From Vicinamibacterales bacterium (lineage in GTDB: Bacteria; Acidobacteriota; Vicinamibacteria; Vicinamibacterales; 2-12-FULL-66-21): a stretch of DNA of 64,000 nucleotides. The notes under the pieces were generated by a model that was given only the letters and a program-made list of their open reading frames with translations, did no database searches and was not told the DNA's origin. The stretch's first letter is position 1; each line of letters begins with the position of its first letter. The stretch lies in contig DASTVZ010000012.1 of the NCBI GenBank assembly GCA_035758845.1, positions 35,097 through 99,096 of the forward strand, read 5' to 3'. Positions 1-64,000 of the stretch are shown piece by piece. A program made the position numbers and the translations under genes.

Positions 1-316
1 AGTGCAGATCGCCGAGCCACAACGCGGCCGGCACATGACCGGGGTTGAGAGCGAGGGCGCGCTCGAACCGGGATCGTGCCACCTCGTTCTGCCCGAGCAT
101 GAAAGCGGCGACGCCAGCGCCAAAAGAGAGGGTGGCGTCGCCCGGCTCCAGCGCAGCTGCCTCGGTAAAGGTAGTCAGCGCGTCACCGAAACGGCGGGCG
201 TCGATCGCTGCCGTGCCGGTACGCGCGAGCGTGCTTGCATCCTGGCCACGAGCCTCACCAGTCACCAATACGACGAGGCTCAGCGCAGCCAGTGCTGTGA
301 ACCGTCTGATAGACAC
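1..316 (-). CDS. TPR-repeat protein with N-terminal signal peptide (5' part only; continues past the left edge)
   Basis: Minus-strand frame is open from GTG at 316 to position 1. It translates as VSIRRFTALAALSLVVLVTGEARG, then TPR-like FGDALTTFTEAAALEPGDATLSFGAGVAAFMLGQNEVARSRFERALALNPGH. It is absent from the ORF track because it has no stop in the window. Confidence 0.55.
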   Translation of the reverse strand, partial: MSIRRFTALAALSLVVLVTGEARGQDASTLARTGTAAIDARRFGDALTTFTEAAALEPGDATLSFGAGVAAFMLGQNEVARSRFERALALNPGHVPAALWLGDLH

Positions 317-452
317 TGAGCGGTCGAGCGTGCAAAAAGAGTCCCGCGAAAACTGCCGGAAAACTTCCCATGTGTTCGATCGGCACGGCATTTTGTCGCT
401 TGTGGCGTCTACAAAAGTCTGCCTCCACTACGGTTTCCTCTCGCCCTCTGCT

Positions 453-481
453 ACACATCACGATGTGTGTAATAATGTGTG
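453..481 (+). promoter_or_regulatory. Putative vapBC operator/promoter
   Basis: Perfect inverted repeat ACACATC-ac-GATGTGT at 453-468. Direct ATGTGTG repeats at 463-469 and 475-481 flank a TAATAAT box and end 2 nt before the vapB ATG. Confidence 0.45.
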
Positions 482-482
482 G

Positions 483-683
483 ATGGCGACGAATCTCGAC
501 CTCGATCCGGCGCTGGTTGATGAAGCGGTCGCGGTCGGTGGACGCCGCACCAAGAAGGAGGCAGTCACCGAGGCACTCCGCGAATACATCGCGAGACGGC
601 GCCAACGTTACATCACCGCGCTGTTCGGAAAGGTCGCGTACGAACCTACGTACAACTACAAGAAGCAGCGGCGCCGCAGATGA
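483..683 (+). CDS. vapB: Type II antitoxin, VapB family (DUF2191/Arc-MetJ-like)
   Basis: Internal ATG of ORF 45..683 gives 66 aa: MATNLDLDPALVDEAVAVGGRRTKKEAVTEALREYIARRR. The 4-nt ATGA overlap with the downstream PIN gene is typical of TA pairs. Confidence 0.8.
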   Translation: MATNLDLDPALVDEAVAVGGRRTKKEAVTEALREYIARRRQRYITALFGKVAYEPTYNYKKQRRRR

Positions 684-1090
684 GGGTGCTGGTCGATACG
701 TCCGTCTGGTCACTGGCGCTGCGGCGCCGCGCCCGACTCGACGAGCCCGTGGTCGAGGAACTGCGCTTCCTGATCGACCAGGGGCGTATCGCGATGATTG
801 GACCGATCCGCCAGGAACTGTTGAGCGGCATCCGAACACTGGAGTCGTTCGAACGGCTGCGGGATCACCTGCGACCGTTCGTTGACGAACAGCTGGAGAC
901 GGCGGACTTCGAACGCGCAGCCGAACACTTCAACACCTGCCGGGCGCGAGGCGTGCAGGGCACGAATACCGATTTCCTCATCTGCGCCGTCGCCGAGCGC
1001 CGCAAGCTCCCGATTCTGACCAGCGACACCGACTTCGTCCGGTTTGCGAGAGTCCTCCCAATCGAACTGCACGGCCGAACTACGGAGTGA
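680..1090 (+). CDS. vapC: PIN-domain ribonuclease toxin VapC
   Basis: 136 aa, starting MRVLVDTSVWS (first acidic PIN residue), with a later TSDTDF motif. Translationally coupled to vapB. Confidence 0.85.
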   Translation: MRVLVDTSVWSLALRRRARLDEPVVEELRFLIDQGRIAMIGPIRQELLSGIRTLESFERLRDHLRPFVDEQLETADFERAAEHFNTCRARGVQGTNTDFLICAVAERRKLPILTSDTDFVRFARVLPIELHGRTTE

Positions 1091-1191
1091 CAGCCGCTCG
1101 TGGTGATGTGGCTGCAAGCTGCGCGCCTCAGGCAAGTGCATGAAGAGATGAGTCGGGTCTCGGGGATGATTCTGGTACTCTCTAAGCCGCA

Positions 1192-2055
1192 ATGCTCAAT
1201 ATCAAACGTGTAGGAGTCATTGGCGCAGGAACGATGGGCAACGGGATCGCCCAAGTGTTCGCGCAAAAAGGATTCGAAGTACAGCTCGTCGACCTCGCGG
1301 CACCGGCACTTGACAGAGCGAGAACCTCCATCGAGAAGAGCCTCGACAAGTTCGTCGACAAGAGCAAGCTCACCAGGGACGAGCGCGACGCGGCGCTGTC
1401 GCGTCTCACGATCGGCACCAGCATCGATGCCCTCGCGACCGCCGACTACATCGTCGAAGCAATTGTCGAGGACGAGAGCACCAAGCGTGCGTTGTTCTCC
1501 CGGCTCGATACGCTGACCCGTCCGCACGTCATCCTGTCGTCGAACACGTCATCGATCTCCATCACCACGCTCGGGGCCGCCACCAAACGGCCCGACAAAG
1601 TGCTGGGCATGCATTTCATGAACCCGGTGCCGCTGATGGCGCTGGTGGAATTGATCCGCGGGCAAGCCACGTCGGCTGAATCCATGCTCACGGCAGCCGA
1701 GTTGTGCATGGAACTCGGCAAGACCGGCATAGAAGCCGCCGACTACCCCGGGTTCATCGCCAACCGCATTCTGATGCCGATGATCAACGAAGCGATCTTC
1801 GCGCTCATGGAAGGGGTTGGCACGCCGGATGCGATCGATGCGGTGATGAAGCTGGGCATGAATCATCCAATGGGACCGCTGGCGCTGGCCGACTTCATCG
1901 GCCTCGACGTGTGCCTCGCGATCATGAACGTCCTGCACAATGGGCTGGGAGATCCGAAATACCGTCCGTGTCCTCTGCTTCGACGCATGGTTGCGGCCGG
2001 ACACCTGGGGCGCAAGAGCGGCCGCGGTTTTTATGAATACCAGTCGCAGGGGTAG
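1192..2055 (+). CDS. hbd: 3-hydroxybutyryl-CoA dehydrogenase
   Basis: 287 aa with Rossmann motif VGVIGAGTMGNGIAQV. The 3-hydroxyacyl-CoA dehydrogenase pattern holds throughout, ending GRKSGRGFYEY. Confidence 0.85.
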   Translation: MLNIKRVGVIGAGTMGNGIAQVFAQKGFEVQLVDLAAPALDRARTSIEKSLDKFVDKSKLTRDERDAALSRLTIGTSIDALATADYIVEAIVEDESTKRALFSRLDTLTRPHVILSSNTSSISITTLGAATKRPDKVLGMHFMNPVPLMALVELIRGQATSAESMLTAAELCMELGKTGIEAADYPGFIANRILMPMINEAIFALMEGVGTPDAIDAVMKLGMNHPMGPLALADFIGLDVCLAIMNVLHNGLGDPKYRPCPLLRRMVAAGHLGRKSGRGFYEYQSQG

Positions 2056-2057
2056 AT

Positions 2058-2984
2058 CTATTGGGCGAAGTAGCCTCGCCGCGCGGTTACCTTCCCTGAC
2101 CTCCCTTTCAGTTTGACGTCGAGCCGATGCCATCCGGTCGGCGACACGCCGGTCGGCGTGTAGGACAAGACGTAGCGATCGCGAAATTCCGCGAGCGTTT
2201 GCGTAAACGTCGCGCGCAGATCTCTATTTGAAGTGGCGAACATCACTCGCCCGCCAGTTTCCTCGGTGAGGTTGTCGAGAAACTTGCCGGCTTTCTCGAT
2301 GGTTATCACCTTCGCCGCTGTGATACCGGTCCTGCCAGATGTCGACGACATTGTGTATGCATAACGCTGTTCCCCGATTGCGACCGCGTAGACGACGGCG
2401 TCGGTCCGTTTCGCCGCTTCGATCACAGCCGACGGGCGGAGCCAGCTCGCCGTGTCCGCACCATCGCTGAAGACCAAGACAAGCGTCCGTCCAGGATCCG
2501 CCTCTCGCAGGGCGAGCGCAGCAAACGCCGCGTCGCGAAGCGACGTGGCGCCTTGCGCTGAGAGCGTCGCGAACGCACCCTGAATCTGCTGCCGGCTCGG
2601 CGTCAGCGGCGCCAGCAGCCGAACACGTGTCGCAAAGGACACCAGCGCAACACGGTCGTCTGGTCGTAATCGTTCCAGCAACGATTGCGCCGCCTGGACG
2701 AGCGCGTGCAGCCGGTCCCCGGCCACGCTGCCGCTCGTATCGAAGGCGAGGATGAGATTGAGCGGGATCTGCTCGACCTCGAATTCGGATACCTTTTGCA
2801 GCACGCCCTCATCTCGCAATTCGAAATCCTTGGCACTGAGTCCGCGAACCAGTTCCTGCCCATGCGTGACCAACACGTCGACGCGGACGCCAATGGTCCC
2901 CGACGTGAATCGCTGCGCAGGTACAGAAGGTCCAGCGATGACGATGATGAGCGCCACGGCACACGCGGCGTGAAGCCGAATCAC
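2058..2984 (-). CDS. VWA-domain protein (secreted or membrane-anchored)
   Basis: ORF 2058..3059 trimmed to the GTG at 2984, which overlaps the upstream stop (GTGA). Hydrophobic N-terminus AACAVALIIVIAG, then MIDAS-like LILAFDTSGSVAG. Confidence 0.7.
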   Translation of the reverse strand: MIRLHAACAVALIIVIAGPSVPAQRFTSGTIGVRVDVLVTHGQELVRGLSAKDFELRDEGVLQKVSEFEVEQIPLNLILAFDTSGSVAGDRLHALVQAAQSLLERLRPDDRVALVSFATRVRLLAPLTPSRQQIQGAFATLSAQGATSLRDAAFAALALREADPGRTLVLVFSDGADTASWLRPSAVIEAAKRTDAVVYAVAIGEQRYAYTMSSTSGRTGITAAKVITIEKAGKFLDNLTEETGGRVMFATSNRDLRATFTQTLAEFRDRYVLSYTPTGVSPTGWHRLDVKLKGRSGKVTARRGYFAQ

Positions 2985-4027
2985 GGGTGGATCATCCTTC
3001 GCGCTTCTTCGACGTACCCCGGACCACGCCATGCGGTTCCGCGCGAGTACCAGAACCATGGATCCGCCGTATCGGGAACATCTCGCGCACGCGCGCTCGA
3101 ACGCACGTCCTCGGCCGCCTCGGCGCGGGCGCCGCGTGCATGCCGCACGTGTGCAAGGGCGACGTATGCCGATTGCGCGGTGGGCATCATCGCCACGGCC
3201 GCGCTGTAGCGTCGTTCGGCTTCCACGGTGTCGCCGCGCTTCTCGAGCGTCTCTCCTTCAAACAGCCTGGCGAGATATTGGTACGGCATTTCTGCGGCTG
3301 GGCCGATCTGTCCCAGGACTTTCATTCCCTCGGCGTCATTACGAAGCACGAGCACGCGGCCAAGCCGCAAACGTGCTTCGGCCAGGGTCGGGGCAACAAT
3401 GAGTGCCTGCCGATAGTGTCGTTCGGCATCGCCCAAATCCCCCTTCACATCGGCATCATCCTCGTGATTCATCCACCAGGCCATCTCCTCAGTGGCGCCG
3501 AGCGCCAAGAGGAGCTCCGCAGAGTCGCCGCTTGGATCGCGGGCATGCTCGCCGAATTGCTTTGCCGTCCTGACCAACCGGCCCTCGTGGAGAAGCGCGA
3601 GCACGAGGAGCGGCCACTGTTTGACGAACGGAGAGGCGCGACCGCGTGATCTGAGCTTGGCGACGTACGTCTCGGAGAGCGCGATTTGGTACCGGAACTC
3701 CCCCTCGTTGTGCCGGGTGAGCGCGACAAATGCGCGCGCCGTGTGCAACATGACCGCGCCGCAAATCGTAGCGGCCGCTCGTTCGGAGTCTTCCTTGTTC
3801 TTGCCGTCGAGTGCTTTGAAGAGCGCGTCCCGCTCGGCCGTCACCTCGGCGGCCATGATCCTCGCGAGTTTGTTCAGTGCGAGTTCGTCCTGACCTTGAC
3901 GAAACAGATCGATCGCGTCGGCATAGGGGGTCGTCGCACCCTGCGTCGATGCGCGCACGACGTGACACAGCGCGAGCCCGAGGACCAGGACACCCAACGC
4001 CGCTCGCACAGCAGGGCGTATCCGCAC
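2981..4027 (-). CDS. TPR-like repeat protein with signal peptide
   Basis: ORF 2981..4432 trimmed to GTG 4027, giving RIRPAVRAALGVLVLGLALC. The rest is helical TPR-like repeats. Coupled to the VWA gene. The start is uncertain. Confidence 0.5.
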   Translation of the reverse strand: MRIRPAVRAALGVLVLGLALCHVVRASTQGATTPYADAIDLFRQGQDELALNKLARIMAAEVTAERDALFKALDGKNKEDSERAAATICGAVMLHTARAFVALTRHNEGEFRYQIALSETYVAKLRSRGRASPFVKQWPLLVLALLHEGRLVRTAKQFGEHARDPSGDSAELLLALGATEEMAWWMNHEDDADVKGDLGDAERHYRQALIVAPTLAEARLRLGRVLVLRNDAEGMKVLGQIGPAAEMPYQYLARLFEGETLEKRGDTVEAERRYSAAVAMMPTAQSAYVALAHVRHARGARAEAAEDVRSSARARDVPDTADPWFWYSRGTAWRGPGYVEEARRMIHP

Positions 4028-4189
4028 ACGCGAAGAATACTGGTTCGCGACGCACTCCGCGCAAGCACGAAAAAGCTCGCGCCGTGTGCGAGAACAGGAC
4101 AGCGCTTCGACTGCCGCCGCGGGAAGCGTCAAAAACCTTCGAGAATTTGCCGTGTTTTGCCGGCATGTCCCTTGCGAAATGTCGGCGCG

Positions 4190-5380
4190 ATGCTGACCAC
4201 GGCCACGCAGACCGCACAGGATTCGTTTGCTCCCGCCACGATCGATACACCTGATATTGCCGCACGCCCAGCGCCGGAAAACGGCACGGGGAGCGCCGCG
4301 CCGGTGCTTCGACGTGAGCCCGCCATCAACGCGATGTTCCGTCGCATGTGTGAGCTCAAGGCGTCGGACCTGCACATCAGCGCATCGGTCGCACCGCTCG
4401 TCCGCAAGGATGGCGAGATGCGCCGGCTGCACGAAGCGGCAGGCCCCCTGACGTCAGAGATGGTCCTGACGCTGCTCAAAGAGATCATGCCGGTGGTGAA
4501 TCAGGCGGAGTTCGAGGCACGTCACGACACCGACTTCGCATACGAGATCGCAGGGCTCGCGCGATTCCGCGCCAACGTGTTCATGGATCGTCAGGGCGTC
4601 GGTGCGGTGTTCCGCGTCATCCCGTCGAAGATTCTGACCGCGGAGCAGCTCGAACTGTCGGCGCACGTCCTGGAGCTCTGCAAACTGACCAAAGGCCTGG
4701 TCCTCGTGACCGGCCCGACGGGGTCCGGAAAGTCGACGACGCTCTGCGCGATGATCGACTACATCAACCGGAACCGGACCGATCACATCATCACGATCGA
4801 AGATCCGATTGAATTCGTGCACCAGAACCAGAAGTGCCTGATCAATCAGCGCGAGGTGCACAACCACACGCGATCGTTCAAGGACGCGCTCCGCGCGGCG
4901 CTGCGCGAAGACCCCGACGTGCTGCTCGTCGGTGAACTGCGCGACCTCGAGACCATCGCAATCGCGATCGAGACCGCGGAAACCGGCCATCTCGTGTTCG
5001 GCACCCTGCACACGACGACGGCGGCTTCGACGGTGGATCGCGTGATTGACCAGTTCCCTGCCGATCGACAGGCCCAGATCCGGGTGATGCTGTCGGAGTC
5101 GCTACGCGGCGTCATCGCGCAGACGCTGTGCCGGAAGATCGGCGGGGGACGGGTCGCTGCACTGGAGGTGCTGCTCACCAACGGTGCGATCAGCAATCTC
5201 ATTCGCGAAGGCAAGACGTTCCAGATCCCGTCGATGATGCAAGTCGGCCGGGCTCAGGGCATGGTTTCGCTGAACGATGCGCTTGCCGATCTCGTGAAAA
5301 AGGGCCTGGTGGCGCCCGAGGAAGCGATTCTTCGCGCCGTCGACAAGGCGGGACTCGAGACCCTGCTCAAGCGGCGGTAG
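4190..5380 (+). CDS. pilT: Type IV pilus retraction ATPase PilT
   Basis: ORF 3686..5380 trimmed to ATG 4190. Contains Walker A GPTGSGKSTT and the PilT His-box AIETAETGHLVFGTLHT. Confidence 0.85.
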   Translation: MLTTATQTAQDSFAPATIDTPDIAARPAPENGTGSAAPVLRREPAINAMFRRMCELKASDLHISASVAPLVRKDGEMRRLHEAAGPLTSEMVLTLLKEIMPVVNQAEFEARHDTDFAYEIAGLARFRANVFMDRQGVGAVFRVIPSKILTAEQLELSAHVLELCKLTKGLVLVTGPTGSGKSTTLCAMIDYINRNRTDHIITIEDPIEFVHQNQKCLINQREVHNHTRSFKDALRAALREDPDVLLVGELRDLETIAIAIETAETGHLVFGTLHTTTAASTVDRVIDQFPADRQAQIRVMLSESLRGVIAQTLCRKIGGGRVAALEVLLTNGAISNLIREGKTFQIPSMMQVGRAQGMVSLNDALADLVKKGLVAPEEAILRAVDKAGLETLLKRR

Positions 5381-5400
5381 TTCCCGGCGGTCGGTGTTCG

Positions 5401-5901
5401 CTACTCGCGGCTCGGCGATCGGTTTCTGCGCAGCAGGACGATCATGGCGAGCGGGACGAGAATCAGCAGCTCGCGCCCGAGCGCGAGCAGGTTGACCGTC
5501 CAGAACTCCGGCAACCAGTAGCGCCGCGAAATCGCCATGAAGACGTGCCATGGGGATTCGAAGTACTCATGGCTGAACGGCCATAGCGCCATGATGCCGA
5601 TCGGCGGCGACGAATCGCTCCCCAGCCAATCAAGCAGCGTGTGCGACGCGTAAGCGAGCGCGATCGCACACGCGAGGACCGCGTCACGCGGTCGCGCAAC
5701 CAACCAGGTCACGATCCCCACGATCAGGGCAGCACCAATGCCGTGCGATGGTCCGCTGTGTGCGCCGACCAGGAGATCCAGATCCGCCGCCATTCCTGCG
5801 GCGGCGTAGGTAGCAATCCGCCGCGCTGTGTCCTGGCGTGGCAGTGAGACAAGCGATCCAGCAATCACGCCCGCGATGGCGTGACCTATTGGGGACGGCA
5901 T
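5401..5901 (-). CDS. Membrane-bound metal-dependent hydrolase, YdjM/DUF457-like
   Basis: 166 aa, multi-TM, with N-terminal PSPIGHAIAG and a HTLLDWLG motif. Lies next to recA; YdjM is an SOS-regulon member in E. coli. Confidence 0.6.
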   Translation of the reverse strand: MPSPIGHAIAGVIAGSLVSLPRQDTARRIATYAAAGMAADLDLLVGAHSGPSHGIGAALIVGIVTWLVARPRDAVLACAIALAYASHTLLDWLGSDSSPPIGIMALWPFSHEYFESPWHVFMAISRRYWLPEFWTVNLLALGRELLILVPLAMIVLLRRNRSPSRE

Positions 5902-5924
5902 GTGTAGCTCGGAGATCCTTTTCT

Positions 5925-6075
5925 TTTACTTTGCGCTGGGGCTCCACCCCCAGCGCCTTGCCAGCGCTCGCTCCCTTCGCTCGCGCCGTTTGATCCGCTG
6001 CACTTGGACCCTCAGTGAGGCATCCTGTCGCTGAGGGTTCCAGACGCCAAAAGCCAGCAGCCAACAGCCGGCACG
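5925..6075. repeat. Patchwork of short palindromic intergenic repeats
   Basis: Hairpin GCGCTGGGG-ctccac-CCCCAGCGC at 5933-5956. Hairpin CCCTCAG..CTGAGGG at 6009-6037. Motif GCCAAAAGCCAGCAGCCAACAGCC at 6046-6069. Each recurs elsewhere in the window. Confidence 0.7.
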
Positions 6076-6213
6076 CGTCGCATTTTTCGCAACCGCGCAG
6101 CATTTTTGGCGGTTCAGGATCTGCGACGTGCCACGACCAGAGGCGAAAGTCGATCATCGCCGTAAGCTGCTGATTTTGGGCCATCTAGCCTATGCAGCTT
6201 CACAGATTTTCGC

Positions 6214-6243
6214 TTGACTTTCTCCCCGGCACACTCCTAGAAT
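6214..6243 (+). promoter_or_regulatory. Probable sigma-70 promoter of recA
   Basis: TTGACT (6214-6219), 18 nt, TAGAAT (6238-6243), about 105 nt upstream of the recA ATG. Confidence 0.5.
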
Positions 6244-6348
6244 GCAGTCGCTGTCGTTCATTCATTTTGCGGCCATGACCTTCCTTGTCACGACCACGCT
6301 GCACAATGGCTCGACAGTCAACTGCATTCACGTCAGGAGCGCCACCGT

Positions 6349-7395
<1,047 letters not shown>

Positions 7396-7409
7396 ACGTT
7401 TGAAAGGCA

Positions 7410-7438
7410 AAAGGGAAAAGGTTCTACCTTTTCCCTTT
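7410..7438. terminator. Bidirectional hairpin between recA and the convergent FHA gene
   Basis: 12-bp stem AAAGGGAAAAGG / CCTTTTCCCTTT with loop TTCTA. The FHA stop codon (7424-7426) lies in the loop. Confidence 0.6.
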
Positions 7439-8254
7439 CTCCACAGCCACCCGCAGCCGAGCGTGCCCGAGCACAATCTCGTCGGCTGTCTCCAACCTCG
7501 TGCCCCGTGCCCCGGCGGGTACTCTGATCGCCCGTCCGTTGCGAACGATCGTCGTCCCGTGCGCGCTGCGGTCGTCCCACAGGCGATAAGACCGATCCTG
7601 CGCGTCGAACTCGATGTGGGCATGCCGGCGCGAGACGGTGCGGTTCTCGTCGGGTCCATCCTCGATGAACGCCACGTGGTTCGTCCGAATCAATCGTTGC
7701 CGCTGGTCCACGACATCGGATCGGCGGCCAATATCGATGCGCCCTCTGGTGAACGCATAATTGCGCTGTTCGGCCGTCCCCTTGATCACGGCGAGCTTCA
7801 GACGCAGGATTGCGTCATTGACCTGCGCGGCGGGAGCCTGCTTCTCCTCTGACCGGTCGGCGCGATCGAACTCGACATGAAAATCAGCCTCTGACCAGTC
7901 AGCCGCACGCCGTCGAACGTACACGACGGGCACGTCGAGCGTGTCGAGCGTGCAGCCAGATGATTTCAGCCGCTCGATCAGTCGGTCGGAGAGCGACGGC
8001 GGCCCGTCGAATACTGCCGCAGCCCGCGCACGTGATTCCTTGTCGCCGGCAATCACCTGGACACGGACGCGATTGAACGGAAACACGCGACGGCCGCGCC
8101 CGATATCCTGAATCTCCGCTTCGGCGCGATCGAGCACACCGTGTACGATCTCGATCGGCGAGGTCGTGGTTCTGCCGACGAACTCCACCACCGCAGCATC
8201 GACCGTCCTGCTGATCCGCCGTTCCAATTTCCGCGCCTTCGACGCAAAGTCCAT
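7424..8254 (-). CDS. FHA-domain protein (FhaA-like: DUF3662-type N-terminus plus C-terminal FHA)
   Basis: 276 aa. FHA signature IGRRSDVV...NRTVSRRHAHIEFD...GTTIVRNG. AAGGAG Shine-Dalgarno (SD) sequence 6 nt upstream. Last gene of the operon. Confidence 0.8.
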   Translation of the reverse strand: MDFASKARKLERRISRTVDAAVVEFVGRTTTSPIEIVHGVLDRAEAEIQDIGRGRRVFPFNRVRVQVIAGDKESRARAAAVFDGPPSLSDRLIERLKSSGCTLDTLDVPVVYVRRRAADWSEADFHVEFDRADRSEEKQAPAAQVNDAILRLKLAVIKGTAEQRNYAFTRGRIDIGRRSDVVDQRQRLIRTNHVAFIEDGPDENRTVSRRHAHIEFDAQDRSYRLWDDRSAHGTTIVRNGRAIRVPAGARGTRLETADEIVLGHARLRVAVEKGKR

Positions 8255-8269
8255 TGCTGCTCCTTGGGG

Positions 8270-11200
8270 TCATTTCGCCAGGCCCAGCGCCGCCGCTGCT
8301 GCCACGATTTCGCCCGCCGCAGGAGCTGCGCCCTGGCCGCCGTAGCCTGCGTTCTCGAGAATGACGGCGACAGCAACGCGGCGGGTCGCGGCGCCGTACG
8401 GCGCAAATCCAACGAACCATGAATGCGATGGTGCACCACTGACTTCTGCCGTACCCGTCTTCCCCGCGATTGGAACCGGCACCGTCTTCACGCTCCGGCC
8501 GGTGCCGTCGACAACCACGTCACGCATGTAGCTGCCAAGCGTTCTTGCGATCTCGACGGGAATAAACGGATGCAACGCCGGCTTGGTATCGCTCGCTCGA
8601 ACTCGAACCTCGCGGAGATTACCGTCGGCGGCAATCGCGGCCGCGATCGCGGCCATTCGAAGCGGCGACGCGACGACTTCCCCCTGGCCGTATCCAACCT
8701 GCGGCAGCGTATCCCGGATGAGTGGCACCGAGTTGTTTCGCGCGAGCGAAACCTCCGCCGGTTGCGCGACGCTGAGCAAGGCTTGCGGACCCAACTTGAC
8801 GGCCAGTTGGGCGAAGTATGCATTGCAGGACACGACCAGAGCCCGATGCATGTCGATCGTGCCGTGCGGATGCGTGTCGAGCACGTCGTCGCGTATCGGC
8901 CGCGTGAATCCTGGCATCTTTACACCGACGCGATTATCCGGAAGCCGGCTGCAGGTAAACGTCTGCGACGACAAACTCTCCTCACGCCTGAGTGCCGCGG
9001 CCGCAGTGAGAAGCTTGAACGTCGACCCTGGCGGATAGAGTCCGTACCGAGCCCGGTCGAGGAGCGCTTCGTTCTCGCCTTCATCGGCAGCGGATCCTTC
9101 CTCGCGCATTCCGTCGACCGGCCAGGGGTAACTGACGCTCGCCAGCAGATCGCCTGTAGCTGGGTCGACGACGACTGCTGCGGCGCGACCACTGGAGGAT
9201 CGGCGCGCGTACGCCGCGATGATCGCCGCCGCGCGAGCCTGAAGACGCGCATCAACCGTCAGTTGTAATTGGCGATGCGGGTTCATCACCGCCTTCACGG
9301 CGGGATAATCAGGATCGAAACGATGACGAAATACCGCGACAAGGTCACGATAGTCACGTCGCAGCGCGGTGGCTTCTCCGCCCGCAGCGTCGCGTATCGC
9401 GACCATCGTTTGATGATCGTCGAAACCCCTCAGCGCTGACTCGCTGTCTCGTTCGACAAATGACGTGTTGGATGCACCCCAGTTCCGTCGCGTGCGTGCA
9501 TCGCCCAACAGATGAAACGCACGTCCGCCGAGCGGGTAACAGCGCGCTCCACGAGCCGCACACGAACCGTCCACAGGAAAACCCAGCTTCGCATACGCCG
9601 GTGCGGCCTTCCGCGCCAGTTCCACATCGTCGGTCGCCATCGCGAGACCGTTGCGATCGACGATGCTCCCGCGCGGGATCTGTCGGACGACGTCGAGGAG
9701 CCGCGGATTGTATTGGAAACGACGCAGGCCATCGGCCTGCAAACCGAGGTGCGGCTTCGCGAAGAGATCATCGGCGCGGCCAACCACGGTCAACCCTGCG
9801 ATGGTGACGAGGAATATCCCGGCTGCCGCCAACCCGCCATTCAGCCAACGCACGGGGGCACGGAACGCCGTGAGATCGGCGCGAGCAGCCGAGTCCGATC
9901 GGATCGAGGACAGCAATCCGAGCGCCGCGAAATTCGCAACCATTGCCGAGCCGCCGAAACTCAGAAATGGCGTGACGACTCCCGTCAGCGGAACGATGCC
10001 GAGGGTGCCGCTCATCATGAGCAGCGCCGGCACAACGAGAAAGAGCGCCAGCGTGAGCGCGAGAAAGAAGCCGTAGTCGGTCGACGCTTTGCGCGCGGTG
10101 TTGACGGCGCGAGCGACGAGTGCCGCATATACCAGTGCCACAGCCAGCAGTCCGGCAAATCCAAGCTCCTCGGATACTGACGCGAGGATGAGATCGGTAT
10201 GGCCCGCGGGCAGATAGCGCGTGTCGCCGAGACCCGGACCGGCGCCAAACCGGGCTCCGGTCGACATCGCCCACAGTGCGTGAGCAATCTGATCGCCGCC
10301 GCGCGCCACGTTGTCCCATGGTGCTTGCCACATGCGAACGCGATCGGCGAGTGTCGCGGAGATGCCGAGTTGATAGCCGACGTAAAAACCCGTCGCGAGA
10401 AGCACGCAGCCGGCCAGTGCCATTCCAATCGTGCCGCGCGCAACCGCATAGACGACAAGGAAGACAACCGCGAGCATCAACGCCGGGCCGAGGTCGCGCT
10501 GTCCAAAGAACAACGTCAGCGCAGCTGCGACGCCGATCAGAACTGGAGCGGCATAACGCGCGCGCGGCAGGTTCAGCCACGACGGCACCGCCACGTTACC
10601 GATCTGATTGCTGCGCACTGCCCGGAGCAATTCCCAATGGCGCGAGAAGTAGCCGGCGAGAAATAAGGCAAGCAGAATGCGGATTGCCTCAATCGGCTGA
10701 AAAAACCCCAGGTTGACCTTGGCGCCGCTGCCCACCGGACCCGATCCGAGCGGCGACAGGAGCAAGAGCGACAGCACGAAGACAGCCGCCAGCGGCAGAT
10801 AGCTGAGAGCTTTCAGACTGCTCGTCCGAACGTTGACGAAGGACAGCACCGTCGCAGCGACAAGCCCCGCGAGCACCCCTTCGACATACCGTGGAAACAG
10901 GAGTAGATCGCGAACCGGATCCGGACGGCTGATCATCGCTGCCAGCCCCAGCGCCGTCAGGAGATGCGCGGCAATGAGAAGCACGCGATCGCCGCGCAGC
11001 TTCCTCGCGCGCCAGATGAGGGACACAGCGTGAAACCCGACGAGATACAACACCGTCCAGATAGCGAGGGATCTGCGGACCGTCGAGAGGTCGCGAACAA
11101 CGAGCGACGGCTTGATGCTGCTCAATTGCGCGCTGGTCAGCAGAGACACCGACGACGGCGGGTCCCGTCGAGATGACTTGGCGCGTTCACGCTCCTCGGC

Positions 11201-11623
11201 AAGCCGCTCCCGGAACGCGGCTGCCGATGGCGCGCGATCGATCGCGGCGGCCGGAACGCGCGCCCTCGCGAGCGTGCCGACGTTTGAAAGCAGACGGCGG
11301 CTGCCATCGGCATTCGTCAAAAAAGACACCAACTGCTGCACGGCAATCCGTCGATCGGCCGCAAGAGGGAATGCGGATTCGAGTGCCACTCCGAGACGCT
11401 CTGACGAGAGTGATGCGTTCAGGTTGACGACACCGTCGGCCGCTGACTCCGTGTGAGGAACACGTACGACACCTAGGTAGGTCGCGAAGAGCAGGATGGC
11501 GGCGAAAATGGAGACGGCCGCCAGCAGCAATTCCAGTGGCTCGGCGACTATCGCGCCAGCGATGGCAGGTCGAGCCCAACGGCCGGCGTCGCGATCGGCT
11601 GCAGTCTTGTACGTTACAGCCAT
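8270..11623 (-). CDS. Fused SEDS glycosyltransferase (FtsW/RodA family) and class-B PBP transpeptidase
   Basis: 1117 aa. Layout: N-terminal TM plus about 150-aa domain, then a multi-TM SEDS core (FQPIEAIRILLALFLAGYF), then a transpeptidase with STFK, SCN and KTGT motifs. Confidence 0.85.
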   Translation of the reverse strand: MAVTYKTAADRDAGRWARPAIAGAIVAEPLELLLAAVSIFAAILLFATYLGVVRVPHTESAADGVVNLNASLSSERLGVALESAFPLAADRRIAVQQLVSFLTNADGSRRLLSNVGTLARARVPAAAIDRAPSAAAFRERLAEERERAKSSRRDPPSSVSLLTSAQLSSIKPSLVVRDLSTVRRSLAIWTVLYLVGFHAVSLIWRARKLRGDRVLLIAAHLLTALGLAAMISRPDPVRDLLLFPRYVEGVLAGLVAATVLSFVNVRTSSLKALSYLPLAAVFVLSLLLLSPLGSGPVGSGAKVNLGFFQPIEAIRILLALFLAGYFSRHWELLRAVRSNQIGNVAVPSWLNLPRARYAAPVLIGVAAALTLFFGQRDLGPALMLAVVFLVVYAVARGTIGMALAGCVLLATGFYVGYQLGISATLADRVRMWQAPWDNVARGGDQIAHALWAMSTGARFGAGPGLGDTRYLPAGHTDLILASVSEELGFAGLLAVALVYAALVARAVNTARKASTDYGFFLALTLALFLVVPALLMMSGTLGIVPLTGVVTPFLSFGGSAMVANFAALGLLSSIRSDSAARADLTAFRAPVRWLNGGLAAAGIFLVTIAGLTVVGRADDLFAKPHLGLQADGLRRFQYNPRLLDVVRQIPRGSIVDRNGLAMATDDVELARKAAPAYAKLGFPVDGSCAARGARCYPLGGRAFHLLGDARTRRNWGASNTSFVERDSESALRGFDDHQTMVAIRDAAGGEATALRRDYRDLVAVFRHRFDPDYPAVKAVMNPHRQLQLTVDARLQARAAAIIAAYARRSSSGRAAAVVVDPATGDLLASVSYPWPVDGMREEGSAADEGENEALLDRARYGLYPPGSTFKLLTAAAALRREESLSSQTFTCSRLPDNRVGVKMPGFTRPIRDDVLDTHPHGTIDMHRALVVSCNAYFAQLAVKLGPQALLSVAQPAEVSLARNNSVPLIRDTLPQVGYGQGEVVASPLRMAAIAAAIAADGNLREVRVRASDTKPALHPFIPVEIARTLGSYMRDVVVDGTGRSVKTVPVPIAGKTGTAEVSGAPSHSWFVGFAPYGAATRRVAVAVILENAGYGGQGAAPAAGEIVAAAAALGLAK

Positions 11624-13644
11624 GGGATGCGGTCAACGGTCGCGCCGTCCAATGGCAAGCCTTCGAGTGGCATCTTGGGGCTGTCAGAGGTGCGGGCAGG
11701 CGGATCCGCCAGCGCAGTTCCTGGATCGACGAGTTGCTGATCCAGCTCGCGCTGGATCGACCGTTCACCAATTTGATCGAGCGATCGCTGCGTACGGCGG
11801 AGATTGGTTGCAACGCCCGGAAAACCCGGCACGCGTTCGTAGAGTCCCTGCGCCTGACGATAGGCATCAGAAGCGCGGCGCAGATACTCGGCCTCCTGCG
11901 GCATATCCGCAAGTTGCCGCGCCGTCTGCCACAGGCTGTCGCCTCGCGCCCGATACCCGTCAGCGAGCTGTGCCGTTTCGCGATCGCCGATGGTGTAGCC
12001 ACGCTTCTCGGCTTGTTTCAGCGCGTCCGACGCGCGATCGACATCCTCGAGGCCGTAGATGAAGACGCGCGCCAGCCCGAGGAACGGATCTGGCCAGTCG
12101 CGCCGCAGCTCCGCCGCTTCTCGAAATGCCGACACCGCCTCGGTGAAATGCTGATTCGCCGTTGCCGCGCGGTGGCGGAGCTTATCCGCTTCCCCATCGA
12201 TCCGATGCAGGTGCCCTTCGCAATATCGAAGTGACGCCTTTAACATTGTGCTGCCTGGGGCGAGAACGAGCGCGTGTTGCAGGCTGCGCTGCGCGATCTG
12301 CCACTGTCGCTCGCGAACCGTTGGTACGGTGCTGCGGTAGTTCGCGATCACCTGATCCGAGAGCGAGCCGACACGGCTGGTCAACGTCCGTTCGAGACCA
12401 TGAACTCCCATCCGCAGATAGCTGCGATGCGACAGGACGTCGTACTGCGACCAGATGTCTTCCATGCCCTCGAGATCGCGCGTCGCCGCCGCCGCGGCCA
12501 CGCGACTCGCTCTGAACCCCACGATGAGTTCGTTCGACACGAGCAGCAGGGCCGCGAGCATCAACGCGCTCCGTAGCCGAGTTCGCTTGACCCTCACGGG
12601 CGCAGGCATCGGCGGCTTCGCCGGCGCGGCTTGCCCGCCTGTCGTCGCCACTGCGGTCGAGGGCGGCGTTGCCCGTGGAACCGAACGATCCGTGCGGCGG
12701 GTCGCTTCCAGATCGAGACCGGCGGCGGGTCGCGTCCGCCGCGTCGGCGCTTCATCAGCGTCGGCGTGAAACGCGAAGGTAAGCGCCTCCGGATCCTGTC
12801 CGGCTCGCACTCGATCCAGGTCGGCGATCACGGCGGCTGCCGACGGATACCGATCAATCGATTGTGCCGCCAGCAGCCGTCGGACGATGGCACGTAGACC
12901 GGCAGGGCACGTATCCGGAAGCGGCCGTTGCCCGTAGCCCGCGCGAATCTCTTGTTCCAGCCGGCGTGTGTCGGAGGCATGGAACGGCAACGTGCCGCTC
13001 AAGAGTTCATAAAGAATCACGCCGAGCGCCCAGAGATCCGCTTTCGCGTCGACCTCGGTCGACTCGAGCCGTTCGGGCGACAAGTACGGCATGCTCCCGA
13101 AGTCGTTGCGCGTAACTTTGCGGCTGAGCGACAACGCCTTCGCAATCCCGAAGTCGAGGACCTTGATGTCGCCGGTTTCCGAGAGCCGGACGTTGCGTGG
13201 TTTCAAGTCGCCGTGAACGAGCGCCCAGAACTCGCGTCCGTCGATGGACGTTTTGAAACGGTGAGCCGCATCAAGAAACCGGCACAACTCTGAAGCGATC
13301 CTGGTCGCTTCAGCCGGGCTCACCGGCCCACGCGCGATCACATCCGAAAGGTTCTCGCCGTGGACGTACTCCATCGCGATGAAGTAGTACGGGGGCTCAT
13401 CGCCTTCCTCATACACGCGAGGAACCAGTCCGCATGCTTCGGCAAGCTGACCTTGCAGGCGCGCGCCCCACCGTTCGGCATCGAGAATCTCGCGCGCCTC
13501 TCGATCCTGGCCCATCGGAACCAGCTTGAGCGCAACCTGCCGCGGCTGTCGCGTATCTTGTGCGAGGAAAACCGCGGCCATCCCGCCGCGGCCAATCTCA
13601 CGCGCGATTTCATACGGTCCCACCCGCTGAAATACGGTCGTCAT
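11614..13644 (-). CDS. Ser/Thr protein kinase with TM segment and helical extracytoplasmic domain
   Basis: 676 aa with GRGGMAAV glycine loop, VALK lysine, catalytic loop HGDLKPRN and DFGIAK. One TM (ALMLAALLLV). The start overlaps the PP2C stop (ATGA). Confidence 0.9.
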   Translation of the reverse strand: MTTVFQRVGPYEIAREIGRGGMAAVFLAQDTRQPRQVALKLVPMGQDREAREILDAERWGARLQGQLAEACGLVPRVYEEGDEPPYYFIAMEYVHGENLSDVIARGPVSPAEATRIASELCRFLDAAHRFKTSIDGREFWALVHGDLKPRNVRLSETGDIKVLDFGIAKALSLSRKVTRNDFGSMPYLSPERLESTEVDAKADLWALGVILYELLSGTLPFHASDTRRLEQEIRAGYGQRPLPDTCPAGLRAIVRRLLAAQSIDRYPSAAAVIADLDRVRAGQDPEALTFAFHADADEAPTRRTRPAAGLDLEATRRTDRSVPRATPPSTAVATTGGQAAPAKPPMPAPVRVKRTRLRSALMLAALLLVSNELIVGFRASRVAAAAATRDLEGMEDIWSQYDVLSHRSYLRMGVHGLERTLTSRVGSLSDQVIANYRSTVPTVRERQWQIAQRSLQHALVLAPGSTMLKASLRYCEGHLHRIDGEADKLRHRAATANQHFTEAVSAFREAAELRRDWPDPFLGLARVFIYGLEDVDRASDALKQAEKRGYTIGDRETAQLADGYRARGDSLWQTARQLADMPQEAEYLRRASDAYRQAQGLYERVPGFPGVATNLRRTQRSLDQIGERSIQRELDQQLVDPGTALADPPARTSDSPKMPLEGLPLDGATVDRIPWL

Positions 13645-15347
13645 CGTCTGCCTCTTCCCGCACGCGCCGGCGGAGCGATCGGACGCTCCGCGGGTGCGCT
13701 GACGAACCAGTTGTCGCGAAGGATTGCCGCGCGGCCGGCGCCTGGAACAACGAGCGAGTCTGGACCGACACTGTGAAAGGTGTTGCCGGTGATCACGGGA
13801 CGCGCGGCCGCTTCGACGAGCAGCGTACCTGGCGCGCGCTCGGATCCGGCATTACGTGTAAACGTGTTGTGCGTGATCCGTGGTGAACTTCCAGCCCTGA
13901 CGACAAGAGCGGCGCCTGGATTGTCGTGGAGATCGTTGCCGAGGAGCGAGCCGCCACCGTTGCCCACATACTCCACCGCGGCGTTGCGAGCGCCGCTGAT
14001 GTCGACATCGCTCACTGTCACGGTCGAGTTGCGAATCACAATGCCGACGCCAAGTGGTGTGGCGGCGTCACCTTCGATGCGAAAACCGGAAATGTGCGCG
14101 TCGCTGACGTCGAACGCGACAACAGCCGCATCGGTTTCAGATGCGCCACCTGGCAATCGCAGCGTTGCAGCACGCGGAACCCGGCTGCTGATCCGGACGC
14201 CCGTCTTCAACCGAATCTGCTCCCGGTATTCTCCGGGTTCAACAAGGATTTCTGTTCCGGGCGCGGCGCCGATCACGGCTGCGGCAATGGATCGGCCGGG
14301 TGTCACACGGACCGGCGATGAATCAGGCGAGCTACCCGACGGTGCGCCAGCAAGCGACCACAATCGGATCAATCTGTCGAGTGGAAGGCGATGCCGCTGA
14401 CCGTAAGCGCCGATTCCCGCGACGGCAAACAGCAGAACCACCAGAACCGCAGTGCGCCATCGTCGCCGCGGTTTTTTCGTCTGAGCACTCGGAACATCGC
14501 CGGCGGGCGCCGAGGTGGCGACACGCCGATCCGACGCCGCCGCGATCGAGACCCTGCGCTGTCGCAGATCCCGGGTGTCTTCTCCTTCCGCAAAACGCGG
14601 CCCTTCTGCGTAGACAACAGTGACGTTGTCCTTGCCTCCCGCCGCATTGGCAGCATCGATGAGCGCGTGAACGATCTCGAACGGATGGCCGGCAAAATCG
14701 GAGACGATTTCAGTGATCGTCGCGGAGGTCACTTGGTCGGTCAGCCCATCGCTGCAGAGAAGCAGCGCCGCGTCGCTTTCGAGCGGCGCACGAAACACAT
14801 CGATGAACTCGGGATCATCCAGATCGTGGTGGTCGGACCCGACGTCGCGATACACCTCGTTTCGACGTGGGTGCTGCATCGCCTCGAGTTCGCTCAGTTC
14901 GCCCGCGTCTTCGCGTTCGCCCACCGGCGAGTGGTCGCGCGTCAGCTTTTCGATGCCTCCGGCGCGCAGTTTGTACAGCCGCGTATCGCCGACGTGGCCG
15001 ATTATGACGTCGCCGTTACTGACGACGGCGATGGTCAGAACACAGGCCATGCCCTGCCATTCAGCACGAAGCGACGCGAGACGATGGACTTCGTTATTGG
15101 CGAGCGCGATCGCTTCCCGGACGCGATCCTCGACCGGACCCGTCTCTCGCTCCAGGCGGGCCCTGACCGTCGCTAATGCCGTCTCGGCAGCTTTCTCCCC
15201 CGCCGCCTGGCCGCCGACGCCGTCCACGACGATGAAGATCCCGTGGGCCGCATCACAGTGGAAGCGATCCTCGTTGCCCGACCGTTGCAGCCCGGGATGG
15301 CTATCGCCGGCGGCATTAAATGTCGTGCCGGCTTGCATGAGCGGCAT
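13641..15347 (-). CDS. PP2C-family Ser/Thr phosphatase fused through a TM segment to a right-handed beta-helix (PbH1-like) domain
   Basis: 568 aa with PP2C motifs NEDRF, VVDGVGG, LLLCSDGL and GGKDNVTVV. TM segment WRTAVLVVLLFAVAGIGAY. C-terminal repeats carry N/G-rich turns. Confidence 0.85.
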   Translation of the reverse strand: MPLMQAGTTFNAAGDSHPGLQRSGNEDRFHCDAAHGIFIVVDGVGGQAAGEKAAETALATVRARLERETGPVEDRVREAIALANNEVHRLASLRAEWQGMACVLTIAVVSNGDVIIGHVGDTRLYKLRAGGIEKLTRDHSPVGEREDAGELSELEAMQHPRRNEVYRDVGSDHHDLDDPEFIDVFRAPLESDAALLLCSDGLTDQVTSATITEIVSDFAGHPFEIVHALIDAANAAGGKDNVTVVYAEGPRFAEGEDTRDLRQRRVSIAAASDRRVATSAPAGDVPSAQTKKPRRRWRTAVLVVLLFAVAGIGAYGQRHRLPLDRLIRLWSLAGAPSGSSPDSSPVRVTPGRSIAAAVIGAAPGTEILVEPGEYREQIRLKTGVRISSRVPRAATLRLPGGASETDAAVVAFDVSDAHISGFRIEGDAATPLGVGIVIRNSTVTVSDVDISGARNAAVEYVGNGGGSLLGNDLHDNPGAALVVRAGSSPRITHNTFTRNAGSERAPGTLLVEAAARPVITGNTFHSVGPDSLVVPGAGRAAILRDNWFVSAPAERPIAPPARAGRGRR

Positions 15348-15442
15348 TAGGGGTAATCAGCAGCGGCAACCCAGACCAATACGAGGGCGAGTGCCAGCAG
15401 CGCTGCCAGAATCAGAAACCGGGCGGAGAGAAGCCACGTCAT
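15347..15442 (-). CDS. Small single-pass membrane peptide (31 aa)
   Basis: Not in the ORF track. Sequence MTWLLSARFLILAALLALALVLVWVAAADYP. Its ATG overlaps the upstream FHA stop (ATGA) and its TAA overlaps the PP2C ATG (TAATG). Confidence 0.55.
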   Translation of the reverse strand: MTWLLSARFLILAALLALALVLVWVAAADYP

Positions 15443-16299
15443 GGGCGCGCAATCTCGAACTGCAGGAACACCGTATCAGCAAGGCCGATGCGCGACCCGG
15501 CTGGTAATGGACTTTCCCTGCCATTCTCGCGTTTGGTTCCGTCGGCAACCTCGAAGCCCTTCGGAACCGGCTGCCCGTTCACTGTTGTGCCGAGCGTACT
15601 CAGGTCAATGATGAAGAACGCTCCGGAGCGGGCGTCGCGCCGAATGCGGGCGTGTTCCCGCGATACATCTACAGACGAATCGATGCGCACGTCGGCTTTG
15701 TAGGCGATGCCGCCACGGCCAATCACGATCGAGTCGCGCGAGATCTCGAAGGTATGCGGACCGGAGTTGTCCTCGTATTGCAAGCGTGCATGGACGACGG
15801 TTGAAGCGGGTCCTGGCCGGCTCACCGTCTCTTCGCGCCTGGTCGTCCGCTGGCCGACGTGCACAGTCGTGATCCGTCGCGTCCGCTGACCGGCGCCCAA
15901 ATCGTCGCCGCTCGCCGGTAACATCAACTCCGAGTGGATCAGGATGTCTCCGGGGGCCAGCTCCTCGTCGGCGTCCGGGTGAAACTCGATCTGCCATTCG
16001 CGTCCGGCATTCTCGACCGGCATCGAACTGCCGGTCAGGCGATCGATATAGCGGCGATACGCAGGTGGATTGTTCAGCTTCCGCAGTTCCTCTTCGAGCG
16101 CGCGCGCCGTCTGTTCCTGCAGAATCGGAACGAGCGATTCCACGCGCGAGAACTCTTCCGGATGCAGATACACGACGAAACGGTTCGGCGCGAGCGTTGA
16201 GTACTTGAGCGGCTCGAGGTTATTCCGCATGTTCTCGAGAACGGCATCGATGAGGTCGCGCGCTGGTCGCTTCGGTGTCGTTGCGGACTGAGAGCTCAT
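15439..16299 (-). CDS. FHA-domain protein (FhaA-like)
   Basis: ORF 15439..16662 trimmed to ATG 16299 (MSSQSATTPKRPARDLIDAVLENM). C-terminal FHA motif IGRGG...VSREHARIRRD...GTTVNG. Confidence 0.8.
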   Translation of the reverse strand: MSSQSATTPKRPARDLIDAVLENMRNNLEPLKYSTLAPNRFVVYLHPEEFSRVESLVPILQEQTARALEEELRKLNNPPAYRRYIDRLTGSSMPVENAGREWQIEFHPDADEELAPGDILIHSELMLPASGDDLGAGQRTRRITTVHVGQRTTRREETVSRPGPASTVVHARLQYEDNSGPHTFEISRDSIVIGRGGIAYKADVRIDSSVDVSREHARIRRDARSGAFFIIDLSTLGTTVNGQPVPKGFEVADGTKRENGRESPLPAGSRIGLADTVFLQFEIARP

Positions 16300-16421
16300 A
16301 GACGCTGGGGGCGCTTGCGGCGCGATTCTACAGAACGAACGCGCCTGAAGACACGAAGATCGCACCCGACGTCTGACAATACGATCAGGAACTGTGCAAG
16401 TTCGAGAAATCTGGACGGAGG

Positions 16422-16775
16422 CTACTTCACGTCGGACAGAACGACCAGGATTTCCCCGGGACGAACCAGGCCGAGTTGCTGCCTGGCCACGAGCTCGAGC
16501 GTGGCGGCGTCGTGTTGCAGTCGATGGACTTCGCCGCGGAGCGCCTCGTTTTCGCGCTGCAAATCGGCGAGATGCTGCTTGACACGAAGGAGATCCTGGC
16601 GGGACCTGATGATCTGGAAGAGTCCGCGTTCCCCGAAGATGGCGTCGAGGAGCAGCACGCATCCAAGGAAGACAACCGCGAGGCGGACGTGCCGCGAACG
16701 GCGACGTCGCTTCTCAAGTGTGTTCGCCGCGGCGACATCGGCGACTGAACGCGCCTCACCGGTCATGCACTGCAC
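16422..16775 (-). CDS. ftsB: Septum formation initiator FtsB/DivIC family
   Basis: 117 aa: basic N-terminus, one TM (LAVVFLGCVLLL), a coiled coil (LADLQRENEALRGEV), then ARQQLGLVRPGE. Confidence 0.75.
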   Translation of the reverse strand: MQCMTGEARSVADVAAANTLEKRRRRSRHVRLAVVFLGCVLLLDAIFGERGLFQIIRSRQDLLRVKQHLADLQRENEALRGEVHRLQHDAATLELVARQQLGLVRPGEILVVLSDVK

Positions 16776-16848
16776 CGTACCAGACCGCGATCAGAAGTAC
16801 AAGCAAAAACTGTTATGATGAGGGTTCAGTTCTCGAGCGTTCTTCCGG

Positions 16849-16921
16849 GCCGAGGTAGCTCAGTTGGTAGAGCACACGCCTGAAAAGCGTGGTGTCGGCA
16901 GTTCAATTCTGCCCCTCGGCA
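16849..16921 (+). tRNA. tRNA-Phe (anticodon GAA)
   Basis: Manual cloverleaf. Acceptor GCCGAGG/CCTCGGC, D-arm GCTC-AGTTGGTA-GAGC, anticodon arm CACGC-CTGAAAA-GCGTG, T-arm GGCAG-TTCAATT-CTGCC, discriminator A. CCA is not encoded. Confidence 0.9.
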
Positions 16922-16944
16922 TTTCCCTTTTCCCTTTTCCCTTT

Positions 16945-17400
16945 TTACTGGCGCCAGTAATACGCGCGGCCCTGATTCCAATTGACGGCAAACAACAATC
17001 CGCCGTCCTTGGCACGATAGACGCGCGTGCCGGTCGCAGCGATACGGCTGCCATCGAGTGGGCCGCGCAGCACCTTCGGCCACCACTCGATGCGCGCCGG
17101 CACGTCGCCCGGCAGACCGTCGGCCGCAATCTCTTGCGGCTCGAGCAACGCACGAAGCATGCCTTCCTCCTCGTGGGGAAACTCGAAGAGGCCCCAGCGC
17201 TGCAACGTGCCGGGCACGTGTCCTTCGCGAATGTCGTGCGAGCTGGTGGGCAATCCTTCCGGAATCCAGCCATTCGCGATCGCCCCGGCCTGACGCGCCT
17301 CGGCGAGCGTCGCATAAGAGTTCGTTTGCGCCTTGACTCCGGCGCAGGCCGTGAGCAACGGCGCGGCAACCAGAGCCGCGCAGAGAGCGATCCGCATCAT
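16945..17400 (-). CDS. Hypothetical lipoprotein
   Basis: ORF 16945..17415 trimmed to the ATG at 17400, which overlaps the upstream stop (ATGA). Lipobox AAPLLTAC. No recognisable domain. Confidence 0.55.
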   Translation of the reverse strand: MMRIALCAALVAAPLLTACAGVKAQTNSYATLAEARQAGAIANGWIPEGLPTSSHDIREGHVPGTLQRWGLFEFPHEEEGMLRALLEPQEIAADGLPGDVPARIEWWPKVLRGPLDGSRIAATGTRVYRAKDGGLLFAVNWNQGRAYYWRQ

Positions 17401-18221
17401 GGGGCGCTGAACCATCGAGCATACAGCTCGGGTCGACGGTGCCGCATGAACAGCCGCTCGGCGTGCGATGTAGACACCTGACGCAGATCCAGATCTGCAA
17501 CGAGGGTCGCGTCCGCCAGCCGCGGCGCTCTCGCCAGCACGACACCGTCGGGGGCGCAGACGAAAGACTCACCAGCAAAGGTGAGGCAGGCCTCCGCACC
17601 GACCCGATTACACAGCGCGATGAAATAGCCGTTCTGAAACGCCGCGACGCGCATCTCCGCTTCATAGAGACCGTCTGGCCACTCGTCAATCGCACCGGCC
17701 TGCGGGACGACTACCAGCTCGGCGCCATTCAGTTTGAGCGCGCGCATGTATTCCGGATAATGGCGGTCATAACAGATCGCAACCCCAATAACGCCAGCCT
17801 TGGTCTGGTAGACAGGCGCGCCGGTATCACCTGGCGCGTAATATCCCTGCTCGTGGAAGCACGCGTAATCGGTGATATGCATCATCCGGGTCCGTCCCAG
17901 CAGCGAGCCGTCGGCATCGATCACCGGGGAACAATCGTACGCGCGCGTACCATCGCGCTCATACAAGTTGAGAACAGTCACGACGCCCAGTTCGCGTGAT
18001 CTCCGCGCGAACGCATCGGTGAGCGGACCGGGAACGGCCTCGGCAAGATCCAGCGCGCCCGCCTGCGCCGGACGCTGGGGGTGAAACGGTTCGAACGCGA
18101 GCTCAGCAAACGCAATCACAACCGCGCCGTCGCGGGCGGCGCGTTCCATCGCGTTCAGACCTCGCCTGATGTTGTCAGCCTTATCGGCGGCGGCATGCTG
18201 CTGCACGAGTGCGACGCGCAT
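17397..18221 (-). CDS. Carbon-nitrogen hydrolase (nitrilase superfamily)
   Basis: 274 aa: MRVALVQQ..., catalytic-region FAELAF, and IGVAICYDRHYPE with the Cys. Confidence 0.8.
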   Translation of the reverse strand: MRVALVQQHAAADKADNIRRGLNAMERAARDGAVVIAFAELAFEPFHPQRPAQAGALDLAEAVPGPLTDAFARRSRELGVVTVLNLYERDGTRAYDCSPVIDADGSLLGRTRMMHITDYACFHEQGYYAPGDTGAPVYQTKAGVIGVAICYDRHYPEYMRALKLNGAELVVVPQAGAIDEWPDGLYEAEMRVAAFQNGYFIALCNRVGAEACLTFAGESFVCAPDGVVLARAPRLADATLVADLDLRQVSTSHAERLFMRHRRPELYARWFSAP

Positions 18222-18244
18222 GCCGCGATCATAGTCGCGATTTC

Positions 18245-18335
18245 AGTTCCGCCTACGCCAAGGCTCCTACCTTCGCCGAGGCTCCGGTGGGCCGCCGTGC
18301 CTTGGCGGGGGCTAGCCGGCGGACCGCCGTAGCTT
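18245..18335. repeat. Partial copy of the GC-rich intergenic repeat family
   Basis: CCGCCTACGCCAAGGCTCC matches the reverse complement of the 56345-56433 element (CCGCCTACGCCGAAGGCTCC). Confidence 0.5.
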
Positions 18336-18760
18336 CAGCGAAGGCTGGTTCGATCGGTCTTGACTTTGTGGGAAGGCGGAGAGGCGACGACGACCCATTC
18401 GGCACGCCGCTCGCCGGCTGATTCACGATAGCGAACCTTCACGCGTTCACCTTTGTGTGCCGCTAACTCCGAGGCTTTGATCGTTTTGGATCCCTGACGA
18501 ATCGTCGCGTCGCTTTGCAGCAGGAATCGCTGTTTGCCGCTCGCGGTTTTTACGACGATCTCGGTTGCCTGATCGTCGATCTGATCCAGCGTACCGACCA
18601 TTGACCGTTCCGGAGGCTGTTCGGCGCCTACTCCAACATCCGCCGCCGCGCTCGCGTCTCGGGCGGGTGCTGCATGAGCTGTCAGGCTGGCGGGACGAAC
18701 TGTGGGCACCACCATCAGAACGGAACTTGTAATCGCGAGGAGGAGGATGGTCAGCCGCAC
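18335..18760 (-). CDS. Hypothetical secreted protein
   Basis: ORF 18335..19174 trimmed to GTG 18760, preceded by GGAG. Signal-like VRLTILLLAITSSVLMVV. No domain recognised and the start is uncertain. Confidence 0.4.
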   Translation of the reverse strand: MRLTILLLAITSSVLMVVPTVRPASLTAHAAPARDASAAADVGVGAEQPPERSMVGTLDQIDDQATEIVVKTASGKQRFLLQSDATIRQGSKTIKASELAAHKGERVKVRYRESAGERRAEWVVVASPPSHKVKTDRTSLR

Positions 18761-18956
18761 GGGTACTCCGCACTCGGTCTCGCGGTTCCAGCCGACGAGG
18801 GGAATCGCGGAAATAGTGCCCGTCAACGCCGCAGCTGGAGGAGTCGACCGGGGAGTCCAGCCAATCGCCACGACGCCGGCGGGCACCAATCCTGAACACA
18901 ATCCCGGTGCCAGCACGGTTGCGGCTCGATAGAATGAAACAAAGCGTCTTGTTGCA

Positions 18957-20564
18957 ATGACTTCGACGATTGCTACCTCTGAGCTCGATCCAGTTGCGAC
19001 CGAGCAGCAGCGCCCCAGCGGGGCAAAATTGCGCCCAGGCATCTCGCTGCGTCTCCGGCTGGCACTGCTCGTTGCGCTGAGCGTCGCCATCGTCATCGGC
19101 ATCGAAGCCTTTCTCGAAATCCGTGTCTTCGAGCGAACCGTCGAACACGATCTCCTCGATACCGCGCGCATCACCGCGCTGGCGGTCGCAGACGATTACG
19201 AACTGAGAAGTGATCCGGTCGACGTCGACGGCCTCTCGATCGACCTGCACGACCTGGTGGTCAGCGCACCAACGCTCCGCACGCTCACGATTGTTCAACT
19301 CGGCGGTGACACGCCAACCGTGGTCGCCAGTACGTCCACTGGTGAGCTGCCGGAAGCGATTGCGCTCGGCGTCAGTGCCGTTCGCGCCGCATCGACGATG
19401 TCGGAGACGGTCTCTCCGGGCGCGATCGCGGTGGCGGTTCCCCTCGTGCGCGCTGATGGAACACGTGCCGCGGCGGTGGCCACGGTTTCACTGGGAGCAC
19501 TCCAGCAACTTCGAACCAAGGGACGGCAGGTGACGTTGTGGTTTACTCCCGCCGCCATTGTGGTCCTGACGTTGCTTGTCGATTGGCTTGGACGCCGGCT
19601 GATTCATCGTCCGATCGGTCTGATTCGCGACACGATGGCTCGCGCGGGAGCTGGCGACTTCACCGCGCGTGCGCAGCAGTCACGGCCGGACGAAATCGGG
19701 AGTGTTGCCGCCGGCCTGAACGACATGCTGCAGCGGCTTCAAGATTTTCACGAGGCGTTGCAGGAACGGGTCAACGAAGCGACCGTCGAATTGCGATTGC
19801 GGAATGCCGAACTGGTCGAGACCTATCAGCGCGTGTTCGCCCTTCGCGAGGCGCTCGCGCGGGCCGAACAAGTGGCGGCGGTGGGTCAAACGGCCGCGAG
19901 CGTGGCGCATCAGGTCGGAACGCCGCTGAATCTGATTTCCGGCTACGTCCAGATGCTGCAGGAGGACGCGTCGGTCGATCCAAAAACGGCTCGACGACTT
20001 CAGATCGTGCAAGAGCAGATTGCCAAGGTCACGTCCGTTGTACGTAGCGTCCTCGATCACTCGAGACGACCGGGCAACCGCGCGTCGATCGCGCTTCGGC
20101 CGCTGTTGACTCGTGTCGCCGACGTGGCCAGACCCAAGCTCGATGCATCGCGGATCGCACTCAACCTTGATGTCTCGGATGCGTTGCCGCCGATCTGGGC
20201 CGATTCGGAAGAACTCGAGCTCGCCATTTTGAATCTCGTGACCAACAGTCTCGACGCCATGCCCGGGGGAGGGACGCTGTCAATCCGCGCGGCCACCTCT
20301 GAAACAGGTGTGCGCGTGGAGGTCAGCGACACGGGAACCGGAATTCCACAGGAACTGCTGCCTCGCATTTTTGATCCATGGGTGACGACCAAGACCGCGG
20401 GCCACGGCACTGGCCTGGGCCTGAGCATTACGCACGACGTCATCGCGCGTCACGGCGGAACCATCGTGGCGGCCAGCGATCCGGGCCGCAAAACCGTCTT
20501 CACTATTGAGCTGCCGTCAGCGCTGGCAGCGGAGACCGTTGATGTCCAAAATTCTGATCGTTGA
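18957..20564 (+). CDS. Sensor histidine kinase (periplasmic domain, HAMP, HisKA, HATPase)
   Basis: 535 aa with two TM segments. HAMP (RPDEIGSVAAGLNDML), H-box ASVAHQVGTPLN, G-boxes DTGTGI and GTGLGL. Confidence 0.85.
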   Translation: MTSTIATSELDPVATEQQRPSGAKLRPGISLRLRLALLVALSVAIVIGIEAFLEIRVFERTVEHDLLDTARITALAVADDYELRSDPVDVDGLSIDLHDLVVSAPTLRTLTIVQLGGDTPTVVASTSTGELPEAIALGVSAVRAASTMSETVSPGAIAVAVPLVRADGTRAAAVATVSLGALQQLRTKGRQVTLWFTPAAIVVLTLLVDWLGRRLIHRPIGLIRDTMARAGAGDFTARAQQSRPDEIGSVAAGLNDMLQRLQDFHEALQERVNEATVELRLRNAELVETYQRVFALREALARAEQVAAVGQTAASVAHQVGTPLNLISGYVQMLQEDASVDPKTARRLQIVQEQIAKVTSVVRSVLDHSRRPGNRASIALRPLLTRVADVARPKLDASRIALNLDVSDALPPIWADSEELELAILNLVTNSLDAMPGGGTLSIRAATSETGVRVEVSDTGTGIPQELLPRIFDPWVTTKTAGHGTGLGLSITHDVIARHGGTIVAASDPGRKTVFTIELPSALAAETVDVQNSDR

Positions 20565-21897
20565 TGACGACGGCGAGACATGCCGATTCATGGCGGAGCT
20601 GCTCGAGCGGCCCGATCGAGAAATGCGGACAACGCAGGACGCCAGTGAAGCGTTGACCCTGGCGAAGCAGCCGTTCGACCTGCTGATCTCCGACATCAAT
20701 CTCGATGCCCAGCAAAATGGCATGGACGTGCTTCGCGCGTTCAAACAGTCGAACCCGCGCGGGCACGTTGTCCTGATCAGCGGCTTTGGCACGCTGCAGA
20801 CCGCCATCGACGCGGTTCGCGCCGGCGCCTTTGACTACATCAGCAAGCCGTTCAACATTTCCGAGGTGAAGGCCACCGTCGAACGTGCGCTGTCCGATGT
20901 CGGTACGCCGGCGGCACCGCGGCCGTCGCTCGACGTGCCACCGCCCGGTCTCATCGGCCGAACCGCCGGAATGTTGTCGGTCTATAAACAAATCGCACAT
21001 GCCGCCAATGCTGTGGCGCCTGTGCTGATCATCGGTGACAGCGGCACCGGCAAAGAGCTGGTCGCGCGCGCCATCCACGCACACGGCCGGCGGTCGGCGC
21101 GGCCGTTCGTCCCGATCAACTGTGGTGCACTCACCGAGAGCGTGCTCGAATCAGAGCTGTTCGGACATACGCGCGGATCGTTCACCGGCGCCATTGCCGA
21201 CACCAAAGGCATATTCGAGCAGGCGACGGGTGGCACCGTGTTTCTCGACGAGATCGGTGAAACCTCGCCCGCCCTTCAAGTGAAACTGCTGCGGGTGTTG
21301 CAGGAAGGCGAAGTGAGACCGGTTGGCGGCAGCCGCCTCGTCAAAGTTGATGTGCGTGTCGTCGCCGCCACCAACGTCGACCTCGAGCGTGAAGTGACGG
21401 CGCAGCGTTTCCGGCAGGATCTCTTCTACCGTCTGAGCGTCATCGTCATCCGCGTGCCGGCGTTGCGTGATCGTCGCGAAGACATCCCCCTGTTGATCCA
21501 GACGTTCCTGGCAAACGCGTGCGCCCGCGCCGGCCGCAGAGTCGAGCTCTCCCCCGCGGCGATTTCAGCGCTGACGTCGTACCGGTGGCCCGGCAACGTG
21601 CGCGAGCTCGAAAACACGATCGAGCGCCTGGTCGTGTTCAGCCGCGGATCGGTCATCGACGTCGCCGATCTTCCGTTCAAAGCGACAGGACCCGACCTGC
21701 ACGAGCGGCTGTTTGCGGACTTGCCGTCGCTTGACGAGATCGAGCGACGCTATCTGCTTCACGTGATCGAGCAGGTCGGCGGCAATCGCACTCGCGCCGC
21801 AGAGGTGCTGGGCATCGATCGGCGGACGCTTTACCGGATGGCGGAGAGGTTCAGTATTGATTTGAAGGAAGACATACCGGGCAGCGGGGCGGCCTGA
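20542..21897 (+). CDS. Sigma-54-dependent response regulator (NtrC family)
   Basis: ORF 20506..21897 trimmed to ATG 20542 (MSKILIVDDD). AAA+ GDSGTGKELVA, GAFTGA-like loop, C-terminal HTH. Overlaps the kinase 3' end. Confidence 0.9.
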   Translation: MSKILIVDDDGETCRFMAELLERPDREMRTTQDASEALTLAKQPFDLLISDINLDAQQNGMDVLRAFKQSNPRGHVVLISGFGTLQTAIDAVRAGAFDYISKPFNISEVKATVERALSDVGTPAAPRPSLDVPPPGLIGRTAGMLSVYKQIAHAANAVAPVLIIGDSGTGKELVARAIHAHGRRSARPFVPINCGALTESVLESELFGHTRGSFTGAIADTKGIFEQATGGTVFLDEIGETSPALQVKLLRVLQEGEVRPVGGSRLVKVDVRVVAATNVDLEREVTAQRFRQDLFYRLSVIVIRVPALRDRREDIPLLIQTFLANACARAGRRVELSPAAISALTSYRWPGNVRELENTIERLVVFSRGSVIDVADLPFKATGPDLHERLFADLPSLDEIERRYLLHVIEQVGGNRTRAAEVLGIDRRTLYRMAERFSIDLKEDIPGSGAA

Positions 21898-21900
21898 TCG

Positions 21901-23178
21901 TCACGCCGCCTCCCACCGCCGGGCGAGAAGCCGGGCAAGCGACAGGAACACGCAGGTCAAGGTCACGAGCACCAGAATCTGCGGCCACAGTTGCCAGATC
22001 GCAGCCTGACGCCAGAAGACTTTCAAATACCCGTCAAGTGCCCACGCGTTGAAGGTCAGCAGCCCCACCTTCTGCATGCTCTCACTCATGAGAAATCGCG
22101 GGAACATGCTGCCGCCGAGCGCGGACATCGTCAGAATCAGGATCGTCGAAAAGCCAGAGAGCTGCCCGCGGCTTTTGGCCAGCGACGCGAGCACGAGGCC
22201 GAGCGCCGCCGCCGCTGCAGCGGTAAAGAGCGTCATGACCGCGAATCCGGGAAGATGCGAAAAGAGCGGCAATCCAAACGCCACTCTCCCCCACAGGAAC
22301 ATCACCGTCAGCTGAAGGCATCCAATCAGCGCGAGCAGAATCCATTTGCCGACGAGTACGCCGGTCATCCCGATGTTCGTTGATAGCAGCCGCTCGAGCG
22401 TACCGGTTTCGGCCTCGTCCAGCAGCGCACCGCCAGCGCCGGCGACAGAAGAGAACAGCAGAAACATCACGCCGATTCCCGCGGCGTAGAACGAGATCAA
22501 CGAACCGCGACGATTATCCGTTCGCATGACGTCGACGACGTCGACGGTGATCGGCATTGCGCCGGTCGCGGCGCTGTTACCAGTGCCACTGGCTTGTCCC
22601 TGCGCCTTCAACCGCGGAAGCCACTGATCAACAGCGACCTTCTGCTGTGGCGTCATCGCCCCGCCGTATTTCTCGAACTGGCGCATCCCTCCCTGCATCA
22701 GGAGATCGGGCGCCGCCGTCATCGCCACCTTCTGCAGGAGCCCAAGGACCATCTGTGGTGCGATGCGATCGGACACGTCGGACAGCAGCTGCACAGACGG
22801 CCCGCCGCCGGCAAAACCGTTCGCCGAAATCGCGGTTCCCAGACCAGCCGGGATGACAACAGCAACGGGCACGTCACCGCCGCGAACCAGCCGCTCGGCT
22901 GCCGCGCGGTCGAGAACGGTGCCCTTGCCCGAGGCGTCTGTCGTCGTCTGCGTTCGCAAGCCTTGCTCGTTCCTCAAACCTTCGATCAGGCGGGCACTGA
23001 CTTCGCTGTGATCCTCGTCCACGACGGCGATGCGGATTCGTGCCGTCGCCGCATCTCCCTGGCCGCCAAAGACGCTCGCGAAGATCGAGAAGAACACAAT
23101 GGGAAGGAGAAAGGTCAGCGCCTGCGCAACACGATCGCGTCGCAGGTTGGTCCAGCCGACCCACATCAAAGTTCGCAT
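21901..23178 (-). CDS. ABC-2 type transporter permease
   Basis: 425 aa: N-terminal TM, a large extracytoplasmic loop and a C-terminal 5-TM bundle. The start shares 1 nt with the ATPase stop (TAATG). Confidence 0.75.
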   Translation of the reverse strand: MRTLMWVGWTNLRRDRVAQALTFLLPIVFFSIFASVFGGQGDAATARIRIAVVDEDHSEVSARLIEGLRNEQGLRTQTTTDASGKGTVLDRAAAERLVRGGDVPVAVVIPAGLGTAISANGFAGGGPSVQLLSDVSDRIAPQMVLGLLQKVAMTAAPDLLMQGGMRQFEKYGGAMTPQQKVAVDQWLPRLKAQGQASGTGNSAATGAMPITVDVVDVMRTDNRRGSLISFYAAGIGVMFLLFSSVAGAGGALLDEAETGTLERLLSTNIGMTGVLVGKWILLALIGCLQLTVMFLWGRVAFGLPLFSHLPGFAVMTLFTAAAAAALGLVLASLAKSRGQLSGFSTILILTMSALGGSMFPRFLMSESMQKVGLLTFNAWALDGYLKVFWRQAAIWQLWPQILVLVTLTCVFLSLARLLARRWEAA

Positions 23179-24113
23179 TACTCGCGCAGCTCCCGGCCGG
23201 TTAAATGAATGAACACCGACTGCAGACTCGGACCGCGCACGTCGACGTCGTCGACGGCACGCCCCGCGGTCCTGATGTCATCGAGGAGTGGGGGCAATTC
23301 GGTGGCGACATCCTGCATCCGCGCTTTCACGATGCGACCGTCGCCATCGAGCGCCGGCCCATTGTTGCGCCCGGTAATCGCCATCGCTGTGTCTCCGTCG
23401 ATCGGCGCGTCGAGCCGAAGCGTCACGAGGCGGAACCGGCCGACAGTCTGGTCGACCAGTTCTGACATCGTGCCGGCCGCGATTACTTTGCCGTGGTCGA
23501 TGATCACGGTGCGCGAGCACCGTGCTTCTGCTTCCTCGAGGTGATGCGTCGTTAACAGCAGCGAGACACCCGACTGCGCGAGATCCGCGAGCATGTCGTA
23601 GATTCGGTCGCGACTCTGCGGATCGACGCCAACGGTTGGTTCATCGAGCAGGACGACACGGGGCCGATGGAGGACGCCGCACGCAATGTTCAACCGGCGG
23701 CGCATTCCGCCCGAGAACTGCTTGACCAGGTCGGTCGCCCGGTCCAAGAGACCGATCCGTTCCAGCGCCCAATCGACCTGGTGCGCGAGGTCTTTTCCGG
23801 TAAGACCGTGCAAGCCGCCGAATGCCTCGAGGTTCTCACGCGCCGTCAGCAGCGGATACAGCGCAATCTCCTGAGGCACGATTCCGAGCTCCGGAGCCGT
23901 GCGCCTGCCATCGAGCACGCGATCGAACAGCCGAATCTCGCCGCTGTCGAGGCGCACGCGACCCGTGATCGCCCGAATGAGCGTGGTCTTCCCCGCGCCG
24001 TTTGGCCCGAGCAGCGCCAGCAACTCGCCATGCCGAAGCTCGAAGGTTGCGCCGTTCAGCGCGGCAACGCTCCCGAATCTCTTTCGCGCATCGCGGATCG
24101 AGAGAACGTTCAT
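23178..24113 (-). CDS. ABC transporter ATP-binding protein
   Basis: 311 aa with Walker A GPNGAGKTT, signature FSGGMRRR and Walker B VVLLDEPT. Confidence 0.9.
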   Translation of the reverse strand: MNVLSIRDARKRFGSVAALNGATFELRHGELLALLGPNGAGKTTLIRAITGRVRLDSGEIRLFDRVLDGRRTAPELGIVPQEIALYPLLTARENLEAFGGLHGLTGKDLAHQVDWALERIGLLDRATDLVKQFSGGMRRRLNIACGVLHRPRVVLLDEPTVGVDPQSRDRIYDMLADLAQSGVSLLLTTHHLEEAEARCSRTVIIDHGKVIAAGTMSELVDQTVGRFRLVTLRLDAPIDGDTAMAITGRNNGPALDGDGRIVKARMQDVATELPPLLDDIRTAGRAVDDVDVRGPSLQSVFIHLTGRELRE

Positions 24114-24190
24114 GCCGGTAGCTTACGTCGGATGATCGGTGGCGTTCGCGGTTCCCGGCGAATGGCGGGCGCCGAGCGGCGGATGGCGAA

Positions 24191-25264
24191 TCAGTCGCGT
24201 CCCTTTTCCTTGATTCGCTTCTGCGCGGCTTTCGTCAAGACCTTCCAGCGACGCCGTTCCTCGATTTGCGTCCGCTGATCGAGCTGGCGGGCGTGAAACG
24301 CCTGCTCGTCTTGCAGTTTGTGATAGCTCTCCAGACGCCCGCGCGCCAGTGCTCCCGACGACACTGCGTCGAGAACCGCGCACCCGGGTTCTTCCCGGTG
24401 GCGGCAATCTCGAAATCTGCAACTGCCTGCGAGTTCCTCGATGTCGCCGAACGCATCGCGCACATCCCCGCTGTCCCAGAGCTGCAGTTCGCGCATTCCC
24501 GGCGTATCAATCAGGACTCCCGCTTCGGGCAGAACAATCATCTGGCGGGCCGTGCTCGTGTGCCTTCCGCGGCTGTCCGACTCGCGCACGTCGACCGTCT
24601 TCAGCAGGTCTTGTCCGACGAGGCGGTTGACGATGGTTGACTTCCCGACACCGGACGATCCCAGCAAAGCCGCGGTCTGACCGGTACCGAGATATTGACG
24701 GAGTACGTCGACACCCGCGGGCACCTGGCAGGACACGACATGAACCGGGACATCGCCGACCGATGCGCGGACGACGTCTGCCATCGCCGCAGCGTCGGCG
24801 GCAAGATCAGCCTTGTTCAGAACCACAACCGGCGAAGCACCGCTTTCGACCGCGACCAGCAGATACCGTTCGATCCGTCGTGGATTGAAATCGCCGTCGA
24901 GACCGGCGACAAGAAACACGGTGTCGATATTTGCCGCGACAACCTGCTCCTCGGTTGGATCCCCGGCCGCCCGGCGCGAGAAGCGGCTTCGTCGGGGCAA
25001 CACGGCGACGATTCGGCTGTCGCCGGAATGCTCCGGCGGCTGAACGGCAACCCAATCGCCGACCGCTGGGAAATCCGCGCGGGTCGCTGCGCGGTGGCGA
25101 AGACGGCCGGATACCCGCGCGAGCGATTCTCCCGCCTCGGTGATCACGCGATAGATGTGGGTGTGCTCGAGCGCGACTCGACCGGGAGCAAAACCTTCAG
25201 CCGCAAAGGGAGCAAATGCGTCAGCCAGCGCGGGCGTCCATCCGAGGCGGAACAGCGCAGTCAC
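24191..25264 (-). CDS. rsgA: Ribosome small-subunit-dependent GTPase A
   Basis: ORF 24191..25405 trimmed to the GTG at 25264, which overlaps the upstream stop (GTGA). Contains LNKADL, GSSGVGKST and the C-terminal zinc motif CRFRDCRHREEPGC. Confidence 0.85.
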   Translation of the reverse strand: MTALFRLGWTPALADAFAPFAAEGFAPGRVALEHTHIYRVITEAGESLARVSGRLRHRAATRADFPAVGDWVAVQPPEHSGDSRIVAVLPRRSRFSRRAAGDPTEEQVVAANIDTVFLVAGLDGDFNPRRIERYLLVAVESGASPVVVLNKADLAADAAAMADVVRASVGDVPVHVVSCQVPAGVDVLRQYLGTGQTAALLGSSGVGKSTIVNRLVGQDLLKTVDVRESDSRGRHTSTARQMIVLPEAGVLIDTPGMRELQLWDSGDVRDAFGDIEELAGSCRFRDCRHREEPGCAVLDAVSSGALARGRLESYHKLQDEQAFHARQLDQRTQIEERRRWKVLTKAAQKRIKEKGRD

Positions 25265-27387
25265 GCGAGTGTCTGCGATGATACCCGTTCTTCGGGATCC
25301 GGGATCCGCTGTCCGGGATCCGGAATCCGGGGTTCTCGGGGCTGCTCCGCGGTTTTCAGCAAGCACCGCAGCACTTCCGCGACACTCCATGCCTGCGCGA
25401 TGCACCCACGCGGCACGTAGGGAGAATCAGCGTCGAAGATCTCGCTGATCGAACCAACACACGCCTGGTTCAAGTGTGCATCGAAGCCCAGAAGGAGATC
25501 TTTCGCGCCGCCGCGGTCGTCCGGATAGACCTTGAGCCACGCATCGACGAACGGACCGATCAACCACGCCCAGACCGTGCCCTGATGATACGCCGCGTCG
25601 CGCGATCGCAGATCGCCAAAGTACTTCGGCTTGTAATCAGCATGCCCTGGCGCAAGCGAGCGGAGACCGAGAGGCGTCAAAAGGCGACCGCGGACGACCT
25701 TCATTACGGCCGTCCAATGCTTGCGATCGAGGACGGGACTGTCCAATGAAATCGCAAACACCTGATTCGGCCGGCACGCGGCATCGTCCCCCTGCGGTCC
25801 GTCGACGACGTCGTACAGGTAACCGCCCTTTCCGTACCAAAACCGATCGTTGAACGCGCGCTCCGCTCGGAGGGCCCTCCCCTCTAAATCGAGGGCCAGC
25901 GCACCCTCCGGGACTCCAAGCTCATTCACCCAACGTTGAAGCAGACGTAGCGCGTTGAACCAGAGCGCGTTGATCTCCACTGCTTTCCCGCGCCGTGGCG
26001 TGACCACCCAGTCGTCGACCTTCGCGTCCATCCACGTCAGCTGATAGCCATCGGCCCCTTGTCTCAAGAGGCCGTCATTCTCGTCAACGCCAATGCCGAA
26101 GCGCGTCCCCTGCACGTGGCAACGAACGATCTCGATGAACGTCGGCAACAACAGGCGAAGTGTGTCGTAATCCTCGGTCACCCGGACGTAGCGATCGACC
26201 GCGTGAAAAAACCACAAGGTGGCATCGGCCGTGTGGTAGAGACCTTCACGCGCGCCATCAGGAAACATGTTCGGGATCAGCCCATCTCGAACGTAGTGGC
26301 CGAATGTGCGCAGGATGTAGGCCGCCTCACGATAGCGACGCGTGGACAGCGTCAGCCCTTCGAGACTGATCATCGTGTCGCGGCCCCAGTCCGTGAACCA
26401 GTGATACCCCGCGATCACAGTACGAACGTGTTCACCGGCGGCGCGCGCCCGGGCCGCTTCCTCTGCGCGCCCGGCGGGTGTGATCACGAATTGATCGGCC
26501 GCAAGCACGAGCTCGCACGCAAGATGCTCGCGAGGCGGACCGGCGATCTCGAGCAAGTGACGACGCCGATCGAGTTCAGCCTGCGCGGCATGTTCTGGAC
26601 TCAACGCTTCAATGGATTCCCACGTTTCGCTGGAGGCAATCAGCGTGACCGGCTGGCCGTCGTGCAGATCCACGCGAAAATATCCAGGGCTCCACAGCGA
26701 TCCCACCGACTCGTAGCCCCGCAGCTTCTCCATCGTGTACGGGACTTCGGGTGTGCCCACCTCATCGAGCGTGAGCGCGGCGCGTTCACCGTGCAGCCGC
26801 AGCCGGAGCACGGGAAGACCTGGTCCGGCACACACCTCGTAGCGGTTTTTGACCGCATTGAGCGTGTAAGGCAAGGAGCCACCTTCTGTGACAGGTGCTT
26901 CGTACGAACGGAAATGCATAGACGGCCGCAGAGTCAGGCGAAGCGGACCTTTGCCGGCCAGCAGGCGGTACGTCACATGGGTGGTGTTGTGGCCGTGCGG
27001 CATCAGCACCCGCTTCTCGACTCCGAAGCCGCCGAAGTCGTACACCCAGACCGGCAGGCCGAGATCGAGACGAAACTCGATCAAGTGACCGCCTCGATCC
27101 GCGGCGTTCGTTCCGGCAACCTGGCTCTCGTCGCCGAGCCAGCTGACCTGTCCAGTGCCGAACCGCACGCGTTCGAGAAGATGGTTAAGGAGGACCATGC
27201 GCCCGAGGGGTGCCGGCAGAGACGATACGAGAAGACCGTGATAGCGGCGAGTGACGACCCCAGCCACCGTCCCCGATGCGTAGCCACCGAGCCCGTTTGC
27301 GACGAGCCATTCGAGCCGCGGCATTGGCGCGTCAGTGTCCCTGTCCTGCGGATTTTCAATTCGGCGCGTCAATTCAAGTGGTGCCAT
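25261..27387 (-). CDS. Glycogen debranching enzyme (amylo-alpha-1,6-glucosidase, GDE_C family)
   Basis: 708 aa with the archaeal/bacterial GDE pattern (GYHWFTDWGRDTMISL, WMDAKVDDWVVTPRRGKAVEINALW). The C-terminal tail is encoded by a CGGGATC repeat. Confidence 0.8.
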   Translation of the reverse strand: MAPLELTRRIENPQDRDTDAPMPRLEWLVANGLGGYASGTVAGVVTRRYHGLLVSSLPAPLGRMVLLNHLLERVRFGTGQVSWLGDESQVAGTNAADRGGHLIEFRLDLGLPVWVYDFGGFGVEKRVLMPHGHNTTHVTYRLLAGKGPLRLTLRPSMHFRSYEAPVTEGGSLPYTLNAVKNRYEVCAGPGLPVLRLRLHGERAALTLDEVGTPEVPYTMEKLRGYESVGSLWSPGYFRVDLHDGQPVTLIASSETWESIEALSPEHAAQAELDRRRHLLEIAGPPREHLACELVLAADQFVITPAGRAEEAARARAAGEHVRTVIAGYHWFTDWGRDTMISLEGLTLSTRRYREAAYILRTFGHYVRDGLIPNMFPDGAREGLYHTADATLWFFHAVDRYVRVTEDYDTLRLLLPTFIEIVRCHVQGTRFGIGVDENDGLLRQGADGYQLTWMDAKVDDWVVTPRRGKAVEINALWFNALRLLQRWVNELGVPEGALALDLEGRALRAERAFNDRFWYGKGGYLYDVVDGPQGDDAACRPNQVFAISLDSPVLDRKHWTAVMKVVRGRLLTPLGLRSLAPGHADYKPKYFGDLRSRDAAYHQGTVWAWLIGPFVDAWLKVYPDDRGGAKDLLLGFDAHLNQACVGSISEIFDADSPYVPRGCIAQAWSVAEVLRCLLKTAEQPREPRIPDPGQRIPDPEERVSSQTLA

Positions 27388-29245
27388 ATTCCGTTACAGG
27401 CGAGCCGACCAGCAGAACGGCAGCTTCGCCAGGCAGTCTCCATTCCGACTGCTGGTTGAGCGGCGGAGTGCCGTTGCCACCGTAGGCTATCGACTCGCTG
27501 CTCCACAGAAGTGACCACCCATCCGGCCCTGGAGGTGCGAGCAGCGGTTCCGGCGCAGGGCTCAATTCCAGATCGCATCCAGGATTCACGATCAGGAGGT
27601 AGTGCTCCGCGCGTCCAAAGTATCGAAGTGCCATGACGTTGGTCCGCAGAACCGCGCCATCGACACGTTCGGGATGCGAAATCGTCTTGTGCTCACGCCG
27701 TAGCCGCAACAGGTCGCGATGGAGCGCGTACGCCCACGCGTGCGTCGTCCGCTGATTCAAATCGAGCTTGCACTCGAGAAACGTCGCTTCGTCCACTGGT
27801 GACGGCAACGCTGGACCGACGGCTGGATCCGACACACTCGCGAACTGTGACAGAAATTCGCGGCGGCCGCTGCGGATTCCCTCGCGGAGCGACTCGCGGT
27901 GATCGGCAAAGAACAGAAACGGCGCCGATGACGCGAACTCCTGTCCTTGAAACAAGAGCGGCGTCGCCGGTCCGAGCAAGGTCAGCGCGGTCATCGCGCG
28001 ATATCGCCCTGGAGATGACAACTGATGCAGACGGCGACCGAATGCCGAGTTCGCGACCTGATCGTGATTCTCGAGGTAAGCGACAAACGCATGAGCAGGA
28101 AGATCGAGTGCAGGCGTGCCACGGGTTTTTTTCTGCCACGCGTACCACTGCCCCTGATACAGGTACCCGTACTTCGCGCAGGCGATGAGTTCCGCCGCCG
28201 AGCCGGTGTAATCCGTGTAGTAGGCTTCGCGCCGGCCGGTCAAGGCCACGACCGCGGTGTGGTGATAATCGTCATTCCACAACGCGTCGAGTCCATATCC
28301 TCCTTCCGCCGGTGGCCGAACCAGCTTCGTTTCCTGCGGTTCGTTTTCAGCAATCAGATAGACGCGCTTCTGTCCGGCCGCTTCGCGGGCTCGACGAACC
28401 ATGGATTCGATGACGTGCTCGCGCGACGCATCTTTGACGTCCTGTGTGGCATCGAACCGCAACCCGTCAAAATGAAACTCATCGATCCAGTAGCCGGCGT
28501 TCTCGACGAAGTAGGCGCGCGCCGGTTCGCTATCTTCAAAGTTGATCGCGCGTCCCCAGTCGTTCTTGTATCGATCGGTGAAGTAGTCCGCGGAGAACTC
28601 TTCCAGGTAGTTACCATCAGGACCGAGATGGTTATAAACGACGTCAAGGATCACCCCGAGTCCGGCGACGTGCGCGCGATCGATGAACGCGCGCAGATCG
28701 TCTGGTGTACCGTACAGCCGCGTCGGGGCATACAGATTGACACCGTCGTATCCCCAGCCGAAGCGACCGGCGAAGTCACCGACCGGCATCATTTCGATCA
28801 CGGTGATCCCGAGATCGGCTAACGCGTCGAGTTCGTTTGCCGCGGCAGCCCACGTGCCCTGCGGCGTGAACGTGCCGACGTGCATCTCGTACAGGACCTG
28901 ACCTTCTGGTTTCACTCCAGCCCACGCCTGATCGGTCCATGTGAAGGCGTCGGGATCGATGACTTCGGATGGCCCGTGCGGTCCGTCCGGCTGAAAACGC
29001 GAGACGGGATCCGGCCGGAGTCGGTCGCCGTCCAACCGAAACCAGTACCGGGTGCCGGCGGAAACGCCCGAGACAGTCCGCTCGAACATGCCGTCCTCGC
29101 CCCGCGTAAGTTCGTGGCTCTCACCACGATCGATCACGAACTCGACGCGCCTGCACCGAGGCGCCCAGACCCGGACCTCCGCGGTTCGCGAACCTAACAG
29201 CTCGACCCCTCCCGACAAGCGACGCTTCGAGGGTGAAATCGGCAC
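27374..29245 (-). CDS. treZ: Malto-oligosyltrehalose trehalohydrolase
   Basis: 623 aa, GH13. Contains MPVGDFAGRFGWGYDGVNLYAP, GLGVILDVVYNHLGPDGNYL and GLRFDA. Confidence 0.8.
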   Translation of the reverse strand: MPISPSKRRLSGGVELLGSRTAEVRVWAPRCRRVEFVIDRGESHELTRGEDGMFERTVSGVSAGTRYWFRLDGDRLRPDPVSRFQPDGPHGPSEVIDPDAFTWTDQAWAGVKPEGQVLYEMHVGTFTPQGTWAAAANELDALADLGITVIEMMPVGDFAGRFGWGYDGVNLYAPTRLYGTPDDLRAFIDRAHVAGLGVILDVVYNHLGPDGNYLEEFSADYFTDRYKNDWGRAINFEDSEPARAYFVENAGYWIDEFHFDGLRFDATQDVKDASREHVIESMVRRAREAAGQKRVYLIAENEPQETKLVRPPAEGGYGLDALWNDDYHHTAVVALTGRREAYYTDYTGSAAELIACAKYGYLYQGQWYAWQKKTRGTPALDLPAHAFVAYLENHDQVANSAFGRRLHQLSSPGRYRAMTALTLLGPATPLLFQGQEFASSAPFLFFADHRESLREGIRSGRREFLSQFASVSDPAVGPALPSPVDEATFLECKLDLNQRTTHAWAYALHRDLLRLRREHKTISHPERVDGAVLRTNVMALRYFGRAEHYLLIVNPGCDLELSPAPEPLLAPPGPDGWSLLWSSESIAYGGNGTPPLNQQSEWRLPGEAAVLLVGSPVTEYGTT

Positions 29246-29248
29246 CGT

Positions 29249-30802
29249 TTACGGCCTCGCGCGCCGGCGATCGCGGCGGGCCAAGCGCGCGATTTCCGCG
29301 GTGAGCAGAGCCGGTTCCACCGGCTTTGGCAGATCCCGATGAACCTCAGAAATGAGCCGACCCAGACGAGGGTCGCTTCTACCACGCGCCGTCAACGCCA
29401 GGGCGGGAATGCGTCCGCCGCGGTCCGAATCGAGCGACTCGACTCTCCCGACGAGCGAATAGGAATCGTGACGCGGCGAGTCCGCATCGCTCACCAGAAC
29501 GTCCGGATGCCACGCCTCGAGCGATTCGAGTCCCTCCGCGACGGACCCCGCAATCTGCACCTCGGCGCCGCGTTGATGTAAGACCGTCCGCAGCAGCTCG
29601 TGTGCTTCAATGTCGTGATCGACGACGAGCACACGCATGCCGTGTAGTGAATCGGTCGCGAATGGACCAACAGTCGATATCTCACGACGCGACTCAAATT
29701 CGCGGAGCTCTACCGATTGAGCCGGAAGTCGGATGATGAAGATGGCCCCGGCAGCGTCGTCGCGATTCCGTGCCTCGATCTCACCGCCGTGCAGTTCGAC
29801 GAGTTGCTTGACGAGCGCAAGGCCGACACCAAGCCCGCCCGACACGCGGGTCAGCGATGAATCGGCCTGAGTGAAACAATCGAAAATGCGCGGCAGAAAA
29901 CTCGGATCGATGCCCGGACCGCTGTCGGTCACTTTGAGGGTGGCTTCGTCGCCGTGTGTCGCGGCAACCACTGCGACCCTGCCGCCGCGCGGCGTGAACT
30001 TGATCGCATTCGATAAGAGGTGCCACACGATTTGACGCAGACGCGCTGGATCACCAAGGACAACGACCGGCGACTTTGGGATGGTCACGTCGAGCGACAC
30101 CTCTTTCGCTCGGGCGGCAGATTCCGCCGCCGATGCCGCCTGCCGTGCCGCTTCACCGATCGTCGTGGGTTGACATTCAAGCTGCAACTCGCCGGTCAAC
30201 GCTTTCGATACTTCCAGCAAGTCACCCGTCAGTTGAGCCTGCAGCTTGACGTTGCGTTCGATGGTTTCGAGTCCGCGATCCGACAGATCGCGATCGAGTT
30301 TGCCGGTGCGCAGTAGATGGACCCATCCGAGCATCGCATTAAGGGGTGTTCGAAGTTCGTGAGACACGGTCGCGAGAAACTGATCTTTCATCCGGTTTGC
30401 CGCCTCGCCTTCTCGGCGGGCCGCCAGGGCCACACGAGTCTGCCGTTCCGCGGAGCGTCGGGCGGCGCGAAGTTCCGAAACGACGGCCGTTAACAGCAGA
30501 CCTTGCAAAACGAAGAGGGCAAGATGAGTTGCAACCTGCGCGACCGTAGCGGGCTCCCGGGACGCGCCCACCCACCCCAGCGCCGCGCCAAGAATGACCG
30601 CGGCCAGCGCCGGGCCTGTCCCGGCAAACCACGCGCTTGCGAGCACTGCCGTTCCGAGAAGAAGGAACTTGCTCACCTCGTCCAGGGCCGTGGCGGTCGT
30701 CGCGTCGACGATGAACACGACCGACACCGCTGCCATCGCGATCGCAAAGCGCAGCGGCGCTGGAAAGGTCGGAAACGGGTAGGCGTCAGCCGGTCGACTC
30801 AT
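29249..30802 (-). CDS. Hybrid sensor histidine kinase/response regulator
   Basis: 517 aa: membrane N-terminus, H-box FLATVSHELRTPLN, HATPase (DSGPGI, GLGVGL), and a C-terminal receiver (RVLVVDHD...DVLVSDADS). Confidence 0.85.
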   Translation of the reverse strand: MSRPADAYPFPTFPAPLRFAIAMAAVSVVFIVDATTATALDEVSKFLLLGTAVLASAWFAGTGPALAAVILGAALGWVGASREPATVAQVATHLALFVLQGLLLTAVVSELRAARRSAERQTRVALAARREGEAANRMKDQFLATVSHELRTPLNAMLGWVHLLRTGKLDRDLSDRGLETIERNVKLQAQLTGDLLEVSKALTGELQLECQPTTIGEAARQAASAAESAARAKEVSLDVTIPKSPVVVLGDPARLRQIVWHLLSNAIKFTPRGGRVAVVAATHGDEATLKVTDSGPGIDPSFLPRIFDCFTQADSSLTRVSGGLGVGLALVKQLVELHGGEIEARNRDDAAGAIFIIRLPAQSVELREFESRREISTVGPFATDSLHGMRVLVVDHDIEAHELLRTVLHQRGAEVQIAGSVAEGLESLEAWHPDVLVSDADSPRHDSYSLVGRVESLDSDRGGRIPALALTARGRSDPRLGRLISEVHRDLPKPVEPALLTAEIARLARRDRRRARP

Positions 30803-30877
30803 AACGGTTCAGCAGCCGCGTGTTGGCAAATCACTGCTATCCCGTCCGTCGGTCGCAACGGGCATGCCACGCTTGGG

Positions 30878-31657
30878 TCAGTTCGTTGAGATGCGAGTCG
30901 GACGCTCGGAGGCTGCGATCGGCGAGTTATCGAGTGTTTCCGCTGCTTCGAGCGAGGATGTCCCCGATGCCTCCGGCTGCTCGGGGCGCGCTACCTCCGC
31001 AGGGCCGAGAACCTCGTCAATCAGCCCATATTCCCTGGCACGAGCGGCATCGAGATAGAGATCGGTGCGCTTGGTGTCTCGGATGATTTGCCGAAGAGGC
31101 TTACCGGAACGATCGGCAAGTATTCGATAGATCTGGCTCTGCATCTGTTTGAGGCGATCGAGATGCTGGGCCGCGGCGGAAGTGGATTGCCACCCTGCCC
31201 ATTTCGCCGGTTCGTGAATCATGATCCACGAATGTGGAAACGCGAACCGCCTTCCCTGGCTGGCCGCCTGCAGGACGATCGATCCCATCGAGTAGGCCAT
31301 ACCCTGAACGACGATGGTGATCTCGTACCCGGTAGAGACGAGATATCTGATGGTGTCGTGGAGTGCCAACCCATCCGTTACATTGCCGCCAGCACTGTTG
31401 ATATAGATCGTGATCGGTTTGCGGCTTTCGTTCGCGAGTTCACGAAGCCGCTCGATCGCCTGCCGCGCCGTGTCCTTCTCGATGTCGCCGACCAGATAAA
31501 TGTCACGAAGTCGATCGGAATGTTCTTTTTTGACGAGTTCCCTGACCGCATCGACCAATTCATTGAGCAAACGATCACTGAATTCGCTCATGAGTGTTTT
31601 GTTCGCATGAGCCGTGCCGAATTCAGCCAGCTGAGCGGTCACGTATTGGAATGACAA
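30878..31657 (-). CDS. ClpP-like (S14 family) serine protease paralogue
   Basis: Contains INSAGGNV, the Ser in GMAYSMGS and the His in WIMIHEP, but lacks the canonical ClpP N-terminal segment. The start may be ATG 31591, since 31657 overlaps the upstream gene by 35 nt. Confidence 0.65.
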   Translation of the reverse strand: MSFQYVTAQLAEFGTAHANKTLMSEFSDRLLNELVDAVRELVKKEHSDRLRDIYLVGDIEKDTARQAIERLRELANESRKPITIYINSAGGNVTDGLALHDTIRYLVSTGYEITIVVQGMAYSMGSIVLQAASQGRRFAFPHSWIMIHEPAKWAGWQSTSAAAQHLDRLKQMQSQIYRILADRSGKPLRQIIRDTKRTDLYLDAARAREYGLIDEVLGPAEVARPEQPEASGTSSLEAAETLDNSPIAASERPTRISTN

Positions 31658-32240
31658 ATTTCTCAGCGGTATGCGTCTCCGAAAAACTCACAACCTTCAC
31701 ATCGACGAGGCCTGCTTTCTTTCCCGCCGCCATCACTTCTGACTCGGTGATCGCCGCCGATCCTTTTGGCCTAATCACCCACAGTGCGCCACTCGGTTTC
31801 AACGATCGCCTCAACGCACGGAGCCCATCGAGCATGTCACGCCGCGATGCGCCGTAGAAGACCAGGTCGGTCCCTTCGGCGGGAGCGATCCTGACAACGC
31901 GCGCGCCGCCCGCCTTTATTTCGCGCACTAAATCCGCATGTCGCTCGCCAGCAATCAGCGCGCTCATGCCTGCCTTCACACCGAGTTTGTCGAGCCTCGA
32001 CGGGGGACTTGTAATCCGATTCGCCCATCGGCCGGCAACGGCTCCAATATCAAAGATCGCGGTTGTCTTGCCGAACCGCACAACCAACGACCCCTCGTTC
32101 GCAACTGCGGACGCGATGCTCTTCAAAGGAATCGCGAGTCGCGTAGGGCCGCGAAAGATCAAATCATGCTGCTCCAGGACCGCTTTTCCTTCAGCAACCT
32201 CGCCCCCGAGCCGGAGGGTACACTGTGCCTCGTATCCCAT
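31623..32240 (-). CDS. DUF3052-like protein
   Basis: 205 aa. The pattern (LGVKAGMSALIAGE..., ALWVIRPKG) is recalled from the DUF3052 family. Function unknown. Confidence 0.5.
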   Translation of the reverse strand: MGYEAQCTLRLGGEVAEGKAVLEQHDLIFRGPTRLAIPLKSIASAVANEGSLVVRFGKTTAIFDIGAVAGRWANRITSPPSRLDKLGVKAGMSALIAGERHADLVREIKAGGARVVRIAPAEGTDLVFYGASRRDMLDGLRALRRSLKPSGALWVIRPKGSAAITESEVMAAGKKAGLVDVKVVSFSETHTAEKFVIPIRDRSAG

Positions 32241-32243
32241 TGA

Positions 32244-32759
32244 TCAACTCCTCGCCTGCGATCCGGCGAGCCGCTTCTCGAGCGAGGCCATGTAGGACCG
32301 GATCGTGCCTTCGTACCCAACAATGAATCGAGCCACGAATCGGAACAGCGGGTTATAGATCTCGCCGTCTTCAGTGATGGTGAGTCGGCTGCCTGTCTCC
32401 TCCGGCATGATCTCGTAGGTCCACGTGCCGCCGAATGGCAGTTTCGGATCCGCGATCCGTCCGACCAGGACGCGCGGCGGTTCCATGCGCTCCACGGCGA
32501 GCCTCATTTTTCCTGATCGTCCCTCCTCGATCCACACGGGATAACCGTTGCGATCCGGGAGCCGTTCGACGCGCGTGACGCCTGCACGCCATGAGGGAAA
32601 GCCCTCGACATCCGTGATGGTCGACCAGATCACGTCTGGAGGAACGGGAAAGCTTTTCGTCACCGAGGCACGGTGTGACTGTCCGAGACGCGATCCAATC
32701 ACTGCGGCGAGCGCGAGCACGAGAGCAAGCGCGACGACGGTTATCAGAACCCACTTCAT
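32244..32759 (-). CDS. SRPBCC (START/polyketide-cyclase-like) family protein with N-terminal TM
   Basis: 171 aa: MKWVLITVVALALVLALAAV, then PPDVIWSTITDVEGFPSWR. ATGA overlap with marR. Confidence 0.6.
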   Translation of the reverse strand: MKWVLITVVALALVLALAAVIGSRLGQSHRASVTKSFPVPPDVIWSTITDVEGFPSWRAGVTRVERLPDRNGYPVWIEEGRSGKMRLAVERMEPPRVLVGRIADPKLPFGGTWTYEIMPEETGSRLTITEDGEIYNPLFRFVARFIVGYEGTIRSYMASLEKRLAGSQARS

Positions 32760-33238
32760 AGCGGTTGCTCCTTGGTTGGTTGGGTTGGAGGAGCGACGTG
32801 CGGTCTGTGCGAGGCCGTCGCGAGAAGCGCGAGGCCGTGAATCGCGGCGGCACGCTCGCCTTCGGTCAATCGCGAGAGAAGCGCCTCGACACGGGACGGA
32901 TCCAACACCGACGACGCTTCGCGGATGCGCACGCCCGCCGATGTCAGTCGCACGTGCACGCGGCGGCGGTCGGCGCCGTCGCGGGCGCGAGCCACGTAGC
33001 CCTTGCGTTCGAGTCGATCGATTGCCAGCGACATCGTGGCAGGCGTGACTCCCATGTGTCGCGCGAGATCGTTGACGGTTGTCGGGTCGAGTTCATCGAG
33101 GTGGTCGAGGATGCTCGCCTGGTGCCGGCTCAGGAGCCGCCGGGAGTCGGGATCGCGGACGTGGCGCGTGTGGCAGGCGAAGTAGATCTGCGGATAGAGC
33201 GTCAGCACCTGTCGCACGGCGTCGACGATCGAAGTCAT
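32756..33238 (-). CDS. MarR family transcriptional regulator
   Basis: 160 aa with winged HTH TVNDLARHMGVTPATMSLAIDRLERKGYVARARDGADRRRV. Confidence 0.85.
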   Translation of the reverse strand: MTSIVDAVRQVLTLYPQIYFACHTRHVRDPDSRRLLSRHQASILDHLDELDPTTVNDLARHMGVTPATMSLAIDRLERKGYVARARDGADRRRVHVRLTSAGVRIREASSVLDPSRVEALLSRLTEGERAAAIHGLALLATASHRPHVAPPTQPTKEQPL

Positions 33239-33545
33239 GTCAGGCAGGAATAATATATTGTTTTGTCAAAATAAATTAAAATAGTTGCGAAAGTCCTAAA
33301 CCACAGCGTGGACGATTCCGTCCAATTGCGCGTTAGTTCTGAGTTTACGAGCGCGCGGCTTCTGGGGCAGCTAACACACCAGAGCCAGGAGCTGGCGGCC
33401 AAGAGCCAGCAGCCAACAAGCGTAGAATGTGAGTGTTCGTTTCCGGGACGACGGGGTTCGCAAACGGTCATCCTTCAGCCATCGAGGCCTCCGGGTCAGG
33501 CCAATAACTATCGGATATTCAGAGTGTTAGTCATGACGTCCGCAG

Positions 33546-33561
33546 TGGCACTCGATTTGGA
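33546..33561 (+). promoter_or_regulatory. Candidate sigma-54 promoter upstream of the macA-like operon
   Basis: TGGCAC-tcgat-TTGG, which matches consensus TGGCAC-N5-TTGC except for the last C. About 85 nt upstream of the ATG at 33647. An NtrC-type activator is encoded immediately downstream. Confidence 0.45.
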
Positions 33562-33646
33562 CTAACTGTGCACACTCGTCCGCCTTCGCGCTAGACGCGC
33601 TTGCGCGCGCTAACGGCGAGACGGCTCCAGGCACAGAGGCAATTAA

Positions 33647-34906
33647 ATGGTCGACATCGCAAGATCACCCGAATTCAAGCGGAAAAAGAAAATCCGTCAA
33701 ATCCTGTACGGCACCGCCGCGCTCGTTGTCATCATCCTGATTTCAGTTGGCGTGTCGCGGCTCAAGCCGGCGGCACCGTCAGTCGAACGCTCGACGATCT
33801 GGATCGGCACGGTCAAGCGCGGCCCGATGATTCGACAGGTTCGCGGATCGGGAACCCTGGTACCGGAAGAGATCCGGTGGATCCCCGCGACCACGTCGGG
33901 ACGGGTGGAAACGATTCTGCTGCGACCAGGGGCGCAGGTGAAGCCGGACACGGTCATCCTCGAGATGAGCAATCCCGACCTTCAGCAACAGGTCAGAGAA
34001 GCACAGCTGGCCTATCAGTCGGCGCAAGCCGCGTTTGTCAACCGCAAGGCCGAGCTCCAAAGTTCGTTACTGAGCCAACAGAGCGACGTGGCGAGCATCA
34101 AGGCGGCGGCTACCAAGGCAGCCCTGACGCTCGAGGCGCAGGACAAGCTCTACAAAGATGGTCTCGTCTCAGAGATCCAGTTCAAGCAATCGAAGAGCGA
34201 TAAGGAAGAACTGGAGAACCGGCTGAAGATTGCCGAGAACCGCCTCGTAATCTCGACCGAAGGGATGCAGTCGCAGCTCGCGCCGCAGGAAGCGGACGTC
34301 GATCAAAAGCGCGCGGCCTACGAGCTGCGCATACGCCAGCTCGATGACCTGAAGGTGAAGGCGGGGATGAGCGGCGTCCTGCAGGAAGTGCCGGTCGAGC
34401 GCGGCGCCCAAGTACAGGCCGGCGCTCCCCTCGCGCGCGTCGCCGATCCTACGACCTTGAAGGCCGAGGTGCGCATCGCAGAAACACAGACCAAGGACAT
34501 TCGCATCGGGCAGTACGCCGAGGTCGACACCCGGAACGGAACCGTGAAGGGCAGGGTCGCTCGAATGGACCCGAAGTCTACGGGCGGCACCGTCGGCGTG
34601 GACATCACCCTCGAGGGAGAGCTCCCGTCTGGCGCCCGGCCCGATCTGAGCGTCGACGGCACGATTCAACTCGAAAAGCTCGATAACGTCGTCTTCGTCG
34701 AGCGGCCCGCGTTCGGTCAGGAGAACAGCACGGTCGGTCTGTTCAAACTGACCGGCGACGGCGAAGCCATCCGGACCAACGTGAAGCTTGGCCGCACGTC
34801 TGTCAGTCAGGTTGAAATCCTCGAGGGATTGCAACCGGGCGATCAGGTCGTTCTGTCGGACATGTCCGCGCAGGACTCATTCGATCGGATTCGGATTTCC
34901 GGGTAA
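33647..34906 (+). CDS. HlyD/MacA-type periplasmic adaptor subunit
   Basis: 419 aa: N-terminal TM, a coiled-coil hairpin and beta-barrel domains (GMSGVLQEVPVERG, RIGQYAEVD). Confidence 0.8.
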   Translation: MVDIARSPEFKRKKKIRQILYGTAALVVIILISVGVSRLKPAAPSVERSTIWIGTVKRGPMIRQVRGSGTLVPEEIRWIPATTSGRVETILLRPGAQVKPDTVILEMSNPDLQQQVREAQLAYQSAQAAFVNRKAELQSSLLSQQSDVASIKAAATKAALTLEAQDKLYKDGLVSEIQFKQSKSDKEELENRLKIAENRLVISTEGMQSQLAPQEADVDQKRAAYELRIRQLDDLKVKAGMSGVLQEVPVERGAQVQAGAPLARVADPTTLKAEVRIAETQTKDIRIGQYAEVDTRNGTVKGRVARMDPKSTGGTVGVDITLEGELPSGARPDLSVDGTIQLEKLDNVVFVERPAFGQENSTVGLFKLTGDGEAIRTNVKLGRTSVSQVEILEGLQPGDQVVLSDMSAQDSFDRIRISG

Positions 34907-34960
34907 GAAAGCACAACGTCGCCCGCCGGCCTCCGCCGGCGCGTGAGAAAAGGAGCCACG

Positions 34961-35707
34961 ATGAACACGTCCGCGCCCACGCTGATCCATCTTGACGGCG
35001 TCACCAAGGTTTTTTTCACCGACGAAGTCGAGACGCACGCGCTTGCCGGAATCCACCTGGAGATCAAGACCGGCGAGTACATTGCGATTGCCGGGCCATC
35101 GGGCTGCGGCAAGTCCACGCTGCTGTCGATCCTGGGCCTGCTCGATTCACCGACGGAGGGCAAGTACACGTTGAACGGCAAGCCCGTCGCGGACCTCCCG
35201 CTCTCGGAACGCGCGCGTGTGCGCAACCGCGAGATCGGGTTCATCTTCCAGAGCTTCAACCTGATTGGCGATTTGAATGTCTACGAGAACGTCGAGCTTC
35301 CGCTGACGTATCGAGGCATGAAGTCCGCCGAACGCAAGGAACGCGTGATGGCCGCGCTCGAGAAAGTCGGCATGGCGCATCGCGCCAAACACCTGCCCAG
35401 CCAGCTCTCTGGCGGTCAGCAGCAGCGGGTCGCGGTGGCGCGCGCGGTCGCCGGTTCCCCATCGATTCTGCTCGCCGACGAGCCGACCGGAAACCTGGAC
35501 TCGAAGAACGGCGAGGCGGTGATGGAACTGCTGCGCGAACTGCACCGTGAAGGCGCCACCATCTGCATGGTGACCCACGACCCGCGTTATGCGCGCCATG
35601 CCGATCGATCGATTCATCTCTTCGACGGCCGTGTCGTCGAGGAAGACGGCAGCAGGCATCGGGGCGAGAAGGAGCTCGAAGAGAGCGGCTTCGACGTGAC
35701 CCACTGA
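34961..35707 (+). CDS. MacB/LolD-type ABC ATP-binding protein (no permease gene follows)
   Basis: ORF 34943..35707 trimmed to ATG 34961 with AAGGAG SD. Walker A GPSGCGKST, signature LSGGQQQR, Walker B ILLADEPT. Confidence 0.9.
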   Translation: MNTSAPTLIHLDGVTKVFFTDEVETHALAGIHLEIKTGEYIAIAGPSGCGKSTLLSILGLLDSPTEGKYTLNGKPVADLPLSERARVRNREIGFIFQSFNLIGDLNVYENVELPLTYRGMKSAERKERVMAALEKVGMAHRAKHLPSQLSGGQQQRVAVARAVAGSPSILLADEPTGNLDSKNGEAVMELLRELHREGATICMVTHDPRYARHADRSIHLFDGRVVEEDGSRHRGEKELEESGFDVTH

Positions 35708-35716
35708 GGTAAAGCC

Positions 35717-35777
35717 TTCAGCTCTCAGCTTTCAGCCAACAGCTCTCGCGGGCTGATGGCTGAGCGCTGACCGCTGA
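35717..35777. repeat. Palindromic TCAGC-rich intergenic element
   Basis: Stem CAGCCAACAGC (35733-35743) pairs with GCTGATGGCTG (35752-35762), flanked by further TCAGC/GCTGA units. Shares AGCCAACAGC with 6046-6069 and 33398-33421. Confidence 0.6.
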
Positions 35778-35786
35778 TTGCTGACT

Positions 35787-37211
35787 ATGCTCATCACCGA
35801 CCATCTTCGCAGTCCCCGCAACGAATCGGTTGAAACCGTCCGGCACCCTGTGCGGCCGAGTGAGCCGCGGGTGTTGATCGCCGACGACCAGGCCGACGTC
35901 CTGGAAGCGCTCCGCCTGCTGCTGAAGGCAGAGGGCTTTCAGCTCGAAACCGCGTCGTCGCCCGCCGGCGTGCTTGCGGCGGTGGAAGCGCGCGAGTTCG
36001 ACGTCGCGCTCATCGATCTCAATTACGCGCGCGACACCACCTCTGGCGAAGAAGGACTCAACCTGCTGTCGCGCATCCAGAGCATCGATCCGACGCTGCC
36101 GGTCGTGGTCATGACCGCCTGGGGCAGCGTCGAAGTCGCGGTCGAGGCGATGCGGCGCGGGGCGCGCGACTTCGTGCAAAAACCGTGGGACAACGCGCGG
36201 CTGCTGGCGATCATTCGCACGCAAATCGAACTGAGCCAGGCGCTCCGCAAGGGGCAGCGTCTCGAGGCCGAGAACTCGCTGTTACGTGGCGAGGGCATGC
36301 CGAAGCTAATCGCCGAGTCGTCGGCGATGCAGAACGTGCTGCAGGTCATCTCGCGCGTCGGCCCGTCGGACGCCAACGTGCTGATCCTCGGCGAGAACGG
36401 CACCGGCAAGGGAGTCGTGGCCCGTGCCCTCCACGCGGTCTCGAGCCGCGCGTCACGGCCGATGGTGGTCGTCAATTCAGGCGGCGTCTCGGAAGGCGTG
36501 TTCGAAAGCGAGTTGTTCGGGCACGTGCGCGGCGCGTTTACCGATGCGAAGAGCGATCGCGTCGGCCGCTTCGAACTGGCCGATCAAGGCACGCTCTTTC
36601 TCGACGAGATCGCGAACGTGCCACTGAGCCAGCAGGCCAAGCTTCTGCGCGTGATCGAGACCGGCGAGTTCGAGCGTCTGGGTTCCTCACGGACGCGGCG
36701 TGTCGACACACGGATCATTTCGGCGACCAACGCCAATCTCGTCGACGAGGTCAGCGCGGGACGATTTCGACAGGACCTGCTCTTCCGGTTGAACACGATC
36801 GAGATCAGGCTGCCTCCGCTGCGGGATCGTCGCGAGGACATCCCGCTGCTGGCGCAACACTTCCTGCGCCAGCACGCACAGCGGTATCGCAAACGGCTGA
36901 CCGGCTTCGAGAGCGGCGCGATGCAGATCCTGCTCGAACATCCGTGGCCGGGAAACGTGCGCGAACTCGATCATGCGATCGAGCGCGCCGTGCTGATGGC
37001 GCCGGGGCCGCTGGTGAAAGCCGCGGACCTGGGCCTGCGCGCGGCTCGTGAAGGAGGCGGACGGCTGGAGGACATGAGCCTCGAAGACGTCGAATGCTTC
37101 CTGATCAAAAAGGCCATGACCCGCTTCGACGGCAACGTGAGCCAGGCGGCCAAGGCCTTGGGCCTGAGCCGCAGCGCGCTGTACCGCCGACTGCAGCGGT
37201 ACGGACTCTAG
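35787..37211 (+). CDS. Sigma-54-dependent response regulator (NtrC family)
   Basis: ORF 35778 (TTG) trimmed to ATG 35787. Receiver RVLIADDQ...DLNY, AAA+ GENGTGKGVVA, GAFTDA loop, C-terminal HTH. Confidence 0.9.
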   Translation: MLITDHLRSPRNESVETVRHPVRPSEPRVLIADDQADVLEALRLLLKAEGFQLETASSPAGVLAAVEAREFDVALIDLNYARDTTSGEEGLNLLSRIQSIDPTLPVVVMTAWGSVEVAVEAMRRGARDFVQKPWDNARLLAIIRTQIELSQALRKGQRLEAENSLLRGEGMPKLIAESSAMQNVLQVISRVGPSDANVLILGENGTGKGVVARALHAVSSRASRPMVVVNSGGVSEGVFESELFGHVRGAFTDAKSDRVGRFELADQGTLFLDEIANVPLSQQAKLLRVIETGEFERLGSSRTRRVDTRIISATNANLVDEVSAGRFRQDLLFRLNTIEIRLPPLRDRREDIPLLAQHFLRQHAQRYRKRLTGFESGAMQILLEHPWPGNVRELDHAIERAVLMAPGPLVKAADLGLRAAREGGGRLEDMSLEDVECFLIKKAMTRFDGNVSQAAKALGLSRSALYRRLQRYGL

Positions 37212-37308
37212 AAAGGGAAAGCGCCTGCGGCCCGAGCGAGGCGCCGGAGGGAAGCGACGCGAAGCGGCGCCGCCGAGCGAGAGCGAGCGGGGGTGGGGCC
37301 CCGCGAGC
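37212..37308. repeat. GC-rich intergenic repeat (inverted copy of 56345-56433)
   Basis: GCGCCTGCG...GAAGCGGCGCCGCCGAGCGAGAGCGAGCGGGGGTGGGGCCCCGCGAGC aligns with the reverse complement of 56345-56433. Confidence 0.75.
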
Positions 37309-37356
37309 AATAAAAATGCGGACAGCCGCCTCACAGGGTAAATTTGTCGCTCGCAG

Positions 37357-38748
37357 ATGGCCACACCGAAGCGTGAACCCCGCCTAAGTCACGACCGCCG
37401 CATCCTCCTGATGGCGCTCGCCTCGGCACTTCCCGGGGCCGCGATCTCACTCATCTTTCTCTGGACCGGCGACTACACGCCGAAGGTCCAGTGGACGCTC
37501 TCGGTTCTCATCATCACGTTCTGTCTCGGCTTCGCGTTTGCGCTTCGCGAGCGTGTCGTCCTGCCGTTGCAGACGCTGTCGAATCTGCTCGCCGCCCTGG
37601 GGGAAGGAGACTTCTCCATTCGCGCGCGCGGCGCGCGCGGCGGCGATCCGCTCGGCGAGGTGATGATCGAAGTGAACGCGCTGGTTGAGACACTTCGCCA
37701 TCAGCGCCTCGATGCGCTCGAGGCGACGACGCTCTTGCGGAAGGTGATGGCGGAGATCGATGTCGCCGTGTTCACTTTCGATGAAGATCAGGAGTTGACG
37801 TTCGTCAATCGCGCCGGCGCACGGTTATTGAGCCAGGCGGCCGAGCGCCTGCTCGGTCGGCACGCGGAGGATCTCGACCTCGGCGACTACCTGACCGGCG
37901 AAGCGCCACGCGTCATCAACACGGCATTTCCCGGCGGCGTGGGCCGCTGGGAAATCCGCCGCAGTCAGTTTCGCCAGGGCGGCCGCCCGCACGAGCTGCT
38001 GGTGCTATCGGATCTGAGCCAACCGCTTCGCGAGGAGGAGCGGCAAGCGTGGCAGCGACTGATACGCGTCATCGGACACGAAATGAACAACTCGCTGGCG
38101 CCAATCAAGTCGATTGCCGGCAGCCTGGCGACGATCGTCGAACGCGAACCCCCGCCGGCCGACTGGCGCGACGACGTGCAACGCGGACTTGGGGTCATCG
38201 CCTCGCGGTCGGAGGCCTTGAGCCGGTTCATGAACGCGTACGCGCGGCTGGCGAAACTTCCTCCGCCCAAGCTCGCGCCGCTGGATGTCGGGACCTTTGT
38301 CGATCGCGTGGTGACACTCGAAAAGGCGCATCACATTTCCGTTGCGATCGGCCCACGGCTGACGATCCAAGGCGATGGCGATCAGCTCGAGCAACTGCTC
38401 ATCAATCTCATTCGCAACGCTGTCGATGCTGTTCGCGAGACCGGCGGTGGCGTGATCGTCGGGTGGCAACGCCTGGGTGGTTCGTACCCGCCGGCGATGG
38501 AGTTGTGGGTCGAGGATGAAGGCCCCGGACTGTCCAATACCGGCAATCTTTTCGTACCGTTCTTCACGACAAAGCCAGGCGGTTCGGGCATCGGCCTCGT
38601 CCTGAGTCGCCAAATCGCCGAAGCACACGGCGGAAGCCTGGTGCTCGAGAATCGCGCGGATCGTCAAGGCTGCCGCGCCAGCCTGCGACTGCCGTTGCAC
38701 GCCTTCGCGCAGCTGCGTGCTGATAACCTGGCCCACACCGCGTCGTAG
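37357..38748 (+). CDS. Sensor histidine kinase (NtrY-like: 2 TM, HAMP, PAS, HisKA, HATPase)
   Basis: 463 aa with H-box IGHEMNNSLAPI and G-boxes DEGPGL and GSGIGL. Confidence 0.85.
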   Translation: MATPKREPRLSHDRRILLMALASALPGAAISLIFLWTGDYTPKVQWTLSVLIITFCLGFAFALRERVVLPLQTLSNLLAALGEGDFSIRARGARGGDPLGEVMIEVNALVETLRHQRLDALEATTLLRKVMAEIDVAVFTFDEDQELTFVNRAGARLLSQAAERLLGRHAEDLDLGDYLTGEAPRVINTAFPGGVGRWEIRRSQFRQGGRPHELLVLSDLSQPLREEERQAWQRLIRVIGHEMNNSLAPIKSIAGSLATIVEREPPPADWRDDVQRGLGVIASRSEALSRFMNAYARLAKLPPPKLAPLDVGTFVDRVVTLEKAHHISVAIGPRLTIQGDGDQLEQLLINLIRNAVDAVRETGGGVIVGWQRLGGSYPPAMELWVEDEGPGLSNTGNLFVPFFTTKPGGSGIGLVLSRQIAEAHGGSLVLENRADRQGCRASLRLPLHAFAQLRADNLAHTAS

Positions 38749-38765
38749 CGAAGGGGCGGCATCGG

Positions 38766-39092
38766 TCAACCACGCGCAACGCTGACAATCGCGCCGGTTC
38801 GACGATCGATTTCGAAGATTCGAGTCTCGAAGAGTTCAGGTGGCTGTCCGGGCAGACGACCGCGGATCGTCACCCGCCACACTCGTTGTCCTGCCGCTGA
38901 AGCTTTGACCGCTTCGACGCTCGATGGCGCGAACGTCACCTGTGATCGTGCGATGTCAACCGCACGCTCGCGGGTGATCTCCGTCATCGTCGAGCGCGCG
39001 CATCCTGCCAGGAGCAGTGCGCTCACGACAAGCCATGCAATCGACCGTAAGCGTGGCATAAAAGGCCGGACGCTCGGAGCGTCCGGCTTCAC
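38766..39092 (-). CDS. PepSY-like small lipoprotein
   Basis: 108 aa with lipobox LLLAGC and a PepSY-like core (AVDIARSQV...VWRVTIRG...IFEIDRRTGAIV). The start may be ATG 39059. Confidence 0.5.
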   Translation of the reverse strand: MKPDAPSVRPFMPRLRSIAWLVVSALLLAGCARSTMTEITRERAVDIARSQVTFAPSSVEAVKASAAGQRVWRVTIRGRLPGQPPELFETRIFEIDRRTGAIVSVARG

Positions 39093-39103
39093 ATCTATCG
39101 GCC

Positions 39104-39919
39104 CTACTGATGGTCGCGTTCCGGATCGGCCCAGAACACATGAGTGATGATCTTGTGGCCGCGCCCGAAATCGAGTTCAAAGGTTTGTGCGCGTCCATTC
39201 CGGCTGGAGCTTACGAGACGGCCCCACTGACCGGGGCCATCAACGCTCAGATCCGACATCGCAGCCGGCGCGCCCTGTGGCAGTAAAGCTCCAATGGTCG
39301 TGGTGGTGTCGCGATGGGAGTAGATCTCGACGATCTCATCGTAATCATGCTGGTCCGGATGTTCGTTGCTCGGACCGTAGGTACCGCCACCTGCCGGCTC
39401 GTTCGTGTAGTCCATGCACGATCCAAGATTCGTGTTCGCGAAGTTTTCATCCTGGTGATCGAGTCCAAGGTCGTGGGCGATTTCCTGGCAGGTGACGAGA
39501 CGCCGCCACGCGTCCGTGTCGTACCGTGGCATGTTGAAGTAATAGTCGTTCAGCTTCGTGACGCCCTGAGTGATGTGGGTGCCACCGGTGATCCAGATCT
39601 GCGCAATCCCCAGCCAGCCGGTATTGCCGTACCGCGAGTTGCACACTTCTATCCTTCCTGCGGTCGGACGGCAGTTCTTGGGGTTCGCCAGTCCTGCAAC
39701 TTTTTGCAGGTCGAGGACCGCCGACTGGCTCCAGTCGGCGATCGCCTCGTCGAGAAACGCATCCCACTGACTGCTGACGTTATCGCCGGCCTTCAATGTG
39801 AACGTGTCCGTTGTGCGAGCCCAGTGATAACCGTTCCAGGAATGATTTGCCGAGAGAGTCGCTCCAGCCAGCATTGCGACGAACACACCGATACCGAGGC
39901 GGACAGAAGGACTGGGCAT
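39104..39919 (-). CDS. Secreted metzincin-like protein with variant motif QEIAHDLGLDH
   Basis: ORF 39104..41110 trimmed to ATG 39919 (MPSPSVRLGIGVFVAMLAGATLSA signal peptide). The motif fits xExxHxxGxxH, with Gln where the first His is expected. Confidence 0.5.
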   Translation of the reverse strand: MPSPSVRLGIGVFVAMLAGATLSANHSWNGYHWARTTDTFTLKAGDNVSSQWDAFLDEAIADWSQSAVLDLQKVAGLANPKNCRPTAGRIEVCNSRYGNTGWLGIAQIWITGGTHITQGVTKLNDYYFNMPRYDTDAWRRLVTCQEIAHDLGLDHQDENFANTNLGSCMDYTNEPAGGGTYGPSNEHPDQHDYDEIVEIYSHRDTTTTIGALLPQGAPAAMSDLSVDGPGQWGRLVSSSRNGRAQTFELDFGRGHKIITHVFWADPERDHQ

Positions 39920-40054
39920 TAGGCATACCTCCAAGGGAGACTGAAGCGTTCCGTGGGGAGTGCCCGTTAGTATACGCGAAGATGTGACAGACTGCAGGTC
40001 CAATATCGCATCGCGGTTGAGCTCCGCTGAAATTACAAAGCTGGAATTACAAGA

Positions 40055-41179
40055 ATGTGGAGACGATTTTTCGACGGGACTGTTCACCCTCGAGCGCTGT
40101 TCATTGCTCTTGCAGCAACGCTGGTTGCTGCCTGGATTGTATCCAGGCTTGCGCGACGGCTGGCGACGGCGGGCCTGCGCGCCATGCTGCACGACACGGT
40201 CGCAACATCGAGTCCGCACGTCCGCACGCCACTGAGAATCATTTCGGCCACCGCGTTCGCACTCGCCGCTGCCGTGTTGCTCTTTCCGGCATTTGAACTG
40301 GTCGGCTTGAGACCGCGGACCGGCGTGCATCTCCGCGCCCTCTCCGATTGGACCTTTGGTGCGGGCCTGAGAATCGTCCTGATCGTGCTCCTCGCCTACG
40401 CGGTCGTCAGAATGACGGCGCTCGTCGTTCGCCGCTTCGAGCACGAGATGAGCCTTGGCACGGATCTCGACGCGCTGGAGCGCGGCAAGCGCGCCCGGAC
40501 GCTCGGCTCGGTCATTCAAAACGTCACGACAGCCCTGGTCGTCGGGATCGCGCTCCTGATGGTCCTGCATCTGCTCGAGCTGGACATCACGCCCGTCCTG
40601 ACCGGAGCCGGCATCGCTGGACTTGCCGTGGGGTTCGGCGCGCAGACCCTCGTGCGCGACATCATCAGCGGGTTTTTTCTCATTCTCGAAGATCAGATCC
40701 GGGTTGGCGATGCGGCGTCCATCAACGGCGCGGATGGAATCGTCGAAGCCATCAACCTGCGCACCGTCGTTTTGCGCGATGCCGAGGGCACCGTGCACGT
40801 TTATCCGAACGGCGCGATCAACAACCTCGCAAATCGCAGCAAAGACTTCTCCTATTACATGATCGATCTCTCGATGTCCTATTACGACGATCCGGATCGG
40901 GTCGCCGCTGTCTTGCACGAGATTGGCGCTCAGATGCAGGCCGACCCGACGTTCGGACCGTCGATTCTCGAGCCGATCGAAGTGCTCGGCGTGGATTCGT
41001 TCGGTGACTGGTCGGTGAAATTGAAGGCGCGGATCAAGACCGTGCCGCTCAAGCAGTGGTACGTCGGCCGCGAGTTCCGGAAGCGCGTGGTCAAGGCATT
41101 TGTGCACCACGGGTTCGCGATTCCGTTCCCGGTTCCGTCAACCGCCACGCCCCCGTCTTCACCTGAGACGCTTCAGTAG
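40055..41179 (+). CDS. Mechanosensitive ion channel (MscS family)
   Basis: 374 aa with several TM segments. MscS core [36 protein letters not shown]. Confidence 0.85.
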
Positions 41180-42057
41180 CCGCTGCCAGGCGCCGTCGCA
41201 GGCTTCTGCCCGCGCGACTCCTGAACGATCTTGACGCCGGCGCTGGCGCCGACGCGGCTCGCCCCGGCGGCAACCATGGCCTTGAGGCCCTCGAGATCGC
41301 GGACCCCGCCAGCAGCCTTGACGCCCATGTCTGCCCCGACGACGCGTCGCATCAGCGCGACATCGGCGGCGGTTGCGCCGCCCGACGCAAATCCGGTCGA
41401 GGTTTTCACGAAGTCCGCAGCCGCCGCCTTCGCCAGCGTGCACGCGGTGATCTTTTCGTCGTCGGTCAGGAGCGCGGCTTCGATGATCACTTTGCTCGTC
41501 ACGCCGCACTGCCGGCACGGCTCGACGACCGCTTCGATATCGCGTTCGACCGTGCGAAGATCGCCCGATTTCAACGCGCCGATGTTGATCACCATGTCGA
41601 TTTCGGTGGCGCCATCGAAGATCGCGCGACGCGTTTCGTAGTTCTTCGCGTCGGCGGGTGTCGCGCCGAGCGGAAAGCCGACAACGGAACAGACGCCAAC
41701 GCCGCTGCCGCGCAGGAGCCGAGCCGCGGTCGCGACCCAGGTGGGATTCACGCACACGGTGGCAAAGTGAAACTCCGCCGCTTCACGGCATAACCGCTCA
41801 ATGTCCGCCCGGGTGGCATCGGGCTTCAACAATGTGTGGTCGATCATGCCCGAGACGCCGGCGGCGCCGCCGGCCGCGTGCACGCCGAAACGTGTCGCGC
41901 CGGCATCAATGACATCGCGAAGTCTCTCCGGGCAGCAGTCGAGAAGCACCGAATGGCAGGCGCATCGCGAGGCTCCCGCTTTCGACGAACGCTGTGCCGC
42001 GATCACCTCTTCGGTGATGATCTCGATCAGCCGCTGGAGGTCCTGCGGGTTCAACAC
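41173..42057 (-). CDS. deoC: Deoxyribose-phosphate aldolase with a ~70-aa N-terminal extension
   Basis: DeoC core IDHTLLKP...ATVCVNP...FVKTSTGF...VKAAGGVR. It is preceded by [22 protein letters not shown] and a Cys/His cluster, CACH...CC. Confidence 0.8.
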
Positions 42058-42058
42058 A

Positions 42059-42706
42059 TCAGTCCTTGGAGAAACGTTCCTCGAGCCGCCGGATTTTTAT
42101 CAAGCGCCGGATGTGGCGCGGCTCGCGCATCGGAGTGCCGAGCCAGACGTCGACAATACGCATCGCAGCATCCGGCCCATCGATGAGCGATGTTCCAAGG
42201 GTCAATACGTTGGCGCCGTTGTGTTCGCGGGAATATCGAGCGATGGTTTCGGTCGGACACATCGCCGCGCGCACGCCGCGCACCTTGTTGGCCGCGATCG
42301 CGGACCCGATCCCTGCCCCATCGATCGCGATCCCGGCGTCGGACTCACCTCTCGCGACGCTGCGCGCGACCTCGCCCGCGATATCGGGATAGTCGACGGT
42401 CTCGGCGGTATTCGTTCCAACATCGATCACGGCAAGGCCGCGGCCGCGGAGGTGTTCGACGAGCGCCCGTTTCATTGCGATCCCGTTGTGATCGTTTCCG
42501 ATGACCACACGCCGGATGTCGTTGGTCGGCGCAAGATTGCCTGGCAACCCTTCGTCGCTCGAACCGGAGCGAACGACCGTCACTCGACGGGCGGCCAGTG
42601 TATCGCGCGCCAGCGGCGTCACATGCCCGGTCGGCGAGAGCTCGACGGTGGCGCCGATATCGAGCGTCCGCGCGTCGGCTTCAGTGATGATGTCGAATTT
42701 CTTCAT
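42059..42706 (-). CDS. rpiB: Ribose-5-phosphate isomerase B with a ~65-aa N-terminal extension
   Basis: ORF 42059..42793 trimmed to ATG 42706 ([15 protein letters not shown]...VTPLARDTL). RpiB core VVIGNDHNG...[24 protein letters not shown]. Confidence 0.75.
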
Positions 42707-42713
42707 CCCGGAG

Positions 42714-43232
42714 CTAGCTTTCGTCGTCGAGGACCGCGATGTACGGGAGATTGCGAAATTGCTCGGCAAAGTCGAGACCGTACCCGACAACAAAGTGATC
42801 TTCGATCGTAAATCCGATGTATTCGACGGTCACCGCGACCTGGCGTCGCGAGGGCTTGCTCAGCAAACATGCCGTGCGAAGCGTCTTCGGTGACCGTGCT
42901 CGCAAGATCTCCTGGAGATACGTCAGCGTCAGACCCGTATCGACAATATCTTCGACGATGACGATGTGCCGTCCGTGCAACCCCGAGTCGAGATCCTTGA
43001 GCAGTCGAACTTCGCCGGACGATTTCGTGCTCTTGGCATAACTCGATACCGCAATGAAGTCGAGCGTCACGCGTGTGCTCATCGCGCGCACCAGGTCGGC
43101 CGTGAACATAAAGCCGCCTTTCAGCACGCAGACGAGATGTATTTCCTCGCCCGCCGGGTAGTCGCGCTCGATCTGTCCAGCCAGCTCTCGAATCCGGGAC
43201 TGAATGGTCGCGGCATCGAGCAAAACGTTCAT
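42714..43232 (-). CDS. hpt: Hypoxanthine phosphoribosyltransferase
   Basis: 172 aa with VCVLKGGFMFTADL and PRPP motif IVIVEDIVDTGLTL. Confidence 0.9.
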   Translation of the reverse strand: MNVLLDAATIQSRIRELAGQIERDYPAGEEIHLVCVLKGGFMFTADLVRAMSTRVTLDFIAVSSYAKSTKSSGEVRLLKDLDSGLHGRHIVIVEDIVDTGLTLTYLQEILRARSPKTLRTACLLSKPSRRQVAVTVEYIGFTIEDHFVVGYGLDFAEQFRNLPYIAVLDDES

Positions 43233-44617
43233 CGAACTGCTACCTTCACTTTCTCAGCCAGGGCCCTGGCGTCCGCCAACACGCGCCTTTCGTCGAGTGT
43301 CGTCACTTTTCGATCGCGCATCAGAATACGGCCGTTGACGATCGTCGTCTTCACATCGTCGCCGCGCGTCACGTAGACGAGGTGTGACAACGGATCGTAC
43401 ATCGGTGTCTGACGCGCGGCGGTCATCGAGACGGCAATGGCGTCCGCACGTTTGCCGGCTTCGAGCGATCCGATCAGGTTCTCCAGTCCGAGCGCTCGAG
43501 CGCCGTCGATCGTTGCCATTTCGAGCGCCTTGCGCGCAGGAACGGCGCGTGGATCGTTGGTCTGCAGTTTCGCGAGGAACGCGGCTTGACGCATCGCCTC
43601 GAACATGTCGAGGTCGTTATTGCTCGCCGCTCCATCCGTTCCGAGACCCACGACAAGCCCGCTGCGCTGCATGTCCGACACCTTGGCCGCGCCGCTCGCA
43701 AGCTTCATGTTGCTTTCGGGATTGTGCGACACGGACACGTGATGCCGCGCCAGGATCGTCATGTCGGCCGGCGACAACCAGACGCCATGGGCGGCAATCG
43801 TCCGCGGGCCCCAGAATCCAAGACCGTCGAGATACGCCGCCGGCGACGCCTGGTGCGCCTCGGCAGACGTTTTCATCTCGTCGGACGTCTCGGAAAGATG
43901 AATGAGGACGGGGACGCGCGCGCGGTCGGCGAGCGCGCGCGCCGCCTTCAACGTGCCGCTGTCGAGCGTGTACATCGAATGAGGCGCAACCGCGGGCACA
44001 ATCAGGTCGTCGTTTGCAAACTCCTGGATGAACAGCTCGGTGCGCGCCAGCCCCTCCTTTGGCGTCTTCGCGTCAGGCGACGGAAACTGGATGATCGTCT
44101 CCCCCAGCACGCCGCGCAGACCGGCATCCCGGGTGACCCGCGCGATCTCTTCTTCGAAGTAATACATGTCGGCGTAGGTGGTCGTCCCGGACTCGATCAT
44201 CTCGAGCGCCGCCAGGCGCGTGCCTGCCCGGACAAAATCAGGCGTAACGGTCTTTGCCTCCGCTGGAAAAATGTACTTCTGCAACCAGTCCATCAACGCG
44301 AGATCGTCGGCCAGCCCGCGATACAGCACCATGGGAGCATGCGTGTGCGTGTTGATCAGGCCGGGCATGACCACCTGCCCCGAAGTATCGATCACCGTCT
44401 GGCTGGAGTAGCGGGACGCGATCGCGTCAGGAGTGTCAACAGCCGCGATGTTCCGTCCATCGATCGCCACCGCACCGGGCGACACGACGCGGCCTGACGG
44501 ATCCATAGTCACGACGATTCCGCCGGTCAGGATGAGTGAAACCGTCTGACGCTGCTGATTCGGTGCAAGAACGATCGCCGCGGCGAAAAGAAGTAAAACA
44601 GGCGCGCGTAGGAGCAT
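43229..44617 (-). CDS. Amidohydrolase (MtaD/ATZ-TRZ deaminase-like) with a signal-like N-terminus
   Basis: 462 aa with metal motif PGLINTHTHAPM, then HLSE and GTDGAASNNDLD. N-terminus MLLRAPVLLLFAAAIVLA. Confidence 0.7.
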   Translation of the reverse strand: MLLRAPVLLLFAAAIVLAPNQQRQTVSLILTGGIVVTMDPSGRVVSPGAVAIDGRNIAAVDTPDAIASRYSSQTVIDTSGQVVMPGLINTHTHAPMVLYRGLADDLALMDWLQKYIFPAEAKTVTPDFVRAGTRLAALEMIESGTTTYADMYYFEEEIARVTRDAGLRGVLGETIIQFPSPDAKTPKEGLARTELFIQEFANDDLIVPAVAPHSMYTLDSGTLKAARALADRARVPVLIHLSETSDEMKTSAEAHQASPAAYLDGLGFWGPRTIAAHGVWLSPADMTILARHHVSVSHNPESNMKLASGAAKVSDMQRSGLVVGLGTDGAASNNDLDMFEAMRQAAFLAKLQTNDPRAVPARKALEMATIDGARALGLENLIGSLEAGKRADAIAVSMTAARQTPMYDPLSHLVYVTRGDDVKTTIVNGRILMRDRKVTTLDERRVLADARALAEKVKVAVR

Positions 44618-44664
44618 GAACGAGGAATTGTATCAAGGGCAGTCAGCTTCCTTTAATGCGGCGC

Positions 44665-44702
44665 TTTCCCTTTTGCCTTTTGCCTTTTCCCTTTTGCCTT
44701 TT
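44665..44702. repeat. Tandem CCTTTT(G/C) heptamer/octamer array
   Basis: TTCCCTTTTGCCTTTTGCCTTTTCCCTTTTGCCTTTTA directly upstream of upp. Related CCCTTTTCCC runs occur at 7427-7438 and 16922-16944. Confidence 0.6.
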
Positions 44703-44713
44703 ATAGTCATCCT

Positions 44714-45337
44714 GTGCCCGTTCATCTCGTTTCACATCCGCTCGTGCATGACGCCCTCGCGACGCTGCGAGACCGATCCACGCCGCCCGAGATCTTCCGC
44801 CGGATGGCGGTGCGCATCAGTCTTCTGCTCGCCGCCGAGGCGACCCGTGACGTACCCGCAGTCGACGTAACTGTCGAATCACCACTCGGGCCCGCGGCCG
44901 GGCGTCGCATCACACGTGATGTCGTGGTTGTTCCCGTCCTTCGTGCCGGGCTCGGGATGCTCGATGCCGTGCTCGAACTGATTCCGACGGCCCGGGTCGG
45001 GCACATCGGCCTGCAGCGCGACGAGCTCACGGCCGTGGCTTCGCAGTATTATTCGAAGCTGCCGTCGGATCTCAGCCGCAGTTTCGTGCTGATGATCGAT
45101 CCGATGCTCGCCACTGGCGGCAGCGCCGTCGCCGCGCTCGATTTACTCAGGACGGCCGGCGCCCACGACGTGCGGATGATCTGTATCGTCGCGGCGCCAG
45201 AAGGCGTGGCGCTCGTCGAGCGGCATCACCCCGACGTGCAGGTCTTCACGCCGGTCGTCGACAGCGGCCTGAATGCGCACAAGTTCATCCTGCCAGGACT
45301 CGGTGATTTCGGTGATCGACTCTACGGAACCGAGTAA
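44714..45337 (+). CDS. upp: Uracil phosphoribosyltransferase
   Basis: 207 aa, GTG start. Contains HPLVHDALATLRD, LRAGLGM, the PRPP motif MIDPMLATGGS and GLGDFGDR. Confidence 0.9.
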   Translation: MPVHLVSHPLVHDALATLRDRSTPPEIFRRMAVRISLLLAAEATRDVPAVDVTVESPLGPAAGRRITRDVVVVPVLRAGLGMLDAVLELIPTARVGHIGLQRDELTAVASQYYSKLPSDLSRSFVLMIDPMLATGGSAVAALDLLRTAGAHDVRMICIVAAPEGVALVERHHPDVQVFTPVVDSGLNAHKFILPGLGDFGDRLYGTE

Positions 45338-45342
45338 GATGG

Positions 45343-45412
45343 GACCCGGATCCCGAGCACGAAAGAACACGGATAGATACGGACACGGATGAACACGGAT
45401 AATCACGGACAC
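45343..45412 (+). repeat. Periodic CACGGA motif array
   Basis: CACGAAAGAA-CACGGATAGAT-ACGGA-CACGGATGAA-CACGGATAAT-CACGGAC. The same motif and orientation relative to the downstream gene occur at 53234-53319. Confidence 0.65.
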
Positions 45413-45453
45413 ATTCGACAGGTGACGGCTCGTCGCCGCAACGCGGAGGCGCT

Positions 45454-46302
45454 ATGAAACCGACGCGGAAGACAGTTACCGTCGAACGTCGCGCACAGCC
45501 GCGTGTCGCTGACGGCAAGTGGCGAACCGCGCTGACCAGCATCACGCCGAACAAGATTCTCGTCCGCGGATATCCGCTCGACGAGATCATGGGCCGCCTC
45601 ACCTTCGGCGAGGCGATTTACCTGCTCCTTCTCGGCGAGTGTCCGTCGCCGGGCATCGGCCGGCTGATGGAAGCGATCCTGGTGTCGTTCATCGACCATG
45701 GGGCAACGCCGCCTTCGACGCTCGCCGCCCGCAACACGGCGACGACTGGAGCCTCGCTGCGAGCCTGCGTGGCCGCGGGGGTCCTCGGCTTCGGCCGCTA
45801 TCACGGCGGCGACATCGAGAGCTGCATGGAGTTCCTCGATGCCGGACTTGCGCTCGTCCGCAGCGGTTCGTCGTACACCGACGCCGCGGCACAGATCGTC
45901 GAACGATGGAAACAGACCGGCGATGCGCTGCCGGGATTCGGTCACCGATTCCACACACGGGATCCGCGTGCCGCTCGTCTCTTCCAGATGGCTCTCGAAC
46001 TCGAGGTCGAAGGCACGCACATCCAGATGATTCGCGCGGTCGAGATGTGGCTTCACACGAACCACGAGCCGGATGAACCCGCGATGCCCATCAACATCGA
46101 TGGCGCAATTGCCGCGGTGTGCAGCGATCTCGGCATGCCTCCGACCGTCGCCAACGCGCTGTTCATCATTTCGCGGGTACCGGGAATCGCCGCCCAGGCG
46201 CAGGAGGAGATGAACCGCGAGCATCCGATGCGGCAGATCGATCCGAAGGACTACATCTACGATGGCCCATTGGAGCGGCGGTTACCGGAGAGGAGAAAGT
46301 AG
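45454..46302 (+). CDS. Citryl-CoA lyase / short citrate-synthase-family protein
   Basis: 282 aa with the citrate-synthase-like catalytic region GFGHRFHTRDPRA and an N-terminal LTFGEAIYLLLLG. Confidence 0.65.
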   Translation: MKPTRKTVTVERRAQPRVADGKWRTALTSITPNKILVRGYPLDEIMGRLTFGEAIYLLLLGECPSPGIGRLMEAILVSFIDHGATPPSTLAARNTATTGASLRACVAAGVLGFGRYHGGDIESCMEFLDAGLALVRSGSSYTDAAAQIVERWKQTGDALPGFGHRFHTRDPRAARLFQMALELEVEGTHIQMIRAVEMWLHTNHEPDEPAMPINIDGAIAAVCSDLGMPPTVANALFIISRVPGIAAQAQEEMNREHPMRQIDPKDYIYDGPLERRLPERRK

Positions 46303-46320
46303 GAGCTGAAAGTGCAATTT

Positions 46321-47760
46321 TCAGTATTTCGTCTGGGACGGATCGACCTTATCGATCCACGCCAGAATCCCACCCTTGAGGTTGCTGACGCGGGTGAACC
46401 CGCGTTCCTGGAGCAACGACACGGCCTTCGCGCTTCGTCCACCCATCTTGCAATGCACGATCATCTCTCGGTTGCGATCGAGCTCACCCGTGCGCTGCGC
46501 CAGCTCACCGAGCGGGATGAGCTTCGAGCCTTCGATCCGGCAGATCTGGTATTCGTTTGGCTCGCGCACGTCCAGCAGGAAGAAATCCTCGCCGCGGTCC
46601 CTCTTCGCCTTCATCTCCTCGACAGTGACCTCCGGCACACCAGCCGATGCCGGCTGCGCGTGCGCTGGGACGACGCCGCAGAACTGGTCGTAGTCGATGA
46701 GCGCGTGGATGCTGGGATGATCGCCGCAGATCGGGCACTCGGGATCGCGCCGAAGTTTCAGCTCGCGGAACCGCATCTGCAGGGCGTCGTACAGCAAAAG
46801 ACGGCCGATGAGCGGCTGACCACTCCCGAGAATCAGCTTGATCGCTTCGGTCGCTTGAATCACGCCAATCACGCCGGGAAGCACGCCGAGCACGCCACCT
46901 TCAGCGCAGCTCGGAACCAGACCTGGAGGCGGCGGCTCGGGATACAGGCACCGGTAGCACGGGCCACCCTTGACCGCGAACACTGACGCCTGTCCGTCAA
47001 ACCGGAAGATGCTGCCGTAGGCGTTCGGCTTTCCGAGCAGCACGCACGCGTCGTTCACCAGATATCGCGTCTGAAAGTTATCCGTGCCGTCGAGGATGAC
47101 GTCGTAGTCCTTCAGCACGTCGAGCGCGTTCTTCGAGGTCAGCGCGAGTTCGTGCATCACGACCTTGACTGACGGATTCATCGCCGTCAATCGATCGCCC
47201 GCCGCTTCCAGCTTCCGCTTGCCGACGTCTGTCGTGTCGTAGATCACCTGGCGGTGCAGGTTGCTCGCGTCGACGGCGTCGAAATCGACGAGACCAAGCG
47301 TGCCAACTCCGGCGGCGGCGAGATACATCGAGGCTGGCGCGCCCAGCCCTCCCGCGCCGACGCACAGGACCCGGGCCGCCTTCAACTTGCGCTGCCCGTC
47401 AACACCGACCTCCGGCATGATCAAGTGCCGGCTGTAGCGCTGCACCTCTTCACGCGTGAGTTCGGGCGCGTCGACGGCGGCCCCCGACCCTCCGGCAACC
47501 GAAGGGACAATGCTGATCGTGTCGCCGGCGCTCAGCGGGGTCTGCTCGCGGTCGAGGTGACGAATGTCTTCGTCGTTCACATAAATGTTCACGAAGCTGC
47601 GGAGACGACCGTCCTCGTTGTAGAGGTGCCGTCGCAGGTCACCGTATTGGCCGACGAGACGTTGCAGCGCGTCACCGACGGTCCTGCCTTCAACTTCGAC
47701 GAACTCCTGCTTCCCGGCGAACGGACGAAGCGGCGTCGGAATCAGAATGCGATGGGGCAT
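46321..47760 (-). CDS. Fusion protein: MoaD/ThiS-like sulfur-carrier domain, then MoeB/ThiF-type E1 adenylyltransferase, then rhodanese
   Basis: ORF 46321..47928 trimmed to ATG 47760. Residues 1-93 form a beta-grasp domain ending IVPSVAGG. Then YSRHLIMPEVG...VGAGGLGAP, CxxC pairs, and a C-terminal rhodanese with the active loop HCKMGGRS. Confidence 0.8.
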   Translation of the reverse strand: MPHRILIPTPLRPFAGKQEFVEVEGRTVGDALQRLVGQYGDLRRHLYNEDGRLRSFVNIYVNDEDIRHLDREQTPLSAGDTISIVPSVAGGSGAAVDAPELTREEVQRYSRHLIMPEVGVDGQRKLKAARVLCVGAGGLGAPASMYLAAAGVGTLGLVDFDAVDASNLHRQVIYDTTDVGKRKLEAAGDRLTAMNPSVKVVMHELALTSKNALDVLKDYDVILDGTDNFQTRYLVNDACVLLGKPNAYGSIFRFDGQASVFAVKGGPCYRCLYPEPPPPGLVPSCAEGGVLGVLPGVIGVIQATEAIKLILGSGQPLIGRLLLYDALQMRFRELKLRRDPECPICGDHPSIHALIDYDQFCGVVPAHAQPASAGVPEVTVEEMKAKRDRGEDFFLLDVREPNEYQICRIEGSKLIPLGELAQRTGELDRNREMIVHCKMGGRSAKAVSLLQERGFTRVSNLKGGILAWIDKVDPSQTKY

Positions 47761-47783
47761 GTGAAAACTGTCCTTTTGTTGAA

Positions 47784-49043
47784 TTACACCTGCGGCAACG
47801 CCGCCGCCTGATCCCCCGATCGGAGGTACGCTTCGAAATCCTCGAGCGATCGCCCGATTTCGACCCTCGGCGCGACGCGCGGACCGGTCGTCTCCGCCGC
47901 GGTCTTGTAACCGTTCCCGGTAATGCACACCACGACCGACTCGTTCGATGGTATGACGCCCGCGCGGACCAGTTGGATCGCGCCTGCCAGTGTCGCACCG
48001 CCCGCCGGTTCGGTGAACACGCCTTCGGTCTCCGCCAAAAGCTCCATCGCCTGCAGAATTTCGTCGTCACTCGACGCCACACCAGTGCCGCCGGTTGATT
48101 TGACCGTCCGAACGACCTGGAAGCCGTCAGCAGGATTTCCGATCGCAATCGACTTCGCAATCGTGGCCGGTTTTACCGGTTCAGGAAATTCGAGATCCTG
48201 CTGGAGCGCGCGCACGACCGGTGCGCATCCCGCCGCCTGAGCCGCATGAATCTTCGGCAACTCGCCATCGACGAGGCCGATCTCACGCAACTCGCGGAAG
48301 CCGCGAAGGATGCGCGGAAGCAGTGTTCCTCCCGCAACCGGCGAGACCAGATGCTGCGGAAATCGCCAGCCTAGTTGTTCGGCGACCTCGAATCCTACGG
48401 TCTTGGCCCCTTCGGCGTAGTAACTCCGCAGGTTGATGTTTGCGAATCCCCATCCGAGCCTGTCCGCGATCTGCGTACAGAGCCGGTTCACATCGTCGTA
48501 GTTTCCGCGCACGCCGATGAGATGTGGCCGGAAGACGGCGGAACCGAGCACCTTGCCAAGTTCGAGGTCGTGGGGAATGAAAACGTAGCACTCGAGACCA
48601 AGTCGGGCGGCATGCGCCGAGACGCTGTTGCCGAGATTACCAGTGGAAGCGCAACCAAACACGGTGAATCCGAGTTCCACCGCGCGCGTCGCAGCCATCG
48701 ACACAACGCGATCCTTGTAGGACAGCGTCGGATGATTCACCGAATCATCTTTGATATACAGCTCCTGCAATCCAAGCCGCTTCGCCAGCCGATCCGCGCG
48801 AATGAGCGGCGTGTACCCCGAATGAAACCCGGTTCGCGGCTCGCCGGTGATCGGCAGCAGCTCCTTGAAGCGCCACACGTTCCTGGCGCGCCGCTCGATG
48901 AGATCGCGCGTCACGGCACCACGAACGGCATCGTAATCGTAGGCAACCTCCAGCGGGCCGAGACACTGATCGCAGACCCACAGTGCTTCGGCGGGGAACT
49001 TCGTCCCGCACAAGTGGCACTGCAGCCCTGTCATGAACGTCAT
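47784..49043 (-). CDS. Threonine-synthase-like PLP enzyme (second ThrC paralogue, candidate homocysteine-forming enzyme)
   Basis: 419 aa with an N-terminal Cys4 ribbon (CHLCG...CDQC) and PLP-lysine motif HPTLSYKDR. The start overlaps the thrB stop (ATGA). Confidence 0.75.
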   Translation of the reverse strand: MTFMTGLQCHLCGTKFPAEALWVCDQCLGPLEVAYDYDAVRGAVTRDLIERRARNVWRFKELLPITGEPRTGFHSGYTPLIRADRLAKRLGLQELYIKDDSVNHPTLSYKDRVVSMAATRAVELGFTVFGCASTGNLGNSVSAHAARLGLECYVFIPHDLELGKVLGSAVFRPHLIGVRGNYDDVNRLCTQIADRLGWGFANINLRSYYAEGAKTVGFEVAEQLGWRFPQHLVSPVAGGTLLPRILRGFRELREIGLVDGELPKIHAAQAAGCAPVVRALQQDLEFPEPVKPATIAKSIAIGNPADGFQVVRTVKSTGGTGVASSDDEILQAMELLAETEGVFTEPAGGATLAGAIQLVRAGVIPSNESVVVCITGNGYKTAAETTGPRVAPRVEIGRSLEDFEAYLRSGDQAAALPQV

Positions 49044-49984
49044 GCGTGACCTTTCCGATGCACTCGCACGGTTCGCACCGTGCAGGCTATCCGTTCCTTT
49101 CGATACGCCTCGCGAAGCATTCGTTCAGCTGCCGTGGTCCTGCCGGTTGTAAACGCCGCAATCGACGGCCCAGCCCCGCTCAGGCAGAACCCGATCACAT
49201 CAGGATGCCGCACACTGAGCACTCGACGCAAACCCGGCACAAGCCGCTCGCGATACGGCTGATGCACGCGATCCCCGAGCGCCTCCCGAAAACCCTCGAC
49301 GTTGCCGGTGCCGAGCGACCCCAACAGCAATGCGAGATGCTGCAGATTGAACACCGCATCGGGAAGCGGTAGTCGCCGCGGCAACACTCGGCGCGAAACT
49401 GACGTCCGCAACTCCGCATCGGGCGTCGCGACGACGATTCGCCATTTCGCGGGCCATGGCCATTGTGTCACGGCTATGGACCCGTCGTTCGCAACGCAAC
49501 AACTCGTAAATCCGCCGAAGAGCGCCGGCGCCGCGTTATCCGGGTGCCCTTCAATCTCGGTCGCCAAACGCAGGATGTCGTCGGCGGGCCGTCGTCCGTT
49601 GACCAGCTCGCCGAGTCGTAGACCGGCAATGGCGGCCGCCGCGCTGCTGCCAAGCCCGCTTCGAAGTGGAATTTCGCTCTTTACATCCACGACGAGCGAC
49701 GGAGTCCGAGCCCGCGTCCGCGACGACGGAAAGTTCCGAAACGCCTCTTCGATTCGATTCGGACCACCGAGGGGTCCATTCGCGAAGCGGCACTCGAGCC
49801 GGCCGCGCCCGTCAGCGATCACTGCCGCGACCCGCACTCGAAGATACAAACTGACGGCAACGCCAAGCGTGTCGAATCCGGGGCCAAGATTGGAGATCGA
49901 CGCGGGAACGACGATCTCCTGTCCTGTCGCGCCGTCGCTCCGGCGAGAACGGAGCGCAGGCGCACCCGGTCCTACGCGCTGCAT
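49040..49984 (-). CDS. thrB: Homoserine kinase
   Basis: 314 aa, GHMP kinase, with PASISNLGPGFD and IPLRSGLGSSAAAA. Confidence 0.85.
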   Translation of the reverse strand: MQRVGPGAPALRSRRSDGATGQEIVVPASISNLGPGFDTLGVAVSLYLRVRVAAVIADGRGRLECRFANGPLGGPNRIEEAFRNFPSSRTRARTPSLVVDVKSEIPLRSGLGSSAAAAIAGLRLGELVNGRRPADDILRLATEIEGHPDNAAPALFGGFTSCCVANDGSIAVTQWPWPAKWRIVVATPDAELRTSVSRRVLPRRLPLPDAVFNLQHLALLLGSLGTGNVEGFREALGDRVHQPYRERLVPGLRRVLSVRHPDVIGFCLSGAGPSIAAFTTGRTTAAERMLREAYRKERIACTVRTVRVHRKGHA

Positions 49985-51822
49985 TCGCCGTCCATGACCT
50001 CCGGGTTGAACGCATGATCCTCGCCGGGATCGATAAAGTCGGCCGGCAGGGCATCCTCAGGCGTCATCTGCTCGAGATCCGCAAGCGCCGCGCGGGCCCG
50101 TGCCGTATCGACGCGCTGGAAGAATGCGGGGGCCGTCTCACCGGTGTTGTGCTCATCCTGATAGAGACGCAGCAATCGCTCGACCGCTTCAGGGACGCGA
50201 CGGGCAGGTATCTTCGCCGTCAGCCGTCCAAAGCTCGCCGCCTGCTGACCAGCGCCGCCGCCGAGCATCACGAAGTACTGCGGCACGACACGATCGCCAA
50301 GTTTTCGGATGCTCCCCTGGAATCCAATCGTCGCAATGTGATGCTGCCCGCACCCGTTCGGACATCCGCTGATCTTGATCTTTGCCTCCGACGCTTCGCG
50401 CAACAGCTTCGCCGGCTGCCTCTCCAAGTTGTCGCCGATCAATCGCGCGAGGCCTCGCGATTGCGTGACCGCGAGACGGCATGATTCCGCCCCCGGGCAA
50501 CTCGTCACATCGGTGATTGTGCTCGCACCCGAGAGACCGAGGCCAGCCGCGGCAAGCCGGCGATACAGACCGGGCACCTGTCCGCTTCGCACCCAGCGCA
50601 TCACCACATTCTGATCGACGGTCACCCGCACCATGCCGTCGCTATACGCTCTCGAGAGCAGCGCCAGCGCGCGCATCTGCCCGGCGGTGATGTCGCCGAG
50701 CACGAGCGACACGATCACCTCGCAGTACTCTCCCTGCTTCTGCGGCCGCAGATTCGTCTGCAGCCATTCCGTCCGCTCACGTCCGGGGCTGCCGTCGGTC
50801 GGGTGAACCTCCGGGACGATGCCTGGCCCTTTCACGGGACCAGCAGTCACGAGCGCCGTGATGTCAGCAATCGCAGGTTGCGGCAGCCGCTCGCCGTCGG
50901 GCGGCCCCTCAACTGGCGGATGCTCAGGATCGAACGGCAACTCCGCGCCACCGTTCGCGCGCAAATCCTCGAGCTCATGATGGAACGCCGCGTGCCATGC
51001 GTCCCACCCCATCGACTTGACGAGGAACTTCAGCCGGTTGCGTTGCTTGTGCTCGTAGTCGCCATGTTTATGGAACACGCGCAGCACTGCTTCCGCGACC
51101 ATCAAAATGTCGCAGGCGGGCAGGAACTCGTACAGCGACGCGCCTGAGCGGCACATGATCGCGGTGCCGCCCGCGACCTGTACGCGGAACCCACGTCGAC
51201 CGGAACCGTCCGGCGCCATCATGGCGCGCCATCCGATGTCGTTAATCGAGGTGACGGCGTGGTCCTCGGACGCGCAGCCTTCGAATCCAATCTTGAATTT
51301 CCGCGGCAGCACGGAGCTGAGTGGATGACGCAGTAAATACCGCGACATAGCTTCGGCGTAGGGTGTGACGTCGAACACTTCGTCGCGGGCAACGCCGGCG
51401 TGTGGACAGGCCGTGATGTTTCGCACCGAGTTCCCGCACGCCTCGCGCGTCGTCAGGCCAGCCTCGGCGAGATGGCGCATCGCCGGCTCGGCATCGTGCA
51501 GGCGCACAAAGTGCAGCTGCATGTTCTGCCGTGTGGATATGTGACCGAATCCGCGCGAGTAGCGCTCCGCCACATCAGCGAGCGCTTCCAGCTGCGAGGC
51601 GTCGAGCACGCCTTGCGGGATCTTGACGCGCAACATCTGCGCGTCCATGTCCTGCCGCTGCCCGTACGTGCCGCGGAGCAACCGGAACTTCCGCCACTCC
51701 TCGGGAGAGATCTCGCCGCGCTCGAACTTGTCGAGCATCTGTACGAACGAATCGATGTCCGCCGTGTCAGCGAAAGTCAGCCGACTGCGGCCGTACGTGC
51801 GGGGGTCGTCTAAAACAGCCAT
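49972..51822 (-). CDS. Sulfite reductase hemoprotein (ferredoxin-type NirA/Sir family)
   Basis: 616 aa with siroheme/4Fe-4S cysteine motifs TSCPGAESCRLA and SGCPNGCGQHH. Context is sulfur metabolism and siroheme synthesis. Confidence 0.8.
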   Translation of the reverse strand: MAVLDDPRTYGRSRLTFADTADIDSFVQMLDKFERGEISPEEWRKFRLLRGTYGQRQDMDAQMLRVKIPQGVLDASQLEALADVAERYSRGFGHISTRQNMQLHFVRLHDAEPAMRHLAEAGLTTREACGNSVRNITACPHAGVARDEVFDVTPYAEAMSRYLLRHPLSSVLPRKFKIGFEGCASEDHAVTSINDIGWRAMMAPDGSGRRGFRVQVAGGTAIMCRSGASLYEFLPACDILMVAEAVLRVFHKHGDYEHKQRNRLKFLVKSMGWDAWHAAFHHELEDLRANGGAELPFDPEHPPVEGPPDGERLPQPAIADITALVTAGPVKGPGIVPEVHPTDGSPGRERTEWLQTNLRPQKQGEYCEVIVSLVLGDITAGQMRALALLSRAYSDGMVRVTVDQNVVMRWVRSGQVPGLYRRLAAAGLGLSGASTITDVTSCPGAESCRLAVTQSRGLARLIGDNLERQPAKLLREASEAKIKISGCPNGCGQHHIATIGFQGSIRKLGDRVVPQYFVMLGGGAGQQAASFGRLTAKIPARRVPEAVERLLRLYQDEHNTGETAPAFFQRVDTARARAALADLEQMTPEDALPADFIDPGEDHAFNPEVMDGECSA

Positions 51823-51827
51823 TGCTC

Positions 51828-52598
51828 TTATCCCAGCAACGCAGACGTACGAGCGGAGGTCTGCTCGCGCTCCTGCGCCGCGATGATTACGGCGAGCGCG
51901 GTCACAGCGCCCACCACGATGATGCCCGGCAGATTCTCCTGATCTTCGATTGCCGCCGAATGGATCGCGTCGAGCGTGCCGTGCCAGGACTGCTCACCCT
52001 CGTGAGAGATCCCAATCAGCACCGCAGCCGGGGTATTCGGCGCCCATCCGGCAGCGAGCAACTCGTTGGCAATTGCCGCACGGTTTGCCATTCCCATCAA
52101 TACGACGACCGTCGCGCTCGCCGGCGCGAGCGAACGCAGAACCGGCGCATACGCCGATTCTGCATGTCCCGAGACGACAACAAAGCCCGACGCGAGGCCG
52201 CGATGTGTCACTGGGATTCCGGCGAGCAGCGGGGCCGCTATGGCGCTGGAGATCCCGGGAACGATCTCGCATTCAATCCCGGCGGCAGCCAGCGCGAGTG
52301 CTTCTTCCCCGCCGCGCCCGAACACAAACGGATCGCCGCATTTCAAGCGGACGACCTGATGACCGCGGCGCGCTTCGCGGATCATCAGCCGGTTGATCGC
52401 ATCCTGCGTGATCGCGGGACGGCCGGCCCGCTTACCGACGAAAAACCGCCGCGCGCGCGGTGCGAACTGCAGCGTGTCGGAATCGATTAACGCATCATAG
52501 AGCACCAGATCCGCCTTTTCGAGGCGCCTGATCGCCCTGAGCGTCAGAAGTTCGGGATCTCCCGGACCGGCGCCGACGAGTGATACGCGTCCTGTCAT
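51828..52598 (-). CDS. cobA: Uroporphyrinogen-III C-methyltransferase
   Basis: ORF 51828..52763 trimmed to the ATG at 52598, which overlaps the upstream stop (ATGA). Contains VSLVGAGPGDPELLT and VRLKCGDPFVFGRGGEE. Confidence 0.9.
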   Translation of the reverse strand: MTGRVSLVGAGPGDPELLTLRAIRRLEKADLVLYDALIDSDTLQFAPRARRFFVGKRAGRPAITQDAINRLMIREARRGHQVVRLKCGDPFVFGRGGEEALALAAAGIECEIVPGISSAIAAPLLAGIPVTHRGLASGFVVVSGHAESAYAPVLRSLAPASATVVVLMGMANRAAIANELLAAGWAPNTPAAVLIGISHEGEQSWHGTLDAIHSAAIEDQENLPGIIVVGAVTALAVIIAAQEREQTSARTSALLG

Positions 52599-53206
52599 TG
52601 CACGAACTCCGGATCGCGACCTGTCGTTCGATCGCGATCGTGCGATGACGCGCGTGACTCGTACAGCGCATTCAGTGCGTCGAGAAGTTGCGGACGCCGC
52701 GCGGCCATCGGAACACCTCGAGCCCGCCATGACTCGCGAATCTCGCGTGCACGTGCGTTCCACTGACTCAGCGTCAGATCATCGGGGAGCATGTAATCGA
52801 TCGCTTCGCGAAGAAGACCCGCGAGTGCCGGTGCTGCGCCGTCGGTGGAGATGGCCAGCGTTACACCGGGACGTCTGACGACGCCCCCGAGATAGACCGT
52901 CGCGTTGGAGGGATCGTCGACCGCATTGACGAACACCTGACGCCGTTCCGCTTCGTGCGCAACAGATCGGTTGACGTCGGACGGAGCCGCCGCGACGACG
53001 AACCATGCCCCATCAAGGTCAGTCGGCTCGAACGCCCTCTGAATGATGTCGACGCCGGCGGCTCGGATCGCATTGCACACGTCGGGCGCGACGACCACGA
53101 CGTGGGCGCCTGCTGCCTGGAGGGCGGCGAGCTTCGATGCGGCAACCGGCCCACCGCCGACCACCACCACGCGACGACCCTGGAGCTTCAGGAACGCGGG
53201 AAACAA
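52595..53206 (-). CDS. Precorrin-2 dehydrogenase / sirohydrochlorin ferrochelatase (SirC/CysG N-terminal type)
   Basis: 203 aa, TTG start. Typical N-terminus FPAFLKLQGRRVVVVGGGPVAASK. Confidence 0.8.
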   Translation of the reverse strand: MFPAFLKLQGRRVVVVGGGPVAASKLAALQAAGAHVVVVAPDVCNAIRAAGVDIIQRAFEPTDLDGAWFVVAAAPSDVNRSVAHEAERRQVFVNAVDDPSNATVYLGGVVRRPGVTLAISTDGAAPALAGLLREAIDYMLPDDLTLSQWNARAREIRESWRARGVPMAARRPQLLDALNALYESRASSHDRDRTTGRDPEFVQ

Positions 53207-53233
53207 CGCGATGACGACATCTCCTTTTCTCGA

Positions 53234-53319
53234 CTTGGTCCGTGTTAATCCGTGGCTTGGTCCGTGTTCTTCCGTGTTAATCCGTGGCTTGGTCCGTGTT
53301 CTTCCGGGTTAATCCGTGG
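53234..53319 (-). repeat. Tandem 32-nt repeat built from periodic CACGGA motifs, in the 5' UTR of the sulfite-reduction operon
   Basis: Plus-strand units CTTGGTCCGTGTTCTTCCG(T/G)GTTAATCCGTGG, two full copies plus one 22-nt copy. On the minus strand this reads CCACGGATTAA-CACGGAAGAA-CACGGACCAAG repeated. Confidence 0.8.
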
Positions 53320-53322
53320 CTT

Positions 53323-53360
53323 AAATAAAAAAGCCCGGAAGGCTTTGGCCTCCCGGGCTT
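53323..53360 (-). terminator. Intrinsic terminator (attenuator) of the Cys leader
   Basis: Minus strand: GCCCGGGAGGC-caaa-GCCTTCCGGGC (11 bp including one G.U), followed by TTTTTTATTT. Confidence 0.8.
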
Positions 53361-53398
53361 CGGTTACATCTCGTTGCGCTGGATGTTGTTTCAGGACA

Positions 53399-53482
53399 TC
53401 AACGCGTGGACCGAAGGCAGGGAAGCCCTACGAGCTGCATACAGCAGCAACAAATACACGCGCAGGTATTCCCTGAAAACAT
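53399..53482 (-). CDS. Cys-rich leader peptide (27 aa)
   Basis: Not in the ORF track. ATG TTT TCA GGG AAT ACC TGC GCG TGT ATT TGT TGC TGC TGT ATG ... TGA translates to MFSGNTCACICCCCMQLVGLPCLRSTR. Lies between a promoter and a terminator, upstream of sulfur-assimilation genes. Confidence 0.7.
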   Translation of the reverse strand: MFSGNTCACICCCCMQLVGLPCLRSTR

Positions 53483-53490
53483 TCGGTCAG

Positions 53491-53519
53491 TTATAACGTT
53501 CACTCGTCCGTAAAGTCAA
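53491..53519 (-). promoter_or_regulatory. Sigma-70-type promoter of the Cys leader
   Basis: Minus strand: TTGACT, 17 nt, TTATAA. The leader ATG starts 8 nt after the -10 box, so the transcript may be leaderless. Confidence 0.6.
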
Positions 53520-53623
53520 GCCGGACGCCCGGATATGGCCGTTTCACGCGGGGATTGCGAGGTCCAACCTTGATCCGGGGGGCTTCGCCTCCAGCGGGCG
53601 CGCCCGTGGCGCGCCTTGCCGCA

Positions 53624-54949
53624 TCACGCCGGAATCGCGAGATCGAGGCGGCGGCGGATCTGATCGTAATCGTTGGGCAGCTCAATAGGGCGATTGGCCT
53701 GAGTAGTGGCGATTCCGGGGAGCTTCCCGGCGTGATAATCGGCCTTGAAATCGGTGAATTTCAGGCCGCTTGCCGTCGAAATGACGACGACCCGCTCGTC
53801 CCGCTTGATTTCGCCACGCTTGGCCAGTTTGATGAGCGCGGCGAGGGCGACCCCCGTGTGCGGACATGCGAACATCCCGGTCCGGTCCGCTCGTGCGACC
53901 GCGTCGGCAAGCTCCTGTTCGCTCGCCTGCTCCACCAATCCGTTGCAGCGTTGAAGGGCGCCAATAGCTTTCTGGATTGAAACAGGATTCCCGATCTGTA
54001 TGGCTGAGGCCATTGTCGGTTTCGCCACCACCGGCTCGAATCGCCAGCCGTTTCGTGACGCGAGATACAACGGGTTCGCCGCTTCCGCCTGAGCAGCGAT
54101 CAGGCGTGGCACGCGCGCGACCAGACCCAGATCGCGCATCATTTCGAATCCAGCGGCGAACGCGCCGATGTTTCCGAGGTTACCGCTCGGAACAACCACG
54201 ACGTCCGGTACTTGCCAATCGAACTGTTGCGCAATCTCGATCGAGGCGGTCTTCTGTCCTTCGAGCCGCAGGCTGTTCATCGAGTTTGCCAGGTAAAGGC
54301 CTTCCTCTTCAGCCAGCTTCTTGATGATCGCCATGCAACCGTCGAAGTCCGTGTCGATCGACAGAACAGTCGCACCGTTGGCGAGCGGTTGAACAAGTTG
54401 CGCGACGGTGACCTTGCCTCGAGGAAGTACGACGATCGCTGGAATTCCTGCCGCCGCCGCGTACGCGGCGAGTGAGGCCGATGTGTCACCAGTGGATGCA
54501 CAGCCGACGGCGCGGATCTGATGCCCGTTCGCGATCATCTGCCGCACCATCGAGACGAGCACCGTCATCCCGAGGTCCTTGAAGGAACCGGTATGCGAGT
54601 TGCCGCACAACTTCACCCAGACTTCTTCGATTCCGATGCCGCGTCCGAAAGCCTCGGCGAGGAAGAGATTCGTGCCCCCCTCATCCATCGAGACGACGTT
54701 GTTGTCGTCGATTTGCGGGCAGACCCATTCCTTCTTGCCCCAGACGCTGGACCCGTACGGCCATGTGGTTCGCTTGTAACGCTCGTCGAACAACCGCATC
54801 CACGCCGCGGCGCTCCGATCGCGTAGGGCTTCCAGATCGTGTGCGACCTCGAGCAGGCCTCCGCACGTCGGGCAGCGATAGATGATGGTGTCGAGCGCGT
54901 ACGACCCCGGGCATCCGGCAATACAACGAAATGCAGCTCGGTAGCTCAT
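53624..54949 (-). CDS. thrC: Threonine synthase
   Basis: 441 aa with PLP-lysine motif [11 protein letters not shown] and an N-terminal CxxC...CPTCG ribbon. Directly downstream of hom. Confidence 0.9.
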
Positions 54950-55021
54950 CTCAACCCTAATCGCTAGTCGCTGATTACTAATCTAGAAGGGTCAAAACTC
55001 CAGGGTTTGACCCTCTTTCAT

Positions 55022-56332
55022 TTAAACGGTCGCGACCGGAGCGGCCACGGAGGCCGGCAGCGCTTCTCGCGACAACACCGGCAGCGCGACCGGCGCTTCT
55101 CCATGAAACTCGAACGCTGAAAGATCCTTCATCGCGCGCTCGATCGACGAAACGGGCGACGGCTCGAGGCTGACGACAAACGGCCGGCGGCCGACTGGAA
55201 AGCCTGGCTCCTGCAGGATGGCGTCGATGTTGATCGAATGACGAGCGAACGCCGACGCCAGCGACGCGATGATGCCAGGCCGGTCGGCAACCGTGAAACG
55301 TACATAGTACGCGCTTGTGAACTCCGGCGACACGTCCGCGTGGAGCACCCCGGAGCGGAGCCCGTATGGCACCTCGTCCCTGGCGATTGCCAGCAAGTCC
55401 GAGACAACGGCGACGGCGGTCGGTTCTCCGCCTGCGCCTGGGCCACCAAACGTCGTTTCTCCGCCAAACCGGCCCTGCAGGGTCACGATGTTTTCACTTC
55501 CACGAACGCGCGCGAGCGGCGACTCGAGCGGCACCAGCGCCGGTCCCACCGCGGCGCGAACCAGGCTTGAATCGCTCGTCCGCTCCGCCCACGCAACCTG
55601 CCGAATGGTACACCCCATCTGACGCGCGTAGACGAAATCCACGGCGTCAATCGCGTCGATCCCGCGGGTCTGAATCGCGTCCGGCGTCACGTCGACGGCG
55701 AGAGCAATCTGCGACAGGATCGCGAGCTTGGCCTGGGCATCGATGCCGTCGATATCCTGCGACGGATCTGCCTCGGCCAGTCCCAGCGTTTGCGCGTCAG
55801 CCAATGCCTCGCGGAACGGCAGGTGCTCGCGTTCCATTCGACTGAGGATGTAATTGCAGGTGCCGTTCAGGATTCCTGTCACGCGCGTCAGGCTGTCGCC
55901 CGCGAGTCCATGCTCGATCGCGCGAACCACCGGCACACCACCGGCAACCGCTGCTTCAAATCTCAGATGCCGTTCCAGTCGCGATGCCTCGGCGAGGAGC
56001 TCGGGGCCGCGATGCGCGATCACTTGTTTGTTTGCGGTGACCACCGACTTGCCCGCTTGGAGCGCCTTGCGAATCCAACACTCGGCCGGTGAACGTCCGC
56101 CGATCAACTCCACGAAGACATCGACATCATCGGCAAGCGCGTCGTCGATCGACTCGGTCCAGCGAACCCTGGGATCGATCCAGGGGACGCGTTTCCGTTC
56201 GATCCCGCGATTGACGATCACGGTCAGGCGCAGCTCGGGAGGGGCGAGTTCCTGAAGCAGCCTGGCAACGGAGCGTCCGACGGTTCCGAAGCCGGCAATT
56301 GCGACACGTGTGGGTCTGTTAGCGCGCGTCAT
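55022..56332 (-). CDS. hom: Homoserine dehydrogenase (with C-terminal ACT domain)
   Basis: 436 aa with VAIAGFGTVGRSV, VVTANK and GILNGTCNYIL. Confidence 0.9.
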   Translation of the reverse strand: MTRANRPTRVAIAGFGTVGRSVARLLQELAPPELRLTVIVNRGIERKRVPWIDPRVRWTESIDDALADDVDVFVELIGGRSPAECWIRKALQAGKSVVTANKQVIAHRGPELLAEASRLERHLRFEAAVAGGVPVVRAIEHGLAGDSLTRVTGILNGTCNYILSRMEREHLPFREALADAQTLGLAEADPSQDIDGIDAQAKLAILSQIALAVDVTPDAIQTRGIDAIDAVDFVYARQMGCTIRQVAWAERTSDSSLVRAAVGPALVPLESPLARVRGSENIVTLQGRFGGETTFGGPGAGGEPTAVAVVSDLLAIARDEVPYGLRSGVLHADVSPEFTSAYYVRFTVADRPGIIASLASAFARHSINIDAILQEPGFPVGRRPFVVSLEPSPVSSIERAMKDLSAFEFHGEAPVALPVLSREALPASVAAPVATV

Positions 56333-56344
56333 ACAGCAACCTCA

Positions 56345-56433
56345 CTGCGCGTGGGGCCCCACCCCCACGCGCTCTCGCTGGGCGGCGCCGCTTCACGCCG
56401 GAGCCTTCGGCGTAGGCGGACGCAGGCGCTCTT
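56345..56433. repeat. GC-rich intergenic repeat with core hairpin GCGCGTGGGG-ccccac-CCCCACGCGC
   Basis: Aligns in inverted orientation with 37212-37308. Its core resembles 5933-5956, and its distal part resembles 18249-18267. Confidence 0.75.
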
Positions 56434-56435
56434 TC

Positions 56436-56473
56436 AAAAAAAAACCCGCCGGCGTTTTCAAGCCGGCGGGTTT
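56436..56473 (-). terminator. Intrinsic terminator (attenuator) of the Thr/Ile leader
   Basis: Minus strand: CCCGCCGGC-ttgaaaac-GCCGGCGGG, followed by T9. About 100 nt upstream of hom. Confidence 0.8.
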
Positions 56474-56498
56474 GGTCGAGCGCGATTTCTTTGTGAAC

Positions 56499-56594
56499 TC
56501 AGATTGCGTTCGCCAACCGACCACCGGCATGAGACGTTCGCGGCGTGCGAATTCGCATGCACATCGGGCACGTGATGGTGATCGTCGCAAACAT
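56499..56594 (-). CDS. Thr/Ile-rich leader peptide (31 aa)
   Basis: Not in the ORF track. ATG TTT GCG ACG ATC ACC ATC ACG TGC CCG ... TGA translates to MFATITITCPMCMRIRTPRTSHAGGRLANAI. Confidence 0.7.
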   Translation of the reverse strand: MFATITITCPMCMRIRTPRTSHAGGRLANAI

Positions 56595-56636
56595 GCAGTC
56601 TCGAGGGCACGATCTTCAGACCGTGCCGAAACAGCG

Positions 56637-56666
56637 AGTATAGAAGTCGGGCAATGCGAACGTCAA
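56637..56666 (-). promoter_or_regulatory. Sigma-70-type promoter of the thr leader
   Basis: Minus strand: TTGACG (56666-56661), 18 nt, TATACT (56642-56637). Confidence 0.6.
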
Positions 56667-57004
56667 GTCGACAGCGTTCACCGTCACGCTGAAACGTTAC
56701 CGCCGGTTACGTCGAAGGTACGAAGAAGCGAAGGTGTCGTTCGCATGCAGTTCTCGGACATCCTGACGCGCGAAGCGCGTGGCGGCGGACGCCTTGTCTC
56801 TGCCCGGCTGGCGCACTGGGCTCCAGCCGGGGTCATCTTGTCATTTCAGACATTTAGCTGTTCTTCGATTCTTCAATTCTTCGCCGTAAGACCAGTGGGT
56901 ACGTCTCAGCTCGACAGTGGGCGCTTCTTTGCTATTAGCGTACTTTATGATGTTGAAAACATTATAAATTTGACTTCATTGCCATGACCGGTCAGGATAA
57001 ACCC

Positions 57005-57082
57005 ATGCGCTTTCGCGTACCTGCCGTCGTCGGTGTCGTAGGCCGGATTAGCGGCCGGCCGGAGACCGCTCCAGGCGAGTGA
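57005..57082 (+). CDS. Val-rich leader peptide (25 aa)
   Basis: Not in the ORF track. AGGA SD lies 7 nt upstream. ATG CGC TTT CGC GTA CCT GCC GTC GTC GGT GTC GTA GGC ... TGA translates to MRFRVPAVVGVVGRISGRPETAPGE. An in-frame ATG at 56984 would add 7 aa. Confidence 0.6.
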   Translation: MRFRVPAVVGVVGRISGRPETAPGE

Positions 57083-57112
57083 ACGGCGCCACAATTCAGT
57101 AAAGAGACACCA

Positions 57113-57152
57113 GGGGCCGTCACTCGAACCAGAGGCGACGGCCCTTTCCTTT
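57113..57152 (+). terminator. Terminator-like hairpin (attenuator) upstream of pheA-ilv
   Basis: GGGCCGTC (57114-57121) pairs with GACGGCCC (57137-57144), followed by TTTCCTTT. It ends 46 nt before the pheA GTG. Confidence 0.55.
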
Positions 57153-57197
57153 AGGGGCGGGCCCGACGGTCCGTCGCGGTGAGGAGGAAGGGTCAGC

Positions 57198-58064
57198 GTG
57201 CGAGTCGCGTATCAAGGGGAACCAGGCGCTTTCAGTGAAGCCGCCGTGCTGCGGCTGCTGCCGGATGCTGAGCCGCGCCCATACCCGACCTTCGACGAGG
57301 TGTTCGATGCCGTCTCAAACGGGTCGGTCAACCTCGGTGTGGTGCCGATCGAAAACTCCATCGGCGGATCGATTCACCGCAATTACGACCTGCTGGTGCA
57401 GCGCGAGCTCTCAATCGTCGGCGAAGTGCAGGTGCCGGTGGTGCACAACCTGCTCGCGCTCCCCGGAGTGCGCCTCGAGGAAGTTCGCCGAGTGCTGTCG
57501 CATCCTCAGGCGTTGGCCCAGTGCGCGGCGTTCCTGCGCGGGCTCGAACACGTCGAGGCGATTGCGACCTACGACACCGCGGGCAGCGCAAAGATGGTGC
57601 GCGACGAACAGCGTCGCGACACGGCGGCCATCGCGTCCGAGCGTGCCGGCACCCTCTTCGGGCTGGAATCGCTGCGCGCCGGCATTCAGGACTACGACGA
57701 CAACATCACACGCTTTCTCGCCATCTCGCGTCAGCGCGTGCCGCTCGGCACACCGGACAAGACCAGCCTCGTCTTCACACTGAAGAGTGCTCCAGGAGCG
57801 CTGTTCAAAGCGTTGAGCGTGTTTGCGCTCCGCGACATCGATCTGTCCAAGCTTGAATCCCGTCCCGTGCCTGGACGTCCGTGGGAATACCTGTTCTATC
57901 TCGACGTCGCCGCCGCGCGAGAGGATCTGCAGTGCGCCCGCGCCATGGTGCACCTCGCTGAATTTGCGCCATCGCTTCGTACCCTGGGGTCGTACCCGCG
58001 ATGGCGCGAGCCGGAGGCGAACGCGGAAAACGTTCCGGCGCAGGAAGGAGCGCGCCGTGGCTGA
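57198..58064 (+). CDS. pheA: Prephenate dehydratase (with ACT domain)
   Basis: 288 aa, GTG start after GAGGAGGA. Contains [24 protein letters not shown] and an ACT region ending ESRP. Confidence 0.9.
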
Positions 58065-59745
58065 CGACACCGCGCGACCACTGAAGTGGCAAAGCGGCGG
58101 AATCACTGACGGTCCAAGTCGCGCGCCCGCGCGCGCCATGCTGCACGCATCCGGATTCACCGCTGCGGATCTCAATCGTCCGCTTGTGGGTGTCGCGAAC
58201 ACCTGGATCGAGATAGGCCCGTGTAACTATCACCTGCGAGATCTCGCCGCGTCGGTGAAGAGCGGCATCCGCGCGGCGGGCGGGACGCCGATGGAGTTCA
58301 ACACGGTCTCGATTTCCGACGGGATCACGATGGGCTCAGCCGGCATGCGGACGTCGCTGGTGAGCCGCGAAGTGATCGCGGATTCGATCGAACTGGTGGC
58401 GCGCGGCAACCTCTTCGACGCGATCGTCGTCCTCGTTGGCTGCGACAAGACGATTCCCGGCGGAGCGATGGCGCTCGCCCGGCTCAACATTCCCGGTTTG
58501 ATCCTCTACGGCGGGTCGATTGCGCCGGGCCGGTTCGCCGGTCACGACGTCACGATCCAGGACGTGTTCGAGGCAGTCGGCGCGCACGCCGCCGGACGCA
58601 TGACCGATGCCGATCTTCGCGACATCGAGACGCACGCATGCCCTGGCGCCGGGGCATGCGGCGGTCAGTTCACCGCAAACACAATGGCCACGGCGTGTGA
58701 ATTCCTCGGGCTCGCACCCATGGGAAGCGGCGATGTGCCGGCCGTCGATGCCTCGAAGAGTTCCGTCGCAGAACGGACCGGCGCCATGGTGATGGACGTC
58801 CTGAAACGCGGCGTCCGTCCGTCACACGTCGTTACCCGCGAATCACTCGAGAACGCGATTGCGGCAGTGGCCGCTACCGGCGGTTCCACCAATGCGGTGC
58901 TTCACCTGATGGCGATCGCGCGCGAAGCTGGCGTCAAACTGGCGCTCGAGGATTTCGATCGGATCAGCGCGCGCGTGCCATTGCTGGCGGATCTGAAACC
59001 GGGCGGACGGTTTGTCGCCGTCGATCTCCATCGCGCAGGTGGTACGCGTCTGGTCGCGCAGCGCCTGCAGGCGGCAGGAGCGCTGCACGCGAGCGCAATG
59101 ACCGTCACCGGCAAGACGATCGGTGAAGAGGCCGCGCAGGCAAAGGAAACACCTGGACAGGAAGTCGTTCGCCCCGTGTCGTCGCCGCTGAAACCGACAG
59201 GTGGTCTGGTTATTCTCCGCGGCAACCTCGCTCCCGACGGCTGCGTCGTCAAGGTTGCCGGACACGATTTCGGAATTCATCGCGGACCGGCACGTGTGTT
59301 CGAAGGCGAAGAAGCCGCCTTCGCAGCGGTGCAGGCCGGTCGCATCAAAGCCGGCGACGTCGTCGTCATCCGCCATGAAGGCCCGAAAGGCGGACCTGGG
59401 ATGCGCGAAATGCTTGGCGTCACCGGGGCCATTGTCGGCGCCGGCCTGGGGGAGTCGGTCGCGCTGGTGACCGACGGACGCTTCTCTGGCGCCACGCATG
59501 GCCTGATGGCCGGCCATGTTGCCCCCGAAGCCGCGGCAGGCGGACCGATCGCGGCGGTTCACGAGGGGGACATGATCACGCTCGATCTGCCGGCGAGAGG
59601 CATTCACGTCGATATTTCTGATAGCGAGATGGCCGAGCGCTTGCGCCAGTATCGGCCGCAACCGCCGCGGTTCACCAGCGGTGTGATGGCGAAATACGCA
59701 CGGCTTGTATCATCCGCTGCTGAGGGCGCTGTAACGAGTGCGTAG
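58057..59745 (+). CDS. ilvD: Dihydroxy-acid dehydratase
   Basis: ORF 57823..59745 trimmed to GTG 58057 after AGGAAGGAG. Contains [18 protein letters not shown] and TDGRFSG. Confidence 0.92.
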
Positions 59746-59764
59746 CTGTCAGTTTTGGGCTTTT

Positions 59765-59905
59765 GGTTTTGCGTTCTAGGTTTTGCGTTCTCGGTTCTGG
59801 TTTTCGTTTTGGTTTGCGGGTCCGTGCGGGATTTTGGCTTTCCGCTGGAACTCACAACCAGGAACGACAACCAAGAACGAAAACGAAGAACGGAGAACGC
59901 AAAAC
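59765..59905. repeat. Long imperfect inverted repeat in the ilvD-ilvB spacer
   Basis: Left arm 59780-59814 (GTTTTGCGTTCTCGGTTCTGGTTTTCGTTTTGGTT) pairs with right arm 59869-59905. A direct partial copy of the left arm lies at 59765-59777. Confidence 0.8.
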
Positions 59906-59927
59906 TAAAAACAGGTAAGGGACACAA

Positions 59928-61640
59928 ATGAAGTTAACAGGTGCACAAATCCTTTGGGAATGCCTGGTTCGCGAGGGCGTGACGGATATCTTCGGATATC
60001 CGGGCGGCGCGATCCTGCCGGCCTACGACGCAATGCTGGACTATCCGATCCGGCACGTGCTCGTGCGGCACGAACAAGGAGCGACGCACATGGCCGACGG
60101 CTACGCGCGCGCGAGTGGCGGCGTCGGTGTCGCGATTGCCACATCAGGCCCGGGCGCGACCAACATGGTCACCGGTATTGCCACCGCGATGCTGGACTCC
60201 TCGCCCATCGTCTGCATCACCGGGCAAGTTGGCAGCCGTTTGATCGGCAGCGACGCCTTCCAGGAAATCGACATCACCGGCATCACGCTGCCGGTAACGA
60301 AGCACAACTACCTGGTCACGCGCGCGGAGGATATTGCCAAGGCTGTGCGCGAAGCATTCGTCATCGCGAAGTCGGGCAGGCCGGGACCGGTCCTCATCGA
60401 CATCACGAAGGATGCGCAGCAGTCGTCGTGCGAGTTCGACTGGGACGCGGCCGCGCCCTCAGTGCCTGGGTGGCGATCCGCCCCCGAAACCCCCGACACG
60501 TCCCTGGCCCATGCCGCAGCCATCCTGAACGCGGCCGAACGCCCGGTCATTCTCGCGGGTCACGGAGTGATGATCTCTGGCGCCATGGACGAACTGCGCG
60601 CCCTCGCCGAACGCGCGCAGATCCCCGTGGCGATGACGCTGCTCGGGATTGGCTGCATGCCGGCGTCGCATCAGCTCAACATCGGGATGATGGGCATGCA
60701 CGGCGAAGCGTGGGTCAATCACGCAATCCAGGAAGCCGATCTTCTGATCGCTGCCGGCATGCGCTTCGATGACCGGGTGACCGGAAACCTCAAGACCTAC
60801 GCACCCCACGCCAAGAAGATTCACATCGAGATCGACCCCTCGGAAATCAACAAGAACGTTGCGGTGGACGCAGCACTCATCGGTGATCTCCGATCGGTCC
60901 TGAAACGCCTGTTACCGTCTATCGCGCAGGGTAATCGCGAGAAATGGGTTGGGCACATCAACGAACTCAAGGGGGACTCCGCCGTGCGCGACATTCAGTC
61001 GCTGCCCGATGATGGGCATCTCTACGCGGCGCATGTGATCAACGACCTCTGGCGGGCGACGCGGAGCACGGAAACGATCGTGGTCACCGACGTCGGCCAG
61101 CACCAGATGTGGGAAGCGCAGTACTACCACCACGAGGCGCCGCGATCGCTGATCACCTCGGGTGGACTGGGGACGATGGGATTTGCCGTGCCGGCGGCGA
61201 TCGGCGCCAAGCGCGCGCGGCCGGACGCCGAAGTCTGGGCAATCGTCGGCGACGGTGGATTCCAGATGACGATGTGCGAGCTGGCCACGGCAGTGCAGGA
61301 AGGCATTGCCGTCAAGGTCGGCATCATCAACAACGGTTATCTGGGCATGGTGCGGCAGTGGCAGGAGTTCTTCTACGAGCGTCGCTACGCGGCCACCCCG
61401 CTCTCCGGTCCCGACTTCGTCAAGCTGGCTGAAGCATTCGGTATTCGAGGCATTGGCGTCTCCAAGCGCGCGGAAGTCAATCCGGCAGTTGAAGAGGCGC
61501 GCAATCATGCAGGTCCCGTGGTCGTCGACTTCCGAGTGGAACAGGAAGATACCGTCTATCCGATGGTGCCGGCCGGCGCCGACCTGCACGCGATGATCCG
61601 CCGACCCAATCCGATCGTCGAAACCGGCGCGGACGTGTAA
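59928..61640 (+). CDS. ilvB: Acetolactate synthase large subunit
   Basis: 570 aa with IFGYPGGAILP and ThDP motif GGLGTMGFAVPAAIGA...GDGGFQM...NN. Confidence 0.93.
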   Translation: MKLTGAQILWECLVREGVTDIFGYPGGAILPAYDAMLDYPIRHVLVRHEQGATHMADGYARASGGVGVAIATSGPGATNMVTGIATAMLDSSPIVCITGQVGSRLIGSDAFQEIDITGITLPVTKHNYLVTRAEDIAKAVREAFVIAKSGRPGPVLIDITKDAQQSSCEFDWDAAAPSVPGWRSAPETPDTSLAHAAAILNAAERPVILAGHGVMISGAMDELRALAERAQIPVAMTLLGIGCMPASHQLNIGMMGMHGEAWVNHAIQEADLLIAAGMRFDDRVTGNLKTYAPHAKKIHIEIDPSEINKNVAVDAALIGDLRSVLKRLLPSIAQGNREKWVGHINELKGDSAVRDIQSLPDDGHLYAAHVINDLWRATRSTETIVVTDVGQHQMWEAQYYHHEAPRSLITSGGLGTMGFAVPAAIGAKRARPDAEVWAIVGDGGFQMTMCELATAVQEGIAVKVGIINNGYLGMVRQWQEFFYERRYAATPLSGPDFVKLAEAFGIRGIGVSKRAEVNPAVEEARNHAGPVVVDFRVEQEDTVYPMVPAGADLHAMIRRPNPIVETGADV

Positions 61641-61650
61641 CGAGGCCCCC

Positions 61651-62205
61651 ATGAAGATGCATATTTTCACTGTCTACGTCGAGGACCTGCCCGGCGTCCT
61701 GAACCGCGTCGCGTCACTGTTCCGCCGGCGCAACTTCAACATCATTTCGCTTGCCGTCGGACACAGCGAGACGCCCGGCGTTTCCCGCATGACCATCGTC
61801 GTCCAGACTGATGCTGGCGGCGCGCAGCGCATAGCGGCGCACTTGTACAAGTTGATCAACGTGCTCCGTGTCGAGGACATCACCGACCGTCCTGCCGTCG
61901 TTCGCGATCTCGCATTGATTAAAGTGAGCGCGGATCGGGAACACCGTCCTCCGCTCATGCAGCTGGCGGAAGTCTTCGGCGCCCGCGTCGTCGACGTCGC
62001 GCCGGAGTCAATCGTGATCGAGATGGCCGGATCCGAGGCAAAGATCGACGGCTTGCTCGAAGTTCTGCGACCGTACGGTGTGCTCGAACTGGTTCGGACT
62101 GGTCGCGTCGCCATGTCGCGCGGCGTCGGCAGCGGATCGCCGGCGGCCGGACACGGACCGGCTGTGATTCCCGATACGCAGACGGGAGTGTCGTATTCCG
62201 TCTAG
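61651..62205 (+). CDS. ilvN: Acetolactate synthase small (regulatory) subunit
   Basis: 184 aa with ACT domain HIFTVYVEDLPGVLNRVASLFRRRNFNIISLAVG. Confidence 0.9.
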   Translation: MKMHIFTVYVEDLPGVLNRVASLFRRRNFNIISLAVGHSETPGVSRMTIVVQTDAGGAQRIAAHLYKLINVLRVEDITDRPAVVRDLALIKVSADREHRPPLMQLAEVFGARVVDVAPESIVIEMAGSEAKIDGLLEVLRPYGVLELVRTGRVAMSRGVGSGSPAAGHGPAVIPDTQTGVSYSV

Positions 62206-62224
62206 AGTGCTCCTGACAACAACC

Positions 62225-62368
62225 TTCACTGTCACGCAGCATCCCTGTCCTCGAGAAAACAGGAGAAAGGAGAAGAGAGAACAAGAATCTGATTTCCTAA
62301 AGACTTAGAATTCTCCTTTCTCCTGTCTCCTGTGATCTCTTAAGACAGGAATGCAGCGTGACAGTGAA
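62225..62368. repeat. Nested inverted repeat (composite hairpin) in the ilvN-ilvC spacer
   Basis: Outer arms 62225-62249 and 62344-62368 match at 23/25 positions. Inner arms 62259-62274 and 62311-62326 match at 16/16. Confidence 0.85.
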
Positions 62369-62431
62369 TACCGAGAGTTAGAACGCGAAACCTGAAACTG
62401 CCACAATTCCTGATTTCCCGGAGGCTTCCCA

Positions 62432-63451
<1,020 letters not shown>

Positions 63452-63460
63452 TCTGCAGCA

Positions 63461-64000
63461 ATGGATCTGAGACAGCTGGAGATTCTGCGTGCGATTGCCG
63501 AGAGCGGCTCGTTCACGGCGGCCGGCGCCCGCCTGAACGTCTCGCAATCGGCAATCAGCCGTCAGATCCTGCTGCTCGAGGAAGAATTCAAGGAGCCGCT
63601 CTTTATCCGCTTCGGCCGGCGGATCCAGATCACGCCGACGGGCGAAGTCCTCCTGCAGTTGAGCCATCGCGTCTTCGCCGACATCCGCGACACCTCCGAG
63701 AGCATCCTCGACACGAAGAAGAAGCTGTCGGGGACGTTGCGGCTGGTCGGCGGGATGACGGTGTGTCTCTACGTCTTTCCTCCCCTGCTGAAAGAGTTCC
63801 GCCGTCGCCACCCCGACGTTGATATCAAGGTGATCACGGGTGGCACGCCACGGCTGCTGCGCAAGCTTCGTTCTGGTGCCGCCGATCTCGGTTTGCTGAC
63901 GTTGCCGACCGACGACTCGGCGCTGGCGACGGTTCCAGTCATTCACGAGGAGCTGCTTCTCGTTGCGCCTCCGGCGAACCGTCTCGCCAACGGCCGCGCG
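63461..64000 (+). CDS. LysR-family transcriptional regulator (N-terminal 180 codons; runs off the right edge)
   Basis: Not in the ORF track because it has no stop. MDLRQLEILRAIAESGSFTAAGARLNVSQSAISRQILLLEEEF is a typical LysR HTH. Confidence 0.8.
   Translation, partial: MDLRQLEILRAIAESGSFTAAGARLNVSQSAISRQILLLEEEFKEPLFIRFGRRIQITPTGEVLLQLSHRVFADIRDTSESILDTKKKLSGTLRLVGGMTVCLYVFPPLLKEFRRRHPDVDIKVITGGTPRLLRKLRSGAADLGLLTLPTDDSALATVPVIHEELLLVAPPANRLANGRA

What the first reader, a model, noticed from the sequence alone, without database searches (positions are those of the whole stretch)
56436..56666. Thr/Ile leader peptide and attenuator upstream of hom-thrC
The minus strand carries a promoter TTGACG, 18 nt, TATACT, then a ~40-nt 5' region. 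The ORF encodes MFATITITCPMCMRIRTPRTSHAGGRLANAI, with regulatory codons ACG ATC ACC ATC ACG at positions 4-8. Segment CGAUCACC, which is the Thr-Ile-Thr codons themselves, pairs with GGUGGUCG (8 bp). The overlapping GCCGGUGG pairs with CCGCCGGC, the 5' arm of a 9-bp terminator followed by nine T. hom starts about 100 nt further on. This mirrors the E. coli thr leader (Thr/Ile run) in a very different, high-GC lineage.
Basis: partly seen in the sequence, partly recalled or inferred. Interest (0 to 1): 0.65.

Follow-up and report, generated by a model that had tools for sequence, protein, structure and literature searches.

The report
Threonine leader-peptide attenuator before hom-thrC
A short, conserved, threonine-rich upstream reading frame with a switchable transcription terminator sits in front of the homoserine dehydrogenase/threonine synthase genes of a soil acidobacterium (order Vicinamibacterales). 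It most likely works like the classic E. coli thr attenuator but is not related to it by sequence.

Summary
T9 is the only A/T run of 8 or more in the 64-kb window.

The element is conserved. All 12 relatives found through Hom homology alone (71-91% identity, Vicinamibacterales/Acidobacteriota) carry it, as do 21 metagenome loci found by a DNA motif. It always lies in front of hom, or of aspartate kinase-hom.

- Frame: ORF length changes only in steps of 3 nt, while the spacer after the stop takes every length from 25 to 33 nt.
- Codons: Thr is 38% of codons 2 to about 9.
- Switch: segment 2 (GCCGGYGG) can pair either with segment 1 (the Thr codons) or with the terminator's 5' arm in 24 of 24 sequences. 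One compensatory change fits both partners.
- Read-through: in 8 loci hom starts 14 nt after the T run, so hom must be transcribed through the terminator.

Corrections: Thr is the conserved signal, whereas Ile is specific to this clade and interchanges with Met. There is no match to Rfam Thr_leader.

No RNA data exist. This is a well-supported new member of a known kind. Cys-rich and Val-rich leader attenuators lie next door.

The parts
56637..56666 (-). Promoter: TTGACG (-35), 18-nt spacer, TATACT (-10)
   Evidence: the only promoter-like hit in 4 kb. TTGACG/TATACT is conserved in most relatives. In L010/L021/L023/L027-L029/L033 it is replaced by TTGTAG-17-TAGAAT, built from TAGAACC tandem repeats.
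56606..56627 (-). 5'-UTR hairpin GGCACGGUC-UGAA-GAUCGUGCC, a clade-specific insertion between the transcription start and the leader ATG
   Evidence: Present in the window, L002, L019, L025 and L032; absent in L001, L003 and L007, where the ATG lies 12-17 nt after the -10 box. L032 carries a compensatory change (A-U to G-C), which indicates that this strand is transcribed and folded.
56499..56594 (-). Leader ORF of 31 codons: MFATITITCPMCMRIRTPRTSHAGGRLANAI, then stop
   Evidence: The ORF is 31-33 codons in 29 of 29 loci. ATG-to-core distance is 36/39/42 nt and core-to-stop is 57/51 nt (multiples of 3 only). Stop-to-terminator distance takes every value from 25 to 33 nt.
56571..56585 (-). Regulatory codons ACG ATC ACC ATC ACG (Thr-Ile-Thr-Ile-Thr)
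   Evidence: Thr makes up 69 of 180 N-terminal codons in 24 sequences, using synonymous ACG/ACC/ACT. Alignment codon 22 is T20/I4 and codon 28 is T17/M7.
56568..56579 (-).
   Evidence: There are 9 pairs with segment 2 and 97.7% of cells are paired. Pair col25-col78 covaries (G-C in 14, A-U in 7).
56537..56552 (-). Central hairpin AUUCGC / GCGAA(U) with a 5-nt loop, nested inside the 1:2 helix; part of the palindrome GCGAAUUCGC
   Evidence: 98.6% of cells are paired, and G-U wobbles are tolerated (L036 and the pair 50-64).
56520..56528 (-). Segment 2, GCCGGUGGU (Ala-Gly-Gly codons). It pairs either with segment 1 or with the terminator's 5' arm.
   Evidence: The 2:3 helix has 8 pairs, paired in 100% of cells. 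The C-to-U change in this clade keeps G-U with segment 3 and is compensated to A-U in segment 1.
56479..56484 (-). Conserved CGCGC(A/U) box between the stop codon and the terminator; possible 3' strand of a small helix P3 that encloses the stop codon
   Evidence: The box is nearly invariant. P3 is paired in 84% of cells with no covariation, so its role is unproven.
56436..56473 (-). Intrinsic terminator: AAACCCGCCGGC-UUGAAAAC-GCCGGCGGGUUU plus the T9 run (segments 3 and 4)
   Evidence: Hairpin energy is -24.2 kcal/mol. The arms are invariant in 24 of 24 sequences while the loops vary. T9 is the only A/T run of 8 or more in 64 kb.
55022..56332 (-). hom, homoserine dehydrogenase (436 aa), the first regulated gene
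   Evidence: NF004976 scores 393.7 bits against a cut-off of 205; every leader with downstream sequence precedes hom (23 loci) or aspartate kinase-hom (3 loci).
53624..54949 (-). thrC, threonine synthase (441 aa), the second gene of the unit
   Evidence: TIGR00260 scores 222.8 bits against a cut-off of 167.1. A separate promoter, Cys leader and terminator follow at 53330-53519, so the regulated unit is hom-thrC.

Best explanation
This is a classical ribosome-mediated transcription attenuator that adjusts hom-thrC expression to the supply of charged tRNA-Thr.

Proposed mechanism:
1. Transcription starts a few nucleotides after TATACT, and a ribosome begins translating the 31-codon leader.
2. 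When Thr-tRNA is plentiful, the ribosome runs through the Thr codons and over segment 2 to the stop codon. Segment 2 is then either covered by the ribosome or re-pairs with segment 1 behind it. The terminator hairpin (segments 3:4) forms and RNA polymerase stops at the U9 tract.
3. When Thr-tRNA is scarce, the ribosome stalls on codons 4-8, which are themselves segment 1. Segment 2 (GCCGGUGG) stays free and pairs with the terminator's 5' arm as soon as that arm is made. The terminator cannot nucleate, and polymerase reads on into hom-thrC.

Shown here: the anatomy, its conservation, frame maintenance, Thr-codon enrichment, and the mutual exclusivity of the helices in every sequence.

Inferred: translation of the ORF, stalling, the kinetic order of folding, and the physiological response.
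For: 1. Conservation without ascertainment bias. All 12 relatives found through Hom homology alone have leader, terminator and T-run directly upstream of hom or aspartate kinase-hom (L001-3, L007, L008, L010-12, L034-37). L034 shows only the 3' part because the fetched flank ends there. This holds even where the upstream neighbour differs (L036/L037).
2. Coding signature. Distances inside the ORF change only by multiples of 3, whereas the spacer after the stop takes every length from 25 to 33 nt. The in-frame ATG lies 12-17 nt after the -10 box where no hairpin insert is present.
3. Thr makes up 38% of N-terminal codons, with synonymous variation.
4. Switch logic. Full-length folds give 1:2 plus the terminator in 24 of 24 sequences. 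With a ribosome footprint placed on the Thr run, and the transcript cut before segment 4, the 2:3 helix forms in 24 of 24. The divergent leaders L012 and L035-37 behave alike, though in L035 a neighbouring G-rich stretch rather than segment 2 pairs with the terminator arm.
5. The off structure is paired in 98.4% of cells and the on helix in 100%, against 25-45% when partners are slid by 1-3 columns. One compensatory pair fits both partners of segment 2. Many G-U wobbles are compatible only with RNA of this strand.
6. The hom ATG lies 14 nt after the T run in 8 loci, leaving no room for a separate promoter.
7. The same lineage has Cys-rich and Val/Ile-rich leader ORFs with terminators on adjacent operons. 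Classical attenuation is therefore in use in this lineage.
Against: - There is no transcript or expression evidence. Only soil metagenome and metatranscriptome contigs exist, and none covers the leader.
- Covariation is thin: one pair, probably a single evolutionary event. The terminator and segment 2 are invariant, and 21 of the sequences were retrieved with a motif that fixes segment 2 and the central hairpin.
- There is no excess of variation at third codon positions. The evidence for translation therefore rests on frame, start, stop and Thr codons.
- Without a ribosome, the truncated transcript prefers 2:3 over 1:2 in 21 of 24 sequences (mean -6.6 kcal/mol, -12.7 in the window). The off state therefore needs a kinetic trap or ribosome occupancy.
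- The stop codon lies 19 nt after segment 2, so a ribosome waiting at the stop does not cover segment 2.
- Two peripheral leaders (L012, L035) have only 2 Thr codons each.
- The Shine-Dalgarno sequence is weak and the 5' UTR is very short in many loci.
Confidence: 0.75

Rival explanations
1. The architecture is the same attenuator, but it is multivalent. Ile and Met codons, and not only Thr codons, act as stall sites. hom would then respond to all three end products that depend on homoserine.
For: - At six codon positions the family alternates almost only among Thr, Ile and Met: col 19 I9/T8/M3, col 22 T20/I4, col 28 T17/M7, col 55 T11/M9, col 58 T19/M4, col 64 I14/M6/T2/V2.
- Met codons 11 and 13 are nearly invariant. 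A ribosome stalled there would still cover segment 1.
- E. coli thr attenuation is known to respond to Thr and Ile (established knowledge).
Against: - ACN, AUH and AUG differ by one transition at the second codon position, so the interchange may be neutral drift.
- Several of these codons lie in or next to conserved RNA helices, which confounds the signal.
- Stalling at codons 17-18 would cover or abut segment 2 and favour termination, not read-through.
- No Met-codon leader attenuator is known to me.
Confidence: 0.2
2. It is a translation-independent RNA switch in which a protein or a small ligand binds the conserved GCGAAUUCGC...GCGAAU core and sets the terminator/antiterminator choice. The ORF would be incidental.
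For: - Nucleotide conservation of the core is as strong at third codon positions as at the other two.
- The conserved CGCGCA box has no proven role.
- Actinobacterial LEU elements are a precedent: leader ORFs are present but classical attenuation is doubted (PMC1262725).
Against: - Indels occur in steps of 3 nt only inside the ORF.
- The in-frame ATG is kept at a fixed distance from the -10 box despite a variable N-terminal sequence.
- Thr codons are kept through synonymous changes.
- There is no Rfam match to any riboswitch or T-box.
- The neighbouring operons carry Cys-rich and Val-rich leader ORFs that match their own pathways. That is hard to explain unless the leader ORFs are translated.
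Confidence: 0.07
3. It is an independent small gene or small RNA (a 31-aa Cys/Met-rich peptide) with its own promoter and a constitutive terminator. It would not be a regulator of hom.
For: - It has its own promoter and a strong terminator.
- The C-S-M-C-M motif is conserved.
- Leader peptides can act in trans (peTrpL, PMC7298713, listed).
Against: - In all 26 leader loci with downstream sequence it lies directly upstream of hom or aspartate kinase-hom.
- In 8 loci hom starts 14 nt after the T run, with no room for another promoter.
- Codon-position entropy shows no protein-type selection.
- The conserved antiterminator pairing has no purpose in a stand-alone gene.
Confidence: 0.04

Closest known systems
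E. coli / enterobacterial thr operon leader (thrL, Rfam RF00506 Thr_leader)
   Same: A short leader ORF rich in Thr (and here Ile) codons, an intrinsic terminator before the first threonine-pathway gene, and mutually exclusive 1:2, 2:3 and 3:4 helices with the regulatory codons inside segment 1.
   Different: - No sequence or structure homology (no Rfam hit at E <= 10).
- Only 3-5 Thr codons, against 8 Thr plus 4 Ile in thrL.
- It controls monofunctional hom-thrC (or lysC-hom-thrC), not thrABC.
- The stop codon lies after segment 2, not before it.
- The 5' UTR is very short in many loci.
- The host is a 63% G+C acidobacterium.
trp operon leader (Rfam RF00513 Trp_leader)
   Same: The same four-segment logic. 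There is a weak sub-threshold Rfam match (20.1 bits, E = 0.27; gathering score 41) over the terminator half, 56436-56521.
   Different: The match is driven by the terminator and is far below threshold. There are no Trp codons, and the pathway is different.
Actinobacterial leader ORFs upstream of ilvB, leuA, trp and cys genes (Seliverstov et al. 2005, PMC1262725)
   Same: High-G+C bacteria with short ORFs that carry runs of end-product codons overlapping hairpins and U runs. That paper also predicts a Cys leader, as found next door here.
   Different: That study found no RNA element for threonine genes in Actinobacteria. Several of its cases lack full attenuator components or failed mutational tests. 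Here all the components are present.
Thr/Ile-rich leader ORFs plus terminators upstream of hom in L005 (Lentisphaerae) and L006 (Verrucomicrobiota)
   Same: hom is preceded by a short ORF and then by a G+C hairpin with a T7 run. The ORFs are MKTVVTKIIIVSGGS and (GTG start) MKQVTTIGITARGRLMRG.
   Different: The sequence is unrelated to the Vicinamibacterales leader, and the leaders are shorter. I saw them by eye only and did not analyse them further.

Membership tests
Classical leader-peptide (ribosome-mediated) transcription attenuator | A short ORF starting close to the promoter, with its reading frame maintained in relatives | tested here: met
   The ORF is 31-33 codons in 29 of 29 loci. In-ORF distances are 36/39/42 and 57/51 nt, against 25-33 nt (all values) after the stop.
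Classical leader-peptide (ribosome-mediated) transcription attenuator | The leader is enriched in codons for the end product of the regulated pathway | tested here: met
   Thr makes up 69 of 180 (38%) N-terminal codons, with synonymous variation. Exceptions: L012 and L035 have only 2 Thr codons each.
Classical leader-peptide (ribosome-mediated) transcription attenuator | An intrinsic terminator lies between the leader ORF and the first structural gene | tested here: met
   A 9-12 bp G+C stem plus a T7-T9 run in every locus where the region is complete (L021 has T2-A-T8). hom starts 14 nt after the T run in 8 loci.
Classical leader-peptide (ribosome-mediated) transcription attenuator | Mutually exclusive antiterminator (2:3) and anti-antiterminator (1:2), with the regulatory codons inside segment 1 | tested here: met
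   Both helices are possible in 24 of 24 sequences. A footprint on the Thr run yields 2:3 in 24 of 24. There is one compensatory pair. This rests on thermodynamic folding only.
Classical leader-peptide (ribosome-mediated) transcription attenuator | A non-stalled ribosome prevents the antiterminator, so termination is the default when the amino acid is plentiful | tested here: inconclusive
   The stop codon lies 19 nt after segment 2, so a ribosome at the stop covers the P3 strand but not segment 2. Without a ribosome, the truncated transcript prefers 2:3 in 21 of 24 sequences. Kinetics would decide.
Classical leader-peptide (ribosome-mediated) transcription attenuator | A short terminated transcript exists, and read-through rises on starvation for the amino acid | not testable with these tools
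   No RNA run covers the leader.
Rfam RF00506 Thr_leader (thrL of Gammaproteobacteria) | A match to the family covariance model | tested here: not met
   There is no hit at the gathering threshold, nor at E <= 10 with permissive filters on 56300-57250.
T-box or known riboswitch classes | A match to any Rfam cis-regulatory model | tested here: not met
   Searches give only sub-threshold hits, all driven by the terminator.

The most novel reading that the evidence does not exclude
The leader may be a three-way sensor for all homoserine-derived amino acids, in which the conserved Met codons (11 and 13, plus the Thr/Met-alternating positions) act as genuine stall sites alongside Thr and Ile. To my knowledge that would be the first Met-codon leader-peptide attenuator. 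Together with the adjacent Cys-rich and Val/Ile-rich leaders, it would show that Vicinamibacterales run much of their amino-acid biosynthesis by classical attenuation.
Probability: 0.12. Interest if true: 0.6.

Novelty: new member of a known kind. Interest (0 to 1): 0.42.

Why it matters
Regulation in Acidobacteriota is almost unstudied. [quoted passage not shown] My literature searches found nothing on thr or hom attenuation in this phylum.

This element is a clean, conserved and testable example. It lies within about 4 kb of two further leader-peptide attenuators (Cys and Val/Ile). That suggests classical attenuation is a main mode of amino-acid control in an abundant group of soil bacteria.

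It also illustrates that the thr-type attenuator appears to have arisen independently of the enterobacterial one. In practice, it gives annotators a motif for placing the hom-thrC promoter and 5' end in metagenome-assembled genomes. It also offers a compact Thr-responsive part for high-G+C hosts.

Tried and rejected
- Rfam at gathering and permissive thresholds: no family. The weak Trp_leader and small-RNA hits are driven by the terminator.
- RNA evidence: the runs are soil metagenomes plus two metatranscriptome-type runs kept as contigs. None covers the leader, so there is no information on a terminated transcript.
- Third-codon-position test: entropy is 0.91/0.85/0.80 for positions 1/2/3 outside the helices, so there is no coding-type bias. 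This gives no support for a functional peptide and no evidence against a leader.
- Frame-openness control: frame 0 and one alternative frame are both free of stops, so the test is uninformative in this G+C-rich sequence.
- Extra helices: P3 (columns 85-90 with 122-127) is paired in 84% of cells, and AUGCGA/UCGCAU (43-48 with 92-97) in 76%. Neither covaries, and I make no claim for them.
- The idea that the palindrome GCGAATTCGC is a DNA operator: G-U wobbles in the hairpin and in helix 1:2 fit RNA, not DNA. It remains only a minor possibility.
- Literature searches found no prior description for Acidobacteriota. The 2010 survey by Lopatovskaya and colleagues of attenuators across phyla, which I recall from memory, is not in the library and could not be checked.

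Full report
**Observation**

- Promoter TTGACG-18 nt-TATACT at 56666-56637. It is the only sigma-70-like hit in 4 kb.
- A 22-nt hairpin in the 5' UTR (56627-56606).
- The ORF from ATG 56594 to TGA 56499, encoding MFATITITCPMCMRIRTPRTSHAGGRLANAI.
- A terminator with a 9-bp G+C stem, extendable to 12 bp, followed by T9 (56473-56436).

hom starts at 56332 and thrC follows; both pass the NCBIfam cut-offs. The leader RNA folds better than all 200 shuffles (-83 kcal/mol, z = -3.5). T9 is the only A/T homopolymer of 8 or more in the 64-kb, 62.8% G+C window.

**Organism and relatives**

Hom-based searches place the window in Vicinamibacterales, phylum Acidobacteriota. I obtained two sets of relatives.
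- An unbiased set of 12 loci found only through Hom protein similarity (71-91% identity): L001-3, L007, L008, L010-12 and L034-37.
- A motif-ascertained set of 21 metagenome loci, L013-33.

Every unbiased locus has the same arrangement: a promoter, a leader ORF of about 31 codons, a G+C hairpin and a T7-T9 run directly upstream of hom. L034 shows only the 3' part because the fetched flank ends there.

In L008, L011, L022 and L034 the arrangement lies upstream of an aspartate kinase gene that precedes hom. L036 and L037 keep the leader although their upstream neighbour is a different gene, so the element travels with hom.

In 8 loci hom begins 14 nt after the T run. hom must therefore be transcribed through the terminator. 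The roughly 100-nt spacer in the window is a clade-specific insertion.

**Is the ORF translated?**

Among 24 distinct leaders:
- the distance from the ATG to the conserved core is 36, 39 or 42 nt;
- the distance from the core to the stop is 57 or 51 nt;
- the untranslated spacer between the stop and the terminator takes every length from 25 to 33 nt.

The ATG lies 12-17 nt after the -10 box wherever the 5' hairpin insert is absent. Thr accounts for 69 of 180 codons between codon 2 and the conserved Cys, using ACG, ACC and ACT.

Variation is not concentrated at third codon positions. The peptide as such is therefore not under protein-type selection, which is what is expected of a leader whose only job is to be translated.

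Ile is not conserved. The two Ile codons of the window are Thr, Ala or Met in other clades. Two peripheral leaders (L012, L035) have only two Thr codons each.

**The switch**

RNAalifold on the 24-sequence alignment A2 gives three helices:
- helix 1:2, ACCRYC-AC-G-U-GC (the Thr-x-Thr-Cys codons) with GCCGGYGGU (the Ala-Gly-Gly codons);
- a nested hairpin, AUUCGC/GCGAAU;
- the terminator.

Counting pairs shows 98.4% of cells paired for this off structure. The alternative 8-bp helix between segment 2 and the terminator's 5' arm is paired in 100% of cells. Both fall to 25-45% when partners are slid by 1-3 columns.

Only one pair covaries: G-C in 14 sequences and A-U in 7. The change is informative nonetheless. 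The C-to-U substitution in segment 2 is matched by G-to-A in segment 1, and it still forms G-U with the invariant segment 3. Frequent G-U wobbles fit RNA of this strand rather than a DNA operator.

I also folded each sequence with a 28-nt footprint placed on the Thr run, cutting the transcript before segment 4. This gives the 2:3 helix in 24 of 24 sequences. Full-length RNA gives 1:2 plus the terminator in 24 of 24. The divergent leaders L012 and L035-37 show the same alternation, although in L035 the strand that pairs with the terminator arm is a neighbouring G-rich stretch.

**Caveats**

- The truncated transcript prefers 2:3 even without a ribosome in 21 of 24 sequences (mean -6.6 kcal/mol; -12.7 in the window).
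- A ribosome at the stop codon would not cover segment 2. Termination under Thr sufficiency must therefore rest on a kinetic 1:2 trap or on ribosome transit. I cannot test this.
- Covariation is minimal, and much of the conservation in the 21 motif-derived loci is imposed by the search pattern.
- No RNA data cover the leader.

**Comparison with known systems**

The element works like the enterobacterial thr leader but is not a member of that family. Rfam Thr_leader gives no match even at E <= 10. It meets the structural criteria of a classical leader-peptide attenuator.

The papers I could search describe such attenuators in Proteobacteria, Actinobacteria and some Firmicutes. They report no threonine element in Actinobacteria and note that acidobacterial attenuators are unannotated (PMC1262725, PMC2965389). 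I found nothing on Vicinamibacteria.

**Surroundings**

The same 4-kb region holds two more leader-peptide attenuators.
- A Val/Ile-rich leader with a terminator lies upstream of the divergent pheA-ilvD-ilvBNC genes.
- A Cys-rich leader (CACICCCC) with a 14-bp terminator lies upstream of the siroheme synthase/sulfite reductase/thrB genes.

Both are conserved in relatives. This raises the prior that the Thr leader is functional. It also shows that the regulated unit here is hom-thrC only.

**Verdict**

Thr, not Thr/Ile, is the conserved signal. This is a new, non-homologous member of a well-known kind of regulator, found in a poorly studied phylum.

Noticed in passing
window 56961-57153 (+ strand); also L001-L003, L007, L008, L013, L019, L029-L033 and others: A second leader-peptide attenuator points the other way, towards pheA-ilvD-ilvBNC. 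Its parts in the window are: a conserved AT-rich box ATTATAAATTTGACT (56961-56975; TTGACT is a likely -35); an ORF from ATG 57006 to TGA 57083 encoding MRFRVPAVVGVVGRISGRPETAPGE (family consensus MRFRV[LF]AVVGVVGRIIGRP..., rich in Val/Ile); and a terminator GGGGCCGTCAC...GCGACGGCCC plus a T-rich tail (57114-57153) ahead of the pheA GTG at 57198. The ATG lies about 5 nt after a possible -10 box, so the mRNA may be leaderless.
   Followed up: partly
window 53330-53519 (- strand); also L007, L008, L010-L012, L034-L037: A third leader-peptide attenuator lies between thrC and the siroheme synthase/sulfite reductase/thrB genes. It has a promoter TTGACT-18-TATAAC (53519-53490). The ATG at 53482, only 7 nt after the -10 box, opens MFSGNTCACICCCCMQLVGLPCLRSTR (stop at 53399). 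A 14-bp terminator with TTTTTTATTT follows at 53361-53320. The Cys run (CACNCCCC) is conserved in every relative checked.
   Followed up: partly
window 56341-56386 (palindrome 56349-56370): The roughly 90-nt insertion between the attenuator terminator and hom contains a G+C palindrome, GCGTGGGG-CCCCAC-CCCCACGC. Many unrelated contigs in soil metagenome and metatranscriptome runs match just this stretch with different flanks. This suggests a dispersed REP-like repeat. There is only one copy in the window.
   Followed up: partly
window 53222-53320 (- strand); L001 2400-2455; promoter regions of L010, L021, L023, L027-L029, L033: Short tandem repeats occupy the intergenic regions. CCACGGATTAACACGGAAGAACACGGACCAAG-like units lie after the Cys-leader terminator. 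Related units (GAACACGGA and GGCCACGGAAGAACACGGA..TAACACGG, read on the opposite strand) appear at L001 2400-2455, upstream of the Val/Ile-leader region. TAGAACC repeats of about 11 nt supply the hom-leader promoter (TTGTAG-17-TAGAAT) in one clade.
   Followed up: no
L005 about 2865-2962 and L006 about 2653-2754 (upstream of hom): The distant hom genes of a Lentisphaerae and a Verrucomicrobiota genome are also preceded by short Thr/Ile-rich ORFs (MKTVVTKIIIVSGGS; GTG-start MKQVTTIGITARGRLMRG). Each is followed by a shared GGCTCATGAGGGGCTGAGCCCGCC motif and a CCCCTCG-AAAG-AGGGG hairpin plus T7. This looks like an unrelated family of hom attenuators in the PVC group.
   Followed up: no
L008, L011, L022, L034: In some Vicinamibacterales the leader controls a three-gene unit, aspartate kinase-hom-thrC, with an aspartate kinase gene inserted between the attenuator and hom. 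In L012 and L035-L037 thrC is missing after hom.
   Followed up: partly
window 47784-49043 and 53624-54949: Two threonine synthase paralogues lie on the same strand. One sits in the Thr-leader unit. The other follows thrB at the end of the unit led by the Cys leader, together with sulfite reductase and siroheme synthase genes. This is an unusual mix of threonine and sulfur-assimilation genes.
   Followed up: no

What the first reader, a model, noticed from the sequence alone, without database searches (positions are those of the whole stretch)
56984..57152. Val-rich leader peptide and attenuator upstream of pheA-ilvD-ilvBNC
The ORF MRFRVPAVVGVVGRISGRPETAPGE has AGGA 7 nt upstream and 5 Val within codons 5-12. 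GGUGUCGU (codons 10-12) pairs with ACGGCGCC, which lies directly after the stop codon (8 bp including 2 G.U). ACGGCGCC can alternatively pair with GGGGCCGU (7/8), the 5' arm of the hairpin GGGCCGTC...GACGGCCC followed by TTTCCTTT. The next genes are pheA, ilvD, ilvB, ilvN and ilvC. The terminator is weaker than the other two (8-bp stem, 15-nt loop, interrupted T-run), and I could not place a convincing -35 box.
Basis: partly seen in the sequence, partly recalled or inferred. Interest (0 to 1): 0.62.

Follow-up and report, generated by a model that had tools for sequence, protein, structure and literature searches.

The report
Valine leader-peptide attenuator before pheA-ilv
A 25-codon valine-rich mini-gene followed by a switchable transcription stop signal sits in front of the pheA-ilvD-ilvBNC genes of a soil acidobacterium; it most likely raises their expression when valine or isoleucine runs short, a textbook mechanism that is not catalogued for this phylum.

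Summary

The interpretation, a ribosome-mediated transcription attenuator, is well supported.
- The leader ORF, its Val run and the terminator are conserved in 16 of 21 same-genus loci and in other families of the order.
CGAGUGAACGGCGCC (57076-57090, holding the UGA stop) pairs with GGGGCCGUCACUCG (57113-57126). This helix covaries across 56 diverse loci.
- The same terminator/antiterminator cassette occurs in 145 of 301 genomes of the order and in other Acidobacteriota lineages.
- Leader codons track the downstream gene: Val before ilvD and pheA-ilv, Thr before hom, Ile before ileS and ilvA.

Two corrections. The 'AGGA' lies inside the predicted -10 box, and a good promoter exists (TTGACT, 17 nt, CAGGAT). 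The promoter-to-ATG distance is fixed at 29-31 nt in 16 relatives, which points to a leaderless leader mRNA, as in Corynebacterium glutamicum ilvBNC.

Caveats. No transcript data could be obtained. The window's T-run is the weakest in the genus. Equilibrium folding does not by itself give the switch, so control must be kinetic.

No Rfam family matches. Verdict: a new member of a known kind, of moderate interest.

The parts
56930..56969 (+). Conserved AT-rich block directly upstream of the -35 box (UP-element-like or a regulator site)
   Evidence...TTATGAWGTTGAAAACATTATAAAT is nearly invariant in 16 same-genus loci, while the promoter spacer varies. The 20-mer is unique in the genome at up to 3 mismatches. 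Its function is inferred.
56970..56975 (+). -35 box TTGACT
   Evidence: Invariant in 16 genus loci. The simple scanner missed it because the -10 box is non-canonical.
   Evidence: Relatives have CACCAT, CACGAT or CAACAT at the same place. A2 and T6 are kept, but an AGGA is not.
57005..57082 (+). Leader ORF, 25 codons plus UGA: MRFRVPAVVGVVGRISGRPETAPGE. The ATG lies 6 nt after the -10 box, so the mRNA is probably leaderless.
   Evidence: The ORF is conserved in 16 of 21 genus loci. Variable columns by codon position 1/2/3 are 7/11/18. Codons 1-16 show 120 synonymous against 123 non-synonymous codon differences; codons 17-25 show 25 against 108. The distance from -35 to ATG is fixed at 29-31 nt.
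57026..57040 (+). Regulatory Val codons 8, 9, 11 and 12 (plus Val5 at 57017-57019 and Ile15 at 57047-57049). Segment 1 core is GGUGUCGU, 57032-57039.
   Evidence: In all 11 leaders of the 25-to-29-codon class except L009, the energetically best partner of segment 2 within the upstream leader overlaps the Val or branched-chain run; six of them use codons 9-14 or beyond.
57041..57076 (+). Two spacer hairpins (GGCCGGAUUAGCGGCC, and GCCGGAGACCGCUCCAGGC); possible RNA polymerase pause or spacer
   Evidence: Both are present in all folds. GGAG/CUCC in the window becomes GGAU/AUCC in relatives, a compensatory change. A pause role is inferred.
57076..57090 (+). Segment 2: 5' strand of the antiterminator, CGAGUGAACGGCGCC, with the UGA stop codon (57080-57082) inside it
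   Evidence: It pairs with 57113-57126 (13 bp, one bulge, one mismatch; -23 to -25 kcal/mol). For covariation.
57113..57126 (+). Segment 3: GGGGCCGUCACUCG, shared by antiterminator and terminator
57113..57152 (+). Intrinsic terminator: stem 57114-57121 / 57137-57144 (plus G57113.U57145 and an inner CUC/GAG), then UUUCCUUU at 57145-57152
   Evidence: The hairpin is -22.2 kcal/mol. It is the RNAalifold consensus of 18 leaders. Relatives have better T-runs, such as TTTTTGCTTTT.
57181..57200 (+). pheA ribosome-binding site GAGGAGGAAGGG and GTG start (57198)
   Evidence: In the whole-leader MFE the stretch CCCUUUCCUUU pairs with this SD; this pairing is not clearly conserved.
57198..63451 (+). Controlled operon pheA-ilvD-ilvB-ilvN-ilvC (pheA and ilvD overlap in GTGGCTGA at 58058-58064)
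   Evidence: Pfam; sequence.

Best explanation
This is a classical ribosome-mediated (leader-peptide) transcription attenuator for the pheA-ilvD-ilvBNC operon of a Vicinamibacterales (Acidobacteriota) genome.

Proposed course of events:
1. Transcription starts from TTGACT-17 nt-CAGGAT, at or next to the A of ATG 57005. This start point is inferred and implies a leaderless mRNA.
2. A ribosome translates the 25-codon leader.
3. When Val-tRNA (and probably Ile-tRNA) is plentiful, the ribosome runs to the UGA stop at 57080-57082. That codon lies inside segment 2 (57076-57090), so the ribosome covers segment 2.
4. Segment 3 (57113-57126) is then free to pair with segment 4 (57137-57144). The terminator forms and RNA polymerase stops at the U-run (57145-57152).
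5. When charged Val-tRNA is scarce, the ribosome stalls on Val codons 8-12 (57026-57040). This melts the segment 1:2 pairing and leaves segment 2 uncovered.
6. Segment 2 pairs with segment 3 as soon as segment 3 emerges. The terminator cannot form in time, and polymerase reads on into pheA-ilvD-ilvBNC.

Shown here: the sequence elements, their conservation, covariation of both helices, and the match between leader codons and downstream genes.
Inferred: the transcription start, translation of the ORF, kinetic competition between the helices, and the response to valine.
For: 1. All elements are present at the stated coordinates.
2. The ORF, Val run and terminator are conserved in 16 of 21 same-genus pheA loci and in two other families.
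3. Third-position variation dominates, and the N-terminal half, which holds the Val run, keeps its amino acids.
4. Antiterminator on 18 leaders: 90% of cells paired, 5 pairs with compensatory changes, against 25-42% paired when the partner is slid.
5. Antiterminator on 56 order-wide cores: 92.8% paired, 5 of 9 pairs and 31 cells with double changes, against 16-56% when slid. Examples: CGAGUGAC:GUCACUCG, CGGAUGAU:AUCAUCCG, CGAAUGAU:AUCAUUCG.
6. Terminator: 92.1% paired, and it is the RNAalifold consensus.
7. The cassette is found in 145 of 301 genomes of the order and in other Acidobacteriota lineages.
8. Among 90 loci the leader's codons follow the downstream gene. Val runs occur in 24 of 26 ilvD and at least 24 of 35 pheA loci, and in 0 of 6 hom loci. 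Thr runs occur in 4 of 6 hom loci. Leaders are Ile-rich before ileS and ilvA.
9. Folding with ribosome footprints, before segment 4 is made: a stall at codons 9, 11 or 12 gives 12 of 13 antiterminator pairs, and a ribosome at the stop codon gives 0.
10. The experimentally studied C. glutamicum ilvBNC attenuator works this way, with a leaderless Val-rich leader (PMC11857589).
Against: - There are no transcript data.
- The window's U-run (UUUCCUUU) is interrupted and is the weakest in the genus, so termination may be inefficient.
- At full-length equilibrium the terminator is the minimum-energy fold even with a ribosome stalled on the Val codons. Without any ribosome the minimum-energy fold is the antiterminator, with the Val run paired to segment 4. 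The switch therefore works only under kinetic, co-transcriptional control.
- Val makes up only 5 of 25 codons (binomial P about 0.04 on composition alone).
- Five same-genus genomes keep the promoter but lack the leader, so the device is dispensable.
Confidence: 0.85

Rival explanations
1. The hairpin and U-rich stretch act mainly on translation, not on transcription. The stretch CCCUUUCCUUU (57142-57152) sequesters the pheA Shine-Dalgarno GAGGAGGAAGGG (57181-57192), and leader translation or alternative pairing controls access to it.
For: The minimum-energy fold of 56990-57200 pairs GGCCCUUUCCUUU with GAGGAGGAAGGGUC. The window's interrupted T-run fits that SD better than it fits a canonical terminator tail.
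Against: Relatives have ordinary long T-runs (TTTTTGCTTTT) and different SD sequences. The distance from terminator to pheA varies from 0 to 129 nt, so the pairing is not conserved. What is conserved is the hairpin plus U-run.
Confidence: 0.06
2. The ORF and terminator form a stand-alone small-protein or small-RNA gene, or an insulator terminator, with no regulatory switch.
For: A promoter, a short ORF and a terminator together form a complete transcription unit. Five genus genomes do without it.
Against: This does not explain a conserved, covarying helix that competes with the terminator and contains the stop codon. It does not explain why leader codon content follows the downstream gene. The peptide's C-terminal half is free to change wherever RNA pairing is kept.
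Confidence: 0.04
3. The attenuator is switched by a ligand, a tRNA or an RNA-binding protein (riboswitch, T-box or TRAP-like), and the ORF is incidental.
For: The cassette sequence (GGAUGAUG ... GGCCAUCAUCC) is unusually conserved across an order, as protein or ligand sites often are.
Against: No Rfam family matches, even at E up to 10. The conserved bases are all accounted for by the two competing helices and the embedded stop codon. The variable part is precisely the ORF, whose amino-acid content tracks the regulated gene.
Confidence: 0.04

Closest known systems
Corynebacterium glutamicum ilvBNC attenuator (leader peptide IlvL, MTIIRLVVVTARRLP; Morbach et al. 2000 as summarised in PMC11857589)
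   Same: Both have a Val/Ile-rich short leader ORF and three competing hairpins (anti-antiterminator, antiterminator, terminator). In C. glutamicum the transcript starts one nucleotide from the leader start codon, with no ribosome-binding site. Both control ilvB, ilvN and ilvC. This is the closest match in mechanism, including the leaderless start inferred here.
   Different: It belongs to a different phylum, and I saw no sequence similarity. Here the stop codon is embedded in the antiterminator strand. The operon begins with pheA-ilvD. The leader is 25 codons rather than 15. Nothing here has been tested experimentally.
Escherichia coli ilvBN (ivbL) and ilvGMEDA (ilvL) leader-peptide attenuators (textbook; own knowledge)
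   Same: Both sense branched-chain amino acids through ribosome stalling on runs of Val, Ile or Leu codons. Both use mutually exclusive terminator and antiterminator hairpins ahead of ilv genes.
   Different: The E. coli leaders have a Shine-Dalgarno and a 5' UTR, and they are not related in sequence. The Rfam enterobacterial leader models do not match this stretch: the only leader-family hit was Trp_leader on the neighbouring thr leader at E 0.27, far below its threshold.
The Thr/Ile leader before hom-thrC in the same intergenic region (window 56436-56666, minus strand)
   Same: It shows the same logic in the same organism: a promoter, the short ORF MFATITITCPM..., a strong terminator followed by T9, and then hom-thrC. 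An earlier scan note, e1-5033954, reached the same reading.
   Different: Its terminator sequence is different (AAACCCGCCGGC...), so in this genome it is not a copy of the ilv cassette. In other families of the order, the hom leader does use the ilv-type cassette.

Membership tests
Classical ribosome-mediated (leader-peptide) transcription attenuators | A short ORF upstream of a biosynthetic operon, enriched in codons for the pathway's product | tested here: met
   5 Val and 1 Ile in 25 codons, with 4 Val in 5 consecutive codons. It is the only one of 243 small ORFs in the window with this property, and it is conserved in relatives.
Classical ribosome-mediated (leader-peptide) transcription attenuators | An intrinsic terminator between the leader ORF and the first structural gene | tested here: met
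   Hairpin 57113-57145 (-22.2 kcal/mol) followed by UUUCCUUU. It is conserved, with better T-runs in relatives. The window's T-run is weak.
Classical ribosome-mediated (leader-peptide) transcription attenuators | A mutually exclusive antiterminator that shares a strand with the terminator | tested here: met
   57076-57090 pairs with 57113-57126. Paired cells are 90-93%, with compensatory changes in 5 pairs, against 16-56% when the partner is slid.
Classical ribosome-mediated (leader-peptide) transcription attenuators | Geometry: a stall at the regulatory codons frees the antiterminator strand, and a ribosome at the stop codon blocks it | tested here: met
   Masked folds before segment 4 is made give 12 of 13 antiterminator pairs on a stall and 0 of 13 at the stop. 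The full-length equilibrium fold does not discriminate, so control must be kinetic.
Classical ribosome-mediated (leader-peptide) transcription attenuators | The leader is translated, and termination responds to supply of the amino acid | not testable with these tools
Rfam leader families (Thr_leader, Leu_leader, Trp_leader, His_leader and all other Rfam 15 families) | A match to the family covariance model at or near its gathering score | tested here: not met
   There is no match on 57005-57152 at E up to 10, and none on nine related loci at E up to 0.1.
Acidobacteriota 'stop-codon-in-antiterminator' cassette (defined here; no Rfam match, and I found no description of it) | A leader stop codon inside the 5' strand of the antiterminator; segment 3 is GGCC(A/G)UCA...; segment 4 restores the pairing; then a U-run | tested here: met
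   The window scores 44 bits (E 1.8e-7) against model R2, built from the order-wide cores. It is a derived variant: CGAGUGA(A)CGGC / GGCCGUCACUCG in place of CGGAUGAUG / GGCCAUCAUCCG.
Leaderless leader-peptide attenuators (C. glutamicum IlvL type) | The transcription start lies at, or within about 1 nt of, the leader start codon, and there is no Shine-Dalgarno | tested here: inconclusive
   The distance from the -35 box to the ATG is fixed at 29-31 nt in 16 loci, the -10 box ends 6-7 nt before the ATG, and no SD is conserved. There are no transcript data.

The most novel reading that the evidence does not exclude
The window's element would be one derived copy of a phylum-wide, modular attenuator cassette in Acidobacteriota.
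- A nearly invariant switch, (C)GGAUGAUG(UAG) ... GGCCAUCAUCC ... GGGUGAUGGCC-U run, carries stop codons in two reading frames (UGA and UAG/UAA) inside or just after the antiterminator strand.
- This switch is combined with interchangeable, often leaderless, leader ORFs.
- Their codon content has been rewritten to sense Val (ilvD, pheA-ilv), Thr (hom), Ile (ileS, ilvA) or Leu/Ile/Val (ilvE).
- In front of ABC exporters and LysR regulators, the cassette may sense something other than amino-acid supply, for example drug-induced ribosome stalling.
Probability: 0.5. Interest if true: 0.55.

Novelty: new member of a known kind. Interest (0 to 1): 0.38.

Why it matters
Leader-peptide attenuation has been tested experimentally almost only in Proteobacteria, Actinobacteria and Firmicutes. 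Gene regulation in Acidobacteriota, one of the most abundant soil phyla, is almost unstudied, and most of its predicted attenuators have no assigned function (PMC2965389).

This locus, and the cassette family it belongs to, gives three things:
- a concrete, testable regulatory element for branched-chain amino-acid synthesis in Vicinamibacterales;
- a candidate new RNA family for Rfam and for genome annotation, found in about half of the genomes sampled in the order and often in several copies per genome;
- a natural series in which one switch is paired with different sensor peptides, which is useful for studying how attenuators evolve and for engineering.

It also flags an unexplained but widespread coupling: pheA sits under valine control in 35 of the 90 loci examined.

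Tried and rejected
1. Genome-collection scan with the 14-mer GGCCGTCACTCGAA. Of 120 hits, 119 were chance matches. The one real hit (L131) gave the phylum name, Acidobacteriota.
2. Riboswitch, T-box or known leader family. Rfam gave nothing on the element at the gathering threshold or at E up to 10, and nothing on nine relatives.
3. The upstream in-frame ATG at 56984 as the start. Relatives do not conserve it, so I rejected it in favour of 57005.
4. AGGA as the Shine-Dalgarno. Rejected, because the position is CACCAT or CACGAT in relatives.
5. Equilibrium folding with a masked ribosome as proof of the switch. The full-length minimum-energy fold forms the terminator even when the ribosome is stalled, and forms the antiterminator with no ribosome. 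Only the co-transcriptional stage separates the states, so I report this as a caveat.
6. The Val run pairing with segment 4 (the minimum-energy fold). This appears only in the window's own fold. It follows from segments 1 and 3 both being complementary to segment 2, and I do not treat it as a separate feature.
7. The AT-rich promoter block as a regulon motif. It is unique in the genome.
8. Sequencing runs for the transcription start and 3' ends.
9. Literature. I found no description of ilv attenuators in Acidobacteria.

Full report
OBSERVATION. I read 56700-57500 and located every element by exact string search.
- The ORF MRFRVPAVVGVVGRISGRPETAPGE runs from ATG 57005 to TGA 57080-57082.
- AGGA (56994-56997) lies 7 nt before the ATG.
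- Val occupies codons 5, 8, 9, 11 and 12.
- GGUGUCGU (57032-57039) can pair with ACGGCGCC (57083-57090), giving 8 bp with 2 G.U.
- ACGGCGCC can pair with GGGGCCGU at 7 of 8 positions.
- The hairpin GGGCCGUC (57114-57121) / GACGGCCC (57137-57144) has a 15-nt loop and is followed by UUUCCUUU (57145-57152).
- Pfam confirms pheA (57198-58064), ilvD (to 59745), ilvB, ilvN, ilvC and then a LysR regulator. hom and thrC diverge on the other strand.
- pheA and ilvD overlap in GTGGCTGA, so they are co-transcribed.

It is also unlikely to be chance. Among 243 ATG ORFs of 15-45 codons in the six frames of the window, this is the only one with at least 4 Val in 5 codons. Val makes up 8% of seven neighbouring proteins.

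RELATIVES. A whole-genome search with PheA found orthologues in 35 of 41 related genomes. After re-orienting the minus-strand loci, 16 of 21 same-genus loci carry the same arrangement:
- a conserved promoter;
- a 25-, 29- or 39-codon ORF with Val pairs (for example MRFRVFAVVGVVGRIIGRPDTDPGK, or MHGLILSAGMRVVGAPGGTGGVVRRPVTIGAVVGFTPDE);
- a stop codon;
- 22-31 nt of spacer;
- the hairpin GGGGCCGUCACUCGAA..GACGGCC and a T-run.

Two other families of the order have it as well (L021: VRALIFLARGVVVVIGGRF...; L023: ...FVTVVVTVTGIT...). The window has the weakest T-run of the set; most relatives have TTTTTGCTTTT.

Within nine 25-codon leaders, variable columns fall 7/11/18 on codon positions 1/2/3. 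Codons 1-16, which hold the Val run, show 120 synonymous against 123 non-synonymous codon differences. Codons 17-25 show 25 against 108. The N-terminal half therefore behaves as coding sequence. The C-terminal half is shaped by RNA pairing: GGAG/CUCC in the window becomes GGAU/AUCC in relatives.

THE SWITCH. The conserved loop of the terminator gave the key. CGAGUGA(A)CGGCGCC (57076-57090, with the UGA stop inside it) is complementary to GGGGCCGUCACUCG (57113-57126). That target is the 5' arm of the terminator plus part of its loop. The helix has 13 bp, one bulge and one mismatch, at about -23 to -25 kcal/mol. The terminator hairpin is -22 kcal/mol.

The helix changes sequence but keeps pairing in other families. 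L021 has CGGAUGAU:AUCAUCCG, and L023 has GCUGCGGAUG:CAUCCGCAGC. The counts are:

| Helix | Alignment | Cells paired | Compensatory changes | Paired when slid |
|---|---|---|---|---|
| Antiterminator | 18 leaders | 90% | 5 pairs | 25-42% |
| Antiterminator | 56 order-wide cores | 92.8% | 5 of 9 pairs, 31 cells | 16-56% |
| Terminator | 56 order-wide cores | 92.1% | 3 pairs | not compared |

The terminator is also the RNAalifold consensus.

The best partner of segment 2 within the upstream leader overlaps the Val or branched-chain run in all 11 genus leaders of the 25-to-29-codon class except L009.

I then folded the transcript with a 30-nt ribosome footprint, at the stage where segment 3 has emerged and segment 4 has not:
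- a stall at codons 9, 11 or 12 gives 12 of 13 antiterminator pairs;
- a ribosome at the stop codon gives 0.

At full length and equilibrium the picture is less tidy. The terminator wins even with a stalled ribosome. With no ribosome, the antiterminator wins, with the Val run paired to segment 4. The device therefore works only as a kinetic, co-transcriptional switch, as in other attenuators.

PROMOTER AND START. Aligning the 16 genus loci on the ATG gives a clear footprint.
- An invariant AT-rich block plus TTGACT (56930-56975) comes first.
- A 17-nt spacer follows and is free to vary.
- Next is CA(C/G)(C/G)AT (56993-56998).
- Then come 6-7 variable nt and the ATG.
- The distance from the -35 box to the ATG is fixed at 29-31 nt.

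The simplest reading is that transcription starts at or next to the A of the ATG, so the leader is translated from a leaderless mRNA. This is inferred. The same situation is documented for the C. glutamicum ilvBNC leader IlvL (PMC11857589).

A WIDER FAMILY. A covariance model of the 18 leaders hit 145 of 301 genomes of the order (67 of 120 genera), often 2-4 times per genome. I examined 90 loci.
- They share the core (C)GGAUGAUG(UAG) ... GGCCAUCAUCCG-loop-CGGGUGAUGGCC-U run.
- The window's genus carries a derived version of this core.
- The leader stop codon always lies in or just after the antiterminator strand. It is UGA in one frame and UAG/UAA in another.

The genes downstream are pheA (35 loci), ilvD (26), hom (6), LysR regulators (4), ABC exporters (4), a conserved membrane protein (3), ileS (2), ilvE (2), ilvA (1), one further ABC-transporter ATPase (1) and unidentified genes (6).

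I chose the reading frame without reference to composition and then scored amino-acid runs:
- Val runs occur in 24 of 26 ilvD loci and at least 24 of 35 pheA loci, but in 0 of 6 hom loci;
- Thr runs occur in 4 of 6 hom loci (for example MMPTTTGPTGPV);
- ileS has ...IITPIGIPIGIIGAGIRVG..., and ilvA has ...APAIIRIKAV....

That the sensor codons follow the regulated gene is the strongest argument that the ORFs are translated and do the sensing.

A second model, built on the cores, also found the cassette in other families of the phylum outside the order, again with Val/Ile/Leu-rich ORFs. The one organism name I could attach is 'Acidobacteriota bacterium' (L131). Earlier scan notes place the genome in Vicinamibacterales.

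COMPARISON WITH WHAT IS KNOWN. Rfam 15 has no match on the element at the gathering threshold or at E up to 10, and none on nine relatives. Two full-text searches found no description of ilv attenuators in Acidobacteria. One paper notes that predicted attenuators in that phylum mostly lack assigned functions (PMC2965389).

In mechanism, this is the textbook device of E. coli ilvBN and ilvGMEDA. It is closest to C. glutamicum ilvBNC, which has a leaderless Val-rich leader and a three-hairpin model (PMC11857589). By sequence it belongs to none of those families. I therefore rate it a new member of a known kind.

Earlier notes of this scan describe the same cassette in three other genomes and reach the same reading. 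I treat them as agreement, not as evidence.

RIVALS.
- Translational control by pairing of CCCUUUCCUUU with the pheA SD. This pairing is not conserved.
- A stand-alone small gene or insulator terminator. This does not explain the covarying competing helix or the codon tracking.
- A ligand- or protein-operated attenuator. This is not supported by Rfam, and the part of the element that varies is the ORF itself.

OPEN POINTS.
- The transcription start, the real termination efficiency at UUUCCUUU, and the response to valine are all untested.
- It is unclear why pheA heads a Val-controlled operon across the order.
- The function of the 40-bp AT-rich block is unknown.
- It is unknown what the cassette senses in front of ABC exporters and LysR genes.

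Noticed in passing
window 56930-56969: A block of about 40 bp, AT-rich (...TTATGATGTTGAAAACATTATAAAT), abuts the -35 box. It is nearly invariant in the genus and recognisable in other families, even where the leader ORF is absent. It is unique in this genome at up to 3 mismatches. It could be a UP element or a regulator operator, which would add a second layer of control.
   Followed up: partly
window 57198-58064 and 35 related loci (L151-L240): pheA (prephenate dehydratase plus ACT domain) is the first gene behind a Val-rich leader, not a Phe-rich one, in 35 of 90 loci across the order. In the window it is translationally coupled to ilvD (GTGGCTGA overlap, 58058-58064). I cannot explain why Phe synthesis should be under valine control.
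   Followed up: partly
window 59745-59928 and 62205-62432: The ilvD-ilvB and ilvN-ilvC gaps hold long, low-complexity imperfect inverted repeats (GTTTTG/CAAAAC-type and CTCCT/AGGAG-type arms), with no T-run after them. Relatives carry comparable short tandem repeats between the terminator and pheA: in L002 and L003, GCCACGGAAGAACACGGA(T/C)TAACACGG occurs 2-3 times.
   Followed up: no
window 56436-56666, minus strand: A second attenuator serves the divergent hom-thrC genes. It has a promoter (TTGACG-18-TATACT), the ORF MFATITITCPMCMRIRTPRT..., and a 12-bp GC-rich hairpin followed by T9. It uses a different terminator from the ilv cassette.
   Followed up: partly
L012, L013, L016, L017, L020 (same genus): Five genus genomes keep the AT-rich block and the -35 box (as TGGACT there) upstream of pheA. 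They replace the leader ORF and terminator with about 70 nt of GC-rich sequence that has no ORF. These are natural loss variants of the attenuator.
   Followed up: partly
L207, L221, L224, L227 (ABC exporter); L203 (ABC ATPase); L160, L163, L173, L225 (LysR): The same terminator/antiterminator cassette precedes MsbA-like ABC exporter genes, with leaders that lack an obvious amino-acid run (for example MFVHISLRAHDTMPVIGVWSHRRR). It also precedes LysR regulators, with Val/Leu-rich leaders. What these copies sense is unknown.
   Followed up: no
L175, L182 (ileS loci): The Ile-rich leader frame before ileS ends at UAA in ...GGGUGAUGUAA, a different frame from the UGA that most leaders use. In L175 the frame has no ATG, GTG or TTG start ahead of the Ile run. 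The conserved GAUGAUGUAG thus offers stop codons in two frames.
   Followed up: partly
window 57142-57152 with 57181-57192: The window's interrupted T-run, CCCUUUCCUUU, is complementary (10 of 11 positions, counting G.U) to the pheA Shine-Dalgarno GAGGAGGAAGGG, and the two pair in the minimum-energy fold. This is not evidently conserved in relatives.
   Followed up: partly
L189, L200, L233: Cassettes with Leu/Ile/Val-rich leaders (for example ...VRVALVIRLVLISGIGLIPGPMTMGG) precede a conserved protein of about 170 aa (motif ...YCGYANGLLAYV...EQ(Y/F)WCPI(K/R)H...) of unknown function. I saw no link to amino-acid metabolism, and its function was not looked up.
   Followed up: no
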